From the IMG/VR virus record IMGVR_UViG_3300047383_000862: a DNA stretch of 64,000 nucleotides. The stretch is one strand, 5' to 3'. The notes under the pieces were generated by a model. That model was not told the origin of the DNA and searched no databases. It was given only the letters and a program-made list of their open reading frames with translations. Both the position numbers and the translations under genes were made by a program. This DNA comes from an uncultured virus (IMG/VR IMGVR_UViG_3300047383_000862) (lineage: Duplodnaviria > Heunggongvirae > Uroviricota > Caudoviricetes). Of the stretch, positions 1 to 64,000 are shown piece by piece (within the stretch, counting starts at the first letter, position 1; every line of letters begins with the position of its first letter).

Positions 1-132
1 AAAGTCTTTCAATTCATCCAAGCCACCGAGCATGAAGAGCTTGGAACTATCGCCATGGTTCGTCCATACCGCACCGACCGCAAGGTTGGCATCCGTTTTG
101 AGGATGTGAAGCTTCACCCTTTCTTTGCATAA
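1..132 (+). CDS. 3' end of hypothetical protein (partial)
   Basis: Frame 1 open from base 1 (KVFQFIQATEHEELGTIAMVRPYR...) to TAA at 130-132. Confidence 0.6.
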   Translation, partial: KVFQFIQATEHEELGTIAMVRPYRTDRKVGIRFEDVKLHPFFA

Positions 133-136
133 TACT

Positions 137-301
137 ATGATAAATGTAGACAAAAACCCAAACTTTACTAATTGGTTTGACATCAGACTTTTTGGCAAGC
201 TAGTAGACAACGCCACAAGCCACGCTAACGCCATGCGTATAGCCCGCAAGCTCAGCGAGCAAACTAAATCTCCGATTATCGCGACTAAAACCAAGTCGTA
301 A
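137..301 (+). CDS. hypothetical protein, 54 aa
   Basis: Read manually: MINVDKNPNFTNWFDIRLFGKLVDNATSHANAMRIARKLS...; directly follows the previous ORF. Confidence 0.6.
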   Translation: MINVDKNPNFTNWFDIRLFGKLVDNATSHANAMRIARKLSEQTKSPIIATKTKS

Positions 302-436
302 ATCATTGATTATCATATAATTGCGAAACTGGATAGGTAAAAAAGAATTTTATAACTTTTTAGCTAAATTGGTTAATTTCAAAACCGCTCGAAATTCTCC
401 TCTATTTACCTGTATTTGACCTATTTACCTATTTAC

Positions 437-467
437 AAAAAAACCCGCTAGTTTTTAGGCTAGCGGG
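437..467 (-). terminator. intrinsic terminator
   Basis: CCCGCTAG/CTAGCGGG stem plus minus-strand U-tract, where plus and minus genes converge. Confidence 0.8.
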
Positions 468-571
468 CTTGTAGTTGACCTAAGATATAAACGACTATGA
501 ATCCTCACTTAACAAATCCGAGAACATTATATAAAATACGAATATCCACGGAGTGAAAAATAGTAGTTCCA

Positions 572-808
572 TTACCCAAGAATCTTTGAGATTACTCTCT
601 TGGCGACGCCTTTACGGAATGCGACACCATTATACTGAGAACCCTGAACAACTGACACGAATGATCCATTAGCTGTATCATAGTAAGCAGAGACGGGCAC
701 TCTGTTCTTGTTAACATATGTGAACCAAATCTTTTCATCACGATTGTTGACATTATGAGGAGTATAGGTTTTAACCTTACTTAGTGCTTGTTTTTGTTTT
801 TTTGTCAT
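572..808 (-). CDS. hypothetical protein
   Basis: ORF with own promoter TTGACT(861-866)-17-TATACT(838-843). Confidence 0.75.
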   Translation of the reverse strand: MTKKQKQALSKVKTYTPHNVNNRDEKIWFTYVNKNRVPVSAYYDTANGSFVSVVQGSQYNGVAFRKGVAKRVISKILG

Positions 809-862
809 AGTTTAGTTTATCTGATTGTTATGATATAAGTATAGTATAAGATTGATTAAAAG

Positions 863-1237
863 TCAAGCGTTAAATCTTGCTTCCTGCTCCGCTAGTACTT
901 TTTCATTAAATTCTGATCGAAGATCAACAAGTAATTTTTCGTGAAGAAATCCGTCAATCTCAAATTGATGCATTAATGAAGTGATTTGATGTGGAGGTTG
1001 CCAACCAATTACATCGTCCGAAACAGAGATAGGAACGAATTGACCTGCTGGATTAAATACTGCAACCTCATAGTTATCGGGATGATTGCCGTAAAACAGA
1101 TTACCGCCCTCAGCATTGGCGACAACGCTAAAAGCGTAGCCATTGTCAAGAGTCAGGCTTGCTACAACTCCCAAGTCTTTTGCGTGAGGATGAGGACCGA
1201 ATTTTAGGTCATCGAATGTTTTTAGTGTTTTAGTCAT
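863..1237 (-). CDS. hypothetical phage protein
   Basis: ORF; TTGACA(1268-1273)-17-TAGAAT ends 7 nt before the ATG. Confidence 0.8.
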   Translation of the reverse strand: MTKTLKTFDDLKFGPHPHAKDLGVVASLTLDNGYAFSVVANAEGGNLFYGNHPDNYEVAVFNPAGQFVPISVSDDVIGWQPPHQITSLMHQFEIDGFLHEKLLVDLRSEFNEKVLAEQEARFNA

Positions 1238-1280
1238 AATATAAATTCTATAAAATTAAAGTAGTTATGTCAAGGGTTTT

Positions 1281-1688
1281 TTACCACCAAGAGTCGAAGA
1301 ATACTTTCCAACCTTTATCGAGTAGGTCGCGAGCCTTTCTGATAAAATAAAGATCATTATCTTTGTAGTAGTAATGATTGTCGGGATAAGGATTCCCCTC
1401 TTCATCTGTCCAAAAATAAGAATCATTCCCAAAAAAGAATCCGCCTGTTTCAGGTAGCTCAAAGTTGTTGATTGCATACTCTAGTGAATCAATGTCTTCT
1501 AGCGTTAGCTCTAAAGGTATGCAGTTAAAGTCGCCCATAGGGTTAGCTTCTGATGAATCAAAGTTTGGTCTACCTTTATCCTCCCATAAATCTTCCATCC
1601 AACCTTGAAGTCTGTTATGCTTTCTCCATGTAGCTATATCTTCGTGTTGCTCGCCTTTAGTTGCATATGCTGATTGATCTAATCCCAT
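1281..1688 (-). CDS. conserved phage protein (MGLD...WRKHN...WW type)
   Basis: MGLDQ, WRKHNRLQGWM, GGFFFG and terminal WW motifs of a common uncharacterised phage family; SD and promoter upstream. Confidence 0.8.
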   Translation of the reverse strand: MGLDQSAYATKGEQHEDIATWRKHNRLQGWMEDLWEDKGRPNFDSSEANPMGDFNCIPLELTLEDIDSLEYAINNFELPETGGFFFGNDSYFWTDEEGNPYPDNHYYYKDNDLYFIRKARDLLDKGWKVFFDSWW

Positions 1689-2059
1689 AATAATATTCCT
1701 TTGTTAAGTTAATCTATACCTATAAGTATGACATTTTTTTAAGTAAAGTCAACCTTTTTTTTTAGTAAATTCGATTTTAATTTTTGTCTGTATAGTTTCG
1801 ATTGCATAAATGCCCCTGGGTCAATGACTTACATTAATGGATAGGGTTTTGTTGTAATTAATTAATACACAAGTCTTTATGAAAGAATCCTTGGTCCGCT
1901 AAAACTCTACATGTGTCTGGAAAGGCCAAGTCGATAACGTCGAAAGCTTCCAGGAACTCGTCCAGGTCCTGCGCGCATTCATTAAAAAGGTAAAGGCAAA
2001 AAATATATTCTTCGTAGTCCACATATGATTGTATAAAATTTTTAATTGTTTTAAAGTGT

Positions 2060-2227
2060 TTAATATCCTAACCATTCAAGCACTGCCTGAGCCGAGTATT
2101 CTTCGGCGTCGCCCATGTCTACCAGGAACTCTTCGAATTCTTGGCAACCGTGGTTTGTAAGCTCCTGAAATGCCCGCTCTTGTGATATCATGACGGATTC
2201 GGCTGAGTCGTAATAAGTATCGCTCAT
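2060..2227 (-). CDS. small acidic hypothetical protein, 55 aa
   Basis: Read manually: MSDTYYDSAE...AVLEWLGY; ATGA overlap with the upstream gene. Confidence 0.7.
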   Translation of the reverse strand: MSDTYYDSAESVMISQERAFQELTNHGCQEFEEFLVDMGDAEEYSAQAVLEWLGY

Positions 2228-2967
2228 GAGTTTACTCCTTCCTGTACGAAGCCCGTCTCATCTTTCTTTGCCATACCTTTTTCGATAAGCCCAACGACTA
2301 CCCCTTTCTTGTCTAAGAAACGCAAGTCGGTATCATCACCATTGACAACTTCGTAACCCTTCCAAGTCTTAGGAAGTTGGTTGCGAAACACAACGGCAAC
2401 ATTCCCACCCATAGCAAGAACCATTTCGCACTTCTTGTCATTATGCTCTGACCGAGAAAAAGTCAAGTGATAATTAGATGGAAATTTTTGTTCATCTTTA
2501 GTAAATGGCTTGTTAAGAAAAGCACACATCCTGTTGAATGACTTTGTATAGTCGTAGAATTGAGTTTCAGGAAACTTTTCAAAGATCGTCTTTGGCTCTG
2601 ATTCGCTGAAGAAAACAGATTCCCATGAAATGTCGCTTGTAAGGTTTAAGCGAAACACCGCTTGCATTTCTTTCTTGAGTGAACTTTTGATAGTTGAAGC
2701 AACCTCTTTAGAAAGCTTTGCAAGGAAGTCAAATTGTTGCTCAAAGAATAACTTTGTCTTGGCAATGCGTGAAGCTTGAACGGAATTCATTTGACCACGA
2801 CCTGCTGTGTTTAAGCAAGCCATTGTGCAACCTTTTGAACGCCATTGGCAAACTTCGTAACCCGCAAGATTGGCTGGAGCTAAGTGAATTCCTTTTGTGA
2901 TGTAACCAAGTTTTTCGCCTTTAACGATTTTTTGGTTACCTGAAGTGAGTAGTGTCGTTTTAATCAT
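2224..2967 (-). CDS. gp88-like protein (Cys-motif, radical-SAM-related phage family)
   Basis: C-x6-C-x3-C LNTAGRG, RLNLTSD, FYDYTK, NYHLTFS and GDDTDLRFLD motifs; start moved to ATG 2967, 7 nt after the -10 box. Confidence 0.75.
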   Translation of the reverse strand: MIKTTLLTSGNQKIVKGEKLGYITKGIHLAPANLAGYEVCQWRSKGCTMACLNTAGRGQMNSVQASRIAKTKLFFEQQFDFLAKLSKEVASTIKSSLKKEMQAVFRLNLTSDISWESVFFSESEPKTIFEKFPETQFYDYTKSFNRMCAFLNKPFTKDEQKFPSNYHLTFSRSEHNDKKCEMVLAMGGNVAVVFRNQLPKTWKGYEVVNGDDTDLRFLDKKGVVVGLIEKGMAKKDETGFVQEGVNS

Positions 2968-3113
2968 GTATACAATACTAGAGAAGCTGGGGGCATCTGT
3001 CAACCCCTTTTTTCACTTTTTTTTCATTTTGTTGCAAGTCGTTGAATATCATATAATTAAAATTTTTCTTAGGCGATTTTTGCAATTACTTAATGTTCAG
3101 TAACTTACAAAAC

Positions 3114-3140
3114 AAAAACCCCCTTCCGATTGGAAGGGGG
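3114..3140 (-). terminator. intrinsic terminator
   Basis: CCCCCTTCC-4 nt-GGAAGGGGG stem plus U-tract. Confidence 0.85.
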
Positions 3141-3167
3141 CTGAACGACACGATATGACCAGCAACC

Positions 3168-4016
3168 TTAGAAGGGGTCACCTGCACCGACTACCTCGGC
3201 TTCGATTATCTCATCCTGCTTAAAGCTTGATGAATCAAAGCCCACTTCGGAGTCAAGCACGGAATGCAATGCTTCGGAGCGTTGAGGTAATGCGGTAAGG
3301 TTACCCTTGTAAACCTCTGTGAAAGCGTTGTACAATGAGTTGACATTCCTGTCCCAAAATTCGGGGTGATCGGACTTTTCCCATTGGTCAACAACATCAA
3401 TGATCTTTGACTTAGGCAAAGCACCTGCCTTGCAAGCACGGATCACAAGATCGTTGACTTGAGCGTTTTTAAGATCATGCTCTTTGTAGGCATCAATCCT
3501 ACTATCTTGAGCAACCCAAAAGTTGAAAAGCTTGCCAAGAGTGCGAGCAATGACATGGTCAAGCTCATTGAGGATATTCTTAGTATGCCTACGAGCTAGT
3601 TTGACCTCGTTAGTAAAAATAAGATTGTCGCAGACAAAAGGAGCGTCACCTGCACAAAGTCCTGCGGGGAAGCACTTGTCGTGGGCATTACGAAGTCCTA
3701 CGATAGTGCCTCGCTCTGAAGCCTCTCTTTTGGGATGAGAAACTTGAAACAAGCCAAAGTATCTTTGGTTATTCCTAGCGAGGTTATGACACTCTGCCTC
3801 GATAGTAAAGCCCGCTTGATCAAGATGGTTGCGAGTTTTATCAATAAGGAGAGAATGAGAGATCGGTTGGTACGAGACAGAACGCTCGCCATTTTTGTTG
3901 AGTTCCTTGCGAAACTCGATGGGCGGAGTTTGAACTGCCTTGACTTGGTCGATTTCTACTACTTTGTGCTCACCGCCACAGATGCGGAGATTGTTGGTTT
4001 TTTGTTCGTTATTCAT
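3168..4016 (-). CDS. DUF932/DUF945-like phage protein
   Basis: YQPISH, GLRNAHD, FVCDNL, RRHT and LYNAFTE motifs. Confidence 0.7.
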   Translation of the reverse strand: MNNEQKTNNLRICGGEHKVVEIDQVKAVQTPPIEFRKELNKNGERSVSYQPISHSLLIDKTRNHLDQAGFTIEAECHNLARNNQRYFGLFQVSHPKREASERGTIVGLRNAHDKCFPAGLCAGDAPFVCDNLIFTNEVKLARRHTKNILNELDHVIARTLGKLFNFWVAQDSRIDAYKEHDLKNAQVNDLVIRACKAGALPKSKIIDVVDQWEKSDHPEFWDRNVNSLYNAFTEVYKGNLTALPQRSEALHSVLDSEVGFDSSSFKQDEIIEAEVVGAGDPF

Positions 4017-4061
4017 AAGTATAATAATAGTTGATTGTTAGTGTTTTGTCAAGAATTAATT

Positions 4062-4181
4062 TTAGTAAATTAAAGTTTTTTTATGCTTCAGCTTTCTATG
4101 TATGATTTTGTTTTTAAGTTTGTGAGGGCGAGCTTTGGTGAAAAGGATTGGTTTTCTTATCTTTATATCTCTCGCTTTCAT
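4062..4181 (-). CDS. small basic protein, 39 aa
   Basis: Read manually: MKARDIKIRKPILFTKARPHKLKNKIIHRKLKHKKTLIY; -10 CATAAT ends 7 nt before the ATG. Confidence 0.6.
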   Translation of the reverse strand: MKARDIKIRKPILFTKARPHKLKNKIIHRKLKHKKTLIY

Positions 4182-4313
4182 ATATATAATTATGACAGAT
4201 CACGATTTAATTGCAAGCAAAAAATAATTTTTTTTTGCAGTTATCTTAAGTTGTTGAATACCATATAATTGCGGAATCAGCTAGGGAAATTTCATAAAAC
4301 GTTGATTATCAAC

Positions 4314-4341
4314 AAAAAACCCCTCTCCGATTGGAGAGGGG
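4314..4341 (-). terminator. intrinsic terminator
   Basis: CCCCTCTCC-4 nt-GGAGAGGGG stem plus U-tract; same loop as 3114-3140. Confidence 0.85.
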
Positions 4342-4368
4342 CTTGAATTAACCGATGACCATGAAAGG

Positions 4369-4533
4369 TCAGAACACACGCTTCTCTAGATGATAGAGCT
4401 CCTCGAGTAATGCATTATGCTGAGACCGACGCTCATTGTGCTCTGATAAATAAATACCTTCTGATTCTTCGCAGGCTAACATATAGGCTAGCTCGCGAAC
4501 TTGTGCTCGTAAATGTTCAATGCGTTTCTTCAT
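4369..4533 (-). CDS. hypothetical protein, 54 aa
   Basis: Read manually: MKKRIEHLRAQVRELAYMLACEESEG... Confidence 0.65.
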   Translation of the reverse strand: MKKRIEHLRAQVRELAYMLACEESEGIYLSEHNERRSQHNALLEELYHLEKRVF

Positions 4534-4536
4534 ATT

Positions 4537-4773
4537 CTACCCCCTTACTAAAGAGATGATGCGATCATAACGGAAAGAACGAATTCCGTTGCGGTTAAAG
4601 CAATGAGCACGAAAGCCTACGACTCTCTTGCCCTCGCGAGCGTTACCAAACTCACGCTTATGCGTAGGTTTAGAGATTGTATACATTTGTGTTCTACCAT
4701 CTTCGGTAGTATACACGACATTATAGGTTGAGCTGAACAAAGCAGCTAACTTGTTTTTGAGTTTCCTTAACAT
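4537..4773 (-). CDS. small WYL/SH3-like domain protein
   Basis: AHCFNRNGIRSFRYDRI resembles the WYL C-terminal motif. Confidence 0.55.
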   Translation of the reverse strand: MLRKLKNKLAALFSSTYNVVYTTEDGRTQMYTISKPTHKREFGNAREGKRVVGFRAHCFNRNGIRSFRYDRIISLVRG

Positions 4774-5030
4774 TAGGATTGTTCTCCTTCTACTTCTTGT
4801 AAACCCATCGCAGGGTTTTGGTTGTAATAATTGTAAGCGTCAGTGACTTCTTCAGCTGACTCAAAACTTACAAATAAGATGTCTTTTGCACTGTCGTATG
4901 GGTGCCATGGCGTCTCTGATTCCTCAAAGGCTAGCTCCCACTGCTCAGTGTCTTCATTAAAATTAGGAAGGTCAAGAGGTTTGCCTTCGCATACTGCATC
5001 GATGTAGGTGTTCATAGTTGTGTTTGTCAT
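4773..5030 (-). CDS. hypothetical acidic protein
   Basis: ORF with leaderless-type promoter (TTGACA 5060-5065). Confidence 0.75.
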   Translation of the reverse strand: MTNTTMNTYIDAVCEGKPLDLPNFNEDTEQWELAFEESETPWHPYDSAKDILFVSFESAEEVTDAYNYYNQNPAMGLQEVEGEQS

Positions 5031-5188
5031 GGTTTAATTATCGTACATTTCTTTGATCATGTCAACATCAAAATCAATTTCTCCGTCTTTTTCTTTAAGT
5101 TCAAAAGAATTTTTATCAATTAAGATTTCTTCGTCGGCATCCAAAAGGTCTTGGATTTTTTTAATATAGGTAATGGCTAAGTCGTTCA

Positions 5189-5380
5189 TTAGGCAATGTC
5201 GATTCCGAAGTGAGATGCAAGCTCTTTCATCGCTTTATCTTTACCGAAAAAGTCATAAGCAAATGCGAGTAATTGCTTTTTGTCTCGTTCGGCATAATCT
5301 CTAATCTCATCATAAATTTCAAATATGTTGAGGTTCCAATTCCAGGATTCTACTTGCGCTTCTACTTGTGATGGTGTCAT
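5189..5380 (-). CDS. hypothetical protein
   Basis: ORF in tightly packed minus-strand run. Confidence 0.7.
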   Translation of the reverse strand: MTPSQVEAQVESWNWNLNIFEIYDEIRDYAERDKKQLLAFAYDFFGKDKAMKELASHFGIDIA

Positions 5381-5595
5381 TATACTGCTCTTTCATTTAC
5401 TTGTTCTAACATTAATTTAAATTGATCAAAAACTTTTTGCTTGCTACCTTTAAGACCAAACTCTTGCTTGATGATAGAATAGCAAGACCTGCCCCTACTC
5501 ATTTGCATTCCTAGCGTCTCAAGCCTTAATCCTTTAAGGAGTGTTTTGTAGCGAAACATTTCGATTTGTTCGGGTTTGTCTAATACTGCTGTCAT
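5380..5595 (-). CDS. hypothetical protein
   Basis: ORF with AAGGA SD. Confidence 0.75.
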   Translation of the reverse strand: MTAVLDKPEQIEMFRYKTLLKGLRLETLGMQMSRGRSCYSIIKQEFGLKGSKQKVFDQFKLMLEQVNERAV

Positions 5596-5609
5596 AATTT
5601 TTCCTTGTG

Positions 5610-5834
5610 TTATAGTTCTGCTGATTGAAAAGATGATTCTATTCTACGCTCATCTCGTAATAATGTCAAGTCCCGAATGATGTCGTCTAAAGTTTCATCT
5701 TCACTTTGAAACGCACTCCCCTTTGGAAACTTTTCGGGGTGACGCTCATGTTGGTCAAGACAAACTGTTGACATGGGATCTGACCATGCAAGGTTGCCTC
5801 TTACTATATCCATAATTGATTCTGATAATGTCAT
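5610..5834 (-). CDS. hypothetical protein
   Basis: ORF in packed run. Confidence 0.7.
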   Translation of the reverse strand: MTLSESIMDIVRGNLAWSDPMSTVCLDQHERHPEKFPKGSAFQSEDETLDDIIRDLTLLRDERRIESSFQSAEL

Positions 5835-5998
5835 TGTTTTGCCCTTTCATTTTGGTCGTCTGCAATCTTTGCGAGGCGAAGTAATTCTTGGGTTACTTCT
5901 GCTTTTGCTGTGTTGTTTGCTTTTGGGTTTTTCAACACCTCGATCATAATAGGAACGAGTGCTGACCATGTTGGTGTGATGTCTATTGTTTCTTGCAT
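5831..5998 (-). CDS. hypothetical protein, 55 aa
   Basis: Read manually: MQETIDITPTWSALVPIMIEVLKNP...; TTGACA(6028-6033)-17-TAGTAT ends 6 nt before the ATG. Confidence 0.7.
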   Translation of the reverse strand: MQETIDITPTWSALVPIMIEVLKNPKANNTAKAEVTQELLRLAKIADDQNERAKQ

Positions 5999-6007
5999 GA
6001 TATAATA

Positions 6008-6208
6008 CTATGAAATTTTTTGTTCAATGTCAAGGTTTTTTTTCTGATTAACTAATTCTTTGAGCTCATAGCTGATGGTGCATAGATTTTCATTAATGTC
6101 ACGCATAACTCTGAGTAGATCCGCCATGTTTCCATGACGACGATGCTCTAACATTTCATCTGACAATCCGTCAATGGCATGTTTAATTCCTTTTAATTCT
6201 TCTTTCAT
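6008..6208 (-). CDS. hypothetical coiled-coil protein
   Basis: ORF overlapping the upstream stop codon. Confidence 0.65.
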   Translation of the reverse strand: MKEELKGIKHAIDGLSDEMLEHRRHGNMADLLRVMRDINENLCTISYELKELVNQKKNLDIEQKIS

Positions 6209-6582
6209 GCTGCTAATACTCTGTTATGGGTTAACGATGCAAATCCTGAATAATATACAGGATTTTCTGTGTCTTTTTCTACAAAAGAGCTATACTTGTA
6301 CGGGTTGTATGTAATTTCTGTACCAATTGCAACTGTCCCGCCAAGGTCGTCTATCCTGCCTAAAATGCCCGCATGAACATTCTTACGCTTTTCTTGGATA
6401 ACTTTCGCCCGCCCCTTTTGGTTTACTTGGAAACTGCAATCCCACATCTCTAAGCTATCTGCGTGTGCTTTAACAAGCCCGCCCTGCTTGACTGACCAAC
6501 AGTCCTTGTGAAGATTCTTATATACGAACACCTTCTTGCTGAAGTCGATGTCGTATCTTTTGTCGCTTTTTGTTCTGATCAT
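6205..6582 (-). CDS. conserved phage protein
   Basis: VYKNLH..CWS, KRKNVHA and YNPYK motifs of a common phage family. Confidence 0.8.
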   Translation of the reverse strand: MIRTKSDKRYDIDFSKKVFVYKNLHKDCWSVKQGGLVKAHADSLEMWDCSFQVNQKGRAKVIQEKRKNVHAGILGRIDDLGGTVAIGTEITYNPYKYSSFVEKDTENPVYYSGFASLTHNRVLAA

Positions 6583-6960
6583 GTATACAATTATGACAGA
6601 AAACTACCGCAAGTCAAGCTTTTTTTTGAAATAGTTGTAACTCGTTGGTTATCATATAATTGCGAAAATCGCCAAAAACTCTTTTCTTGCTGTAAGTTGT
6701 TGAATATCATATAATTGCAAAAGTTGGCAGGGCGATCCCGCAAAATACTGATGCTCAACCTTTTACGAATTGAATTTTAATTTTATAAATTTTTGTTTAA
6801 ATTATAGCTTTATATATTTGTTATATATTTGCTACTTATATATTTGTTGTATGTATATTTGCTATGTCATTATATGATATGATTGAATTGAATAAAGAAT
6901 TTAATCTTGTTTAAAAACGAGACAAATTGTGATGACTATTGCTCCTAGAATAATTTCCAC

Positions 6961-7215
6961 TTAATTTGCTATATGTAGTGCTACTCTAAGATTCTCGCAA
7001 TCTTTACCACAGAGAAAAACTTCTCGGCAGTAGTCAATATCTTCGCTCTCTACTTTATCGATGCGTTGGATTGCCTCCCAGGCATGAACCCGTTCACGGG
7101 GCAGTCCGCCCCATTTAATGACGACCTTCATGTGCGGGAAATAATCTACGATCTCGGCAAGCTGAGGTTTCGTGATGTATCCGTAGTTTGATAATATGTC
7201 TTTTAATGTTTTCAT
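6961..7215 (-). CDS. hypothetical protein
   Basis: Start moved to MKTLKD (7215), just after promoter TTGACA(7245-7250)/CATACT; the upstream ORF extension runs through a terminator. Confidence 0.75.
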   Translation of the reverse strand: MKTLKDILSNYGYITKPQLAEIVDYFPHMKVVIKWGGLPRERVHAWEAIQRIDKVESEDIDYCREVFLCGKDCENLRVALHIAN

Positions 7216-7254
7216 AATAATAAGTATGGCAGGTTTGCTGGAAATGTCAAAACA

Positions 7255-7288
7255 AAAAACCCCTCCCAAGAGGATTCTTGAGAGGGGC
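7255..7288 (-). terminator. intrinsic terminator ending the putative ncRNA
   Basis: CCCCUCUCAAGA-AUCC-UCUUGGGAGGGG followed by U6. Confidence 0.85.
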
Positions 7289-7650
7289 GGTGGGGTTATA
7301 CGGGGATGGGGAAATATGTGTGGGGGAGGGTTCTGAGATACCTCCATCGTTTCGGCGTAAACTTTCAGTTTCGAGTTTCCTACTTTGAACTACAGACTAG
7401 GCGTGGTATTTGCCATTTGACTCATCCGATTGGACTCTGTCATCCCCACCACAGGGATCTGCATACTTTAGCTCGCTCACGACAAGCTTGTTCAGTCACC
7501 CACAGGAAGGATTATAAGCCCTTCCAAAGTGAATTGAGACTGACAAGAATTGGCTTTTAGCAACTTAATGCTTGCGAGATCTATGCTCAAAATTTAAAAT
7601 GTTAAAGATCGATTTATTTTATTTACTTGAGTTTGGTTCTCAATTTATGT
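7255..7650 (-). ncRNA. putative large structured non-coding RNA (family unassigned)
   Basis: Perfect promoter upstream, terminator downstream, no credible sense ORF, GC-rich core with many nested helices. Confidence 0.7.
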
Positions 7651-7655
7651 ATATA

Positions 7656-7684
7656 ATTATAGTATATTTAGTCTTATTTGTCAA
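7656..7684 (-). promoter_or_regulatory. consensus sigma70 promoter
   Basis: TTGACA(7679-7684)-17 nt-TATAAT(7656-7661). Confidence 0.9.
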
Positions 7685-7935
7685 GTATTAATTTTATTTT
7701 TATTGATTTTTCTGCACTCTCTTAATAAGTCTTTTATTTTAAACCAACTCTTCTCAGGCGGAAATAATTTTTTATTTGTATCAGAATCATGTGCTCTATA
7801 TAGATCATCTACATATTCTTCTACCTTAACTAATTTAATTAACATTAATTCTTTTGCAGTTAATTGTTCATATAATTCTTCATCAGTTGCGAACATACTA
7901 ACTTTATCACTAAGAGGTTTGATTGTTGCATCCAT
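7681..7935 (-). CDS. hypothetical protein
   Basis: ORF with GGGGGT SD. Confidence 0.7.
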   Translation of the reverse strand: MDATIKPLSDKVSMFATDEELYEQLTAKELMLIKLVKVEEYVDDLYRAHDSDTNKKLFPPEKSWFKIKDLLRECRKINKNKINT

Positions 7936-8132
7936 TATGCTACCCCCTTTGCTTGCTTGAGACGCTTGGCTTGAATCTCTTTGAGTCGCCTGTCTGCCTC
8001 TCTTTGTTGGGCGAAGATGCTATCCTCGACAATAGAACCATAGTTGGCAAATTTACTCATGCCCACATATGCCCCTCTTTTTACATTATTCATAATTGAA
8101 GTTGCTCTTGCACATTTAGCTATATTACCCAT
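7935..8132 (-). CDS. hypothetical basic protein
   Basis: ORF with AGGAGG SD and promoter at 8190-8195. Confidence 0.75.
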   Translation of the reverse strand: MGNIAKCARATSIMNNVKRGAYVGMSKFANYGSIVEDSIFAQQREADRRLKEIQAKRLKQAKGVA

Positions 8133-8208
8133 AATTTTTTCCTCCTTGTTTGATTGTTATGCTATAAGTCTAGTCGATTGTCTTCGTTTTGTCAAGAAAA
8201 AAGATTAA

Positions 8209-8270
8209 GGAGTGTTCAATGCAGGTGATGACTTACCTCGTCCCGCCTCATCGACGGACTCTATGCCTCC
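8209..8270 (-). ncRNA. putative small three-way-junction RNA with kissing loops
   Basis: GC-rich island in AT-rich spacer; P1, P2, P3 stems and complementary loops GAUGA/UCAUC. Confidence 0.45.
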
Positions 8271-8290
8271 AAATAAATTAATAAAATTTT

Positions 8291-8629
8291 TTATTTAATC
8301 TTATCCTCACTTTCTTGTATAAATGCTTTTATATTTGATAAATTTTCGTTTGCAATTTGTTTATCTTGTAGCATATCATTTATATAGTATTGATTATTAA
8401 AAATATTTCGTACATTCTGCCCATTATTTGTTATTTGATTTATATCATTTTGTACTTTATTTATTACTTCCTCGGCTATATTTATCGCGTCATCCCGAAG
8501 CATCTTGTCGCCCGTATTCGGGTTGACTAACTCGGAGTCGGCACTCAGTTCCGCCCGCATCTTTTTTATTTCTGATCTAATATTTAATATTGTATCAAGT
8601 TTATTATTTATCTCTTTTGCTATTGTCAT
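8291..8629 (-). CDS. hypothetical coiled-coil protein
   Basis: Start moved to MTIAKE downstream of promoter at 8663-8668. Confidence 0.7.
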   Translation of the reverse strand: MTIAKEINNKLDTILNIRSEIKKMRAELSADSELVNPNTGDKMLRDDAINIAEEVINKVQNDINQITNNGQNVRNIFNNQYYINDMLQDKQIANENLSNIKAFIQESEDKIK

Positions 8630-8708
8630 GATGTATATAAGTATAGTATAGAATATAAAACAAGTCAAGTATTAATTATATTTTTCTTTATTTTATAAAA
8701 TTTTTTAT

Positions 8709-8942
8709 TCAATCTTCCTGCACAGGGTAATTCCCTGTTGGATTAAAGAAGGGAAATAGGGTAATCAGATTCGACCCCTCAAAGCTCGCAAACGCTCTTA
8801 TTTGCGGCTCGCCTGTTATTTGGGGCTGATCTATCCATCCGACATCATTTATTTGTTCCTGCATCATTATTTCGGGGAATGTGAAGTCTATATGGTGCTG
8901 AAGGTAACTAACACTATTATCTTTCTCGCTCATCAATACCAT
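8709..8942 (-). CDS. hypothetical protein
   Basis: ORF after promoter TTGACA(8967-8972)/TATAAT; exact start uncertain. Confidence 0.6.
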   Translation of the reverse strand: MVLMSEKDNSVSYLQHHIDFTFPEIMMQEQINDVGWIDQPQITGEPQIRAFASFEGSNLITLFPFFNPTGNYPVQED

Positions 8943-8974
8943 AATTATAATTTAAAGTCTTATTTGTGTCAAGT

Positions 8975-9510
8975 GCATTTTTATTTCGCCCGAATTCAAC
9001 AAAAAATTTAGTATAATTAATTATTATATTTTATTCTATTTTTTTTCATTTTATTTCGCTTTATTTCATTCAAACTTTTATTTAACTAAAACGCAAAAAT
9101 GTATAAAAAAATTTATTAAATTAAGTCGGCTATCTTTCATATTGTTATTTGCAATTATTTGATTAAAATTTATTTGTAGTTTGTTCATTATACTTTATTA
9201 TTTTTCTTATTAAGTTATTTGGCTATATCAAAAAAAATTTAGTTTATTTGTTTCTATTATTTTTGACGCAATTTACAATATTTTAATTTAACTTATATTT
9301 TTATATATTTAAGTCGCGTACCACGCTTACCCACTTTCCCCCACTTCAACCCACTTGCTCTTTATTTTAATCTAAACCTTTATTAATCAATTATTTAAGT
9401 AAAATTCGTTTATCTTTTTATTGTATATATTTGCTATTATGATCTAGTATATAAGTATATAGTTTATTAATGTGGATGGGTAAAGGGATTATATTGTTAA
9501 TTGTATTTGA
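8975..9510. other. long, very AT-rich non-coding region with phased CCCACTT repeats (origin candidate)
   Basis: No ORF; CCAC cores at 9321, 9331, 9341, 9351 (10-bp period). Confidence 0.4.
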
Positions 9511-9512
9511 AA

Positions 9513-9698
9513 TTATTTGGAATTATCAGAAGTATCTTGCTTTATGATATTTAAGAACTCTTCCATTGTGATCTCTTCAGCTTCCTTGCTTGCTTCACCT
9601 ATTGATTGGAGAATGCAACCCTCAATAATAGAATAACCTTCAGTATGCCCCGAAACTTCAATCTCGTTTTCACTATTATTTACTTCCGACATATACAT
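9513..9698 (-). CDS. hypothetical acidic protein
   Basis: ORF overlapping the upstream gene. Confidence 0.6.
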   Translation of the reverse strand: MYMSEVNNSENEIEVSGHTEGYSIIEGCILQSIGEASKEAEEITMEEFLNIIKQDTSDNSK

Positions 9699-10044
9699 TT
9701 TCCTTATCTATTTGTTTTAGTAATTTTATAATAAAATTTTTATCTCTTTCACTAAACATATTATACTCAACCCAAAACTCTGCTCCATCACCTTTTCTAC
9801 GCAATAAAAAATCTTGTCTATCAGATGAGATGTCTATGATAAATGCTTGCTTAAAAGCAAAGACTCCTGTTGGGTAAGATGTGGAAACTTGACTAACAGG
9901 ATTTGCAGTAACTTCTGATATATGAGAATAAAGTATATCATCCCCATCGAAGACTCCCCCTACGGAAACCATAGAGGGAGTCAAGCAACCCGATAGCATT
10001 AACAATAACGATAGGAAAAAAACTATCTTAAATTTTTTGTTCAA
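9676..10044 (-). CDS. lipoprotein with SHD1-like C-terminal domain
   Basis: Lipobox LSGC; LLRRKGDGAEFWVEYNMFSERDKNFI resembles the SHD1 motif. Confidence 0.6.
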   Translation of the reverse strand: MNKKFKIVFFLSLLLMLSGCLTPSMVSVGGVFDGDDILYSHISEVTANPVSQVSTSYPTGVFAFKQAFIIDISSDRQDFLLRRKGDGAEFWVEYNMFSERDKNFIIKLLKQIDKENVYVGSK

Positions 10045-11172
10045 TTAAGAATTCCTCACGACCCTTTTGAGACTAACAGGAACATTTTGCCCGACATCTG
10101 ACTCATGGATTGCATAATCATCCATTACATCAATAATGTCTGCAATATCTGCACAAGTCAATCTTTGGTCTTTGCAGAATCTTAAATCAGCAATATTTTT
10201 AATTAAAACTTTTTCTCCATTCAATAATTTATTACTAACATAAGAATTAACTTTAAATACAAGATCATCTTCATTATCCATTTCATCGTCTTCCCATACA
10301 CCTTGATCGACAAAATCAGATTCATCATCGCAATCATAGTCACAATTTTCATCATCACAACAATCATCATTTGACCCATAAATAGGCTTATTAGCCTCGT
10401 AGATAGGTTTATTTAACTCTTTACGAGTGTCGGTAATATCAGATATAACCTTGTACTTAGAAACACGCAATTTCTGAAAATCGCAATCAGTTGGCACTGA
10501 AACTGCATCAGCAGGATCAAATTCAACAACGAGCAACCTACCATCTGCTCCTGCCCAACCATCAGCATAATCATATGAGCCGACATGAAGACCGAAAGAA
10601 CAATGGTTGTCCTTATTATCATCTACACATCTGCGAGCGACCTCGATAGTTGCACCAACCTCATTGAGAATTTGGTGACGATCATTGGTTTTGCCTTGCA
10701 ATACGATTGTATCGGCATTGCCTGTTGAACTCCAAAAGTCTTTCTGAACACCTTTGTAGCCCAAGACCTTACCTTCGGGAGTGTTTGGCAATGACTTGTA
10801 GCTCATAAAAGAATACAACTCATTAACTGAATTTGCACTTGGATTTGACTGCAAGCGAGTAATAAAGTTTGTAAGAGGAGCAGAATCCCTCATTCCTGCA
10901 CGAAGCATTTCGAGTAGTTTTTCAACAACAACACCATGCAAGCGATGTCCTTTGTAGAAAACAACTTCATCTCTGACTTCAATATCACCCTCGACAAAAT
11001 TCTCAACTGCCTTGGTAATATCAATCAAATCTCCGAGATCATCATATCTTGCTTCCAAGATTGCTTGCTTGGCAAGTTTAAAGTTTACATGATCTTTACG
11101 CAAGGTATATGGTTTGCCTTCCCAAAAGATAGTGAGTGAATTTTCTGTGAGTTGATATGGTACTTGATTCAT
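10045..11172 (-). CDS. rIIB: rIIB-like protein
   Basis: NPSANSVNELYSF, VLGYKGV, CSFGLHVGS and DAVSVPTD..KLRVSKY motifs; directly downstream of rIIA. Confidence 0.85.
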   Translation of the reverse strand: MNQVPYQLTENSLTIFWEGKPYTLRKDHVNFKLAKQAILEARYDDLGDLIDITKAVENFVEGDIEVRDEVVFYKGHRLHGVVVEKLLEMLRAGMRDSAPLTNFITRLQSNPSANSVNELYSFMSYKSLPNTPEGKVLGYKGVQKDFWSSTGNADTIVLQGKTNDRHQILNEVGATIEVARRCVDDNKDNHCSFGLHVGSYDYADGWAGADGRLLVVEFDPADAVSVPTDCDFQKLRVSKYKVISDITDTRKELNKPIYEANKPIYGSNDDCCDDENCDYDCDDESDFVDQGVWEDDEMDNEDDLVFKVNSYVSNKLLNGEKVLIKNIADLRFCKDQRLTCADIADIIDVMDDYAIHESDVGQNVPVSLKRVVRNS

Positions 11173-11267
11173 AATTTTTTCCTTTTTGAATTGTTAATAT
11201 ATATAATACTAATTAAATTTACAGATATTGTCAAGTTTTTTTCTTAAAATAAATGGGGAAGAGGCAT

Positions 11268-13556
11268 TTAAGCCCCAACCCCATCACACAAGGAAATATA
11301 TTCTAAGATAGTTTGATTAGTTACATTCTTGTCATTATCTTGCTTTAGATTTACCCAAGAATTAATATGATTTGCGACAATTTTAAGTAAAGGATAATTT
11401 TTATTAAGTAATTTAAAGTCTTGCATAACTGATTCTGCATCGACTTTCGTATCTAATACATCATCTAACCATGCTTGATCGCCTAGACTAACTACATTGA
11501 TTGCAACATTAAATTTACGATCACTTGTAGACTCTTCCATAAAAAGCTTCCAATTTTCTGCACAACGAGCAAATAAATGATTGTCATCGAGCGTAGAAAT
11601 ATCAAATGTATTATTAGTAAACAATTGACCATAATTCCAACGATATTCACTGAAGTTATTATTAGAAGATTTTTGGAATTGAATTACATTGTATGCTGAT
11701 TGACATTCTTTCTTGTTTTTGCGAATGATGTTTTTGCAATAGTCAAGATAAAAATCAAAGAATGATACCCATGTACTTTTGTCTAATTTCTTTACATCAC
11801 CTGCACGAACACCGAATAATTGAAGATTTTTTTCGTCTGAATTATCTTCAGCTTTTTGGCGAATACCTCTAGCGATTTTGTAAACTCTGTCAAGATCATA
11901 AGATTCACTATCAACTTTGTAGTTCTTGATTGGAACATAAATGATTTTACCATTGACAGAACCTTCAACTTCATTTAGCTCAAGTGAATTGATTGGTTCG
12001 TTGACATTTTGCCAATAATCTGCATTACGACTACCATATCCTTTATCAGTCCTCATCTTGAATAATGGAATAGAAGCACGACTTGTACCCGAAACTTTAT
12101 TGCGAACAATTTTTTCTTTATCTACTTGAGAAGAATATCTCTTATGTTTTGCGTCAACAAGATCGAATTGCCAATTATCATAAACTTCTGCTTTACCACA
12201 TTCGCTAGTAGGATGAACAACATAAACACCTTTAAGGTCGGACAAATCATTCATCAAAGTGCGAACTCTAAGATTGTTACCATGAGAAGAATCAATGTCT
12301 TGCATCATTATAAGATAATTGTCTTGACAATAAATGCGATTTGTTTTAGTAGCCCTTACCTTGAAACCATTGCGAGAATCTTTATCTTCAATTTTCTCGT
12401 AATCAGTAATCAAAAGATCGTCTTGAAGTTGATAATCTCTTTGAAATGTAGAATCTGTAATTTTGATGCCATTCCACTCGAAGCTATTCTCGAATACTCC
12501 TCTTACTTGATAAGGTAAAGCATTAATAACTAGAGCATAGTTTCTCTTTGCATCCCACAAATCTTCACTATCGGCAAGTTTTTCTTTTGCAATAGTTTGA
12601 ATATCTTGACTGACTTTGTAGAGAATCGCACAAATTTCTTTTTGAGTTGCTTTGTTGTATTCTAGCGACTCACGACTATGATGCAATCTTACTGAACCAA
12701 GAGGCACACGAAAGTAAAAATTACTTTGTTGTAAAAGTTGTTGAACTATTCTGCGAGAACTTTCATTGGACACAAAATTTTCTACATTTATTGCGTTTGG
12801 ATCAATAGGATAAGCAACTCTACCCATAAGAACATGAGAGTAATAATTATAACCATATCCCCGATTCTCGTCTTCCGCAAAGAACCATTCATCAGTTTTA
12901 CTTGATAAAACTTTTTTAGGAGTTTGTATAAAGTCTTCTTCAACTCCGAGAAATTTTGGCATATCAGAGTTAGAAAAGAAACGAAAGAAATTTTGCACAA
13001 CATTTCTAAACTCTTTGCGATCATCTTCTGCGACTGCAACTTCAATACTTAAACCTGTTGGTTCATTGCTTGGTTCTTCAAACAACTTTGTGATTTTAGT
13101 ATCGTCATTCTCATCGACAAATACATTGTAAGAAGTTTTTGTTCCATTATGAAAAGAAACGCAAGTAAAGTTGTCACCATAAGAAAGTGGAGCAAATTTA
13201 CCGATACCGAAAGCACCGATATAATTGTTAGATGTACGCTTGGTTGATTTACCATACTTGGAGTAAAGACCGAAAACATCTTCTTGACTAAGTCCACCCC
13301 CGAAATCACGAACTGCAAATGTTGGATTCATGGCGGTTGGCAACTTAATTTCGATTGGGCGATTTACTCCTGCTTCAGTATTGGCATCGAGTGCGTTAGC
13401 ACTAATCTCACGAACGACTGCAAGACGAGTATTGGAATAATTGTTGCGAAGAAGAGATGCAACATAACGCATATCTTCGGCATCAATCGTGCAATTTACT
13501 TGCTCGAAATCGTGAGAACTTACTACTTCTTTAGATTTGTTTTGTGTGATAATCAT
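11268..13556 (-). CDS. rIIA: rIIA-like protein with N-terminal GHKL ATPase domain
   Basis: YSNTRLAVVREISANALDA, VRDFGGGLS, YGKSTK, IGAFGIGKFAP and SRESLEY motifs. Confidence 0.88.
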   Translation of the reverse strand: MIITQNKSKEVVSSHDFEQVNCTIDAEDMRYVASLLRNNYSNTRLAVVREISANALDANTEAGVNRPIEIKLPTAMNPTFAVRDFGGGLSQEDVFGLYSKYGKSTKRTSNNYIGAFGIGKFAPLSYGDNFTCVSFHNGTKTSYNVFVDENDDTKITKLFEEPSNEPTGLSIEVAVAEDDRKEFRNVVQNFFRFFSNSDMPKFLGVEEDFIQTPKKVLSSKTDEWFFAEDENRGYGYNYYSHVLMGRVAYPIDPNAINVENFVSNESSRRIVQQLLQQSNFYFRVPLGSVRLHHSRESLEYNKATQKEICAILYKVSQDIQTIAKEKLADSEDLWDAKRNYALVINALPYQVRGVFENSFEWNGIKITDSTFQRDYQLQDDLLITDYEKIEDKDSRNGFKVRATKTNRIYCQDNYLIMMQDIDSSHGNNLRVRTLMNDLSDLKGVYVVHPTSECGKAEVYDNWQFDLVDAKHKRYSSQVDKEKIVRNKVSGTSRASIPLFKMRTDKGYGSRNADYWQNVNEPINSLELNEVEGSVNGKIIYVPIKNYKVDSESYDLDRVYKIARGIRQKAEDNSDEKNLQLFGVRAGDVKKLDKSTWVSFFDFYLDYCKNIIRKNKKECQSAYNVIQFQKSSNNNFSEYRWNYGQLFTNNTFDISTLDDNHLFARCAENWKLFMEESTSDRKFNVAINVVSLGDQAWLDDVLDTKVDAESVMQDFKLLNKNYPLLKIVANHINSWVNLKQDNDKNVTNQTILEYISLCDGVGA

Positions 13557-15315
13557 TTTTTTCCTTGTGTTAAATTAAACTATGATAAAATACTAGAGTA
13601 TGTTGATTGAGATGTCAACACTTTTTTTAAGAAAGTTCATTTGCCACTCTAAGCAACTGATTTAGACAACCAATTTCTAGTATGTGCATTTGCTCTTCCT
13701 CTTGTGTGCTGATAGGATAATTCTTAATGTCTGAAATTTTTTGTTCAATAAGCTCTATAATCTCGTTCACTTGGCTAGTCTCCTTTCTTGAGCTTTTCTG
13801 ACTTTTGGTCGAACCATACAACCCTTGTTTGTTAGAGACTCCACAAGAGGTTGATTTCCTGTATGAGAGGTTTTTTTGCCCATTGGCGAATTTTGTGCTT
13901 TATCTATTGCTTTTTTGCTCATAATATTATTTGATTAATTTTTTTGTTAAATTATCTTGAACCCCCATTTATATTTTCTAGCTTATTATATTCCACTTCT
14001 CTAAGTTTACTTGCTCTAATTTCTTCTTCAATTAAATTGTGAATGTTAGTTGTATCTTCTATTGCAGTACCGAAATACATATCAATTAAATCTGCGACTT
14101 GATCAACACACTCATATAAGCGATATTGATCTCCACCATTTTGTGGAACATTAAAACTGATTTTTTCTGTTATGTAATTCATGTCGATATTTTTCCCTTT
14201 TGTAAACATATAGTTATTAATATGTCGATACTATAACTCTTTTTTGCTCCATGTGTCAACAACTAAATTCATTTGCTCTGATAAAGTTGCATCTTCACTA
14301 ATTGGTTTGAGATGAACGCTAATCTTATCTTCGTAATCAGTATCATCAGTTGGTAAAAAGTGAAGAGTTGACATTTCTCCATCGAGAATAGCTTGAATGT
14401 CGCTTGGAGTCAAGCCTATTTCTACATTATATTCTTTAGCAATATTCATTTAAGTAAATTCCTTCTGTAATTAATTCATCTTCTGTAAACTCCATTGGTT
14501 CTTCCCACTCCTCATCGTGCAACCAATAAGTGCCTGTGTAGGAATCGTACCAAAATTTTTCTTCAATAGTATTATCTTCGTATATATAATTAATGTTCAT
14601 GCTATAAATCTAAAGTGTTTTTGTTGTGATGTCAAGAGTTATTTTCGTATTGGTCAATTAAATCTTCTAAATCCCATTCAGTATATTCTTTAATTAATTT
14701 TTTAAAATCTCCATCTACATAAGTTGCTCCACCTGTGCCATCATTGCATATTTCCACATCTTTAATATTGGTTTTGCATTGATAACCAACTCCCTTGTTT
14801 GTTTCAAAATATCTAACGCTTGTTACTTTCATAATTCTAATTCCTTTGTGATTGTTATATCTAATACCCCCCAATTCATTTGAGTATCAACATTAAAACC
14901 TAAATCAATTAGCTTGTCAACAATAGAATGTCTATGATTCCAAATATCTTTATCCCAACTATAATGGTCGCAAGTAGAAAATGATGATGAGCCTTTTTCA
15001 GCTACCCTTTCTACATGATACTCAATGTTTTTATTTAATTTTTCTTTTAACTCATTCATTGTATATATTCCCTTTCTTGTAAATATTCTTTAAAATTAAC
15101 TTTAAACTCACTTAACCAATGTGGATCAACTGCACATTCTGCGAGTATTTCCCAAGGATCACCTAAATAGTTGTCAATGTCAACATCATAATAGAATTTT
15201 ATTTGATCTACTAATGGCATATCTTTTATATATTCTTCGTATGTTGGTAATTCCATGATTACATTATCGTAATATTCGCACTCATCTTCGTTTGTGCCAT
15301 CGTATATTGGTTGTT

Positions 15316-15525
15316 TCATTTTATTTCCTCGCAACTCAAAACTCCTCTATCTCCATGAGTATGATCGCCTTGATATTTAGTTAAATTATGATTGTAAAAA
15401 AGATCTTGACAACCATGTTCATTAAGTAATTCTTCCGCAATTTCTTCTGCTTCGTCTACATTTTTAGCTTCAACTACAATGTATCCACCAATTTCTTCTG
15501 TTATTGATAATTTGTATTTTTTCAT
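15316..15525 (-). CDS. small protein with VEAxxxxEA motif (DpnD/PcfM-like)
   Basis: MKKYKLSITE...VVEAKNVDEAEEIA. Confidence 0.6.
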   Translation of the reverse strand: MKKYKLSITEEIGGYIVVEAKNVDEAEEIAEELLNEHGCQDLFYNHNLTKYQGDHTHGDRGVLSCEEIK

Positions 15526-16342
15526 ATTGTTAAACTAGGTTGATTTGCATGATATGTCAAGCATTTTATTGTGTTATTGATAAAAAGTTAGTATTTGAGT
15601 GTCAAAACTATTATTCTGCGTCTTTTATCATGCTTTTATTGTAATCTGCCCCCTGCATCTAATACATTGCGAAGACAACTTGATTGCCCTGCTCTTGCAG
15701 TAACCTTCTTGGCATACTCAAACGCACTAGGATCGCTGAATGTCTGCATGACCATAGTAGATTTGTCAAGATAAACATTAAGACCCTTCTTTGGGATTGA
15801 GTTTGCTATCTTCTCTGCATGAGAGATTGATTGTTCAATACTTGCTAGGAATGCTTCTGTTGTGTTCATGTTATAATACTAGATTGATCTTTCTTGGTTG
15901 TCAATACTATTTTACATATTTTTTAATTTCATTATTTTTTATGTCCAATTCGCTCTCTATAAGTTCTGCAACATTTTCACTAACAGATATTTCGTGATCT
16001 TTGGATAGAGTATTTAATAATTGAACTAAATTTTTTCCCGTATTATCTCTACCTTCATTTCCTACTAGAAATAGATTATCTTTGTTCATTAAAATAAGAT
16101 CATCTATTTTAATTAAGATATGATTTATGTTATCTGAACTACCTCTTATTCCTAGTTGTATTTTCATTATTTATCCCCCCAAAATCCACAAACGCAAGGT
16201 TTATCTGAAACTTTGTCAAATAAACTAAATAATATTTTTTGATTATTAAATATTTTTTGTGCCAACGAATTTATTTGGTCGTCACTTAGTTGATCGTCTA
16301 TTTCATAAAGAAAATTTTGTATTTCTATTTCTGTTATCATAA

Positions 16343-16660
16343 TTAATATTTTATATTTACTCCACCCTCAACATAATTTGGTTCACGCTTCATCCATTCG
16401 GGTAGTTTTAACCTTTTTACTTTAGCGTATTCTCTAATAAAAAATTGGAAAGCAATTTCATCATCATTTAATTGTGCTTTTCTTATTTCTTCTAAATACA
16501 TTTTCTCTTCCATCTTGTATGCTTCATCTAAAGATAATATATAATCTATTTCTCCCTGCATCTCAACAGAACGAGAGAGTTTTGTATCTTGAGGTTTAAG
16601 ATTAGATGAGTGATTGCACCCTACTAAGACCAATATCAATAATAAACTCACCTGTTTCAT
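16343..16660 (-). CDS. putative lipoprotein
   Basis: Signal peptide ending in LVGC. Confidence 0.7.
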   Translation of the reverse strand: MKQVSLLLILVLVGCNHSSNLKPQDTKLSRSVEMQGEIDYILSLDEAYKMEEKMYLEEIRKAQLNDDEIAFQFFIREYAKVKRLKLPEWMKREPNYVEGGVNIKY

Positions 16661-17756
16661 AAATATTTTATTTTAAAACCAAGATCAGTCAAGCATAAGA
16701 GATCAACTCTGTCAAGACTTTTTCTGCGGGTTAATAGATTAAGATTTTCGGCATGGTCAGAGACGACAACCCATAAACTATCTTTCCTATTCTTGTATTT
16801 TTTTTCTTTAACTATAATTTCAGTTTGCATAATATAAACATTGTTGAATGTACTTGTCTAAGCCTTTCACTTGTTTCTTAGCTTTCAATGGCAATCTTCG
16901 ACTAAGGTAATGATTGACTTTATTTTTAAATGAAATTATATCTCGTAATTGATTGGTTGAAAACCTGCTTTGATGCAAATCAACCAAATCCTCAAGATCA
17001 AATAACATTTCATAAACTGCATTTGCTTCGGCTTGATACTTCATGACTATAATTATGATGAAGCTCCACCAACTTGTCAACACTATTTTTCAAAAAGTTT
17101 TTGTTTAACCTCTTCAAGCAACGCAACATCTCTTGCTTCTTCGATGTAATCATATTCCTTGAGAATTAGTTCGTATTTAAAGAGCATTGCATCTAATTTT
17201 TCTTGCATTAGTTTTGTTGCATCTGCAAAACCTGCATCGTAATCGTCCATTATTATTTTATTGTTTGATGACATTCTATTATTGTTTGTATTATTGTCTT
17301 GCTTAGTAACTATTAAGGCAGATATAAAAGCGAATATTAAATTAATTAAATATAACCCAAGTAAAAAATAAAAGAACAAGGGCATAGCATTGCCTTATTT
17401 AACTTTATTAAATTTGCTTTGCAATAAATTTAACTTATCGGTATTTGTTTTTTCATTTATCTCATTATAAATTAAACCTAATTGAAATAAAATGTCATTT
17501 AATTGCTGAACATCAAATTTATCTATATCGCAATATTGACTTAATGTCTCTAACCCTATTACTTGATTATGTATTTGCCTACATATTAAAAGCAATTCAT
17601 TTTGATTTTGCAATTCTTCTTCCTGCTCTTCCATATATATAATTACACATATAATTTAATGTAGTTAGTCCATACTTGTCACAATGTACAAGAATAATAA
17701 AATTAAAACGCATCCTGTTATCATATTTAAAACATAAAAAATTTCGGGTAAATTAG

Positions 17757-18377
17757 TCATGCTACTAATAAATCTTCTTCAACTAATTCACCATTCTTTG
17801 AGGGAACGACAACATCAACAAGAAAATCTCTGATCATTTCTGTTATTTGAATTACCTCATGGAATTCATCAAAATCCATAGCATTAGCATCACCCTGTCC
17901 ACCATAACACATACGATAACCTTCTCGTAATGGAGCAGTTTTGCCTGTGCTTGTCTTGATCCAATTACCTGTTGTGGCACATTTATCCCATGTAAAATTA
18001 CTATGAAAAGAATTAAGATAAACCAATACATCGAGATGACCTTTTAGGTTGTCAACACTATCTTTTCGTTCTGTCCAATCAATAAAGTCAATATTAGCAG
18101 ATGGAAAGTCATCCTTTACATCTTTTAATTGAACCATAACACCTTTGTAGTTTTCTTTGGTATAATATGTATATGGTTTTGCATTTGCATAAGGGCTTGG
18201 TTGAGTTGCCTTGTGACCTGTGCGTTCACACATTTTTTGGTCACGATCACCTTTACTCTTCCATGATAAGATATGTTCAGAAGGCAAAACTTTTTTGACT
18301 AATTGATTGCTTTTGAAGATGACATTTTCGGGCGACCATGTTTTCCAACGGACATTTGTATTTGTAAAATAATTCAT
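17757..18377 (-). CDS. hypothetical protein
   Basis: 206-aa ORF with AAGGA SD and promoter at 18432-18437. Confidence 0.8.
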   Translation of the reverse strand: MNYFTNTNVRWKTWSPENVIFKSNQLVKKVLPSEHILSWKSKGDRDQKMCERTGHKATQPSPYANAKPYTYYTKENYKGVMVQLKDVKDDFPSANIDFIDWTERKDSVDNLKGHLDVLVYLNSFHSNFTWDKCATTGNWIKTSTGKTAPLREGYRMCYGGQGDANAMDFDEFHEVIQITEMIRDFLVDVVVPSKNGELVEEDLLVA

Positions 18378-19448
18378 TTTTCTTCCTTTGTTAATTGTTA
18401 ATTATTTAATACTGGCAGGTTTTTTAATCTTTGTCAAGATTTAATTCTTCGGGTAAAGTAAAATTTTCAAAATGATGCCCGAAAACTCGATAGAATTTAT
18501 TAACCATATCTACTGCGTCAAGCACTTCTTGGTTATTTTCTCCTAAAGCTGAAGATTCTGCTTCATTTAAGACTAATTCGATTGCTTCTTTTAATTTCAT
18601 ATTATAAAGTATCAAGTAAAATTACATCGCACATCCATGTAAGAAAGTTTCTAGTTTCATAATTAAATCTTTTCTCGTCATATTTAAAAAATTCTTCGTA
18701 TTCCAAGAGCAAATTGTATCTATCGCCAATTTCACTCGCACATTCTTTCGATAAATCATCTATTGAATCGGATAATAGACGATCTATTAATTTAAAACCA
18801 CATTCTATTTCTTTTGTATAGTCCATGATAAAACAATAGTGATGATTGGATTATTTGTCAACCAAAAAGATTGTGCCACTCATCTTTTATCTCAATGTCG
18901 GGCGTTTCGTTTAACCCAACGCAACCATCGAGTAGTAAATTCATTATGTCGGAAACATTCATATTCATTGCTTCTGCTTCCGCAATGTCATCACGCATAT
19001 CGTTAACTGATAGTTCTTCATCGTCTTCCCTTATTTGCCTTTTTGTTGTTCTCATATTTTATTTTCCTTCTTGCGTTCCTACTATCAATAACTTAATATC
19101 TTCGCCATCTCCTGTCAAGCCTAATTCTTCGGCAACTTGCCCAAAAATAGCACCATCTTCGGGAGTAATGCTGATCCAAGCACAATTTCCATGATCATTA
19201 GAAATCACATCCCATTCGTGTTCAAGTAATCTAGCTTTTTGATATTTAGTTAATTTCATATTTTTTCTAATAATTCTAATTTTCTATATAATTTATCTAA
19301 CGAGTTTTCTAAATGTATAATATGCTCTTCTTCGTCTGAAGCATTGCGACAATACCATTCAAGCTCTTCCTCTAATTCATCAATAAAATTATGAGTATCT
19401 TTTAATTCTTGGATTGACTCTGCTTCTAATTTTAATCCACTTAATGCT

Positions 19449-19673
19449 TTATTGTTCATCGAGTTTTTTCCAATCAACTTCATCCGCTTTTATTTTCCAA
19501 GCAATTTCTCCATTCGTAGGATCAGCATATTCAATATTAAAATCACAATCGTCAAGAGTTTTGTATGGATCATACTCTCTTACTATTTGTTCTGCTTCAT
19601 CTCGACTTTCTGCCTCAACATAAAAGCAATTAATTATTTTAACTCCAACGCAATATTCTCTTTTCTTACTCAT
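19449..19673 (-). CDS. small protein with VEAxxxxEA motif (DpnD/PcfM-like)
   Basis: FYVEAESRDEAEQIV. Confidence 0.6.
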   Translation of the reverse strand: MSKKREYCVGVKIINCFYVEAESRDEAEQIVREYDPYKTLDDCDFNIEYADPTNGEIAWKIKADEVDWKKLDEQ

Positions 19674-20275
19674 GCTTTTTTATTTTTGTAGTATTCTTGA
19701 TCTAGTAAATCGTCTAGTAAATGTACAATGCCCCAACCTAATTCTCTATCTAGTGGAACAGGTTGATCTTCCCGCTCTTCAGCAGGTTTAAAATCATGCC
19801 ATAAAATAGATAACAAGTGATCTCTTTGTTTTTCTAATAATTGATAGTCAATGTTCATTGTATTTGTTGTTCCATTTCCATGATTTGGTCTTGGGTGAGT
19901 TCTCCTTTGATTTTACTCCCCCAATATAATGGCTCGTCATCATTTAAATCACAAGCAATTTCTATATTTGTAACATTGTGCCATGCTTCATCTGCATAGG
20001 TACTACCATCTTTATTCAAGCTTGGTCTTTTAAATCTTTTATTGCAATTATTTTTAATGTGCCTATCAATAATTTCAATGTCATCAGCAATGCAAGATAA
20101 GCGATGTCTAAGCTCAAAATTTTCTTTCATTAACCTTTCGACATTTTGCTTGTTAATCTCACTCTCTACTTCTGTGAGATAAGTGAAAGCGTCTGTTTTT
20201 TGCCTTTCTGCAAGAGTAAGGTTTACTGAATCTTCGTAAGTTGGATAATCGTCTCCTATAATTTCTTTCATTTTA

Positions 20276-20551
20276 TTATCTTTTGTGGTTTCCCATGCCA
20301 TCATAGTCCATTGTATCAGCGTCTACGCTCTCGCCTCTAATATAAGCACCAAACTCATCGTCATCCATGTGAGATGTTCCACCTTTAGGTTCGCAGAAAA
20401 CAACTTCTGCATTTTGCCTCCACGCTTTACTAATCTCCCAATCAGCATCTAGCTCAAAGAACGCTTTATTTTGAGCATCTTCGGGTGAATCTGCTTCAAT
20501 CTCAAAAGTACGATATGTCGTACTTGCCATTTCTACTTCGTATGTTTTCAT
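20276..20551 (-). CDS. small protein with IEAxxxEDA motif (DpnD/PcfM-like)
   Basis: MKTYEVEM...FEIEADSPEDAQNKA. Confidence 0.6.
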   Translation of the reverse strand: MKTYEVEMASTTYRTFEIEADSPEDAQNKAFFELDADWEISKAWRQNAEVVFCEPKGGTSHMDDDEFGAYIRGESVDADTMDYDGMGNHKR

Positions 20552-22931
20552 GTTATAATCCTAATTTAGTTTTTTGTTATTGTCAAGTATTAATAGATAT
20601 AAATTGGAGTGTATTCACCGACATACGCTCCATCAATATTAAAATAAAAATATTCTTGAGCTTCTTCCACGCTCATATTGTCTCTTTCTGTGAGAGTCTC
20701 AAGAATAGAATCAACAGAGTATACAACTCTACCTTTAGTATCATGACCAAGAATAGAATCATCAAACCCATCGGCAAACATTGCTTCGGGATTCATTTCT
20801 TTAATTTCTTCAACCAACTCTTTTCTTCTGTTTTCGTTCATGATTTAAGTATGAACCAACAAAAGTGATATGTCAAGACTTTTTTTTCTGCTTATGGATT
20901 TTTGTTTCTGCTCGCAACTTGTGAAGGTCTTCTATGATTTTCAAGCCCTTATAGTTCAAGCAGATCATTGGTGACAATTACCCCCACAACAATCATCGGA
21001 ATTTTTATCCTCGCAAATTTGCTCCAACGAATCAATACTTAAATTAACATTATTTTTTATTAAATTAAGTTCTATCTCTGACGCAATTATTTCTCTTGCT
21101 GAATCTGATTCTAGGTTTACTTGTAAGTCAGCAAAATTTTTTAAAACTTTAATTATTATTTCTTTCATTATTTAATCTTTTCCTGTTAATATATACACTA
21201 CTAATAAATACATCATAATGATGAAAATTCCAATACAAGCGAAGAGTTCGTATATTAGCTTTAATTTATGTTTTAACTTTTTTAGCATACTCTATATTTG
21301 ATTTATACATCTCTTTCTGCATCTTTAGCTCGCTAGTATCTTGTTGTAGCAAGCGAATACCTTTATCTTCTGTCATCTTACCATCAAGAATTTCTCTTAC
21401 AATTAACTCTATTTTGCGAGTTGTAATACGATACGGATGACTTCTGTAAAGGAACTTATAAAAGCGACCACTAATTTTTCCATGCTTTAGTTTTTTGTGC
21501 AAGAACCTTCTGTAATTGCAGTTTTTAGTATTATGTATTGTTTTCATAATTTAACATATCTTTTATTTTCACCATTTAATGTAAGCAACTTATTTAAATC
21601 ATAAGCCTCATCTTTGGTCAAGAGAATTTTTTTATTCGTTGGCAATCTTTCGTGACCATGTGGGCGATTCCAATCAATAATAATGTATTCACTTTTCATG
21701 TAGTTTTCTTTTTTTAACTTCTTTAGTTAATTCTTTTAATTGTTCATCAGATAATTTTGGGGCATGATATTTCCATACCTCGCCTTCTTTATCTAGCTTA
21801 GAACTTAGCAACATTATTTTGTTATAAAATGGATACAACCAACTAAGGCAATTAAAATACAAAAACCGACTAACCAAATCTCCACAATAATATAAAATTT
21901 TACTTAAAAATATCATACTCATCGAAATCATCATCTTCGGGGCGATAAAGATTGTTTTGCCATGCTTGCACCCTTTTATCCTTATCTTCTTGAGATTCAT
22001 TCAGACATTCATCGTACCACTTGTTTACTATTTTATTTGAGGCGGGATTGTGACCTTGTAGATTTGCTTCTAACTCTTCTTCGGTAAACCATTTATATTC
22101 TGTATTAAATAATGCGTCTACATTGCATGGATGGTATCCCATACTTACAAGCAAGCTCTTGAACATATCTGCGACACTCTCAACATCATGGTCTTCGTCA
22201 GATTCAATAGTATATGTTTTCCCGTAGTTAGTTACTTGTATTTTCATTTCCAATCTTCCTCTAATATATATTTTTTATTAACTCTATTCATCTTCAATGC
22301 ACGATTCTTTGTATTGGCTTCAAATTTGGATAGATTAGCATGACCTAAATAAGCATAAGGCGGTTTTGCTAAAGTATTAATGAGAATGTATTTACTAATT
22401 TTTGTATTATCTTCTATCATGTATATAATGATATTATTTATTCTTGTTTTTGTCAAGAAGTTTTTTAGCCTTGCGAACTTTTCTCCAATTTATTTCAGAA
22501 TAGTTGTCTCTAAATTTTTTTGAAGCATTGTTTCTAGGCGAATCGCCTTTGCCATTTCCGCTTGATTTTTTCTTCATTAGTTCCAATCAAAATCTATGTT
22601 GTATCCTATTGCCCTTCTTTTATTCCAACCCTTGGATGGGCAGGTTACTTCAATGCAAATATCTCTGCCTAAATGATCGCCATCTATAATTGGAGCACCC
22701 TCTTTATCCATTTCTTCCGCCCAATCTATATTTAGATCATTAAATGCAAAAAGATCATATTCCGATTCGTCATCTAGCCACATAATCGGGGCAGACCAAT
22801 CGTCTGTACCATCTTCTTGTCTGATGGTCAACCAACTTTGCGAGTAAGCGTTTGAGATTTGATCCACGCTTGAAATATGTTCTGATGGTAGACGATTCCG
22901 ATTGTATTGTTCTGTTAAATAATTATCTGAT

Positions 22932-23519
22932 CTATTTTGCATATTCATATTCCATTAATTCTTTTATTTGATCTCTTGCTAATTTCCAATAATGACTTTT
23001 CATTTCGTCAGTTTGACCACATTGTTCTGCTTGAATCATTTTCATACCATAATCATGCCATACCTTGCATATCTTGTCAATGTTTTTATCATCGGGTTTT
23101 ACATTATAATGATTCCAACATCTTTCTCCATCAATTATTTCTTGCTCTATCCATTCAGCAGGGAAACCTTGGGAAAAATACATCAAGTTGTTATCTTTGG
23201 CGAACTTAAAAGCAAGAGACACAAAACTATCTTCTACTTCATGCGACTCATAAAGATCAGCATCTTCGTACCAAGAATCGTGAACACTAATCTCAAATTG
23301 AAAAGTATCTTTGATTGCAACATATTCTTGTTGAAATTTTGGTCGGTTGTCGTCACCATGCTCTAGTATGTCAACACTATGAAGTTTGCCATACCATTTC
23401 ATGTGCCTCATAACTCTACTATTGTAGATGATCTTTTGAAACTCCTCAAGGAGTTCTGCATTAGACTTATCCGTAAAGGATGTTCTTTTAAAACTAACTG
23501 ATAAACCTTCTCCGCTCAT
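22932..23519 (-). CDS. hypothetical protein
   Basis: 195-aa ORF after promoter at 23549-23554. Confidence 0.8.
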   Translation of the reverse strand: MSGEGLSVSFKRTSFTDKSNAELLEEFQKIIYNSRVMRHMKWYGKLHSVDILEHGDDNRPKFQQEYVAIKDTFQFEISVHDSWYEDADLYESHEVEDSFVSLAFKFAKDNNLMYFSQGFPAEWIEQEIIDGERCWNHYNVKPDDKNIDKICKVWHDYGMKMIQAEQCGQTDEMKSHYWKLARDQIKELMEYEYAK

Positions 23520-23591
23520 ACTTAAAGACTAGCTATAATTATTAATATTGTCAACCCTATAATAAAAAATAATTCAAATAAAAATGTCCAT

Positions 23592-23981
23592 TCAGCCTTC
23601 AAAAACTATTTCCTTATTTCCTTGTTTATTATAATTAAATAAATAATGTTCCCTATCTGTATCAATTTGATGATAAGGATTATCTTTATTTGGCGGATCA
23701 ACTGCATAACAAGCGACATCCCATGACCATTCACTAGGATCAGTATATTCGTACTCTCCCGAACCATCTTGTTTAACCACGCACCACTCGTCTCCACAAT
23801 GAATATTATAATCTATATAATTACCATCTCCCAAATCATAACTATACCAATAGTCAAAGTTATCTCCTTCAGTTTCAACTTCGGGATTAGCTTCAACTTT
23901 TTTGATATGAGTTAATGCTAAATCAATTATTGCTGAAGCAACTTCTTTAGGTGCTTGCCAAGGTTTTTCTAATTCAATCAT
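23592..23981 (-). CDS. hypothetical protein
   Basis: ORF coupled to the upstream gene. Confidence 0.75.
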   Translation of the reverse strand: MIELEKPWQAPKEVASAIIDLALTHIKKVEANPEVETEGDNFDYWYSYDLGDGNYIDYNIHCGDEWCVVKQDGSGEYEYTDPSEWSWDVACYAVDPPNKDNPYHQIDTDREHYLFNYNKQGNKEIVFEG

Positions 23982-24217
23982 TATTCCATGCCCCCTTCTT
24001 TATTTGATATAATTCCTTTTTTAACTAACTGCTCAAAGACATTCCACATTTTTTGATAACGAGTCTCATGCAGTTGTTTTATGCCGATAAGCATATTTAA
24101 TAATTGGTCTTCAGTATGCTCGACAGGAGAATCTCCAATCGCATATATCATTGTTTCTATATCTTCACCTACTTGGTGAACATCACTCATTGCATCTTCT
24201 AATTCAAATCTATTCAT
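23981..24217 (-). CDS. conserved small phage protein
   Basis: RFELE...EDQLLNMLIGIKQLHETRYQKMW; own promoter. Confidence 0.75.
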   Translation of the reverse strand: MNRFELEDAMSDVHQVGEDIETMIYAIGDSPVEHTEDQLLNMLIGIKQLHETRYQKMWNVFEQLVKKGIISNKEGGME

Positions 24218-24249
24218 GGTATTTAATTATGTAGGTTTTTGAGCTTCTG

Positions 24250-25251
24250 TCAATTAAAAAGATTATTTCGTAACACTTTAATCGCTTGATCTTTTAACTT
24301 AACTTCACACTCCCACTTGGCAGGTTGATCGGGTTCAATAGCGATATGTGGTGGAAAATTTCCGAGAGCAAAATGATCTGCATGAGAGCGAGGCTTTTCG
24401 GGTTTACCTTCCGACCAATGAAAAACAGGAGCAAGAAAATTGTTATCGCCACTTCCTTGATTTATCCATGTATATGCACATCGCTCTGCTTGAAATGCAA
24501 TATTATGATCTTCGGATGGATTGCAAAAGTCATGTAAATTATCGTAGCAAACAGGAATATTTGCACCAAATGTTCCAAACAAATACTCACTAAATTTAAT
24601 GCAGTTATCTACATTAAAGAAACCTTTGTCTTCGTTCTCAATAGTTATTCGATTGTAAACACCTCTATCGCACATAGAAAGATTGCGAAAGAATCTAGTA
24701 GCAACAACTTCTAGCGTCTCATCCGCTTTAGGTGAATAATTAATATGTATATTCATTGGGGCGGTATGGTCTTGAGGTAATCCGACCATATCGAGAACGC
24801 TTGCTTGAAAATTTAATTCATTTATTGTACGACTGACTTTATCTCTATCGGGAGACGCAAGAACATTGAATTGATCGGGATGCGACCCTATTGATATATT
24901 AAAGCGTTTGGCGATTAAGCCTACAAACTCTAACCCTTTTTCGATTCTTGATTTGTGGGGCAATTCTGCCATAGAAATTTCCAAAGTCTGATCGGTAAGG
25001 AGAGGAAAAAGAGCAGAACTAAGACGATAATGCCTAATGTTTGAGGCATGGCAATGATTGACAATATATTGAGTAACAATAACATTGTGCAAAATTCTTT
25101 CAGATAATTGATTAATTGCTTCATCTCTACCCTCGGAGTTACACAAATCATTGAACCTTTTGCGAGTCATAGTTCTGAAAGAATATTTAACCTTATTCTT
25201 CTCTTTTAGTTCCTCGCTAATACAAGTTAAGCCTAGTATTTGTTCTGACAT
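24250..25251 (-). CDS. uvsE: UV-damage endonuclease
   Basis: LGLTC, YRLSS..FP, SHPDQF, IENED, DNLH, FHWSE, SHAD and CEVK motifs; start moved to MSEQIL, 6 nt after the -10 box. Confidence 0.9.
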   Translation of the reverse strand: MSEQILGLTCISEELKEKNKVKYSFRTMTRKRFNDLCNSEGRDEAINQLSERILHNVIVTQYIVNHCHASNIRHYRLSSALFPLLTDQTLEISMAELPHKSRIEKGLEFVGLIAKRFNISIGSHPDQFNVLASPDRDKVSRTINELNFQASVLDMVGLPQDHTAPMNIHINYSPKADETLEVVATRFFRNLSMCDRGVYNRITIENEDKGFFNVDNCIKFSEYLFGTFGANIPVCYDNLHDFCNPSEDHNIAFQAERCAYTWINQGSGDNNFLAPVFHWSEGKPEKPRSHADHFALGNFPPHIAIEPDQPAKWECEVKLKDQAIKVLRNNLFN

Positions 25252-25307
25252 ATTATAACTATAAGGCATCGGATTAAGCTTGTCAAGTTTTTTGTGTATT
25301 CTCTTGT

Positions 25308-25541
25308 ATGGAAATGAACGAAATATTGATGATCGCAATGGGTATGATGGTATCTGTGATCGCTTTCTTCTTGAAGAGAGAGAGCATGAAGGTAGAAAAG
25401 TTATCTAATAAACTGAGGGAAATTGAAGTAGATTTAGCAAAAAATGGAGCTAGAGATTCTGAAAGATGGGTTCAGACAACCAGACTCCTAGAGGATAGAA
25501 GGCAAGATGTCGTAAAGATATTTGAGAAAATAAATCAATAG
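25308..25541 (+). CDS. small membrane-anchored coiled-coil protein (holin-like topology)
   Basis: N-terminal TM helix then coiled coil; GTGTAT motif 8 nt upstream. Confidence 0.6.
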   Translation: MEMNEILMIAMGMMVSVIAFFLKRESMKVEKLSNKLREIEVDLAKNGARDSERWVQTTRLLEDRRQDVVKIFEKINQ

Positions 25542-25649
25542 TGAGCAACGAGTTAGAAAAAAATTTGTATGTGATTATCGCACTAGCTTTATTTTTCGTA
25601 GAGCGAGAAATTATAATTGATACAATATTTTTGGTAATTAGTCTTTTTC

Positions 25650-25922
25650 TTAATCCTCGATAAAACTTTTAATTGCATTTTCGCAAAGTTGATTAAATGT
25701 AATCCCTTGCTCATGGGCGAGGGTCATATATTTTAGTAGCTCTTTATCATCAAACTCTAGTTCAACGCTTTCATATTTAACTTTGCGAATTAAAACTGCA
25801 CCTTTTCTCTCTTCAAATTTTAAATCATCTCCTTCTTTCCATCCTAGCCTATTTAAGGTTTCTTCGGGTATGCGAAAAAATAATTCTCCATTGTCTGTTT
25901 CTTTTAGTTCTATTTCTATCAT
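25650..25922 (-). CDS. AbrB/MazE/SpoVT-type DNA-binding protein
   Basis: GELFFRIPEETLNRLGWKEGDDL. Confidence 0.75.
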   Translation of the reverse strand: MIEIELKETDNGELFFRIPEETLNRLGWKEGDDLKFEERKGAVLIRKVKYESVELEFDDKELLKYMTLAHEQGITFNQLCENAIKSFIED

Positions 25923-25923
25923 A

Positions 25924-26229
25924 TTATTTATTATTTGAGTTGTTACCTAAAAAATCTATTTCTTCGTATGGTATGGCATCTTCCTTATTGTAATCTTCAC
26001 AGATTGGGGCAAATTCTATTTTATCCATTTCTAATATATTATAAGATGCTTTTTGTGCATCGTCAAGCATCAATCTTAAAGTATCTAATAAATCTTTAAC
26101 GCTACAACCAATCACTTCGGGGTCTTCTGTAACAAAAGATATTTCTCCATCATCATTATAAATAACCTCATGCAAACCATAAGATTCATCTTTCGATTTA
26201 ATTATTCGATAATTCCACATATCATTCAA
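25924..26229 (-). CDS. conserved phage protein
   Basis: WNYRII...YGLHEVIY motif. Confidence 0.75.
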   Translation of the reverse strand: MNDMWNYRIIKSKDESYGLHEVIYNDDGEISFVTEDPEVIGCSVKDLLDTLRLMLDDAQKASYNILEMDKIEFAPICEDYNKEDAIPYEEIDFLGNNSNNK

Positions 26230-26593
26230 TTTCTAAAGGTCTGAGCCAACCATTACCCGCATGAAGTTCAGCAGTATCTTTGGGTTTTTCGAGAGTTAAG
26301 TTTAATGTTTTTGCTAGAGCTTTGATTTCTTTTAAATTTAAATCTGCTTTTTCTCCATTTATCCAAACTACATATGGATGAGTAATGTTGAAAGGAAATG
26401 GTGCAGGATTTATTTGTATCTGTCCTTCATATTTAGTTTTATCTATCTCCTTGATGAAGTTGGGCATAGGCTCGCTTTTAGGGATAGGTACAAGGGTAGC
26501 TTGCTTTATATTTGTAGGAACTGCAACATTATTTGATTGGAATCCGAACGCAGTAACAAAAACTAATAATATTATTATATTTATATATTTCAT
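26222..26593 (-). CDS. exported hypothetical protein
   Basis: N-terminal signal peptide. Confidence 0.65.
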   Translation of the reverse strand: MKYINIIILLVFVTAFGFQSNNVAVPTNIKQATLVPIPKSEPMPNFIKEIDKTKYEGQIQINPAPFPFNITHPYVVWINGEKADLNLKEIKALAKTLNLTLEKPKDTAELHAGNGWLRPLEIE

Positions 26594-26805
26594 TTATTTT
26601 CTTCTTTTAATATTTCACTTTCATCTATCCATTTTTCAGAATATTTACAAAATTTTTCTATCTTTAATAAATCTATATTCCAACCCTTATGCTCAATCAT
26701 TTCCATTTGGTACTCTAATGCTTCATTGGCATCTGATGCCATGTAATAATGAGCGTTAGACAATGCATCTCCTCTTCGTTTATAAGTTATTCTATATTCA
26801 AACAT
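26590..26805 (-). CDS. hypothetical protein
   Basis: ORF after promoter at 26851-26856. Confidence 0.7.
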   Translation of the reverse strand: MFEYRITYKRRGDALSNAHYYMASDANEALEYQMEMIEHKGWNIDLLKIEKFCKYSEKWIDESEILKEENK

Positions 26806-26876
26806 TTTTTAGCTCCATAAAATATATATTATAATAAAAAGAACTAATAATGTCAAGCCCCAATTATGATTTTTTA

Positions 26877-27068
26877 TCATACTAATCCTTCATACAAAGT
26901 TCTGATTGATTTTATTGTAGATTTTAATTCTAAAGTATAGTCTATTAACTCTAGTGTTCTAGCATAAGTTTTCTTGTCTTCAGAATTATCTTCCGCATGA
27001 TACCACAAGGAGTAAATATCTTGTCTTAAATGTGAAAGCTCATCTCTCGTCATGATAAATCCTCGCAA
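26877..27068 (-). CDS. hypothetical protein
   Basis: ORF downstream of ruvB; start probably MTRDEL. Confidence 0.6.
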   Translation of the reverse strand: MRGFIMTRDELSHLRQDIYSLWYHAEDNSEDKKTYARTLELIDYTLELKSTIKSIRTLYEGLV

Positions 27069-27982
27069 AGCTTGATTCCCCTTGAAGTGATTCTACGCTT
27101 ACCATCAATTTCAATTAAATTTTTGCCTAGTAAGTAAAGTTCGTGATCTCTTTGTAGTGATGTTTTGCTTAACCCTAATTTAGCAGAAAGACCTGTGAGG
27201 CTAATTGATCCACACTCTTTTAATATTTGCAGAATTTGTTTCTCGGTACGAGAAATGCCTAAAGGCAAAATACCAATAGAGTCACGCAAGTCTTTGAAAT
27301 GATGCGATTCAAACCTTTCAATCTCTTTAGATTCGCAGTACAACATAATCTCTCTTGAACGCATCACGGCACTTCTAGCATTGCTTCTGATTGTCGAGGC
27401 TACCTCATCTATGCATTCATCAGAGAAGGAAATGTTACCGCAACAAATTTTAATAATTTCACCAATCTCCTCTTGAGAATACGGATCGAAATCTATTGTT
27501 GTCAATCTATCTTTGAGTGGCGGAAATATCTTATCACTCTCTGTTGTCGCAAAAATAAAAGTTTGCTTTCTGAAATCGAACTCAAATGTCATCTCATTCC
27601 ACTCAAAACGCTTTCTTGTATTTGTTTCAGTATTGAAAATAGTTAGAAATGCCATCGTTAAATCTTTTGGTAAAGCATGGCATTCGTCAAAAAGAATTGT
27701 GATCTCATTATCTGCTATCAAAGGCAGGAAAATTTGCTCAAAAAATTGCTCATTATTTTTAATTGTAGAGCAATTCAATTCTAGGAACGAACGCTTGCCT
27801 CCGTTTCTATTGTATAGATTCTTAGCGAATGCTTTAGCAAATTCAGTTTTACCTAAACCTTTTGCACCAACTAGATTAAGAAATGGGCAAACGCTTGTTT
27901 TGTGAAACGCATCTAAATAAAAAGATAGTTTTTTCTTAACGCACTCTTGCCCAATCAAGCCATCGAAATAATTGTTGTTCAT
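27050..27982 (-). CDS. ruvB: Holliday-junction branch-migration AAA+ ATPase, RuvB-like
   Basis: FDGLIGQ, Walker A GAKGLGKT, Walker B FDECH, ATTE...PLKDR, C-terminal winged helix (ISLTGLSAKLG...ELYL...RRIT..G). Confidence 0.85.
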   Translation of the reverse strand: MNNNYFDGLIGQECVKKKLSFYLDAFHKTSVCPFLNLVGAKGLGKTEFAKAFAKNLYNRNGGKRSFLELNCSTIKNNEQFFEQIFLPLIADNEITILFDECHALPKDLTMAFLTIFNTETNTRKRFEWNEMTFEFDFRKQTFIFATTESDKIFPPLKDRLTTIDFDPYSQEEIGEIIKICCGNISFSDECIDEVASTIRSNARSAVMRSREIMLYCESKEIERFESHHFKDLRDSIGILPLGISRTEKQILQILKECGSISLTGLSAKLGLSKTSLQRDHELYLLGKNLIEIDGKRRITSRGIKLCEDLS

Positions 27983-28019
27983 GATATAAATCTAAAGTTA
28001 AAATTAGTAATTGTCAAGA

Positions 28020-28241
28020 TTAAAAATGAGTTATTTCATATTCGATCTTTGGAGTTTCTTCTTGCTCTTCTTTTTCTACGATAGATTCTTCTACTGATCC
28101 AATGTGAATCTCTTTACCCATTAAAGACTCTAGCCATTTTTTACAGACAACTACTTTAGCTTTCCTGCCAACCCAATCAGCTAATTCCTCATAGGAAATT
28201 TCAACATAAGGAGTATATCCTTTTGGTCTACCTCTCTTCAT
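28020..28241 (-). CDS. small protein with AT-hook-like N-terminus
   Basis: MKRGRPKG; paralog of 55415-55618. Confidence 0.7.
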   Translation of the reverse strand: MKRGRPKGYTPYVEISYEELADWVGRKAKVVVCKKWLESLMGKEIHIGSVEESIVEKEEQEETPKIEYEITHF

Positions 28242-28614
28242 ATTCTTTTATTAGTTTATTTAAATCTTGCCTATACTTATTTGTATCATCTCGGAGATCG
28301 TTTGTCCATTGAGTCAAAACATTTAAAGAAGTAATTGTTCGATTTTTCAACTGCTCATCTTTTTCGTCAGATAAAGTTATTAGCATATCTTGAATAGATG
28401 ATAGTTGTTTATTATATAATACTATTAATTGAGCAGTTACTTCAAGGGATTTATTAAATATTTCTAAGTGGTCTTGCTTGTTGCAGTACGACCCGCCTTG
28501 CAAAACATTTGTTACTTTCTCCATATTTGATAAATGATCCTGTTCGAGATTAAATAATTGCTCGGTATAGAATTCATAGCTATCCCAAGCTATTTCATTA
28601 CTTAAATCATCCAT
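28228..28614 (-). CDS. hypothetical helical protein
   Basis: ORF in packed run. Confidence 0.7.
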   Translation of the reverse strand: MDDLSNEIAWDSYEFYTEQLFNLEQDHLSNMEKVTNVLQGGSYCNKQDHLEIFNKSLEVTAQLIVLYNKQLSSIQDMLITLSDEKDEQLKNRTITSLNVLTQWTNDLRDDTNKYRQDLNKLIKEYEER

Positions 28615-28615
28615 A

Positions 28616-28792
28616 TTATAGAAACTTATATAAAAGATTTAATTGATTAACTCCAAGGTATTTATTAAAGTACGCACAAAATTCAGCAACCCTTGACGCA
28701 CTCCAATTTTCTTCGTTAATGATATGTCCTACTTCAGCGTATTCGCCTTCGTTCCACAAGTCTGTTAGTTTGATATATTCTGTTTTCATCAT
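28616..28792 (-). CDS. hypothetical protein
   Basis: Start moved to MMKTEY after promoter at 28822-28827. Confidence 0.65.
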   Translation of the reverse strand: MMKTEYIKLTDLWNEGEYAEVGHIINEENWSASRVAEFCAYFNKYLGVNQLNLLYKFL

Positions 28793-28834
28793 GTAATAAG
28801 CATTGCACACAACGATCAGCTTGTCAAACAAAAA

Positions 28835-29017
28835 TTAATCTAAGAATAGATTTTCGTGAGAAAAATAAACTCCTTTAGATAAAACTAGGTTTGAATTGGT
28901 TGGAGAATGAAATTCTACACCAACAGGCTCGCCTTCGGGTACGGGCATATTAGAGTCTTCATAGAAAAATTCTTCTACTTCGGACGCACAAACTATATCG
29001 AATGATTGATTATTCAT
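28835..29017 (-). CDS. hypothetical protein
   Basis: ORF in packed run. Confidence 0.6.
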   Translation of the reverse strand: MNNQSFDIVCASEVEEFFYEDSNMPVPEGEPVGVEFHSPTNSNLVLSKGVYFSHENLFLD

Positions 29018-29036
29018 ATTATTTATTATTTATTTA

Positions 29037-29297
29037 TTAATTAAAAAGCTCTAGTTGATTTGGATCATCTTCTTCCTCTTCAATAGAGTCTAAAAGTTCT
29101 TCAGTTTTATTAAAAGAATCTGCATTTTTTAGCCAATTTCTTTGAGCCATTCTGATTACAAAACGCATAAAAGAAAAAGCATAAATTTTATTTAATTCAA
29201 TATAACCATTAAACCCATCAGCTTCCATGATGGTGAATATTTTTTTCTCTTCATTATATTCAAAAGTGGCGTTTTTTAATTCTTTTCTAATTACCAT
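29037..29297 (-). CDS. hypothetical protein
   Basis: ORF with own promoter; ends in DPNQLELF (sliding-clamp-motif-like). Confidence 0.7.
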   Translation of the reverse strand: MVIRKELKNATFEYNEEKKIFTIMEADGFNGYIELNKIYAFSFMRFVIRMAQRNWLKNADSFNKTEELLDSIEEEEDDPNQLELFN

Positions 29298-29299
29298 GT

Positions 29300-29704
29300 T
29301 TATATGATGACAGATTTTCGCTTATTTGTCAAGCTATTATTTGCAATTTGCTCAATAAAATTTTTATCTCCCCTGTTGATTAATTTTGATGTATATTTGT
29401 CGCTAATGAGTTCGCATTTTAAATTCTCTAAAACAATTTTATTATTTAATTTATCGCAACAAGAAAATATATCAACAGCACAATAATTAAACTCATGCCA
29501 TGTATGAATACTCATATGACTTTCTGCGATTACTAAAACTCCTGTGACTCCATAAGGGCTAAAAGAATGAAATAAACTATTGACTATATTTGCATTACCT
29601 AGTTTAGCAGATTCAATAAATATTTTTTTAATTAAATTAGAATCTTTTAAAATATCTTCATCGCAATTATAAAATTCAACTAATTCGTGACTGCCTAAAT
29701 GCAT
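29300..29704 (-). CDS. speD: S-adenosylmethionine decarboxylase proenzyme
   Basis: LGSHELVEFYNC, HSFSPYGVTG, IAE|SHMSIHTW pyruvoyl site, DIFSC. Confidence 0.92.
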   Translation of the reverse strand: MHLGSHELVEFYNCDEDILKDSNLIKKIFIESAKLGNANIVNSLFHSFSPYGVTGVLVIAESHMSIHTWHEFNYCAVDIFSCCDKLNNKIVLENLKCELISDKYTSKLINRGDKNFIEQIANNSLTNKRKSVII

Positions 29705-29759
29705 AGGTATAAATATATCATATTATTTGAGAAAAGTCAAGAAAAAATTACTTTATCCA

Positions 29760-29951
29760 TCACCAATTTTTAATTATATTTGCTATAATAAATGAACAAG
29801 TCACCATATTTAAAACGACTATAATCGTTCGTAAGATTAAACTAAATTGAGCATCTTTTAAAGATAAAATTGGAATATCGGGCTGATCGTCATCAGTTCT
29901 ACCAACGCGATGATCTAGTGTTCTAGCCCAAATTAACCAAAGTTTTTTCAT
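29760..29951 (-). CDS. small membrane protein
   Basis: IWARTL...LRT...FIIANIIKNW, a common marine-phage small family. Confidence 0.65.
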   Translation of the reverse strand: MKKLWLIWARTLDHRVGRTDDDQPDIPILSLKDAQFSLILRTIIVVLNMVTCSFIIANIIKNW

Positions 29952-29953
29952 TT

Positions 29954-30406
29954 TTATTTTCTACTTTCTACTATTTTATTATAATATTTTTCATCCCAAA
30001 ATCCATAATAATTTGTTTTATGTAATTTATCTGAATATTTATTTAATTCAGACAATTTTTGTATTAATAAAATGGCATATTCTTGATTATTTGTCTCGAC
30101 TTCGTTTATTTTATTTATTTGATCGGGATGATCCCATATTAACCATAAATCTTTATCTCTTGAGTATTGCTCATGTATATCACAAAACCATTTAAGCCAT
30201 TCAGTATCATATTTGTTTTTATCTCCATATATAAGATATAACATTGGATGCTCTTTATTATCCATGCATTTTATGGCATCAACCCAAAAATCTTTTGACT
30301 CTATTATTTGCACTTTATTTAAAAAAGTTTTGGCAAATGGACAAATTGCGTGACCCCCAAGTTCTTTTCTTTGCAGGGAAATATATTCTATATAATCTTT
30401 AATCAT
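29954..30406 (-). CDS. DUF1415-like protein
   Basis: ICPFAK, WDHPD and LLIQKLSELN motifs. Confidence 0.6.
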   Translation of the reverse strand: MIKDYIEYISLQRKELGGHAICPFAKTFLNKVQIIESKDFWVDAIKCMDNKEHPMLYLIYGDKNKYDTEWLKWFCDIHEQYSRDKDLWLIWDHPDQINKINEVETNNQEYAILLIQKLSELNKYSDKLHKTNYYGFWDEKYYNKIVESRK

Positions 30407-30602
30407 TTAAATCGTTAGGTCGCCAATTAATGCACCACTTATAGCTTTGGACATTAGTTATTTTGCCCTTATCCTCTTCGGGTATATGACTAACTGCTGA
30501 TCGCAAATTTGTTTGCAATGTATCAATAAGAACAAGTAGTTCGTTTATCTTCTTATCTTTTTTATTTATTTCGAGTAATAGTTTTTTATCATTCATAATC
30601 AT
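30399..30602 (-). CDS. hypothetical protein
   Basis: ORF in operon. Confidence 0.65.
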   Translation of the reverse strand: MIMNDKKLLLEINKKDKKINELLVLIDTLQTNLRSAVSHIPEEDKGKITNVQSYKWCINWRPNDLND

Positions 30603-31358
30603 TTAAAAAAAATTTTTGTCATCATATCTTTTTATTTTATCAAGGTCTTTTGTTTTTATAATTTTTGAATCTCTCTCGCATAACCATTTATAATCGTCAA
30701 TGTTGTTAGACCATATTTCTCCGTTCCAAAATTCAAATCCTGGGTAGTCAGACTTGTATATGCAAGCCTTCTCATAACCTACCCCTGTGTACATATAGTC
30801 TTTTTTATTTGCGATACAATAATCTATTTCTGCAAGATTTGCATATTTGCCTAAATATAATTTTGGATTTTCATAATTCCAAGCAAACTGAGTTGAGAAA
30901 ACGCTATTCTCCCCGACATCTCTAAGAAATGTAAAAGCAATAGGTTTATTATTTAAATAATAAATTAAAAAATATTTTCTCTCGATTTCTAAACTTAATA
31001 AAGGCTCTAGTTTCCAAGGCTTAAAATTTCTATATTCGAAGTATTTATTGAATATATCTTTTAACTCTTCTATATTTGCTTTACTCGCTTTCGTATATTT
31101 GACCACAATGTCTTTGCATTTTTTTCTAGCCTTTCGAGTACTACGAGTATCAATGAATTTACTTAAATTAATCCTTGTTTGTCGAGCTTGATACCAATGG
31201 GATTTTGTTGAATTTTTAGGAGCAAAATAGTCATCGGGCAACCATCCCTCCTGCAAGGCTAAATCTTCTTCATCTAGGGAGACTTTTGCCATGCAATCGA
31301 AAAATAAATAATCATATTCCGTAATAGCTCCTGAATAATGCCTAAAATAAATATTCAT
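30603..31358 (-). CDS. aminoacyl-tRNA--protein transferase, Bpt/ATE1-like
   Basis: LQEGW, RINLSKF, IFNKYFEYR, FAWNYENPKLYLGKYANLAEI..YMYTG..YKSDY follow the ATE_N/ATE_C pattern. Confidence 0.7.
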   Translation of the reverse strand: MNIYFRHYSGAITEYDYLFFDCMAKVSLDEEDLALQEGWLPDDYFAPKNSTKSHWYQARQTRINLSKFIDTRSTRKARKKCKDIVVKYTKASKANIEELKDIFNKYFEYRNFKPWKLEPLLSLEIERKYFLIYYLNNKPIAFTFLRDVGENSVFSTQFAWNYENPKLYLGKYANLAEIDYCIANKKDYMYTGVGYEKACIYKSDYPGFEFWNGEIWSNNIDDYKWLCERDSKIIKTKDLDKIKRYDDKNFF

Positions 31359-31744
31359 GCGTTACTTTCATCAAACATAGCCCAGCCTTTTGTATTCTTA
31401 AGTCTCCTGTCTAAAAATTTAAAGCCTATCGAAAGAGGGTCAAATTCACGCAAGGCAGATTTGATTAAATTTTGTTCAAAATTTTTACAACTATAAACAT
31501 CAAGTTGGACTAAGTTAGGCTGTCTTTCTTCCCAAGAATGAAGAGAGATGTGACTTGTAGTTATTAAACAAAAACCGCTAATACCTTTATTGCCTTCCTG
31601 CTCACACCTAACAGAAATTGGATCGTGCAAAATTTCCATTTCTATTAAATCGACTAAATGGAGAAGCCATTTATTTGTAAAATCTACATTTGTAAATGGA
31701 GTTTGCTTAAAAGTTGCATTAACTAAAAGATGTTTGTGTTCCAT
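31355..31744 (-). CDS. speD: second pyruvoyl-dependent AdoMetDC/SpeD-family decarboxylase
   Basis: HKHLLV, GISG..LITT|SHISLHSW, LDVYSC. Confidence 0.8.
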   Translation of the reverse strand: MEHKHLLVNATFKQTPFTNVDFTNKWLLHLVDLIEMEILHDPISVRCEQEGNKGISGFCLITTSHISLHSWEERQPNLVQLDVYSCKNFEQNLIKSALREFDPLSIGFKFLDRRLKNTKGWAMFDESNA

Positions 31745-31765
31745 GATACATAAAGCATTACACTA

Positions 31766-32269
31766 CTAATATTTGATATAGCTTTTTTCGACTATACTTT
31801 TAGCAAAATCATTGTCGTACCATTCAAAAACTTCTACCTTTTTGCGATTTAAGTCTTTGTAATGAGAAAAGAAATTTTTACATATATTTAGAAAATTAGG
31901 GTCAATGTCCTCAAGACTTCTATATTTTTTAACATGAGAGACAGGAGTTGCTAAAACTTTGTAATCTTTTTCCCCTTCGTCTTCCATGTCCAAGACACCA
32001 ATTATTTTACACTCCACTATAGTAGCTCTGTCAATCGAAGTTCCGTTGTAAATCAACACATCTAAAGCATCTCCATCTCCAGCCTTCGTGCTAGGGATAA
32101 AACCATAATTAGATGGATAAATCATAGAGCTTAATAAGCTCCTGTCATAAATAAATGCTTCTAAGTCAGGGCGATATTCATACTTTACGTTTGTATCTTT
32201 AGGTATTTCAACTACTGCGTATACTTTTTCGGGAGAATCACAGTGCTTTGCAATGTTATATAAGTTCAT
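31766..32269 (-). CDS. ppa: inorganic pyrophosphatase (family I)
   Basis: EIPK..KYEY, YPSNYGFIPST, DGDALDVL, DEGEKDYKV, FFSHYK. Confidence 0.95.
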   Translation of the reverse strand: MNLYNIAKHCDSPEKVYAVVEIPKDTNVKYEYRPDLEAFIYDRSLLSSMIYPSNYGFIPSTKAGDGDALDVLIYNGTSIDRATIVECKIIGVLDMEDEGEKDYKVLATPVSHVKKYRSLEDIDPNFLNICKNFFSHYKDLNRKKVEVFEWYDNDFAKSIVEKSYIKY

Positions 32270-32292
32270 AATTTCACATTATTTACACAAGT

Positions 32293-32550
32293 TTACCAAA
32301 AATTTAAAGTTATATTTTCTCTGTTACATTTATGGTCTTTTATTTGATCTAAAATAGTTTGTAATACGTTAATTTCATGCAAAGTTTTTTTTGACTTTCG
32401 TTTATTATATTTTCTTTTAAGTTCGTTTATTTTATCTTGTATTATTTGGCGATCAAACCTTCCTTTGTATGACCAACCTAGATCAAAGCCTCGATGAAGT
32501 CCTTTTTGATGAGCTTCTTCAAATCCATTGTTTAAGCCATTGTCGTACAT
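32293..32550 (-). CDS. hypothetical protein
   Basis: ORF in packed run. Confidence 0.65.
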   Translation of the reverse strand: MYDNGLNNGFEEAHQKGLHRGFDLGWSYKGRFDRQIIQDKINELKRKYNKRKSKKTLHEINVLQTILDQIKDHKCNRENITLNFW

Positions 32551-32554
32551 CGCA

Positions 32555-33010
32555 CTATTGTTTGAGTTTCCAAGTTTTTATATCTTTTTGAAAATCTTTT
32601 ATTTTTATAATAGAAATAATATCTTTGCGGTTTTTTCGGCGATAAAGTTTATACAAAGCTTCTTTAGGGCTTGCAACAAAAGAAGGGGTTTCGATTTTAT
32701 TTTTGCACCAATTTAATAAGTCTTGGCGGTTCACGATTAAAAAATGGTCTATATTCTCAAAAGCTATATAATCTGCTTTACCACGAAGCCAACCTTTCTG
32801 ACCTCTTACATTTTGAAGCTCTATCCAAGTTTCATCGTAATTAAAACAAGCATCATGCCTAGAGTTTTTTTTAGGCCCTTTGACATCAATTAGAGAATCT
32901 CTCACTTTGAAATCCCAATGCTCATGCATGTCTTGATATTTTGACGCTTTTTTTACGCTCCAATTTCTTGAAACACAGATATCGCAAAACTTTTTTTCAC
33001 TTTCATTCAT
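32555..33010 (-). CDS. PD-(D/E)XK-fold nuclease-like protein
   Basis: HWDF...IDVK, WIE..NVRGQKGWL.GKADYIAFE. Confidence 0.65.
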   Translation of the reverse strand: MNESEKKFCDICVSRNWSVKKASKYQDMHEHWDFKVRDSLIDVKGPKKNSRHDACFNYDETWIELQNVRGQKGWLRGKADYIAFENIDHFLIVNRQDLLNWCKNKIETPSFVASPKEALYKLYRRKNRKDIISIIKIKDFQKDIKTWKLKQ

Positions 33011-33759
33011 TTTGACCTATAATAATTTTCAATAATATGACTAAACCCACTGTTACTGCCAATGAAAAAATCAGAAGCTATCGCTGTATGAAAAAAATCA
33101 AAAGTATGATATTCATTGGAGTCTGGATCGTCTTCGCAAAAAGGCAGGAATATTAAATCATCCAAGTGGTTTTTGAATATTTTTTCCACTGAATGAGGTT
33201 GGTTGTCCATATCAACTAGGCAATCACGATGCCCACGCAAATCAGTAGAGAGAATGATTCTATACTTAGATACGCCATTTTCTTTAATAATTTCATTCAA
33301 CATATTTGTATAGTAACTTAAGGGTCGAAGCCGATTTCTCATTGAATGGTTTGGGGTGGCGGATATATCCCCTCTTCTAATCGAAATGCATATATTGACT
33401 TTATCTTGACTTAAAAACTTACTTGAGAGCCCTTTTCGAGAAGTGGCATACCAGTCTTTTAATATTTTCCCTGTCAGCTCTGTAGATTCTGATGTTGGAC
33501 TATATTTTGGATTATACTCTTTATGTTCGTATTTATGGTTTTTTTTAATATTTTCTCGATAAGAATCTTCGAAAATAGGTAGTCCTAATTCATTTTCTAT
33601 TACATGCCCACCTGAGCCTAAATGATGTCCACACTTAATTCTGATAGGAACCCATTGCATATCTTCTCTGATGCTATAGTCTAGACCATAATTATAGCAA
33701 TTCATTAAGTGGCCAAGGCCTGCACCGCGCACTAGATTATCGTATAGCAAGTGTTTCAT
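33007..33759 (-). CDS. fucosyltransferase-like glycosyltransferase (GT11/GT23-like)
   Basis: GAGLGH, SIRRGD, ILSTD and SDFFIGSNSGFS motifs. Confidence 0.65.
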   Translation of the reverse strand: MKHLLYDNLVRGAGLGHLMNCYNYGLDYSIREDMQWVPIRIKCGHHLGSGGHVIENELGLPIFEDSYRENIKKNHKYEHKEYNPKYSPTSESTELTGKILKDWYATSRKGLSSKFLSQDKVNICISIRRGDISATPNHSMRNRLRPLSYYTNMLNEIIKENGVSKYRIILSTDLRGHRDCLVDMDNQPHSVEKIFKNHLDDLIFLPFCEDDPDSNEYHTFDFFHTAIASDFFIGSNSGFSHIIENYYRSK

Positions 33760-33817
33760 TTTTAATTATATCTATACTATAATTTCGTCAAGGTTTCTAT
33801 CGAACCACCAAGGCTGT

Positions 33818-34213
33818 CTATCCATTTGTCTTATTTGGCTCGAAAGAATTCATTGTCAGGTGCCAAAAAATTATTGCACATATTTTTTCGTCTGGTAGAT
33901 CTGTGTGATTGATAATATTTGAGCCCAAAACTTCCTGCCAAGTAACTTGATCAAAATCATGAAAAAGTTTACTTTTAAGGTTCTGCAATTCTGCGCAAGC
34001 AAATTTTTTATTTTCAAAGTCTTTACAAAAAGCCACATATATTTCATGCTTGGATCTTTGAGGCTGAGTTTTTAATAAAGCATCCCAAGCTGCTCGCGAT
34101 TTTACATCAATTTCCGAGACGCTAGAGGATCGTTCATATTTATAATGACTTGAATATAATATATTAAATATACGCTTGTATGATTGCTTATTTATAAGTT
34201 GGCTGAAATTCAT
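33818..34213 (-). CDS. hypothetical protein
   Basis: Start probably MNFSQL. Confidence 0.65.
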   Translation of the reverse strand: MNFSQLINKQSYKRIFNILYSSHYKYERSSSVSEIDVKSRAAWDALLKTQPQRSKHEIYVAFCKDFENKKFACAELQNLKSKLFHDFDQVTWQEVLGSNIINHTDLPDEKICAIIFWHLTMNSFEPNKTNG

Positions 34214-34400
34214 TTTTGAAATTATCGGGATACATGATTCTTTTTTGAAAGTCAATTAAAACATTTTGCCTTTCTATTGCTTCGTGCTGCAGTTTAATTG
34301 TATCTTTCAAGTAAGTTATTTCGTGATTTTGTTTAAAGATATAGAATACTACACAACAACCAATAATTGTCAAAAGCAAATTTATAATTCTTTCTTGCAC
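34188..34400 (-). CDS. small membrane protein
   Basis: TM helix plus coiled coil; GTG start at 34400 lies 8 nt after a GTGTAA motif. Confidence 0.55.
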   Translation of the reverse strand: MQERIINLLLTIIGCCVVFYIFKQNHEITYLKDTIKLQHEAIERQNVLIDFQKRIMYPDNFKNEFQPTYK

Positions 34401-34416
34401 AAACAAGATTACACTC

Positions 34417-34638
34417 TTATTCTTCCCATTTCTCAAGATCAATGCCTTTTTGTTCGCAAAGAGCTACTGCGTACCCAACTCTGAAAGAATGTTTGTCTAG
34501 AAAACACAATAATCCCATGATTATGTATGGTTGAACTTTATAAAATCCGAATTCAAAAAAGACTAAAAAACTAATTAAAGCATATGGCATAAACTTATTT
34601 AAAGAATATTCAAGAATAGATAGGAATTTATTGTTCAT
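34417..34638 (-). CDS. small membrane protein
   Basis: Two hydrophobic segments; promoter at 34669-34674. Confidence 0.65.
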   Translation of the reverse strand: MNNKFLSILEYSLNKFMPYALISFLVFFEFGFYKVQPYIIMGLLCFLDKHSFRVGYAVALCEQKGIDLEKWEE

Positions 34639-34681
34639 GTTATAAATTATAAGTGTTTATTTGTGAAATGTCAAGAAAGAA

Positions 34682-35317
34682 TTAGTCAAAATATAAAGTA
34701 GTTTTATTATTGTATATACTATAAGTGTCTAATCTGAAATCAAAAGTATCCATTTCTCTCCATAATGCATTAACAGTTTCATCTTCAAAAGCAGGGCTTG
34801 ACGCATCTAGGTTTATTTGCTCTACTTCATTTCCATCTTTATTCATTGTAGTTACTTTCTCTCCAACATTATACGATTTACTTTTAAATAATTTATTCTT
34901 ATCAAAATCTGAACGGCAAATTTTATATTCTTTACAATCAATTTTTTTATAGTCATGACTAAGCTGATAAAGCTTTATTAGGTTATTTTCGTAATCCCAA
35001 CCAACACCATAGATAAAAAAGTTTTTCGCTGTTGTAATTTTAATTTTTAAAAAATCAAATAATTCGAGTGTTATATTTTTATAATTTTTATCTTCAGTTT
35101 TTTTTCCAAAAGCAAATCGACCATAATTAACTTGTCCAGAATCAAGGATTTGAGGGCAAAATGTATAAGCAGATATATGCTGTCTTGAGTAAAAATCTTT
35201 TAGGGTAATATTTTTAGCGGCTAGTTCAATAAATGAAATTTCTTCAGGGAATAAATGTTTATTTAATTGGAAAAAGTGAAAATTATAATTAGAGAGTTTA
35301 TTTAAAACTTGTTTCAT
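34682..35317 (-). CDS. hypothetical protein
   Basis: About 210-aa ORF overlapping the kinase stop. Confidence 0.7.
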   Translation of the reverse strand: MKQVLNKLSNYNFHFFQLNKHLFPEEISFIELAAKNITLKDFYSRQHISAYTFCPQILDSGQVNYGRFAFGKKTEDKNYKNITLELFDFLKIKITTAKNFFIYGVGWDYENNLIKLYQLSHDYKKIDCKEYKICRSDFDKNKLFKSKSYNVGEKVTTMNKDGNEVEQINLDASSPAFEDETVNALWREMDTFDFRLDTYSIYNNKTTLYFD

Positions 35318-35882
35318 AACAATCAATATCGGACAAGAAAGAACGAGCGAAACTTAAGCACTCGACCATGCTATCATTGCCAAATGTAGGCCAAGACACA
35401 ACAAAATCTCTATAATTCATAAGTTTTAATGATTCTCTTTTCTCTTCTTCATTAGCAGGGACAACAGACTGCCTAATAATGTCCACAATAACTCCATCAT
35501 TTTCTTTAATCCATTGAGCCTCATTTTCATACCTAACATCTGTAATAACAGGTATTTCGCCGTTGTCAGAGCAATATTCAACCGAATCTTTTATTTTATT
35601 AATCCAACAATTTTGATCTAACTTTCTTCTTATATGAGTCCCATAAGTTACTAAGAAAGGGCGGATTAATTCTTTAGATTCATTTTCTTGAGTCCAAGCA
35701 GATATGCCTATATTATTAAGTAAAAAAGGATCACATTCTTTTTTTAATTCATCAGCGAAAGCAAATCTTCTGAAATCTGGAAGATTCATATCTCTCGAAA
35801 GCATGTTAATGGCAGTAAAAAAAGTATCTTTACCACTTCTGGCGAATCCTGTTAGGCCGATAATTCTAGGTAATTTATTCAT
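35298..35882 (-). CDS. deoxynucleoside monophosphate kinase
   Basis: IIGLTGFARSGKDT, FADELK, R.FLVTYGT..RR, ITDVRYENE. Confidence 0.85.
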   Translation of the reverse strand: MNKLPRIIGLTGFARSGKDTFFTAINMLSRDMNLPDFRRFAFADELKKECDPFLLNNIGISAWTQENESKELIRPFLVTYGTHIRRKLDQNCWINKIKDSVEYCSDNGEIPVITDVRYENEAQWIKENDGVIVDIIRQSVVPANEEEKRESLKLMNYRDFVVSWPTFGNDSMVECLSFARSFLSDIDCYETSFK

Positions 35883-35913
35883 CTAATGATTATAGATGAA
35901 TTTTAATTGTTTG

Positions 35914-37206
35914 TCAAGATAAAATATCAAACAGAGGCTCGCCTTTATGAGCTATAGTGAAAGGTCTCCCTGAAGGTGAGTATTGGTAATCATTCAAAGG
36001 TAGACCAAGCGTGTGGGCTATAGTGGCGTTTAAATCTTCTGGCTTGATGGGTTTTCCTTCAACAGGAGATCTTCCTGCCTTATCCGTCTCACCATAAGTA
36101 AATCCACCTTTAACTCCACCTCCTGCAAGAAAAGCTGTAAAGCAATAAGGCCAATGATCTCTACCATCTCTGCCATTTATATTTGGCGTCCTGCCGAATT
36201 CAGAGGTTAATACAACTAGAGTCTCTGATAAAAGCCCTCTTCTATTTAAATCAATAAGAAGTCCGCTTAGAGCTTGGTCTATGTCGGCACAATTTGCTGC
36301 GACTCTTTCAAAATTGTTATCATGCGTATCCCAGCCACCTCTCGTGACTTCCACATACCTTACTCCATGCTCGACTAATCTTCTAGCTAACAAACAGCCC
36401 TTTCCAAAATTAGTACTTCCGTAGAGATCACTTGCTGAGGCTGGCTCTTTGGTAATGTCAAAAGCATTTAAATCATTACTATTCATCAGTTTTATTGCAT
36501 CTTTATATAAGTCTCCATAGGCTCTTACTTGTTTTGATGGAAATTCTGTAGCAAAATTTTCATTTAACTGCTCGGCAATAGATATTCTGCTTTGAAAATG
36601 TTCATGATCTAGATATGAAGCCATTTTACTGTTTGCAAGACCTGAGGATGGATTATTAATTGGAAGCGCTCCATATTTAGACTCTAGGAAGCCAGCTCCA
36701 CCACCTCCACCTCCGATCTTGACATTATTAGGGATCGTCTTATTGATTGACCCAGAAAGTTTAGAAACCCAGCTGCCAAAAGTAGGATGAACAATTGTTC
36801 CTCTCTTGAGATAACTTGTATGCATTAAGTAGCTTGCTTGCTCATGAGCTCCTTGGCTGGTATTCATTGTTTTGATAATTGACCCAAGATGCATTAGCTC
36901 TGCTGTTTTCGGTAAATTTTCAGACAAAATAACCCCATCAGCACTCGTTGCAATTGATTTAGTTGGCCCTTGAATATCAGGAGCGTCAGGTTTTGGGGCG
37001 AATGTATCTAAATGAGACATTGCTCCTGACATATTTAAATAAATAACATACCTCGCTGTTGGAACTCTGGCTCCAGGCTCAAGAGCGCTAACTGTGTTAT
37101 TGATATAAGTTCCCGCCATCGGCATTAAACCTACTCCAAAGCATGCTTTTGCGGCATGTGCTATAAATTCTCTTCTCCCTAATTCATCAATTGTATTTAA
37201 GTTCAT
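35914..37206 (-). CDS. DUF1501 family protein with Tat signal
   Basis: GRREF Tat motif, GAMSHLDTF.PKP, FGKGCLLARRLVEHGVRYVEV, GWDTH, SEFGRTP, GRDHWP; start moved to MNLNTI. Confidence 0.9.
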   Translation of the reverse strand: MNLNTIDELGRREFIAHAAKACFGVGLMPMAGTYINNTVSALEPGARVPTARYVIYLNMSGAMSHLDTFAPKPDAPDIQGPTKSIATSADGVILSENLPKTAELMHLGSIIKTMNTSQGAHEQASYLMHTSYLKRGTIVHPTFGSWVSKLSGSINKTIPNNVKIGGGGGGAGFLESKYGALPINNPSSGLANSKMASYLDHEHFQSRISIAEQLNENFATEFPSKQVRAYGDLYKDAIKLMNSNDLNAFDITKEPASASDLYGSTNFGKGCLLARRLVEHGVRYVEVTRGGWDTHDNNFERVAANCADIDQALSGLLIDLNRRGLLSETLVVLTSEFGRTPNINGRDGRDHWPYCFTAFLAGGGVKGGFTYGETDKAGRSPVEGKPIKPEDLNATIAHTLGLPLNDYQYSPSGRPFTIAHKGEPLFDILS

Positions 37207-37264
37207 AATAATATTATTACACATTTTGGGATAAAATCAACATAAGGTGTAAAATAAAAAGAAA

Positions 37265-38002
37265 ATGGGTAAGATTATATTCAAAAAAAAATCTAAGTTC
37301 CAAGAAATAGAATTGTTCCAAGAACAAGAAAAATACTGGCTTAATTTAAATAAACAAATACAATTCCATAAAGACGAGCATATTATATCTCATAACTTAC
37401 AATGTGATGTTCCTATGCAAAAATTTAGACCAAGAAAAATATTAATACTTGGGGGTGGAGACTGTTTGGCGGCGACGCATGTTCTGAAATATCACTTTGT
37501 CGAAAAAGTCAAAATGGTCGAAATTGATAAAGAGATGATAAACATGGTCAATGAGTCTAAATTAATGCAAAAAATTACAAAAAATGTAACCAAAGACCCT
37601 CGATTAGATATAAAAATAGGCGACGCTAAGGAATTTTTAATTAATAATGAAGAAGTATATGATTTAATTATTGAAGATATTGAACACTCATATACCAAAC
37701 AAAGTAACACTCATTCTTTTGAGAAATATTTTAATAAATTACTGAGCCAAGATTCTGCTATTAGCATGACTGATTATGACTCGAATTCAATTAATTTAAA
37801 AATTTTTATGAGGCAAAACATTAAAAGCATGGTGAAACATAAAAAACCTACTTTCTCTGTTTATTCAGACAGCCCCAGGAAATTGTTCAGCGAAAAATAT
37901 CAAAATATAAATTTAGAGAGATTGAATGAGAGGCAAATATATATTTGCGGAAATAATTATCCGAAGCCTTTTGGTTTTGAATGTTACATGATTATCAAAT
38001 AA
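37265..38002 (+). CDS. speE: spermidine synthase / aminopropyltransferase
   Basis: KSKFQEI, QIQF..DE, ILILGGGD, VEID, GDA..F, YDLIIED. Confidence 0.8.
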   Translation: MGKIIFKKKSKFQEIELFQEQEKYWLNLNKQIQFHKDEHIISHNLQCDVPMQKFRPRKILILGGGDCLAATHVLKYHFVEKVKMVEIDKEMINMVNESKLMQKITKNVTKDPRLDIKIGDAKEFLINNEEVYDLIIEDIEHSYTKQSNTHSFEKYFNKLLSQDSAISMTDYDSNSINLKIFMRQNIKSMVKHKKPTFSVYSDSPRKLFSEKYQNINLERLNERQIYICGNNYPKPFGFECYMIIK

Positions 38003-38042
38003 CAAAATTTAAAGAAAAATCAACACAAGTGTAATATAATAT

Positions 38043-38429
38043 ATGAGGTTTTTGCTTCTTTTTATATTAATATATATTTGTCTAGAAGCAAGGGTGGAAA
38101 GAAAAGATTTTCTAGATAATTGCGATTGGTGCAAAAATCAAGCTAAATTTACCCAACCGTTAGATCTTGGCGAATGGATGGCAAGATGCGGTAAAAAACC
38201 GAAAGACTTGTGGCTCACAATGAAAACTTTGGGGAGAGTTTATGGAACTTACAAAAAATCTATTTCTAGAAGTTGGTTGTATTCTGAAAAATTAGGATGG
38301 GTTTATAATATGCCTAACAAAAAAGGTTATTTTTATGCAGAAAAGCTGGGTTGGATTTATGTTGAAGGTAATATGATTTATATATTTAAATATAAAAAGT
38401 GGGATTATTTAATAAACATGAATTCATGA
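38043..38429 (+). CDS. exported protein with WxYxxxLGWxY repeats
   Basis: Signal-like N-terminus, CxxC, then WLYSEKLGWVY and YFYAEKLGWIY. Confidence 0.7.
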   Translation: MRFLLLFILIYICLEARVERKDFLDNCDWCKNQAKFTQPLDLGEWMARCGKKPKDLWLTMKTLGRVYGTYKKSISRSWLYSEKLGWVYNMPNKKGYFYAEKLGWIYVEGNMIYIFKYKKWDYLINMNS

Positions 38430-40675
38430 GTATTAATTAGTGTCCATATTATTTCTTTATAAGGTTCTTTTGCGTTCTTTAAATTGTCAGAAAAAATTCT
38501 TAACTCTTTAGTATCAGGCTCTCTATTTAATATATATTTATACCCAACTTTTATTTTATCATTCAATGATTTTTGAGATTGAATTGTTTTAATGATTTCA
38601 AAGTTTTTGTTTTTTAATAATCTAGTTTCTACGAAACCATTTAGCAAATTTAATACTTGTGTTGCAGAGGCGCTTTTATGCGCATTTTCTATCTGCTCTC
38701 TATCTGAACCCCCAAACTCTCGGATTAAATGCCCAATGGAGGCGGGGGAGGGTAGTTCGGAGGCTCTCACAGAGTTTCTGTCTTTAACAAAATTCTGCTT
38801 ATATTCTTGTTCTCTGGCTTTCTGCTGAGATTTATATTTATCAACGCAAGATTCGCAACAAAACGCAAGGGTTTCGCCGTTTTCGTTTAGAGCTAATAAT
38901 GTTGGATCAATTGCTCTTCCAGGCTTTATGGGACAGTCGGTGTTAATAGGCTCAGAAAACTTAGTCTCCTTTTCTATTTTCGGCTTTTCTGTTTTATTAA
39001 TCTTGGCCATTAGGTCTGCAAACAACTCTTCTCCCGTCATTTCAGAAAAATTTTCGTAATTCTGGTAACCTTTTGTGTTTTGTTCTAATTTTCTGGAGTC
39101 TATATCATTAAAGGTTAAGTTAACTAACGAGTCCCAGATTTGCTCGCCACTCATTCTTTCGAGTATTGGGCCTTGATAGAAATATGGAATTGCTCCTTGA
39201 GATTGCTTTTCTACATTTGGCCCAGCTATGATCCATTTTACATCTACAGGCATAGACTGATCTTTATTATCTTTAGGTATTACATCTCGAATTACAGACT
39301 GCCTTTGAAAAGTCTTTGTATTATATAATATTCTCAAAAATTCTTTTAAATCATAATCTAATGCAACCATAACTTTTTCTAAATGTAACTGAAGTTTTGT
39401 ATCAGTTGCGAGAGTATCGTCGAACATATTATCTAGAGGCTCAATTAAGGCAAGCCCGAACGCCTCTTTCCATAAACGATTTACAATTACAGCGGTAAAT
39501 CTTGGGTTAGAATCTGAAGCCAACCAATTAGCGTAAATCTCTCTAGAGCCAGCGTCAGGAGCTTTAGTTTTGATGTCGATTTCTTTTCCAAAAATTGTTT
39601 TACCCAATAAAACTTCATTTGGTTTTGCATTGTTATATTGATAATCTTTAGGTAAATTTATCTTACCATTTCCTAAACTAGTTAAACCAGTTTGAAGAAT
39701 ATCTTGGATATCTCTGACCCCATTCGATAACTGTCTTGATTTTTGCGGCTGATCTGAATCTTCTAGTTTTTTTCTTTCGTCTCTCACTAGCCTGTTTAAC
39801 TGGGTTAAATTATCTGGACTCTTTACTCTTAAATTGGTTGACCCACTCGTAAATGCTGCCATTTCATAGAATTGTTTTTGTGTCCAACGATCAAAAGGGT
39901 GATCATGGCACTGAGCACATTCAAGGCTAGTACCTAAGAAAACTCGGACTGTATTAGCCATACTATCAAGAGGCATATTTGCATCTCGAGCAAAATAACT
40001 AACTCCTTCGTTACCTTTTATCCATAATGGGCCAGAAGAGGAAAGCATCTCTCTTACCCATTCATCGTAAGGTCGATTATTGGATATAAAATCTTTTACA
40101 TAATTTTTGTATGGTACTCCAGGTATTCTATTATTCAGTCGATCTTTTATTCTTAATATATCTGCCCAGAAATTGAACCAATGGCTTGTATAGCCTTCAC
40201 TCTCTAGTAATTGATCAATTAATTTAGATCTTTTATTATTTTCTCTGCTGTTTAAAAAGGAGTCCACTTCAGTTAGTGATGGCGTCCTACCGATAACTTT
40301 TAAATAAGATCTGCGCAAAAAAGTAGCATCATCAACTTCTTTATTCGGTCTAAGATTGTATGATCTTAATTTTGTTTCAATTAAACTATCAATGTATTTC
40401 GAGTGAGCAGTTAAGTCTTTATCGGACAAAGGCTTGTTGAACTTAGGCAGAGCTTTGTGGCTGGGTGCAAAATTGTTTTTGATATACGCTTGGTTATCTT
40501 CTGTTAAAGAATCGATAGCGATTCTAAATAATTGCAGGTCGTTTGACCTTTTAATCAATGCATGTGTCGCATTTGCTTCAATAATATCGCCTTTTAAGTT
40601 TTTTCCATTATTAAAATAAAGAACATCACCAAAGCAAAAAAATGATGACAAGAGTAACAATATTAAAATTTTCAT
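38405..40675 (-). CDS. DUF1549/DUF1553 (PSCyt2/PSD1) cytochrome-c-motif protein with SHD1-like and YHS-like domains
   Basis: DDATFLRR.YL..IGRTP, WADILR, FLGTSLECAQCHDHPF, NPRF..VIVNRLW, TQVLNLLNG, WTLINTHEF; CPI...FCCESC insert. Confidence 0.9.
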   Translation of the reverse strand: MKILILLLLSSFFCFGDVLYFNNGKNLKGDIIEANATHALIKRSNDLQLFRIAIDSLTEDNQAYIKNNFAPSHKALPKFNKPLSDKDLTAHSKYIDSLIETKLRSYNLRPNKEVDDATFLRRSYLKVIGRTPSLTEVDSFLNSRENNKRSKLIDQLLESEGYTSHWFNFWADILRIKDRLNNRIPGVPYKNYVKDFISNNRPYDEWVREMLSSSGPLWIKGNEGVSYFARDANMPLDSMANTVRVFLGTSLECAQCHDHPFDRWTQKQFYEMAAFTSGSTNLRVKSPDNLTQLNRLVRDERKKLEDSDQPQKSRQLSNGVRDIQDILQTGLTSLGNGKINLPKDYQYNNAKPNEVLLGKTIFGKEIDIKTKAPDAGSREIYANWLASDSNPRFTAVIVNRLWKEAFGLALIEPLDNMFDDTLATDTKLQLHLEKVMVALDYDLKEFLRILYNTKTFQRQSVIRDVIPKDNKDQSMPVDVKWIIAGPNVEKQSQGAIPYFYQGPILERMSGEQIWDSLVNLTFNDIDSRKLEQNTKGYQNYENFSEMTGEELFADLMAKINKTEKPKIEKETKFSEPINTDCPIKPGRAIDPTLLALNENGETLAFCCESCVDKYKSQQKAREQEYKQNFVKDRNSVRASELPSPASIGHLIREFGGSDREQIENAHKSASATQVLNLLNGFVETRLLKNKNFEIIKTIQSQKSLNDKIKVGYKYILNREPDTKELRIFSDNLKNAKEPYKEIIWTLINTHEFMFIK

Positions 40676-40880
40676 AATAACTAATAGATAATTATCATTA
40701 ATTTACACCGTTTTTATTTCCACTTGCAATAATTTGGATCTTCCCTTCTTTTTCTCCTCATGTATTCCCTCTTTTGTTCCTTGCGTCTTTCTTTATCTGA
40801 TTCATCGTATTTTCCGCGAGCTTTTTTTAAAGAATTTTTACCTTTTTCAGTCTGACTATATTTTTTTTGCCTATCGCTCA

Positions 40881-41117
40881 TTACTCTATACTAAAATTAT
40901 CTTCATCATCGTCCTCTTCAGGCTCTTCAGGCTCTTCAATATTAAAAACTATATCATCACCAAGCAACTCTTTAATTTTTTCCATTAAAGCTCCAGCTAT
41001 TGTAAAAACATTAATATCAAACTCTTCTAAATACCTGTCACACATGTCATCAAGATCAAAGCGAAATGCGTCGGTCTGCTCATCAAAATCTCTCGGGCCA
41101 GTATATTTGTCAGACAT
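40881..41117 (-). CDS. acidic hypothetical protein
   Basis: ORF coupled to the epimerase. Confidence 0.7.
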   Translation of the reverse strand: MSDKYTGPRDFDEQTDAFRFDLDDMCDRYLEEFDINVFTIAGALMEKIKELLGDDIVFNIEEPEEPEEDDDEDNFSIE

Positions 41118-42091
41118 TAATCAATATTTAAAGATTTTTTATATTTTGGAACCCAGTCTTCAATTGATACGGTTGGTTCCCACTGTAAAAGTTTTTTAGC
41201 TTTACTGTTATCTGCAAGAGTTTCTTGAGGTTCCAGCCTTTTTTCTATATATGTTTTTTCGCCGCCCATAAGATCTGCGAGCTGATTTACTGAACGATTA
41301 TCTCCACAGCCTATATTGATAACTTCTCCACTTCCAACATTTTTTGAAGTCATCGCTAAAAGATTTGATTTAGCAACATCCCCAACGTAGGTAAAATCTC
41401 TACGCTGTTCTCCGTCTCCTGTTATGGTAAGAGGTTTGCCTTCTAATCTTTGCTGGGCAAAGACACTCATAACCAGCTTATAAGCACCACTATCTAGAGA
41501 CTGTCTTTCGCCAAAAACATTAAAATAACGAAGACTAACAGTTTCTAAACCGTAACAGTGATAAAAAACTCTGCAATACTGTTCTCCAATTAATTTTTGT
41601 AAACCATAAGGACTTAAGGGGTCGGTTGGGCAATCTTCTGAAGTAGGTAAAACTTCAGCATTCCCGTAAGCGGACGAACTGGCGCTGTACACAAAGCGTT
41701 TAACGCCTAATTTTTGAGCTATAAATAAAATATTTAACGTCCCATTAACGTTAGTATTGTTATATTTAATTGGATCTTCTATAGATGGTTGCACCCTAGC
41801 GAGAGCGGCTAAGTGAAAAATACCATCAACATTTTTCGCCGCCTCTTCCACGATTTTAGTGTCTCGTGATGGGCAGGGGAATTGGCGATACACTGAGCCT
41901 GGATGAATATCTTGACTACAGCAGTTTAAGTCTGCCTCGATGAATTGAGCGTTTTTATTTATATTCGCTTTTTTCCCTGTTGACAAATTATCAACAACGA
42001 CTACTTCATGCCCTTCTTGGATTAATAAATCCACAAGATTACTTCCTATAAATCCTGCTCCTCCAGTTACTAAAAATTTATTTTTCTTCAT
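41117..42091 (-). CDS. NAD-dependent nucleotide-sugar epimerase/dehydratase
   Basis: TGGAGFIGS, HLAA, SSSAYG, YGLQK, LRYFNVFG, GDGEQRRDF. Confidence 0.92.
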   Translation of the reverse strand: MKKNKFLVTGGAGFIGSNLVDLLIQEGHEVVVVDNLSTGKKANINKNAQFIEADLNCCSQDIHPGSVYRQFPCPSRDTKIVEEAAKNVDGIFHLAALARVQPSIEDPIKYNNTNVNGTLNILFIAQKLGVKRFVYSASSSAYGNAEVLPTSEDCPTDPLSPYGLQKLIGEQYCRVFYHCYGLETVSLRYFNVFGERQSLDSGAYKLVMSVFAQQRLEGKPLTITGDGEQRRDFTYVGDVAKSNLLAMTSKNVGSGEVINIGCGDNRSVNQLADLMGGEKTYIEKRLEPQETLADNSKAKKLLQWEPTVSIEDWVPKYKKSLNID

Positions 42092-43034
42092 TATTCTTTA
42101 AATACCAGTTGTATGTCTGACGGATTCCTTCTGTTAATGCTATTGATGGAGTGAAGCCGAGTTTAAACATGCGATTGCTGTTCATTAATTTTCTAAAAGT
42201 TCCATCTGGCTTCGTTTTGTCATATCTGATTTCCCCACGAAACCCTACTATAGATTTAATTATATTAGCTAATTCAAGTATAGAAAATTCTTGAGAAGAT
42301 CCACAATTTAAATGCGAAATATTATATTTATAAATATCTTCGGCGTTAATTTTCTCAAGACATAACAAAATTGCGCTCGCTAAGTCTCTGACATGAAGAA
42401 ACTCTCTTCTTGGCTTGCCTGAGCCCCAAATTTTAACAAATTCTGATCCATCTTTCTTTGCCGTATGAAACTTATTGATCAACGCAGGTAAAACATGAGA
42501 GCTGTATAGGTCGAAATTATCATTCTCGCCATAAAGGTTACATGGCATTATGGAATAAAAATTGTCTCCATATTGGTGATAGTAGGCTTCGCACATTTTG
42601 AGGGCTGCAATTTTTGCAATAGCATAAGGCTCGTTCGTTTTCTCTAGAGCTCCAGCCAGCAACTGCTCTTCTGTTATGGGTAGTTTTGGGTTTTTGGGGT
42701 AAATACAAGAAGATCCTAAATTAATTAATTTTTTAACTGAGGAATTGTGAGCTGATTTAATTACATTTGTGGCAATTTGCAAATTATCATAAAGGAAGTC
42801 TGCTCTATATGTGTTATTAGCGGATATTCCACCTACTTTGGCGGCGCATAAAATAACTACATCAATCGAATTATTTTCGAAGAATTTATCAACCTTAGCT
42901 TGGTTGGTTAAGTCTATTTGAGATCTAGACCTAGTGACAATGTTATTGTAGCCAGAGCTTTGGAGTAGGCTAAGTACAGCTGAGCCTACCATGCCATTAT
43001 GGCCTGCGACGAAAATTTTAGAGTGTTTGCCCAT
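42078..43034 (-). CDS. fcl: GDP-L-fucose synthase
   Basis: VAGHNGMVGS, AAKVGGI, LGSSCIYP, YAIAKIA, SSHVLPAL, WGSGKPRREF. Confidence 0.95.
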   Translation of the reverse strand: MGKHSKIFVAGHNGMVGSAVLSLLQSSGYNNIVTRSRSQIDLTNQAKVDKFFENNSIDVVILCAAKVGGISANNTYRADFLYDNLQIATNVIKSAHNSSVKKLINLGSSCIYPKNPKLPITEEQLLAGALEKTNEPYAIAKIAALKMCEAYYHQYGDNFYSIMPCNLYGENDNFDLYSSHVLPALINKFHTAKKDGSEFVKIWGSGKPRREFLHVRDLASAILLCLEKINAEDIYKYNISHLNCGSSQEFSILELANIIKSIVGFRGEIRYDKTKPDGTFRKLMNSNRMFKLGFTPSIALTEGIRQTYNWYLKNNEEK

Positions 43035-44073
43035 TTTTAAGCAAAAGGTAGTCATTATCATACATCTTGTGAACTAATTGCTCGAAAGATGTTTTGCGCT
43101 TCCAGCCGAGCTCAGCTTCAGCTTTAGATGGGTCACCGCACAATTTATGAACTTCAGCAGGTCTATAAAAAGCGGGATCAACTTCAAAAAATAATTTATT
43201 AGAGTCCGTGTAATATTTTTCTTCGTCTCCTTCACCTTTTGAGAAAAATTGAATTCCAGCGCGAGCCAAACAAGTATTTAAAAAATGTCTAACCGTAAAC
43301 ATTTCACCACTTCCTAAAACGTAATTCTTTGGCTTTTCTTGATTTAACATTAGCCAAACACCCTCCATAAAATCTTCAGAGTCGCTCCAATCTCGCTGAG
43401 CTTCTAGGTTTCCTAACTTTAAGATTGGTAGCTCTTTGTCGTTTTCTAAAGCAATTTTAATTTTTGCGATAGTATGGGTAATTTTTCTAGTTACAAAATC
43501 AAGTCCTCTTCTTGATCCTTCGTGATTAAACAGCCAGCCTTGTATTGCATAAAGCCCGTAAGACTCTTTATAGACTCTCACGATATGTCGAGCTCCGCAT
43601 TTCGCGGCTCCATATGGAGATTGAGGTAGTAGTGGGTGATCTTCGTCTTGAGGCGTATAGATAACATCTCCGAACTCTTCGGAAGAGCCTGCGTTATAAA
43701 ACCTACAACTGGGCGCAAATCTTCGTATAGACTCTAAAATATGCAGAACTGCATTTGCGTCCGTATCCCATGTTTGTATTGGGTACTTCCAACTGCCTGC
43801 GACAAAAGACTGCGCGGCGAAATTAATAAAATAATCTGGCTGTATATCAATAATAATATCTCTAATGCTATGCGCATCATTTAAGTCCATGTCAATGAGC
43901 TGAAAGCGAGGTTCGTTCGCGAGATGTAAAATGTTAGTATGATTCTTGACACTCAGTCTTCTAACCGAGCCATATATCATAAAATCAGTTTTGCCGTTAA
44001 ATAATTTCAAAAGATAGTCTACCATATGACTACCATCTTGTCCTGTGACTCCTGTTACAATGATTTTTTTCAT
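43018..44073 (-). CDS. gmd: GDP-mannose 4,6-dehydratase
   Basis: TGVTGQDGS, AAQSFV, SSEEFG, SPYGAAK, FNHE..RG.DFVTRKI, RPAEV. Confidence 0.95.
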   Translation of the reverse strand: MKKIIVTGVTGQDGSHMVDYLLKLFNGKTDFMIYGSVRRLSVKNHTNILHLANEPRFQLIDMDLNDAHSIRDIIIDIQPDYFINFAAQSFVAGSWKYPIQTWDTDANAVLHILESIRRFAPSCRFYNAGSSEEFGDVIYTPQDEDHPLLPQSPYGAAKCGARHIVRVYKESYGLYAIQGWLFNHEGSRRGLDFVTRKITHTIAKIKIALENDKELPILKLGNLEAQRDWSDSEDFMEGVWLMLNQEKPKNYVLGSGEMFTVRHFLNTCLARAGIQFFSKGEGDEEKYYTDSNKLFFEVDPAFYRPAEVHKLCGDPSKAEAELGWKRKTSFEQLVHKMYDNDYLLLKNGQTL

Positions 44074-44101
44074 ATAATATTATATCTTGATGTTTGAAAA
44101 A

Positions 44102-44902
44102 TTAAATAATAATCCATTCTTCAGGTCTAATTGTTTGATAATCGACATTATTCCCATACCAAACTTTTGGTGAGACGACTTTTTTTTCTGGATTTTCATT
44201 AAGCCATGCCCCCATCCAACTGAAAGAACTATTAGCTATTATGTTATTGTGGCACATAGTCATAAGTTTTAAATCATCTATATTAGAATTGTTTTCCATA
44301 AAAATCATATTTTCAAATTCAAGATTTTGCTTGCACCACGCGATATCATCAGAGAATACAAATAAATTACCTTTAGGTTTTATTATCTCTAAAGCTTTTT
44401 GATAATATGCAATATCTAAAACAGGATGATACCCATTAGACTTTAAATAGTCTCCTCTTCTAACATGTAAAGAGCAGGAGTTTGTAAAGTCAAAATTATG
44501 ATTTAGATCTAAATTTATGCAAGATATAATTTCGCTTCTATAATCTCTTAAATGTCTTTCGTTTTGCCAATAACCATCAAAGTAATAAAAAAAATTTTTA
44601 TCATATTCAATTTGCATAAAAGACCCATTGGATGGTTCTTGTATAAATTTTTGCGCCCCGTCTCGATATGCTTTAGCATGAAATTGATCTACTATATCTT
44701 GGGTTAATATTGGAATTTCTATATTTAATAAATCGGGCAAACAAAACTCTCTAACATCTGTATATCCTGCACGATTAGCTACGCCAGTATAAAAACTAAT
44801 ATCATAATAATCTTTAACGCCAAATTTTTTAGAAAGTGAATAGCCAAAAGCCCATTGAAATAATTGGTTGGCTAGCCCATCTTTTATTTTAACTATATTC
44901 AT
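44102..44902 (-). CDS. alpha-1,2-fucosyltransferase (GT11)
   Basis: GLANQLFQ, GYWQ, HVRRGDY, FSDD..WC, NSSFSW..AWL. Confidence 0.9.
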   Translation of the reverse strand: MNIVKIKDGLANQLFQWAFGYSLSKKFGVKDYYDISFYTGVANRAGYTDVREFCLPDLLNIEIPILTQDIVDQFHAKAYRDGAQKFIQEPSNGSFMQIEYDKNFFYYFDGYWQNERHLRDYRSEIISCINLDLNHNFDFTNSCSLHVRRGDYLKSNGYHPVLDIAYYQKALEIIKPKGNLFVFSDDIAWCKQNLEFENMIFMENNSNIDDLKLMTMCHNNIIANSSFSWMGAWLNENPEKKVVSPKVWYGNNVDYQTIRPEEWIII

Positions 44903-45531
44903 AAGTCAAGGGTATTGAAATTGCAATTTAAGAAGCTTTTGGGGTAAAATTTTTCTAATTTTTTATTGTCTAATTGAAGGTTATCTTTTGAGCTGTATGT
45001 GGCGAATTTAGATAATTCATGATGGCCAATAACAGTTAAATCATTAAGTTGATTTTTGAAATATACTTCAAAAGCGTCTTGCCAAAATTTTGGAAAAATT
45101 AAACTCGAATTTAGATCAAAAGAAAAAAAGCTTAAGTTTTCCATAGGCACTAAATCAACACATATTTTATACAATAATCTATGATGATAGTGTCCATATT
45201 CTCCAAGCTTGCCATGAGTAATTATTTTTTTAGGATTATATTTTTCAATTGTTTCTTTTATTTTTTTTATAAAATCAAATTTAATTTCGCCACTCCAAGA
45301 TAAATTATAAGGATTATCTGGGAAATTTAAATTAATACTCTCAAAGCCGATAATTTGTGAAACTTTTTTAATCTTCGCAATCCTTTCTTCTTTTTCAGAG
45401 ATTGCGCCAGGGTAACCAAATGAAGAGGTGGCTACAACAACGATCCAATTTTTAGGAGATTTTTTAAGTTCAGGCCAACCCCAGAGTAATTCATCGTCTG
45501 GGTGGGCAACTATCATCATATTTTTTTTCAT
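44899..45531 (-). CDS. PIG-L/LmbE family N-deacetylase
   Basis: VAHPDDE and ITH...GEYGHYHH. Confidence 0.8.
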   Translation of the reverse strand: MKKNMMIVAHPDDELLWGWPELKKSPKNWIVVVATSSFGYPGAISEKEERIAKIKKVSQIIGFESINLNFPDNPYNLSWSGEIKFDFIKKIKETIEKYNPKKIITHGKLGEYGHYHHRLLYKICVDLVPMENLSFFSFDLNSSLIFPKFWQDAFEVYFKNQLNDLTVIGHHELSKFATYSSKDNLQLDNKKLEKFYPKSFLNCNFNTLDL

Positions 45532-45535
45532 ATAA

Positions 45536-46276
45536 TTAAATATAAGACGAAGTTTGGCGAGCAATCGTATAGTAATTAGCGTCAATTAACACATTGCCGC
45601 TTTCATTGATTATTGAATTAGGGCCTAGTCTTGTTTGAACTTGGTTAAAGAAATAAAACTTAACCTCTTCTTGATTAAACTTAACGAATGGTTGAAATGT
45701 GAGCTCACGAGCAGAACAAATTGACTCAAAATATTTATATAGATAAAAAACGTTAGCCCCTCTGTTTTCTGGCTTGCTATCTATTGGGTTGTCTATGCAA
45801 TGATTTATGAGATCTAGTAGAATTGGGTTATTAGGAAAAGACCCCAAAAGTCCATTGGCAGTTATTTTAAAAACACGTTTTTTTTCTTTTTTAAAATTTA
45901 CATAATCAAGCGTTGGTCCGCCCTGACCAAAAGAGCTAAAAAAGTTAATGTCTTTAGGGGTCATGCTTTCAAAACTAGTCATCGGTTTTAAGTCAATGTC
46001 AAGATATATCCCGCCATGCAAGTAAAGCAAACAATATCTTAATAAGTCAGATTGATGACAATATCTAGGTAATTTCTCTAAGGCGTCTTTTATTTTTTCA
46101 AAAAAATTATTCTCAAAACCAAGTTTTATTGCTTGTAAGGCTTGATCAAAGTCTAAAAAATTATAATTGTAATTTTTATTTAAATCTTTGATGTATTCGG
46201 AAATAGAATGGGGAACAAAGGATTTGTCGTGATACAATTGAAAAATATTTTTAGGTATTATTTTAAAGTCTTTCAT
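45536..46276 (-). CDS. DXD glycosyltransferase (GT32/Och1-like)
   Basis: IPKNIFQ, SDLLRY.LLY..GGIYLDID. Confidence 0.85.
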   Translation of the reverse strand: MKDFKIIPKNIFQLYHDKSFVPHSISEYIKDLNKNYNYNFLDFDQALQAIKLGFENNFFEKIKDALEKLPRYCHQSDLLRYCLLYLHGGIYLDIDLKPMTSFESMTPKDINFFSSFGQGGPTLDYVNFKKEKKRVFKITANGLLGSFPNNPILLDLINHCIDNPIDSKPENRGANVFYLYKYFESICSARELTFQPFVKFNQEEVKFYFFNQVQTRLGPNSIINESGNVLIDANYYTIARQTSSYI

Positions 46277-47207
46277 TAATATTTGACATCATGCGGTTTA
46301 TCACCGAGGGATTGCCATTATGTATATATATGGGCTCATCATGCTTAGAAGATAGAGAGCCAACTACAAATATATTTTTCAAGCTAGTTTCATTAAATTC
46401 ATTTATTGCGGGAAATTTATTATAAAATAAAGCACCAGCCTCCAGTAAGAGTGGACTTAATCCGTTATAACCAGTAAGCATATGGCAAGAATCTACATCG
46501 CTGATTACTTTTCCAGAGGTAAGGGTTATAGATTTATCGGCATTTAATTTTTTTATTCTGTTTTCTTTATAAAGACTAAGATTTGTTTTATATTTTGAAA
46601 TTATATTTTGAAAATTTTTAAAGTGATCTGGGTTTGCACAAGAACCAGTATAATTACTACCTTTTATTATCCAAGATATATTGTTATGTGGGAGTAAAGA
46701 TACTACAAAGTCAATAGCAGAATTACCTCCACCAACAAGAACTAAATTTTTGTTTTTTAATTCTAAACTGGGAAAATTATAAGAAGCATAATCTGGCAAA
46801 GGAGTGTTTGTTATTGAGTTTTTGTTGTCGAATATTCCTGTCGCTAAAATTAAAATTTTACAATTATATTTTTCTTTGATGCCAAATAAAGAAATGTGAT
46901 GCCCCCTTTTTTTAATTGATTTAATTTCATCTTTTATAAAATTTAAAGATTTTGTTTTAAAGAATTTGTGATAATACGATATAACCTCCTCTGTTTTAGG
47001 GTGGTTTTCAGACCAGTTGTTTTTCAAATCACCTATATCTAATTCATTGCAAGGTGAATGCCAGTTTATGTTTGGATACTGTTTCAACGAATTAACTATA
47101 TCTATTTTTTCTATTAGGCTTATTTTTTTGTCGGGAAACCTTTCTTTTAAGCTGTGGAATGTATATATTCCGTTTGGTCCAGCGCCTATAACTAATATAT
47201 CGTGCAT
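46263..47207 (-). CDS. FAD/NAD(P)-dependent oxidoreductase (YpdA/TrxB-like)
   Basis: VIGAGPNG, LATG, VGGGNSA.D, LTGY, ETS..NIFVVG. Confidence 0.8.
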   Translation of the reverse strand: MHDILVIGAGPNGIYTFHSLKERFPDKKISLIEKIDIVNSLKQYPNINWHSPCNELDIGDLKNNWSENHPKTEEVISYYHKFFKTKSLNFIKDEIKSIKKRGHHISLFGIKEKYNCKILILATGIFDNKNSITNTPLPDYASYNFPSLELKNKNLVLVGGGNSAIDFVVSLLPHNNISWIIKGSNYTGSCANPDHFKNFQNIISKYKTNLSLYKENRIKKLNADKSITLTSGKVISDVDSCHMLTGYNGLSPLLLEAGALFYNKFPAINEFNETSLKNIFVVGSLSSKHDEPIYIHNGNPSVINRMMSNINERL

Positions 47208-47214
47208 AAGTCTT

Positions 47215-47796
47215 TTACATTAATGTTTTTTTCTTTTTTAATACTATAATTAAATTGCTTCTACCTTTAAAAAACGTTTCTAGATCATATCTTTCTTTTA
47301 AGGTATTATCTTTTTTGATAAAGTCTAACCAGAAATCTTCAGTGGAGTATGAGTTTTCCCCAGCAGCGCTATTGGGATCTATATCTGGCCCAAGTAAAAC
47401 TTTTCCATTTTTTGAGAGAATTTTGTCTATTTTTTCTGAAATTATAGATTCATTTTTGTGAAGAGTATATTCATATCCTCCTAAGCCATCTGGTATTCCT
47501 AAAACACCAAAAAGTATAATGTTATCAAATTTATAATTTGGGTTATAATCTAAAAAATCAACTGTTGTGTGCTTATAGCTTGAACCAAAATTAGAACATC
47601 TATCATCAATGTCTATGGTTTCATAAAGGCATTCTTTGTTACATGCAGCCTCGTCATTCTTGTTAAAAGAATGTACACCAACACTTAATGTGTGACCTTC
47701 GCACTTAGGCAAAAAATCTAAAATCATAAATTTTCTTTCAGGAAGGTAGTCATACCAAGATTTATTGCTTTCATATAGTTCTATTGCATTTTTCAT
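47215..47796 (-). CDS. class I SAM-dependent methyltransferase-like protein
   Basis: LSVGV, TIDID, DFL, FDNIILFGVLG, L..NGKVLLG pattern. Confidence 0.55.
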   Translation of the reverse strand: MKNAIELYESNKSWYDYLPERKFMILDFLPKCEGHTLSVGVHSFNKNDEAACNKECLYETIDIDDRCSNFGSSYKHTTVDFLDYNPNYKFDNIILFGVLGIPDGLGGYEYTLHKNESIISEKIDKILSKNGKVLLGPDIDPNSAAGENSYSTEDFWLDFIKKDNTLKERYDLETFFKGRSNLIIVLKKKKTLM

Positions 47797-47797
47797 T

Positions 47798-48460
47798 TTA
47801 AATACTGTTTTGAATTTGTAGTTTTTCTGATTCCATCATTTCTTGGGGGAATTTTAAGGATATTGAATTGTTATTAAGGAAATAATTTGAAAAACAAAAG
47901 TCTATATATTTTGGGCGGTATTTTTTCATTATTCTGACCCAGTAATCATAATCCCAGCATAATTTCATTACAGAATTAAACTTTCCGATATCAAAGTAAA
48001 CTTCTTTTTTGAAGAAGCACGATGGTTGAGGTATATAATTCTGATGTTTCATGTCTGACAATGAAACGTGAGGTTTGTAATAAGTCGGCACAGGAGATTC
48101 ATTGACGTGATAATTTATTTTTCCGAAATACCACATTGAATTATCTATATTATTTATTAAAACAGAGAATGCATCATCGCAAAAGTAATCATCATGGTGA
48201 AATATACTTATAATGTCGCCAGAAATGTGTTCCATGGCTTGGTTTGCGGCGTCCCCCAAAGATACATCTGGCTTAGAGATGATTTTTATTGACTTATCTT
48301 TAAAATCCTTCTCTAGAAGTTTCAGCTCTTTTTCAGAACCATTATGTTTAATGATTATCTCGTAATTACGATAAGATTGAGAAAGAACGCTGTTGACGCA
48401 TCTTTTTAATTTTTGGTGGTTATAATTTTTAATAACCATGACTACACTTATTTTGTTCAT
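47798..48460 (-). CDS. glycosyltransferase family 2
   Basis: ISVVM, SVLSQSY.NYEIII, HHDD, PQPSCF, DYDYWVR. Confidence 0.88.
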   Translation of the reverse strand: MNKISVVMVIKNYNHQKLKRCVNSVLSQSYRNYEIIIKHNGSEKELKLLEKDFKDKSIKIISKPDVSLGDAANQAMEHISGDIISIFHHDDYFCDDAFSVLINNIDNSMWYFGKINYHVNESPVPTYYKPHVSLSDMKHQNYIPQPSCFFKKEVYFDIGKFNSVMKLCWDYDYWVRIMKKYRPKYIDFCFSNYFLNNNSISLKFPQEMMESEKLQIQNSI

Positions 48461-48472
48461 GATATCATTAAT

Positions 48473-49156
48473 TCATAATCTTATTTTTTTGTGGTTTTTA
48501 TCAAGAGCTATAAGTCTTGGGGTAAATGGAGGCTTTAAACTTTCTCCATAACAGTAACCTGGATCTAATATTTTTGTTGGAGGATTGTCTATAAAGTATC
48601 TATTCATGTGAGACTCGTCGTGCCATATAGCGATAATATTATTATTATAATCTTGTTGTATGTTTTTGAATAAAGTGTCAGACATTTTGAGATACTCTTT
48701 CTTGCTGCCTCCATTAAAACCTCCAGCGAAATACTGCATAGACTCAAATTGAGAAATATAAGCTAAAGAATTTGGATTTGTCTCTGGCGTTCCTCTGGTT
48801 CCATAGTAACCTGGGTGTTGTGTAGCAACTCGATCACTTAATATCTCGTCGGAAACAGTATCGCAAAATTTCATATCGACATCACAATAAAAAAGATAAT
48901 CCATATCCGCAAAACATTCCTGATTACTAGAAAATATTTCATATCTCCCAAGAGTCATCCATGGCCAAGGTTGATGATTTGTTTTGATTAAATTAATTTT
49001 TCTTTTTGACTCAATTTTAATTGCTTCTTGATTTGTGAATACAAAATATTCTACATTTTCATTTGGCAAAAAATATTCATCTGCACTATTTAATAAATCA
49101 TTTAAAAATGAAATGTATTTATTAGTTGCAATAATTAGTAATCCTGTTTTCTTCAT
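48473..49156 (-). CDS. glycosyltransferase family 6 (ABO-like alpha-1,3-Gal/GalNAc transferase)
   Basis: IATNKY, YFVFT, WP..TL.RY, CDVD, YFAGGFNGG, WHDESHMNRYF. Confidence 0.9.
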   Translation of the reverse strand: MKKTGLLIIATNKYISFLNDLLNSADEYFLPNENVEYFVFTNQEAIKIESKRKINLIKTNHQPWPWMTLGRYEIFSSNQECFADMDYLFYCDVDMKFCDTVSDEILSDRVATQHPGYYGTRGTPETNPNSLAYISQFESMQYFAGGFNGGSKKEYLKMSDTLFKNIQQDYNNNIIAIWHDESHMNRYFIDNPPTKILDPGYCYGESLKPPFTPRLIALDKNHKKIRL

Positions 49157-49818
49157 GCCATATAGTCTCTCAAAATCATTCCTATACAAAAATCTTCACA
49201 GCCTCCCATTAAATTTTTAAACTTATAAAATAAACTTTCATTTTGCACAACTAATGGAATCAATTCTTTTGACACAGAATAGCACTTACCACCCCAATAA
49301 GATTTCGGCCATTTGTCGAATCCAACTTCTGAAAATAAAGCTTCTGGAAGAACAAAAAGACTTTTCGAACTAGCCCAATTTCTAAAACTTTCCAGAGAAT
49401 TGCCTTCGATTTTAACATAACCATTGTAAGGTTTTGAGAAAAAATTTTCTTTAAATTTATTTTCAAAATTATAAAAGGAAAAAGCGGGACTCACAGAAAT
49501 ATGATTATTTTTAATTATACTACTGTCTATTTTAAGTAAATAATCAAAATTAAAGAGCTTGCTGCATGCATCTATCATTTTATAAGTTTTGATACATAGG
49601 TTATCGTAAGATTCTTCAGTTTTTAAAGTTAAAATATTATTTTTAAAAGCATACTCTTCTTTGATTGAGGGATCTGCCAAAACTTCAATAATTTCAAAAT
49701 TATCTTTAGAAGATACATCTTTAAACCAATCGGTATCCTTTAATTCTGCGACAGATTCTGCGTCTCTCTTGCAGGTATAAATGCAGATTAATATTTTACT
49801 TGTGGATAAAGTAGACAT
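49153..49818 (-). CDS. galactosyltransferase-like protein (GT31-like)
   Basis: ESYDNLCIKT, FDYLLKID, GGKCYSVS, EDFCIG. Confidence 0.7.
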   Translation of the reverse strand: MSTLSTSKILICIYTCKRDAESVAELKDTDWFKDVSSKDNFEIIEVLADPSIKEEYAFKNNILTLKTEESYDNLCIKTYKMIDACSKLFNFDYLLKIDSSIIKNNHISVSPAFSFYNFENKFKENFFSKPYNGYVKIEGNSLESFRNWASSKSLFVLPEALFSEVGFDKWPKSYWGGKCYSVSKELIPLVVQNESLFYKFKNLMGGCEDFCIGMILRDYMA

Positions 49819-50551
49819 CTTTTCTGTCGTTTTGAAATTTTTTAAATTCACTACAAACTGGCTCGCCAATCATTATGCTTTTATTTGATAGAATACTCCT
49901 GAATATGTATTGACCCAAGAACATGTCTGCATGACCAAATTCGGGCCTTCCGATTTTTTCGCGCTCGGTGTTGTAACTGTTTAAGAAAAGTTTTATATTT
50001 TGATAATCTGCGCCAATAACTCCCATGTTTATCAACTCTAAATGCTCGTGATTAATCATAAACCACACTAGGTTTTCTAGATTACATTTTTGATGGAATT
50101 CAAGGTACGGGAATTGATTTAATTTTATTGAGTCATTGCAAACAAAATAATCTATTTCTTGAAATTCTAAGAATAGGTTTAATGGATTTTGAACTATACT
50201 TACATCCGAACAGTCTGTTAAAAATATATAATCATAAAAATTATCTTCTAAAAATTTTTCATAACATATCCATCTATAATCTAAGTTGCTGTATTGCGAA
50301 TCTTCTACTCGTATAAATTTTATTTTATCGGTTGTGTATTGTTCTACAAATTCATCTGATAAATTGTCATGAAAAACAAAGCCATTTAATTTTAGCTTAT
50401 CGGCTGATTCGTACCATGGTTTGATGTAATTTATTTCGTTGTTTGACACGCAACCATCCGCGTTGCGACCAACAACATAATTATCCTGAGGGCTGTTAGG
50501 ATGCTTCTTTTTAGAAAAATAAGAAGTTAGGATAGCTATTGAATCTGACAT
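49796..50551 (-). CDS. putative glycosyltransferase
   Basis: R....KFL, IFLTDCSDV..VQNP, INMGVIG; lies within the glycan cluster. Confidence 0.6.
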   Translation of the reverse strand: MSDSIAILTSYFSKKKHPNSPQDNYVVGRNADGCVSNNEINYIKPWYESADKLKLNGFVFHDNLSDEFVEQYTTDKIKFIRVEDSQYSNLDYRWICYEKFLEDNFYDYIFLTDCSDVSIVQNPLNLFLEFQEIDYFVCNDSIKLNQFPYLEFHQKCNLENLVWFMINHEHLELINMGVIGADYQNIKLFLNSYNTEREKIGRPEFGHADMFLGQYIFRSILSNKSIMIGEPVCSEFKKFQNDRKDVYFIHK

Positions 50552-50589
50552 TATATTATTATATATTAATCTGCGACAAAATCAAGTAA

Positions 50590-52044
50590 TTAAACTACTC
50601 CATAAAAAGCCGTCCTAACAGGAGTTTTGGTCGCCTTATCAAAAACTAGAGTTATCTCATTGCTAATATTAAATTCATTTTGTTCGTAAAAATTGATAAG
50701 TTCTTTGCTGTATTGATATTCATTTAAAAAACTTAAAAAATCTTTATTTGATATTCCAATAAACTGGCAATAAAATTCTGAATTATTTTTTTGATGAATA
50801 CAGAAATAATCTGTTTTATATTTGTACAGAAGGTCATTTTTAACCCAATTGCGTAAATCATTCTCATAATTGAGCTCATTCCAATACAGCTCAAAATTTT
50901 TCTCAAATTCTAAAAATTCATCTAAAATAAAGTTGCCTCGATTTTCATTTTTTTCCCCTTTCCTGCGGATCATCCCTTTGTATAACTTACTGCCAGGATG
51001 AAAAATAAGGTAAAGATCCATAAAGTCAGGTATATAGCGCCCTTTACTGTCTCTTTCAGGTAATATTTCAAAAGATTTAATTGTATTTTTTGAGTAATTA
51101 TATAATTCCCATTTTACATCGTTTTTTTTAGCTCCTATAGATTTTTTAAAACCAAAAATAGTCTTATTCATCGTATTGATTTTAGTTTCTTTATTTAAGA
51201 AATTAGCAATTTTAACATAAGGATCTAAGTGAAATTGTTTGATTAAATTTGAGATTGAAGATAAAACCCCTACATTATCCTTGCATGTCTCAAATAAGAG
51301 TTGAGCAGAAGACTTTCCTTCGACTTCTTTAGTGATTTCACATAAATTATAGACACCCGTAACAGCAGGCGCATTGACCCAAGGATATTTTTCAAATTTA
51401 ATGGGATATAAATTTTTCGTCTCTTCAGGGGGGTATAAAATAACTTTTTTTTCTCCTTGGCTGACGCAGAGTATTCCATCTTGGTCATCGTAATGGAGAT
51501 TAGTCGCATGAAATTGATTGCAAGCCATAAAGTGAAATTCAAAATTACGACTTGTAGAACTTAAAATTTCAGGCACTGTGATTGTAGGCAAAAGTTTTTT
51601 AGCTATATGCCTATTGGCTTTTAAGCCTTCATAATTATCTAAGCACCATATATATTCGTTTCGAGTTTTTGAATTAAACCAATCTTTAAATTTAATTTTT
51701 TTATTCGGCGAAGTTGATTTGTCAGACTTCCAAATAGATATTAATTCATCTTCGAAAAGACTTGGATCGAAAGAAATTTTATGACCAATCTTCTTAGGTG
51801 CTGAACAAAGGTTTGATGATGTCCAGAAATTACAACCAAGCATCTTTTCTCTTGACTCAACATAATGCCACCAATTTTTAGGTATCAATAAGGCTTCGCC
51901 AGATTTTAATATAAATGTTTGAGCTTTTGCTTTTTTTAAATTTGGATATTTTCCAAGATTATATATATCCTCAATTAAACTGAAATGGCCGTACAAAGAA
52001 TCACAGTTACTATGATTATATTGATTTAAATTTTGGTCAGCCAT
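50590..52044 (-). CDS. JmjC/cupin-8 2-oxoglutarate-Fe(II) oxygenase-like protein
   Basis: GEALLIPKNWWHYV and TNLHYD...GEKKVILYPP motifs, in reversed order. Confidence 0.75.
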   Translation of the reverse strand: MADQNLNQYNHSNCDSLYGHFSLIEDIYNLGKYPNLKKAKAQTFILKSGEALLIPKNWWHYVESREKMLGCNFWTSSNLCSAPKKIGHKISFDPSLFEDELISIWKSDKSTSPNKKIKFKDWFNSKTRNEYIWCLDNYEGLKANRHIAKKLLPTITVPEILSSTSRNFEFHFMACNQFHATNLHYDDQDGILCVSQGEKKVILYPPEETKNLYPIKFEKYPWVNAPAVTGVYNLCEITKEVEGKSSAQLLFETCKDNVGVLSSISNLIKQFHLDPYVKIANFLNKETKINTMNKTIFGFKKSIGAKKNDVKWELYNYSKNTIKSFEILPERDSKGRYIPDFMDLYLIFHPGSKLYKGMIRRKGEKNENRGNFILDEFLEFEKNFELYWNELNYENDLRNWVKNDLLYKYKTDYFCIHQKNNSEFYCQFIGISNKDFLSFLNEYQYSKELINFYEQNEFNISNEITLVFDKATKTPVRTAFYGVV

Positions 52045-52077
52045 AACTATTATAATAAGATCATTTTAAAAATCTAC

Positions 52078-52101
52078 AAAAAAAGGGGCGCAAAGCGCCC
52101 C
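52078..52101 (-). terminator. intrinsic terminator
   Basis: GGGGCGC-3 nt-GCGCCCC stem plus U7. Confidence 0.85.
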
Positions 52102-52129
52102 TAAGATAAACTCAATATAGAGTTCGATG

Positions 52130-52372
52130 CTACTTATCGGCACCTCCAGACTTTTGGAACAAAGCAACAATAAGCAATAGAGTAATCACTCCAGCAAGAC
52201 TTGCGCCTTCTCCTACAAATCCAGTAACTACTTCTTGGAGATTTCCAATTACATTAATTGGGGCTCCAGCACCGAATACAACTTGAGCTACAACAAGAAG
52301 CCCAATTAGCGTTAACAATACGCTGGTGATTCCGCCAGCATAATTTTTGATTGTTTCTAATGTATTTTTCAT
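52130..52372 (-). CDS. small two-TM membrane protein
   Basis: Two long hydrophobic helices; co-transcribed with the porin. Confidence 0.75.
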   Translation of the reverse strand: MKNTLETIKNYAGGITSVLLTLIGLLVVAQVVFGAGAPINVIGNLQEVVTGFVGEGASLAGVITLLLIVALFQKSGGADK

Positions 52373-52377
52373 AATAA

Positions 52378-53031
52378 TTAAAATTTAACAGTTAAAGCGG
52401 TTCCGAATACAAATTCACGCTCGTTAAGATCATCTGCGTCTACATAGTCCACTCCTACAGAAAGATCGGCGTTTTCCGAAATGCTCTTAGAGATATCAGC
52501 TCCGACAGTATAATAAGTTCTGTCTGTGCTGTTTGTTAAATCTGTGTTGCCGACTGACGCTGATAAATCAAGAGAAGCAACTGACAGATCAAAAGAATGA
52601 CCTACTGCTAGTTCTACAGTATACAAAGACTCATCAAAGTCTCTATAGACTGCAATAGATGGATTGAGCGCTACATTTGAAGAAATTCCAACTTGGAATT
52701 CAGAGAGTGCATCTCCAGGGCGATCTTCAAAATGGTTTACTCCAGCATAAACAGATAGCAAGCCGTCCGAAAAAGATTTGCCTACTCCTGCTCCAAGATT
52801 ATAACTATCTACTCCTGCGTCAACAGATTGGTTTGTGCAAGCATGGGCGCTTAAGTCTACACCTCCAAGCACTGATCCTAGTTTTACAGAAGATTGAACT
52901 GATTGTTCTGCCTTTTGCGCTCCTCTGTAAAAGAAGTCGGATGCATAACCTACTTTCGCAGAGTTGCCAGAAAAGGCGGCGTTAGTTGTGAGCCCTAGGG
53001 CTAGTAATAATGATACGATTTTAGTTTTCAT
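52378..53031 (-). CDS. outer-membrane beta-barrel protein (TorF/Gcw_chp-like putative porin)
   Basis: Signal peptide, VGYASDFFYRG, alternating beta-strand pattern, C-terminal Phe. Confidence 0.78.
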   Translation of the reverse strand: MKTKIVSLLLALGLTTNAAFSGNSAKVGYASDFFYRGAQKAEQSVQSSVKLGSVLGGVDLSAHACTNQSVDAGVDSYNLGAGVGKSFSDGLLSVYAGVNHFEDRPGDALSEFQVGISSNVALNPSIAVYRDFDESLYTVELAVGHSFDLSVASLDLSASVGNTDLTNSTDRTYYTVGADISKSISENADLSVGVDYVDADDLNEREFVFGTALTVKF

Positions 53032-53048
53032 ATATTTTATAATTAAAT

Positions 53049-53594
53049 TTATTTTATTCTAATTTCTTTCCAGCCTACTTTTTTATCTTTGACTAAATCC
53101 CTTACTCTTCTTTGATTATTGTTTAATTGACTGTTTCCGCTTTTTACTTCTATGAAGGTAATTTCTTCTTCGCCGAATGATATATAATCTATGGGTTTTC
53201 CTAAAAATGTACAAGCCTCTGGATCGAATTCAAATTGATCGAGAAAAGGAGCTAGAGTTTCTGCGATGTGACCAAGCCTTACTTCGCTACTCTTTTTTTG
53301 TGATGTGACTTTCTTTTTTGCTTCTTTTTCTTTAGCTAATTGTATTTCTAAATCATTTAAAGTTAAAACTATATCTTTCTCTTTTTTGTCTAATTCGATT
53401 TTTCGTTCTTGAATAATTTCTTGCTCACGTTTTAGCGATGCATTGAGTTCGGATATTGTTGTATTTAATTGATCCTCTCTAGTTTTTAATAATTTATTTT
53501 CTGATAATAATAAATTGGCGTTATTTTTATATTGAGATTGAAAGTAAAAACTTGCTATTAATATAATTATACAGATAAAAGCGATAATTTCCAT
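53049..53594 (-). CDS. membrane-anchored endonuclease related to Holliday-junction resolvases
   Basis: TM, coiled coil, then G.IAE.LAPF, FLGKPIDYI.F, FIEVKSG..QL...Q. Confidence 0.8.
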   Translation of the reverse strand: MEIIAFICIIILIASFYFQSQYKNNANLLLSENKLLKTREDQLNTTISELNASLKREQEIIQERKIELDKKEKDIVLTLNDLEIQLAKEKEAKKKVTSQKKSSEVRLGHIAETLAPFLDQFEFDPEACTFLGKPIDYISFGEEEITFIEVKSGNSQLNNNQRRVRDLVKDKKVGWKEIRIK

Positions 53595-53601
53595 ATTTTT
53601 T

Positions 53602-54147
53602 TTACTTTGATCTTAGAAAAAGCGTTAAGTCTCTATCTTGATTAAGAATATTTACTTCATTTTTAAGCTCACATTCTATTTCTAGGTAACCTTTTTTGAC
53701 TAACATTTGACACATCCTTAATGATTGTTTATTATCATTGACTACATAAGCTCGTAATTTTTTACAATTAAAAACTTTCGCAAATTTATCTACTATGTAA
53801 AAGTATGTAGGGACAGCTCTAATAAAATCAATGCCGTTAATACCTTCTTCAATGGGATTAAATACATCAAGCGTCCATGCAGTGTTCAAATCTTTAGGTT
53901 CATTAAAAAGCCAATACATACCTCTTCCGTTTTTTTCAAATCGAAATCCTTTTGTTCTAGTAAAAGACCTTAGATTAAAGTATAGGTCATTATCTGTTTG
54001 ATCCCAAAACATTAATTTTCTAGATTCTTGAGAAAGTTTTTTTAAACTTCTAAAAAAATCTTCAACCCAGTAGTGGGAGGGTGAGATTTTGAACCCTTTA
54101 TAATTATACGTTTTTTTAGGATCTGAAATATCGAGACTATCAATCAC
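53602..54147 (-). CDS. GNAT-like acetyltransferase
   Basis: KKLRAYVVNDNKQSLRM...KKGY.E motif. Confidence 0.5.
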   Translation of the reverse strand: MIDSLDISDPKKTYNYKGFKISPSHYWVEDFFRSLKKLSQESRKLMFWDQTDNDLYFNLRSFTRTKGFRFEKNGRGMYWLFNEPKDLNTAWTLDVFNPIEEGINGIDFIRAVPTYFYIVDKFAKVFNCKKLRAYVVNDNKQSLRMCQMLVKKGYLEIECELKNEVNILNQDRDLTLFLRSK

Positions 54148-54329
54148 TTGATAAGATCAGGCTTTTCCGTCTCTACAACTTCAACTTTATTTTTATCCTT
54201 ATCTTTCCATTTTTTTAGGCAAGAAATTAGAGCTTCAGCTCTTTTAACGGCTCTATCTTTAGTCCAATAGTCGCGATCTTCAATCCTGCGGCCATTTCGT
54301 GTTACAACATAGAATTTATCTTTATTCAT
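54144..54329 (-). CDS. hypothetical protein
   Basis: ORF in packed run. Confidence 0.65.
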   Translation of the reverse strand: MNKDKFYVVTRNGRRIEDRDYWTKDRAVKRAEALISCLKKWKDKDKNKVEVVETEKPDLIK

Positions 54330-54487
54330 ATAATTTTGATTTAATTATTTTTAGTAGGTTTGATGATTGTAGTTGTTTATTTCTGAAGTACACGCTCACA
54401 GGTAATGATATTGCGAATCCGATAGTAATAATTAATACAATAGTTCCAAAAAAATGCCACACATTAAAAAGTGCGACTTCTAATAAA

Positions 54488-54970
54488 TTACTCATATTTT
54501 TTCCAGACTTGGACAGATTTTAATTTTAATAAATCGTGTGTTTTGATTTGAGTCAAAGTTTCTTTTGTCTGAGGCCTTCTAAAGACTCTATACTTAGCTT
54601 TCCAAGGTTGATCTACAAAAGGAAGATCAAATCGAGCTACATTCGTTCGCTGTAAAAAATCAGCGAGCTCAGATCTGTTTACTAATATAAAAGAATCTGC
54701 CGTTTCAAATGCGATGAATTTTGCCCTGCCATAAACCCAACCTTTCCTACCATACTTGTCTGCAAACTCGATCCAGATCCACTTATCGAAAGATTTGTTT
54801 TTAAAACGTTTTTTTGTTTTTAAATCTACCTCAATATCTTTATGACTCGGCGTTTGGAATATAAATTGCACGTTTTCTTTTTTTAAAGAAGTCGTAGCTC
54901 TTTTAGGTCTGTATCCTTTTTTTTCTGCTAAATCTTGAAACACGGAGAATGGGGTTGATTTTTTATCCAT
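54488..54970 (-). CDS. PD-(D/E)XK-fold protein, paralog of 32555-33010
   Basis: VDLK, WIE...GRKGWVYGRAKFIAFE, Y...RR. Confidence 0.65.
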   Translation of the reverse strand: MDKKSTPFSVFQDLAEKKGYRPKRATTSLKKENVQFIFQTPSHKDIEVDLKTKKRFKNKSFDKWIWIEFADKYGRKGWVYGRAKFIAFETADSFILVNRSELADFLQRTNVARFDLPFVDQPWKAKYRVFRRPQTKETLTQIKTHDLLKLKSVQVWKKYE

Positions 54971-54971
54971 A

Positions 54972-55391
54972 TTAAAGGCCCAATAAAAATCGTTTTTTAT
55001 GATTTTGTTGAAAGCCTGAAGGATCTTTTATGTTTGAGTTAATATAATCAATTATATTCATTGATTTAGATTTTTCAATACTTTTAATATCGAACGTTAT
55101 ATAATTTTCGATATACTGTTCTTCAGCATAATCATACTCGTAAATATGAGGAGGGTTAGGCCATTCATTGACCCTTTTTAACTCGTAAAAAGATACTCTT
55201 GGCATGTGGTATAATCTTACTCTAACAGGGACAGATTCTTTGACAGTATTCCCTATTTGACCTATTTCTTCTTTTAGTGGAATATTTAAATCTCGCACAA
55301 TTTCATTAGATTCTGTTTTACGAATTTTAGTAATCGAGCTAGAGCAGCTAACGCAAAAAAGTAATAGTGTTGCAATTAAAATTTTAGACAT
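54972..55391 (-). CDS. putative lipoprotein
   Basis: Signal peptide ending in CVSC; GTGTAA motif upstream. Confidence 0.65.
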   Translation of the reverse strand: MSKILIATLLLFCVSCSSSITKIRKTESNEIVRDLNIPLKEEIGQIGNTVKESVPVRVRLYHMPRVSFYELKRVNEWPNPPHIYEYDYAEEQYIENYITFDIKSIEKSKSMNIIDYINSNIKDPSGFQQNHKKRFLLGL

Positions 55392-55414
55392 TGTAAGTAT
55401 TTGTTACACAATTA

Positions 55415-55618
55415 TTAAAGTTTTTTTTGGGTATACTTTTCAATTTGTTCTTTAGTATAAATATCAAATCCTAATTGTTCAAGCCATGACTTATGGACAG
55501 GAACTAAAGTTTCGGCGCCAACAAATTTACCTAAATCTTTATAAGTTAAATGGGTGAAAGATGTCGAGCCTTTTTTTCTACCTCTTTTAGTAGAGTTTGA
55601 GTTATTTTCAATTTTCAT
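55415..55618 (-). CDS. small AT-hook-like protein, paralog of 28020-28241
   Basis: KRGRKKG...LTYKDL..FVG...V.V.KSWLE.L. Confidence 0.7.
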   Translation of the reverse strand: MKIENNSNSTKRGRKKGSTSFTHLTYKDLGKFVGAETLVPVHKSWLEQLGFDIYTKEQIEKYTQKKL

Positions 55619-55666
55619 ATATATATTCTATTTAAAAAACATTAAAATGTCAATAAAAAAATAATT

Positions 55667-56698
55667 TTATAGAGAAGAAATCATAATACTGTTAGCAAAA
55701 AAAGTATTATATTTATTAATTAATTTTAAATGTGGGTGAACTGTGCTTAAAAAGTAATTGCTCGGGAAATATTCTGCTACAGAAGATATATTGTACTCTG
55801 AGTCTTCATCGTATATAGGAGAGAAGAATACTCCATCGAGTATTGCAAAATCTAAATAATTAATTTTTTCTTTGTTTTCGTAATTTTTGAATTTAATTAA
55901 TTGGGTATTCCCCATTTCTTTAATTTCATCAGTAATAATTTTTATTTTTTCATCTACAGAACTAATTCCTGTTTCAGCATATATTAATTTAGTGTCATCT
56001 GTCACAGAAAATTCGCTTAAAGTATTTAACGAGGGTGCAGAATCTATAGATCTAAAATACCTAGAGATATTCGTAGAGTTGTCGGGCGAGCGAAAGCTCA
56101 AAACTTTTATTCTTAAAAATTTTTCTAAATCATTTAATATTGTGCGAGACTTTTTCTCAAGTGCTGTTGAAATAATTGCATAATTTTTCGTTATACAAAT
56201 ATCCTCAAGAGACACATCATGAGGTAAATTTCTAAAATTAGAGTTGCCGTCAAGGAAAGTGAAAAGTTGACGAAAGTCTGTTAAGTAGTCTGGGTTTATG
56301 AATTTGTTAGCCGAAGAGCAGCTTATATATTGATGTAATCCATCTTGAGCGTAATGCAGATATTGCCTTGGGTTAAAATTTAGACTATTAATTTCATATG
56401 TATTGGGCACTTTTATAATTTTGTCTTCTTCTTGATAAATTTCTTTTAAAGTGGAAGTTAAAAATTTTTCAGGCGTTATAATTTTAACTTTATAAAAAAA
56501 TTCTAAAGTTTCAAATAAATGTTTAAATACTGTAATATAGTTTTCTTTATCTTTAGAGTTTGCAAAATTTAAAATAAAAGGATTAATAAGTGCAGCTATT
56601 TTTTTTGGCTGTTTTTCGATATCATTATTAGACAAATTTTCATCTCTGAGGGAAATTTTTAATCTAATTTGATCGAAATTAATTAAAGATTCTGTCAT
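55667..56698 (-). CDS. degenerate agmatine deiminase-like protein
   Basis: C-terminus INYLDFAILDGVFFSPIY...VAEYFP resembles the deiminase SY.NF.I.NG.V.VP.Y...L..FP; no GG.IHC catalytic motif. Confidence 0.45.
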   Translation of the reverse strand: MTESLINFDQIRLKISLRDENLSNNDIEKQPKKIAALINPFILNFANSKDKENYITVFKHLFETLEFFYKVKIITPEKFLTSTLKEIYQEEDKIIKVPNTYEINSLNFNPRQYLHYAQDGLHQYISCSSANKFINPDYLTDFRQLFTFLDGNSNFRNLPHDVSLEDICITKNYAIISTALEKKSRTILNDLEKFLRIKVLSFRSPDNSTNISRYFRSIDSAPSLNTLSEFSVTDDTKLIYAETGISSVDEKIKIITDEIKEMGNTQLIKFKNYENKEKINYLDFAILDGVFFSPIYDEDSEYNISSVAEYFPSNYFLSTVHPHLKLINKYNTFFANSIMISSL

Positions 56699-56710
56699 AT
56701 TTTAAAACTA

Positions 56711-57814
56711 CTAAAATCCGTATATCGAGTTAAAGCCGCTACCGCCTTTGGTTTTGAGAGCTTCTTTAATCTTTTTATGCGCAATATCAATTTCTGTTTC
56801 ATTGATTTCACTATCATCAATATCAACTTTAACTGAAAGAAAGTCGTCAAAACTGCTAAGATTAAGATTTTCATCTTTTATCGCAATACCCTTCATTTGG
56901 AAAATATTCTGATCGCTATTAATACCGCAACATATCCACCCTATATCCTTCCCGAATGATGGTATTTCTTTTGAAAAGGCATCGTCTAAGGGCTCTTCAT
57001 CCCAAAAGAAGCAAGGGGTATTATTCTCTGGCCAAGTATGCTTAAACGCTTCGACATTTTGTTTGTCAGAAACTTCTTTGCCTCCAATAATAGAAGGATT
57101 TAATTTATGATTCAAGTTATTATAAACTAAAGGAAAAAACTTGCCATATTCTCCGCCACAGTAAAGATGTAGCCATTTAAATAAATTTTGACAATTCCAG
57201 CAACCTTCTTTTTCATTTGTGACTGAGACTCTTGATTGAGAAGATTCTGGAAGATTTTCGAAAGAATTATAAAATTTATCAATTACATTTTTTAACTTTA
57301 ATTCCTCTGCCTCGTTAACAGAATTATTTACCTGTATAATAATAGGCGATTCTAATCCTTGATCTAACTCAAACAAATCAAAAATTGTAGACCATAAATT
57401 AATTAAATTTAAAGATTTTTTAATAGTTGTTTCTGTGGCTGACAGTAAAACTTGCTTCCTTAACTCAACACAAATTTTAACATTAAATTTTCTGGCTATA
57501 ATACCTATCTTTTTAAGCTCTTTGATTATTGATTCATAATCTGCAAGATCTTTGATTGAACAAGGAATCGAGTCATCGTGCAGTAAAGGAATTAACTCGT
57601 TAAAGATAGAGTATAGTTTGATGTTATTTTGAGCGCAAAATTTAATATGATTTTGAGCGCATATTGCATTATGCATTATGATTTCACTAAGCTCCGAGAT
57701 AGCTTCATTAAGCGGCTTTGCATTAAAAGCTTTCTTAGATAGACTTCTAAAAGAGTTTTCGCTAGACGATTGAGATAAAGTAGAGCTCGAGCTTAGTAAA
57801 CCATAAGTATTCAT
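56711..57814 (-). CDS. divergent UvsE-like TIM-barrel protein (probably inactive)
   Basis: Collinear with 24250-25251 (HN, NIKLY, ELKKIG.IA.KFN, SPIIIQVN, G.WN..N, FPLVY, H..NPS, TW) but metal ligands altered. Confidence 0.7.
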   Translation of the reverse strand: MNTYGLLSSSSTLSQSSSENSFRSLSKKAFNAKPLNEAISELSEIIMHNAICAQNHIKFCAQNNIKLYSIFNELIPLLHDDSIPCSIKDLADYESIIKELKKIGIIARKFNVKICVELRKQVLLSATETTIKKSLNLINLWSTIFDLFELDQGLESPIIIQVNNSVNEAEELKLKNVIDKFYNSFENLPESSQSRVSVTNEKEGCWNCQNLFKWLHLYCGGEYGKFFPLVYNNLNHKLNPSIIGGKEVSDKQNVEAFKHTWPENNTPCFFWDEEPLDDAFSKEIPSFGKDIGWICCGINSDQNIFQMKGIAIKDENLNLSSFDDFLSVKVDIDDSEINETEIDIAHKKIKEALKTKGGSGFNSIYGF

Positions 57815-57832
57815 AATAAAAGTATTTACACT

Positions 57833-58138
57833 TTAAAACAAATTATCAGGGACTTCATCTTCAGAGCCTACAGGAGCTGCTACTGCTTGAGGTTCAGCTT
57901 GTTGGCTCTCTGTAGCATTATTAGGCTTGGACTTATAGATGATTAAATCTGGAGCCCTTTCATTATCTTTTTTATTTTTATTAGCAAAAATAACAACTTT
58001 ATGGACGACTTCTTGGCCAAGCTCTGTAGTCTTGAAGTGTCCTGTTAAATAGTCGGTATTACCGCTTTTGCGCCAAAGTGCCCCCATTTCTCTGGAAGAC
58101 CACTCAGTAGAAGTTTTTGATTTATTTTCAGTATTCAT
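57833..58138 (-). CDS. DUF736-like / SSB-like small protein
   Basis: GALWRK...YLTG, N..K.N..APD; acidic tail ending DNLF; leaderless promoter. Confidence 0.6.
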   Translation of the reverse strand: MNTENKSKTSTEWSSREMGALWRKSGNTDYLTGHFKTTELGQEVVHKVVIFANKNKKDNERAPDLIIYKSKPNNATESQQAEPQAVAAPVGSEDEVPDNLF

Positions 58139-58254
58139 GTTTATAATCATAACGCATATTAAATAATTTGTCAAGTATTATTTTTGTATATCGTCCACTA
58201 TAATTTAAAATTCGTTCGAAAAAATTTTTAAGTTGTTTGAGTGTAAAAAAAAAT

Positions 58255-58569
58255 ATGGATTTAATTATAGATGGTATTCTTACGACTCCACCTAGTCAAG
58301 TATACTGTTTTAGAGATGTCAGCTTATACATAAAATGTTTTTTAAATAAAAATCTATTAATAGAATGCGGCGAAGATGAAATTGATCTATATTGGTCTTG
58401 GTTGAAAAAAAATAATTCATACGATTTCGTTGACGCTATAGTAAGAAGAGATGAAGTTGAAGGTTTTTATATAGGTCCGCGCCGAAAAAGTAATCTAAAG
58501 ATAGAATTTATTAATTATAATAATCAATCTTTTGTTTTGAGAAAAATATTTAAAAGAATTAAGTCATAG
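58255..58569 (+). CDS. hypothetical protein
   Basis: Start MDLIIDG, 8 nt after GTGTAA. Confidence 0.7.
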   Translation: MDLIIDGILTTPPSQVYCFRDVSLYIKCFLNKNLLIECGEDEIDLYWSWLKKNNSYDFVDAIVRRDEVEGFYIGPRRKSNLKIEFINYNNQSFVLRKIFKRIKS

Positions 58570-58617
58570 AATATTTTTAAAATAATTTAAAAGATTTAAA
58601 AAGTGTAAATAATAAAT

Positions 58618-59823
58618 ATGGAAGATTATCAAAAACAAGGATTAAATATGGAGCAATCGTTTGGCCTAGCTCCTACTGCATTAATATCCTTATACGAGAT
58701 ATACTACCTTGAAGGGTATCAAGATGTAGACGTTTATGAAAATAGACATTATGCATTAAGAATGTGTTCAGCGGATCACCTTTCAACTATTACTGCTCCA
58801 ACTGCCAGCTCAATCCAATCAAAAGGTTTAAATTGGGCGGGTTTAAGCTATTTTCCTATTGGTATAGAAGCTGCAAGTTTTACAGCTTCCGCGCAGGGGC
58901 TGCCTCGACCTTTGTTAAAAATATCAAATAAAAACATATCACAAGATGTATCTAACACCAATCATAAGGGGACTGTGTTAGACACTTTATCAACTTACAA
59001 CAAGTATTTTAACGATATGACTAATGCAAGAGTCGTTAGAAGGACTATATTTGCAAAATTTTTAGATGGAGATAACTTTCCTGAAAATAATGATATCAAT
59101 CCATGGGGAACAAGATCTTCTGGAGCTGGAGCAGCGGATGATTCTGCATATGAATTTTCAAGCCAATTATTTTTCATATCGAAAAAAGCTAACGAAACTA
59201 AAGAATCTATAGAATATGAATTAACTTCATCTTTAGATGTAGAAAATGTGATGATACCTAATCGAACAATATTAGGTAGTTATTGTTCTTGGTGTTATAG
59301 AGGAGAAGGGTGTTACTTTACAGGACCAGCAGTTTCAACGGAATTAGATGATGAAAATTTTATGATGGGGCCAGGGCAATCGTATGAAAACAGCGCTGCC
59401 TTAAATAAGGTCAGAGGGAGAAGGGCGGCTCGTAGCGGAGGCAATTCAGTCATTGGTGAATATGATTATACTCAAGAAATAGCAGATTGGACTATAGGAG
59501 CACAATACCGAGCAGGAGACTTAGTTAAAACTCCTCCTAGCTCAAGCGGAGGTGGTTTTATGGAGGGCACAAAACAAATACAATTAGGAGGTGACGGAAG
59601 ATTGGTACAGAAACACGACATAACTGTTTGGGTCTGCATTGCTGATAATACTGCGAGCTTGTCTAACGCTCCAGAAAAGAAATCTGGTAATTGGGTAGCT
59701 GATCAGTGCTCCAAAAGTATAGACGCTTGCAGAATGAGATTTAATAATAAATATACAAAAAATAAAAGCATAAGATTTGGGGGCTACCCTGCGACAGAAG
59801 GATATGAAACTGATTCTCAATAG
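58618..59823 (+). CDS. phage minor tail protein L (lambda gpL-like)
   Basis: LISLYE, LPRP.L.ISN, V.RR..FAKFLD..NF, CSW.YRGEGC.F.G, DQCSK....C..RF, FGGYP. Confidence 0.9.
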   Translation: MEDYQKQGLNMEQSFGLAPTALISLYEIYYLEGYQDVDVYENRHYALRMCSADHLSTITAPTASSIQSKGLNWAGLSYFPIGIEAASFTASAQGLPRPLLKISNKNISQDVSNTNHKGTVLDTLSTYNKYFNDMTNARVVRRTIFAKFLDGDNFPENNDINPWGTRSSGAGAADDSAYEFSSQLFFISKKANETKESIEYELTSSLDVENVMIPNRTILGSYCSWCYRGEGCYFTGPAVSTELDDENFMMGPGQSYENSAALNKVRGRRAARSGGNSVIGEYDYTQEIADWTIGAQYRAGDLVKTPPSSSGGGFMEGTKQIQLGGDGRLVQKHDITVWVCIADNTASLSNAPEKKSGNWVADQCSKSIDACRMRFNNKYTKNKSIRFGGYPATEGYETDSQ

Positions 59824-60175
59824 AATAAAAACTCATGCTTTGAGTAAGATCAAAGAGGAAGTTTGCGGCTTTATAGTAGAAGTAAATGACCAGCTCTTTG
59901 TCAAAGAATGCAAAAATGTCTCTTCTACCCCTGATTTGAAATTTGAAATTCATCCAGAAGCTTACTTAGACGCTAAATTAAATTCGGATATTTTAGCTAT
60001 ATACCATAGCCATCCAAATGACTCATCATTTTCAGAAGCTGACAAAATCATATCAAGAATGAATTGTTTGCCGAATGTATTGTATATAAATTCAAAAGAC
60101 AAATTTGAAGCGTATTATCCTGATTTGTGTAAAAAATATAGAATCGACAAAATAAAGGAGTTGATAAATGGTTGA
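59804..60175 (+). CDS. tail assembly protein K-like JAB/MPN metalloprotease (no NlpC/P60 domain)
   Basis: EEVCG, YHSHP...FS.AD; start moved to ATG 59804 with AGAAGGA SD. Confidence 0.85.
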   Translation: MKLILNRIKTHALSKIKEEVCGFIVEVNDQLFVKECKNVSSTPDLKFEIHPEAYLDAKLNSDILAIYHSHPNDSSFSEADKIISRMNCLPNVLYINSKDKFEAYYPDLCKKYRIDKIKELING

Positions 60176-60662
60176 AGTATATTTACATGGCATTTTTGAA
60201 GAAGTTTTTGAACAAAAATATACTTTTGAGCTCGAATCCGTACAAGATGTTATCAAGGCTATAGATGCCGTTGAGGGCAATTTTATGAATTTTTTAGCTA
60301 AAAATTTTGACCAAATGGAATTTACTATATTAGTTGATAAAAAAATATTATCTATTGAGGACGCTAATATTAAAAACTTTAAAAGAATAGATATAATCCC
60401 CGCAATAAAAGGTGGATTGTTTTGGTTTTTTGTGGGGCTTTTTGTATCAATTGGCGTGGCTGTAATTATGGCGTCAGCTTCCGTTCAAGCTCCTACTATG
60501 GATAATGCTTCGACTCAATCAGCTAAAACTAAATCTTATTCTTTTCGGGGTGAAACAAATGTAGAAAAACAAGGTAGCCCTGTGCCTGTTGGTTATGGAG
60601 CTTTAAGAGTTGGTAGTTATGTTGTAGGTAACCAAACATGGAACAGGAATTTATTTAGATGA
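60168..60662 (+). CDS. tail assembly protein I-like (ubiquitin-like domain plus hydrophobic segment)
   Basis: VYLHG, IDIIPAIKGG, SYSF.G..N...QG.PVPVGYG..RVGS. Confidence 0.88.
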   Translation: MVEVYLHGIFEEVFEQKYTFELESVQDVIKAIDAVEGNFMNFLAKNFDQMEFTILVDKKILSIEDANIKNFKRIDIIPAIKGGLFWFFVGLFVSIGVAVIMASASVQAPTMDNASTQSAKTKSYSFRGETNVEKQGSPVPVGYGALRVGSYVVGNQTWNRNLFR

Positions 60663-61192
60663 TCGATGTAAAATTTCACGGACCTTTAGAAAAAACTCTT
60701 GGCAGAAAAAAATACAAGAGCATAGAGGAGTTAGAATTTTTTCTAGCATATAACATTTATCCGTCTAAAGTTATTAAAAAAGAAGATTCTTACATTGTTG
60801 TGCCTTTAATATCTGGTGGAGGTGGAAAAGGTAAGGGTCAAAAAGCTCCCGTTCCATTGCTGAAACCTCCGTCTCCTGGAGAAAATGCTTTACAGAGTTT
60901 TTCCCAGTCTGAAGTTGTAGATTTGATTTGCGAAGGCCCTATAGAAGGATTTTGCGACTCAAATGGAAATCTAGTTAGTGGGCCTGAAATAGCAAAAGGA
61001 GTTTACCTTAACGGCACGGTTGTGCAAAACCAAAATGGAACATATAATTTTAGAAAATTAGCATTAAATTGGGTTCCAGGCGACCATCAAGGCATAGACC
61101 ATAATCGGCACACTTGGTCTAGAACAAAAATATACAATACAGCTAGCATATCGCAGAACTTAGTTGGGCCAAATATGGCAACTCCTGAATAA
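60659..61192 (+). CDS. ubiquitin-like domain fused to the N-terminal part of tail-tip protein J
   Basis: MIDVKFHG...IVVPLISGG followed by GGKG, LQS...VVDLICEGPIEG, VYLNGT.VQN..G.YNF. Confidence 0.8.
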   Translation: MIDVKFHGPLEKTLGRKKYKSIEELEFFLAYNIYPSKVIKKEDSYIVVPLISGGGGKGKGQKAPVPLLKPPSPGENALQSFSQSEVVDLICEGPIEGFCDSNGNLVSGPEIAKGVYLNGTVVQNQNGTYNFRKLALNWVPGDHQGIDHNRHTWSRTKIYNTASISQNLVGPNMATPE

Positions 61193-61200
61193 ATGTAAAA

Positions 61201-64000
61201 ATGATTGATTTAATTTTTAATTTTTTGATAAATTCAACAGATGGCGTAATGCAGGCGTTCCTCTTTTTCTCCCCTGCAATGTATGAGATGCTTTTTAAGA
61301 AAAAAGGCAAAAAAACTAGCGAAAGCGAAGCTGCATCATGGTTTCAAAGTTACGGTTCTCATATTGGATTTTTTATGGGCGAAGCTAGCTCTGAAGTTAT
61401 TGATAGAGCTAAAAGATTTGGGTACGCTGCTAGCCAAGTAGAACATGGATCAGACATCAGGTATCACACAAGTCAAAGAAATTTTACTTCATGGAGTCCT
61501 GGTTATTCAGAATTTAGCGAAGGAGGATTTCCTGTTAGTCATACTATCACAAATCCTGAAGTAGACTTTGCATACGTAACAATTTCAATAGATAATTTAA
61601 GAGATACTGTTGATCATGGCGCAGGCCATGGAGATATAGGAGCTATGACAACAGCAAGAGAGCATAGAGTCGGATTTTGCGTGGAAATTGGAATCAATGG
61701 ACTGACTGATGCAGAAGCTCAATCCGCTGAGTTCATTCAATGGTTGAACTATCATGGCCTACAACAAACCTCTTCATACCCTAGAAAAACAATAACCAGA
61801 AACTATTTCGTACAAGGTTTAGTGAATGGCGGTAGTTATTTAATTGATGTTGGAAGGCAAGAATTTAACAGCGCTGGATTTCAAGATGGCTTTGGTGAAT
61901 ATAATCAAGCATCTAGACCTATGGCATCTTTAGAAGATGGCTCTGATCCTGGCGCAGTTTACGACGCTGAGGGGCTTGAGGGTACAACTGTAGACCAGTC
62001 CATCCCTCATGATTATGACCCAGGCCAAGATGGCGGACCTGGATTAGGGTTGAATAGATTTCAACAATTCACAGATAATTCTTTGAGAAGTGCTTTCGAG
62101 CAAGGTATGCAGACGTTTTTTTTACCGATGAGAGATGCAAATAATTCTTACAATTGCTGGAAAATGCCTCCTTCAATCGCTGGTAAAACTAGATTTATAA
62201 AAGTAACTAGAACGGGTAGAGAGTTGATATCTCCAATTATGCAATCGCAAATATCATTCAAGTCTTGCACTGAAATTATCGACGAAAAACTAGCCTATCC
62301 ATATAGCGCTGTCATCCAGCAATCCTTTAACTCTAGATATTTTACATCTAAACCTGAAAGAAGTTATCATTTAAGATTAAAAAAGATTTTAATCCCCGCT
62401 AATTATACTCCTGATAATAGAAACGTTCCAGGATCAAACGTTTATTCTGGTAATTGGGATGGGACATTCAAGTACGAATGGTCTGATAATCCAGCTTGGG
62501 TATTATACGATTTAATGACTAATAACAGGTATGGAATTGGAGCTTATTTAGACATTAATAAAATAGATAAATGGACTCTTTACAAAATAGGAAGATATTG
62601 TGATGCGGTAGATGATAGTGGGAATTTTGTAGGCGTAGATAATACTTATAATGGAAAAGAGCCTCGTTATACATTTAACGCAATAATTAGTAGAGAAGAA
62701 GAAGCTTATAATTTACTTAAAACAATATCAGAAACTTTTCATGGAATGGCTTATTGGGATGGTAGGGGAGTTTCAATTTCTTTAGATGGTGGAGGAAATG
62801 CTGTTTCATTTACGAGTTTTCAAAGTGGAACAAGTTATAGCGTCGGTCATGTTGTCGAATTTCCACACTCAACATTTAATTTTTATGAGAAAACAGCTTC
62901 TGGGGGAAATAACATTAAGCCAGGTTATGATAATAATTGGCAGTCTTATTGGAAAAAAGTGCCTGGTTTGCAAATAGATGAGCCAGCTATAAATTTTACT
63001 AACACTAATGTAGAAGGAGGCACTTTTGCGTATTATACATCATCTAAAAGCACTAGATATACTGTCGCTAGAGTTGGTTATATGGATAAAAAAGATAATT
63101 TCCGCAAAAAATATGAATACGTAGAAGATAAACAAGGAGTCAAAGAATTAGGAATAATTAAAAAGAATTTAGAGCCATTGGGTTGTACCTCTAGAGGTCA
63201 AGCTAGGAGAATGGGTAGATGGTTTTTCTTAACTTCAGCGATGAACACGGAAACTATAACCTTCACGACAGATTATAGAGCAGTCTTTCTTAAGCCTGGT
63301 AACATCATTAGTGTTAGCGATAGTTTGAAAAACACTAATCAATCTATAGGGAAAATTATAGAAATAAAAAATCAAGATACTCTAGTTTTAACGCATCCAA
63401 TATCATTAAAAACTCAAGAAGCTGGAAATTTATCTAACAGAGAATATTTTAATATAATTATAGGTAATATAGATCCAAGCTTTGATGTAAATTTTTTAGA
63501 TCAAAAAGGAGCGGTTTCAGCTCAAGATATTGAAGACTTGAATAAAGCGCAAAGAATAGAAGGTACAGTTTATCCTGCTGACGGGTCTTCCGAAATTACA
63601 AACGAAATTAAAGTAAAAAACTCCAGTGGGTCTTTCATTAATTTTACAACAGATATTCAAGATAAATACAATAACGATAGTTTAGAAGTTGTTTTAAAGG
63701 GGGCTGATTGGGCTTTGGTTGCTCCAAGCGATGGAAAAGCATATGTAGATGCTTGGAAAGAAAGAAAGTATAGAGTGCAGTCTATAGAAGAATCTTCTCA
63801 AGGCAAGTACGTAATTTCTGCAGTTCATTTTGATGAAGAAAAGCTTTCTTCAATGGATCAAACATTTCCTGTGATAACTCCAGAGTTTGATATAGAAATC
63901 GGAAACGCCTCTGAAGCTGTTAATGTAGGATCACCTGTTATAGAAAAATTTACTTATAAAAAAACTGATCCATTGAGTTTTGATTGTAAATTTTATACAA
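61201..64000 (+). CDS. tail-tip / host-specificity protein J, main part (runs off the window end)
   Basis: Open frame read manually: YPYSA, IPANY, WDGTFKYEWSDNPAWVLYDLMTNNRYGIG, IDKWTLY.IGRYCD, EPRYTFN, GCTSRGQARRMGRW. Confidence 0.9.
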   Translation, partial: MIDLIFNFLINSTDGVMQAFLFFSPAMYEMLFKKKGKKTSESEAASWFQSYGSHIGFFMGEASSEVIDRAKRFGYAASQVEHGSDIRYHTSQRNFTSWSPGYSEFSEGGFPVSHTITNPEVDFAYVTISIDNLRDTVDHGAGHGDIGAMTTAREHRVGFCVEIGINGLTDAEAQSAEFIQWLNYHGLQQTSSYPRKTITRNYFVQGLVNGGSYLIDVGRQEFNSAGFQDGFGEYNQASRPMASLEDGSDPGAVYDAEGLEGTTVDQSIPHDYDPGQDGGPGLGLNRFQQFTDNSLRSAFEQGMQTFFLPMRDANNSYNCWKMPPSIAGKTRFIKVTRTGRELISPIMQSQISFKSCTEIIDEKLAYPYSAVIQQSFNSRYFTSKPERSYHLRLKKILIPANYTPDNRNVPGSNVYSGNWDGTFKYEWSDNPAWVLYDLMTNNRYGIGAYLDINKIDKWTLYKIGRYCDAVDDSGNFVGVDNTYNGKEPRYTFNAIISREEEAYNLLKTISETFHGMAYWDGRGVSISLDGGGNAVSFTSFQSGTSYSVGHVVEFPHSTFNFYEKTASGGNNIKPGYDNNWQSYWKKVPGLQIDEPAINFTNTNVEGGTFAYYTSSKSTRYTVARVGYMDKKDNFRKKYEYVEDKQGVKELGIIKKNLEPLGCTSRGQARRMGRWFFLTSAMNTETITFTTDYRAVFLKPGNIISVSDSLKNTNQSIGKIIEIKNQDTLVLTHPISLKTQEAGNLSNREYFNIIIGNIDPSFDVNFLDQKGAVSAQDIEDLNKAQRIEGTVYPADGSSEITNEIKVKNSSGSFINFTTDIQDKYNNDSLEVVLKGADWALVAPSDGKAYVDAWKERKYRVQSIEESSQGKYVISAVHFDEEKLSSMDQTFPVITPEFDIEIGNASEAVNVGSPVIEKFTYKKTDPLSFDCKFYT

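Follow-up and report, generated by a model that had tools for sequence, protein, structure and literature searches.

A manA-family RNA with its own promoter and terminator in a marine phage lineage suggests a free RNA rather than a switch for the next gene

The question raised by this locus is what a phage makes from some 400 nt of minus-strand DNA that begin at a consensus promoter, end at a strong terminator and contain no long open reading frame. The locus lies in a stretch of 64,000 nt from an uncultured virus, referred to here as the window. The original prediction, made from the sequence, was a structured non-coding RNA, standing alone in its own transcription unit and belonging to no assignable family. 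Here the RNA is compared with Rfam and with related loci on marine phage contigs of about 200 kb, referred to below as the clade. Within the clade 36 distinct loci were compared; the nearest record, G001, is 194 kb long.

Identity and fold of the RNA

A cmscan search against Rfam gives a full-length match of positions 7525–7315 (minus strand, 211 nt) to the manA RNA, RF01745. The score of 79.3 bits (E = 1.5e-18) exceeds the curated cut-off of 55.2 bits, and the match covers model positions 1–192 of 192 and is not truncated. No other Rfam family reaches its cut-off anywhere in the window, and none but manA gives E ≤ 1 within 7000–7900. By its sequence, the core is a full-length member of manA and therefore an RNA that is already catalogued; the statement that no family could be assigned was wrong. 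A loose likeness to GOLLD and ROOL had also been suggested, but both stayed below their cut-offs in the Rfam scan of the window; any resemblance is functional at most.

Helices and loops are numbered here by their order along the RNA. The core contains P1 (7525–7505), the closing helix P2 (GUGGG/CCCAC, 7503–7499 with 7324–7320), the loops L5 (GUGGUG, 7452–7447), L7 (AUACCAC, 7409–7403) and L8 (ACUGA, 7369–7365), and P9 (7345–7325) with its loop L9 (7340–7330), all on the minus strand. The nested-bracket pairs in the cmscan structure line are, by the WUSS nesting marks, the closing helix of the multi-stem junction. The conserved unpaired boxes of the family (consensus GUGaCUGAAUAA, UAAgGU, a GGUGGUG loop, an ACCA loop and GGUAU) are all matched: at the aligned positions the window reads GUGACUGAACAA, UAAAGU, GUGGUG, AUACCA and GGUAU. 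The boxes GUGACUGAA.AA, UAAAGU, GUGGUG, ACCA and GGUAU, the order of the nine helices, the marine phage origin and a promoter of sigma-70 type ahead of the RNA are features that the window shares with the family. Most members of the clade have GUGACCGAA in place of the family's GUGACUGAA.

The fold is considerably more stable than expected from its composition, with a minimum free energy of −114.7 kcal/mol compared to −91.3 ± 5.7 kcal/mol for shuffled sequences (z = −4.08), none of 100 shuffles being as stable. The GC-rich core that had been described is present, with a GC content of 0.44–0.49 over 7300–7599 and 0.23–0.28 in the flanks. Alignment of 33 unique clade sequences produced compensatory changes in 17 of the 38 pairs predicted by RNAalifold, including pairs in P1, P3, P5, P6 and P9. 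P2 is near-invariant within the clade; its GUGGG/CCCAC compares with GGGAG/CUCCC and GGGUG/CACCC in manA of the T4-like type, discussed below.

Variation among the homologues is located in helices and loops, indels of 1–7 nt are tolerated, and there is no codon-like pattern of conservation. The longest minus-strand ORFs inside the unit are 24 aa (from ATG), 27 aa (GTG) and 32 aa (TTG), in agreement with the claim that it holds no long sense ORF. An ORF of 128 aa (6961–7347) is, as suspected, a spurious extension of the next gene: a 7-nt indel in the spacer behind manA, which distinguishes the window from G001, breaks its frame and leaves the 84-aa ORF intact.

Eight pairings had been proposed, and five of them agree with both the Rfam consensus and the clade alignment. 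GGAAGG/CCUUCC corresponds to P1, UGCAGA/UCUGUA to P4 and GGAGG/CCUCC to P9; UCC-AAUC-GGA forms the tip of P6, and GUGGU/ACCAC is the complement between loops L5 and L7. The other three fail. The outer helix CUUGUCAGUC/GACUGAACAAG has its 5′ arm within a 64-nt insert (7595–7532); L144 and L145, which have the insert, read CUUGUAAGUC at the position of this arm, and the 3′ arm coincides with the family's conserved junction. In place of CUCGC/GCGAG, the sequence GCGAGC pairs locally with GCUUGU to form P3, which shows compensatory changes at two of its five predicted pairs. The long-range pseudoknot UAUCUCA/UGAGCAUA also has its 5′ partner inside the insert; the loop with which L9 covaries is L8. 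The 5′ partners of all three lie in this insert, which the closest relatives do not have.

The core is covered by contigs of 182–222 nt from RNA libraries of three studies, which are 99–100% identical to it; contigs of this kind cannot show the start, end, strand or level of a transcript, and RNA libraries may contain DNA, so the abundance originally suggested for the RNA stays conjectural. They stop at 7330/7334 and 7511/7520, with the flanking genes uncovered. Contigs break at strain differences, and run X1 has a variant at 7330; no conclusion is drawn from the end points.

A transcription unit conserved in the lineage

The promoter is of sigma-70 type and lies at 7684–7656 on the minus strand (TTGACA at 7684–7679, a spacer of 17 nt, TATAAT at 7661–7656). 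It matches the consensus at 12 of 12 positions, exactly as originally described, and transcription is predicted to start at about 7648. The stop codon of an upstream 84-aa ORF falls within the −35 box. There are 17 near-consensus promoters in the window, this one among them, where 1.45 would be expected, and 16 are on the minus strand. The RNA is driven by a host-type consensus promoter and lies in a region of early-type genes, in line with the prediction of a structured non-coding RNA with its own transcription unit. The bases behind the −10 box, tatatacATA, mirror the tatatacATG found at the leaderless genes of the phage. Among 30 loci found via the downstream gene, 24 have TTGACAAATAA...TAtAAT at about 95–206 nt 5′ of P1, and the remaining six have TTGACT or no promoter match within the stretch examined.

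Between promoter and manA there is a leader of about 70 nt, conserved among the related loci, in which a small hairpin is followed by a box resembling boxA. The hairpin (UUGAG-AACCAAA-CUCAA, 7643–7627, minus strand) is also found in the leaders of related loci, and occupies the position of a boxB-type hairpin. In L150–L154 it reads UUAAG/CUUAA, so that both sides have changed and the pairing is kept. Leader and insert folded on their own were no more stable than shuffled sequences (z = −0.84). The boxA-like box, GAUCUUUAACA (7610–7600, minus strand), is within a conserved A/U-rich part of the leader, and its place with respect to the promoter is the same in the related loci. The gamma-proteobacterial BoxA consensus is given as GYTCTTTAANA (PMC5725501). 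The window's GATCTTTAACA matches 10 of these 11 positions, with the mismatch at Y2, though a gamma-proteobacterial consensus may not be that of the host. The box of L131 and L146, GTTCTTTAATA, matches at 11 of 11 positions, and those of the other relatives at 9–10. The succession of a strong promoter, a small hairpin, a boxA-like box and an untranslated structured RNA recalls antitermination leaders of the rRNA-operon type, with their boxB hairpin, boxA and Nus-factor complex; unlike these, the window has no boxC and no long leader–trailer helix.

The 64-nt insert separates leader and P1 in this strain, and is closed by UUGAG/CUCAA. It is missing from G001 and from L126–L130, whose cores are otherwise about 100% identical, and in RNA-library contigs of runs X1 and X9 only TTA separates 7531 from 7596. 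A similar insert is present in L144 and L145, and different ones occupy the same site in L141, L146 and L149.

On its 3′ side manA is followed by a spacer that, read from the sequence, is C-rich and G-poor (7314–7289), and then by an intrinsic terminator (7288–7249), all on the minus strand. The terminator had been correctly identified. It has a stem of 13 bp (7288–7259) with seven G-C pairs and a loop of 4 nt, and the stem is followed by TTTTTTGTTTT (over the full feature, UUUUUUGUUUU). Compared with G001 the stem contains changes that preserve pairing, GCCCCUCUCAAGA/UCUUGGGAGGGGU in the window and GCCCCUUCUAGA/UCUAGGAGGGGC in the relative. A conserved, aptamer-like fold with a terminator straight after it would equally be expected of a transcriptional riboswitch.

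A second promoter, TTGACA-16-CATACT (7250–7223, minus strand; 10 of 12 consensus positions, with TG before the −10 box), abuts the U-run of the terminator. The ATG of the next gene (84 aa, 7215–6961, minus strand) is at 7215, only 7 nt behind this −10 box. The arrangement TTGAC(A)-N15–18-(−10)-6 or 7 nt-ATG is kept in 35 of the 36 distinct loci, and an ATG this close to the −10 box implies that the mRNA of the next gene is leaderless. Within the window, 23 of 43 promoter-like sites have an ATG 6–8 nt behind the −10 box, and independent leaderless units are therefore the habit of this phage.

The complete layout is equally well kept. In 35 of the 36 loci the order is manA, a spacer of 13–174 nt that varies in both length and sequence, a terminator hairpin with its U-run, a −35 box 4–12 nt after the terminator stem, and then the −10 box followed by the ATG; the stems of the terminators are diverse in sequence, with pairing maintained. 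The claim that the RNA stands alone is supported by this order. One locus of the clade, L157, lacks a terminator and has an ORF 13 nt 3′ of manA, which counts against a free RNA. manA reaches its cut-off in 30 of 31 loci found via the downstream gene, the other one (L135) having only 171 nt of upstream sequence. It does so as well in 15 of 16 loci on new contigs, chosen among 35 found via the leader, the sixteenth (L162) ending 89 nt past the leader. In L143, L170, L182, L177 and L188 there are an extra 70–150 nt between manA and the terminator.

The 84-aa protein has relatives at 31 loci in viral contigs (58–100% identity) and in 114 protein clusters, and matched no Pfam or PHROG family. AlphaFold2 generates a confident model (pLDDT 90.8), and a search of this fold against the PDB gave no match at E ≤ 0.001, the best having E = 0.076. 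The gene behind manA encodes a clearly related protein in most loci and a distant one of the MNTL... type in five; in L168 an extra gene lies between manA and the small gene. The persistence of this link, seen in gene order, could mean that the two are functionally tied. Neither the DNA of 6900–7950 nor the 84-aa protein found a match among cultured phages, and rIIA and tail protein L found distant matches only, below 30% identity, the best for tail protein L being Synechococcus siphovirus S-CBS4.

Loop covariation and comparison with other manA RNAs

The names of the phages tabled with manA in the published Table S7 are all, we take it, those of T4-like cyanomyoviruses. The carrier of the window is unlike the phages in that table, since it has tail-tip genes of lambda type, and scores published for cyanophage manA are 91–173 bits (PMC9964418, Table S7). 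We collected T4-like-type loci by a pattern scan built on the consensus of that type, which passes over most of the window's own clade and gave 109 unique cores, nine chance matches (L005, L027, L034, L061, L070, L071, L095, L097 and L117) being removed before all counts. The window scores 79 bits and all of 20 scanned T4-like-type contigs score 168–197; in a blastn comparison of the window RNA with the T4-like-type loci, G001 was the only match at E ≤ 1e-3.

The two types also differ in their surroundings. Clade members have a leader of about 70 nt before P1, whereas 84 of 102 loci of the T4-like type have the −10 box immediately 5′ of P1. Behind the closing helix of the T4-like type there is a U-tract in 52 of 98 cases, and no terminator hairpin was detected in 85 of 112 loci. 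In 7 of 102 loci the 3′ end of manA is no more than 13 nt from a tRNA gene, and many loci have an ORF starting about 10–40 nt past this end. The nearby ORFs and the missing terminators are the basis of the published reading of manA as a cis-regulatory element and riboswitch candidate (Rfam; Weinberg et al., 2010, PMC2864571). In the clade, by contrast, a terminator and a full separate promoter come between manA and the next gene (in the window and in 35 of 36 loci), and manA does not occupy a 5′-UTR directly before a protein gene. This leaves its membership of the family intact, because the annotation is contextual and not structural.

The loops of the window are complementary, L5 to L7 over 5 bp and L8 to L9 over 4 bp. 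Pairs between loops were counted with motif-finding scripts; MAFFT shifts L8 and L9 of the window by one column. One L8–L9 pair is G-C in 29 clade sequences and A-U in four, and in the T4-like type it is C-G in 81 and A-U in 14 (95 of the 100 sequences have the motif), with no mismatch in either set. The fourth L5–L7 pair in the clade is less regular, with 20 U-A, three C-G, one G-U and nine mismatches. Calculated duplex energies differ little between own and swapped loops (−5.07 compared to −4.62 and −5.25 compared to −4.93 kcal/mol).

These loops are of interest because a cryo-EM preprint describes a manA cage of 60 copies, and decamers, held together by L5–L7′ and L8–L9′ kissing loops; the oligomers it describes were formed in vitro, at 10 mM Mg2+, by other members of the family (10.64898/2026.07.01.735769). 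The complementary and covarying L5/L7 and L8/L9 of the window, a member of the same family, fit the interfaces that the preprint names, its loop numbers being matched to ours by the order of helices. In the window RNA, the additional leader, insert and terminator tail could help or hinder assembly, the constructs of the preprint being other members. manA resembles GOLLD, ROOL and other large phage RNAs in being phage-borne, ornate and untranslated. GOLLD and ROOL-type RNAs are several times larger and of unrelated fold. According to recent cryo-EM work they reportedly form multimeric shells consisting of RNA only.

A free RNA or a switch

On the basis of these observations we propose that the locus encodes a manA-family RNA that stands free of any message, a proposal to which we give a probability of about three in four, and that the RNA most likely acts as a product in its own right rather than as a 5′-UTR switch. 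The proposal draws support from the conserved layout, the density of promoters, the leaderless habit of the phage, the compensatory changes and the loop covariation, and also from the boxA-like match and the RNA-library contigs that cover the core. Across the family, the T4-like-type loci with an adjoining tRNA gene, a U-tract or a −10 box close to P1 hint at a free RNA as well. The comparisons above establish family membership, the conserved architecture of the unit and the covariation of the loops.

The alternative closest to the published annotation is a riboswitch or attenuator, in which manA senses a ligand, the terminator serves as the expression platform, and read-through adds to the output of the 84-aa gene's own promoter. 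It is favoured by the class assigned to the family, by the terminator that follows the fold almost throughout the clade, by the recurrence of the same small gene family, and by the short distances to ORFs in the T4-like type. In the window, moreover, a pairing can be drawn by eye between the C-rich 3′ end of manA (CCCUCCCC) and the terminator's G-rich 3′ arm (GGGAGGGG), which may allow control by read-through. However, the terminator stems vary freely without a conserved partner in manA, the spacer differs more than tenfold in length, and the extra sequence, with conserved elements, inserted between manA and terminator in five loci makes an aptamer–terminator switch hard to fit. The next gene has its full leaderless promoter set in 35 of 36 loci and lacks a Shine-Dalgarno box from which a long read-through transcript could be translated. 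The tRNA genes directly past manA in some T4-like-type loci are also against a switch, and the literature searched gave no ligand for manA, 16 years on. We therefore consider a switch unlikely. A base-pairing small RNA, in which the A/U-rich leader (7626–7596) would be a seed for mRNAs of the host or the phage and manA would stabilise it or act as a scaffold, is more doubtful still. The leader is predicted to be mostly unpaired, and is conserved where the identity of the neighbouring protein drops to 58%. However, a 20-nt core of the leader, with up to three mismatches, matched only itself in the window, a 15-nt core with up to one mismatch had no match on the reverse strand of the 194-kb G001, and the conserved box is equally well or better explained as a protein site of boxA type. 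An origin by chance, or as a small coding region, is very improbable: ORFs of 24–32 codons do occur on the sense strand, but the covariance-model score, the compensatory pairs, the absence of a codon pattern and the tolerated indels refute it as far as comparative data allow.

If the locus is indeed a gene for a free RNA, host sigma-70 RNA polymerase would initiate at about 7648, at the consensus early-type promoter, and transcribe the leader of about 70 nt, the optional 64-nt extra hairpin of this strain and the 211-nt core, stopping at the intrinsic terminator near 7250. With these predicted ends the product would be about 400 nt long, or about 330 nt in strains that lack the insert. The next gene would not be fed by the manA transcript; its own promoter directly past the terminator would give an mRNA beginning at the AUG or within one or two bases of it. 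By analogy with ribosomal RNA, the boxA-like leader may recruit the host Nus complex for efficient synthesis and folding. By analogy with the cages, the complementary loops L5 GUGGU/L7 ACCAC and L8 CUGA/L9 UCAG may join copies of manA into closed oligomers.

A wider reading is possible but distinctly tentative. In it manA would have no cis-regulatory role; it would be a free phage RNA, encoded close to its promoter and produced at high output by units in the style of rRNA (a strong promoter, a boxA-type leader, and its own terminator or an abutting tRNA), which self-assembles through L5–L7 and L8–L9 into closed shells inside infected marine bacteria. The lineage of about 200-kb phages would then represent the clearest form of such a unit.

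What is new here is the layout, manA in its own promoter–terminator unit; the RNA family itself is known. Known since 2010 as an orphan "riboswitch candidate", manA forms RNA-only cages in vitro according to the 2026 preprint. The natural covariation of both loop pairs indicates that the cryo-EM contacts are under selection and are not an artefact of folding. With the lineage described here, manA is seen in a second kind of marine phage, one that has tail-tip genes of lambda type and in which leaderless early genes are widespread. In this lineage manA is separated from the downstream message, in the order promoter, leader, RNA, terminator and next promoter, which makes the idea of a free product testable. 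An RNA of this family with its own promoter and terminator suggests that manA is here a free RNA, and not a switch for the next gene.

Family and fold of the RNA

The whole 64-kb window was scanned against Rfam 15 with curated cut-offs. The RNA is a full-length match to manA (RF01745) at 7525-7315 (-), with 79.3 bits against a cut-off of 55.2 (E 1.5e-18, model 1-192 of 192), and all of the aligned manA family boxes are present. No other Rfam 15 family scores above its curated cut-off in the whole window, and between 7000 and 7900 no family besides manA is found at E <= 1. The original prediction that no family could be assigned was therefore incorrect, and the RNA is not a new one. Weinberg et al. 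2010 (PMC2864571) introduced manA as a riboswitch candidate, occurring almost only in marine metagenomes, T4-like cyanophages and two gamma-proteobacteria, and usually in potential 5' UTRs.

The physical observation stands, since its components were all found as claimed: a promoter, TTGACA-17-TATAAT at 7684-7656 (-), matching the consensus at 12/12 positions; a 13-bp hairpin with 7 G-C pairs at 7288-7259 (-), followed by UUUUUUGUUUU; a GC content between the two of 0.44-0.49, against 0.23-0.28 in the flanks; and sense ORFs of only 24-32 codons. In addition, the fold of the stretch beats 100 of 100 dinucleotide shuffles (z = -4.08). Because tatatacATA at the manA promoter stands where the gene promoters of the phage have tatatacATG, we infer that the transcript would start near 7648. 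The TGA stop of the ORF upstream (84 aa, 7935-7681) sits in the -35 box from which manA would be transcribed (7681-7684).

Of eight helices proposed earlier, five agree with the manA fold (helices and loops are numbered here by order along the RNA): GGAAGG/CCUUCC is P1, UGCAGA/UCUGUA is P4, UCC-AAUC-GGA is the tip of P6, GGAGG/CCUCC is P9, and GUGGU/ACCAC is a complement between loops L5 and L7. The other three do not agree, and their 5' partners all lie inside 7595-7532. This insert is absent from the nearest relative found, G001 (a viral contig of 193,844 bp with a completeness rating of 100%), which nevertheless has ~100% identity across the flanking genes and the core; contigs of two sequencing runs also join 7531 to 7596, with TTA between. 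The insert does occur at two other viral loci, L144 and L145, where it reads CUUGUAAGUC against the window's CUUGUCAGUC, breaking the proposed outer helix. Instead of forming CUCGC/GCGAG, GCGAGC pairs locally with GCUUGU as P3, which has compensatory changes in 2 of its 5 predicted pairs, and the L9 loop assigned to a long-range pseudoknot covaries with L8. RNAalifold predicts 38 pairs from 33 unique sequences of the clade (the window's own manA type), and 17 of these show compensatory changes.

The transcription unit and its relatives

Relatives were gathered in two independent ways, via the next gene after the unit, which encodes 84 residues (6961-7215, -), and via the conserved leader. The gene gave 31 loci on viral contigs of up to 214 kb (58-100% protein identity), 30 of them with manA above cut-off, in each case ~90-160 nt ahead of the ATG; in the remaining locus, L135, the contig extends just 171 nt upstream. 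The leader gave 35 loci. Sixteen were picked as new contigs, and manA is above cut-off in 15; the sixteenth, L162, stops 89 nt past the leader. Removal of duplicates left 36 distinct loci.

The order is the same in 35 of the 36: manA, a spacer of 13-174 nt, a hairpin with a U-run, a promoter and an ATG. In these 35 the promoter geometry is also kept, with TTGAC(A) 4-12 nt past the stem, then 15-18 nt, a -10 box, and 6 or 7 nt to the ATG. The sole exception is L157, where an ORF follows manA at 13 nt and a terminator is missing. The terminator stems vary widely in sequence with pairing kept, and those of the window and G001 show compensating differences amid identical flanks. The genes upstream of the unit vary among loci. 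In five loci the stretch from manA to the terminator holds an extra 70-150 nt that are conserved. These elements, apparently structured, lie inside the manA unit and are of two different types; they occur in L177 (1373-1545) and L188 (161 nt after manA), and about 70-90 nt after manA in L143, L170 and L182, and no Rfam family reaches cut-off for them in the scanned loci that bear them.

The ~70 nt between promoter and P1 are common to all clade loci, and comparison gives a small hairpin, UUGAG-N7-CUCAA, followed by an A/U-rich stretch containing GATCTTTAACA. In L150-L154 the hairpin is UUAAG/CUUAA, changed on both sides. The BoxA consensus of gamma-proteobacteria is GYTCTTTAANA (PMC5725501). 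Against this consensus, which is gamma-proteobacterial and may not be the host's, the leader box matches 10/11 positions in the window, 11/11 in L131 and L146, and 9-10 of 11 in the other relatives. It is plausible that the box is a candidate Nus-factor site, guarding the untranslated RNA against premature termination.

Part of the stretch is listed for 24 sequencing runs, 19 of them recorded as RNA. Four of these were compared with the window, three being true RNA-seq from three studies and one flagged as probably DNA. Each RNA-seq run has one contig on the core at 99-100% identity (187 nt, 7334-7520; 182 nt, 7330-7511; and 222 nt of the form without the insert, extending into the leader), and a 943-nt contig of the probably-DNA run spans everything. 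The contigs show presence in RNA libraries and say nothing on transcription, ends or level.

Behind the terminator, the ATG is 6-7 nt past the -10 box, where transcription would begin, so that the mRNA of the 84-aa gene would be leaderless. Judged from sequence, leaderless starts appear to be a habit of the phage. With up to one mismatch to TTGACA-N17-TATAAT allowed, 17 sites occur in the window where 1.45 would be expected, a number reached by none of 100 shuffles; 16 of the 17 are on the minus strand. Of 43 looser sites (TTGAC[AT]-16-18-TAnnnT-type), 23 are followed by an ATG 6-8 nt past the -10 box, and at the sites checked these ATGs are ORF starts. Leaderless early genes are widespread across 1-58200 (-), for example at 6617-6582, 6033-5998, 4052-4016, 28017-27982 and 35917-35882 (-), and long leaders with AGGA-type boxes stand before a few genes, namely rIIA, rIIB and the ORF at 8132. 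For the 84-aa protein there are 114 related clusters and no Pfam or PHROG family match; its model is confident (pLDDT 90.8), with no fold match in the PDB. Its constant adjacency to manA may be functional or simple synteny.

Loop contacts and manA of the T4-like type

Two pairs of loops are complementary, L5 (GUGGU) with L7 (ACCAC) and L8 (CUGA) with L9 (UCAG). At one L8-L9 position the clade has G-C 29 times and A-U 4 times, and never a mismatch. The L8-L9 motif is also present in 95 of 100 manA RNAs of the T4-like type, the other 5 having different loops, and in these 95 the same position is C-G in 81 and A-U in 14, again with no mismatches. Covariation at this position is clear. It is weaker for L5-L7, where the fourth pair is U-A in 20 sequences, C-G in 3 and G-U in 1, with 9 mismatches.

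A July 2026 cryo-EM preprint (10.64898/2026.07.01.735769) reports that manA forms a 60-subunit icosahedral-like cage, decamers and octamers, all built of pentamers whose intermolecular contacts are kissing loops, L5-L7' and L8-L9' (or L3-L8'). Numbering by helix order fits the manA of the preprint, including its GNRA-type L6, and we take the two numberings to be equivalent. Loop covariation cannot distinguish intramolecular from intermolecular pairing, and formation of manA oligomers in vivo is a tentative proposal.

The T4-like type was sampled with a pattern scan built on, and therefore biased to, the T4-like consensus; it gave at least 120 loci, and 9 chance matches were dropped. Among the matches listed, 84 of 102 distinct upstream regions have a -10 box (at least 5/6 matches) immediately ahead of P1, 55 of the 84 also having a -35 box; a U-tract follows within 4 nt of the closing helix in 52/98; a separate terminator-like hairpin is present in 27/112; a tRNA gene begins no more than 13 nt past the 3' end of manA in 7/102 (Asn in L009, L041, L059, L077 and L103; Gly in L025 and L098); and in many loci an ORF starts about 10-40 nt past the 3' end. 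The published 5'-UTR picture therefore fits many loci, though not every one, and the cases with an adjoining tRNA suggest a manA RNA that is processed and free.

In many contigs of this type a conserved element, AGACCTAAGATGCAAC...GGGCAGATGG, comes after the U-tract (directly after manA in L019, L051, L055, L060, L063, L069, L106, L113, L121, L123 and others), and it matches no Rfam family at cut-off in the loci scanned. L020 and L074 have an Rfam-called tRNA 49 nt behind manA, with no ARAGORN call. In three contigs of this type a glutamine riboswitch aptamer (RF01739) scores 38-39 bits, the cut-off being 35. The aptamers precede manA by a few hundred nt (L028:312-360, L059:711-759, L077:886-934), which suggests a cluster of structured RNAs.

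The carrier phage and the status of manA

Cyanophages with manA according to Rfam are tabulated in PMC9964418 (Table S7). The window is part of a large phage, with genes for rIIA, rIIB, a clamp loader, lambda-type tail proteins L and J, and two UvdE-type UV-damage endonucleases (24250-25338 and 56711-57814, E 5e-30 and 3e-10). Searches with the DNA of 6900-7950 and with the 84-aa, rIIA and tail L proteins found no close cultured relative. The names in Table S7 are all, we take it, those of T4-like myoviruses, and because of this the present phage looks like a second kind of manA carrier. The region 35914-40675 encodes a DUF1501 protein (E 3e-107) and a 756-aa protein with PSCyt2 and PSD1, three domains whose usual home is Planctomycetes-type bacterial proteins; none of the three has a PHROG family match.

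The best explanation of the locus, to which we give a probability of about 0.75, is that manA is transcribed from a unit of its own as a free RNA. It is unlikely that manA, published as a riboswitch candidate, acts here as a riboswitch on the terminator behind it. In the papers returned by our literature searches, manA is not described as an independent unit with its own terminator. The RNA family is known and its carrier new, and the layout, that of a free-standing gene, is unusually clear.
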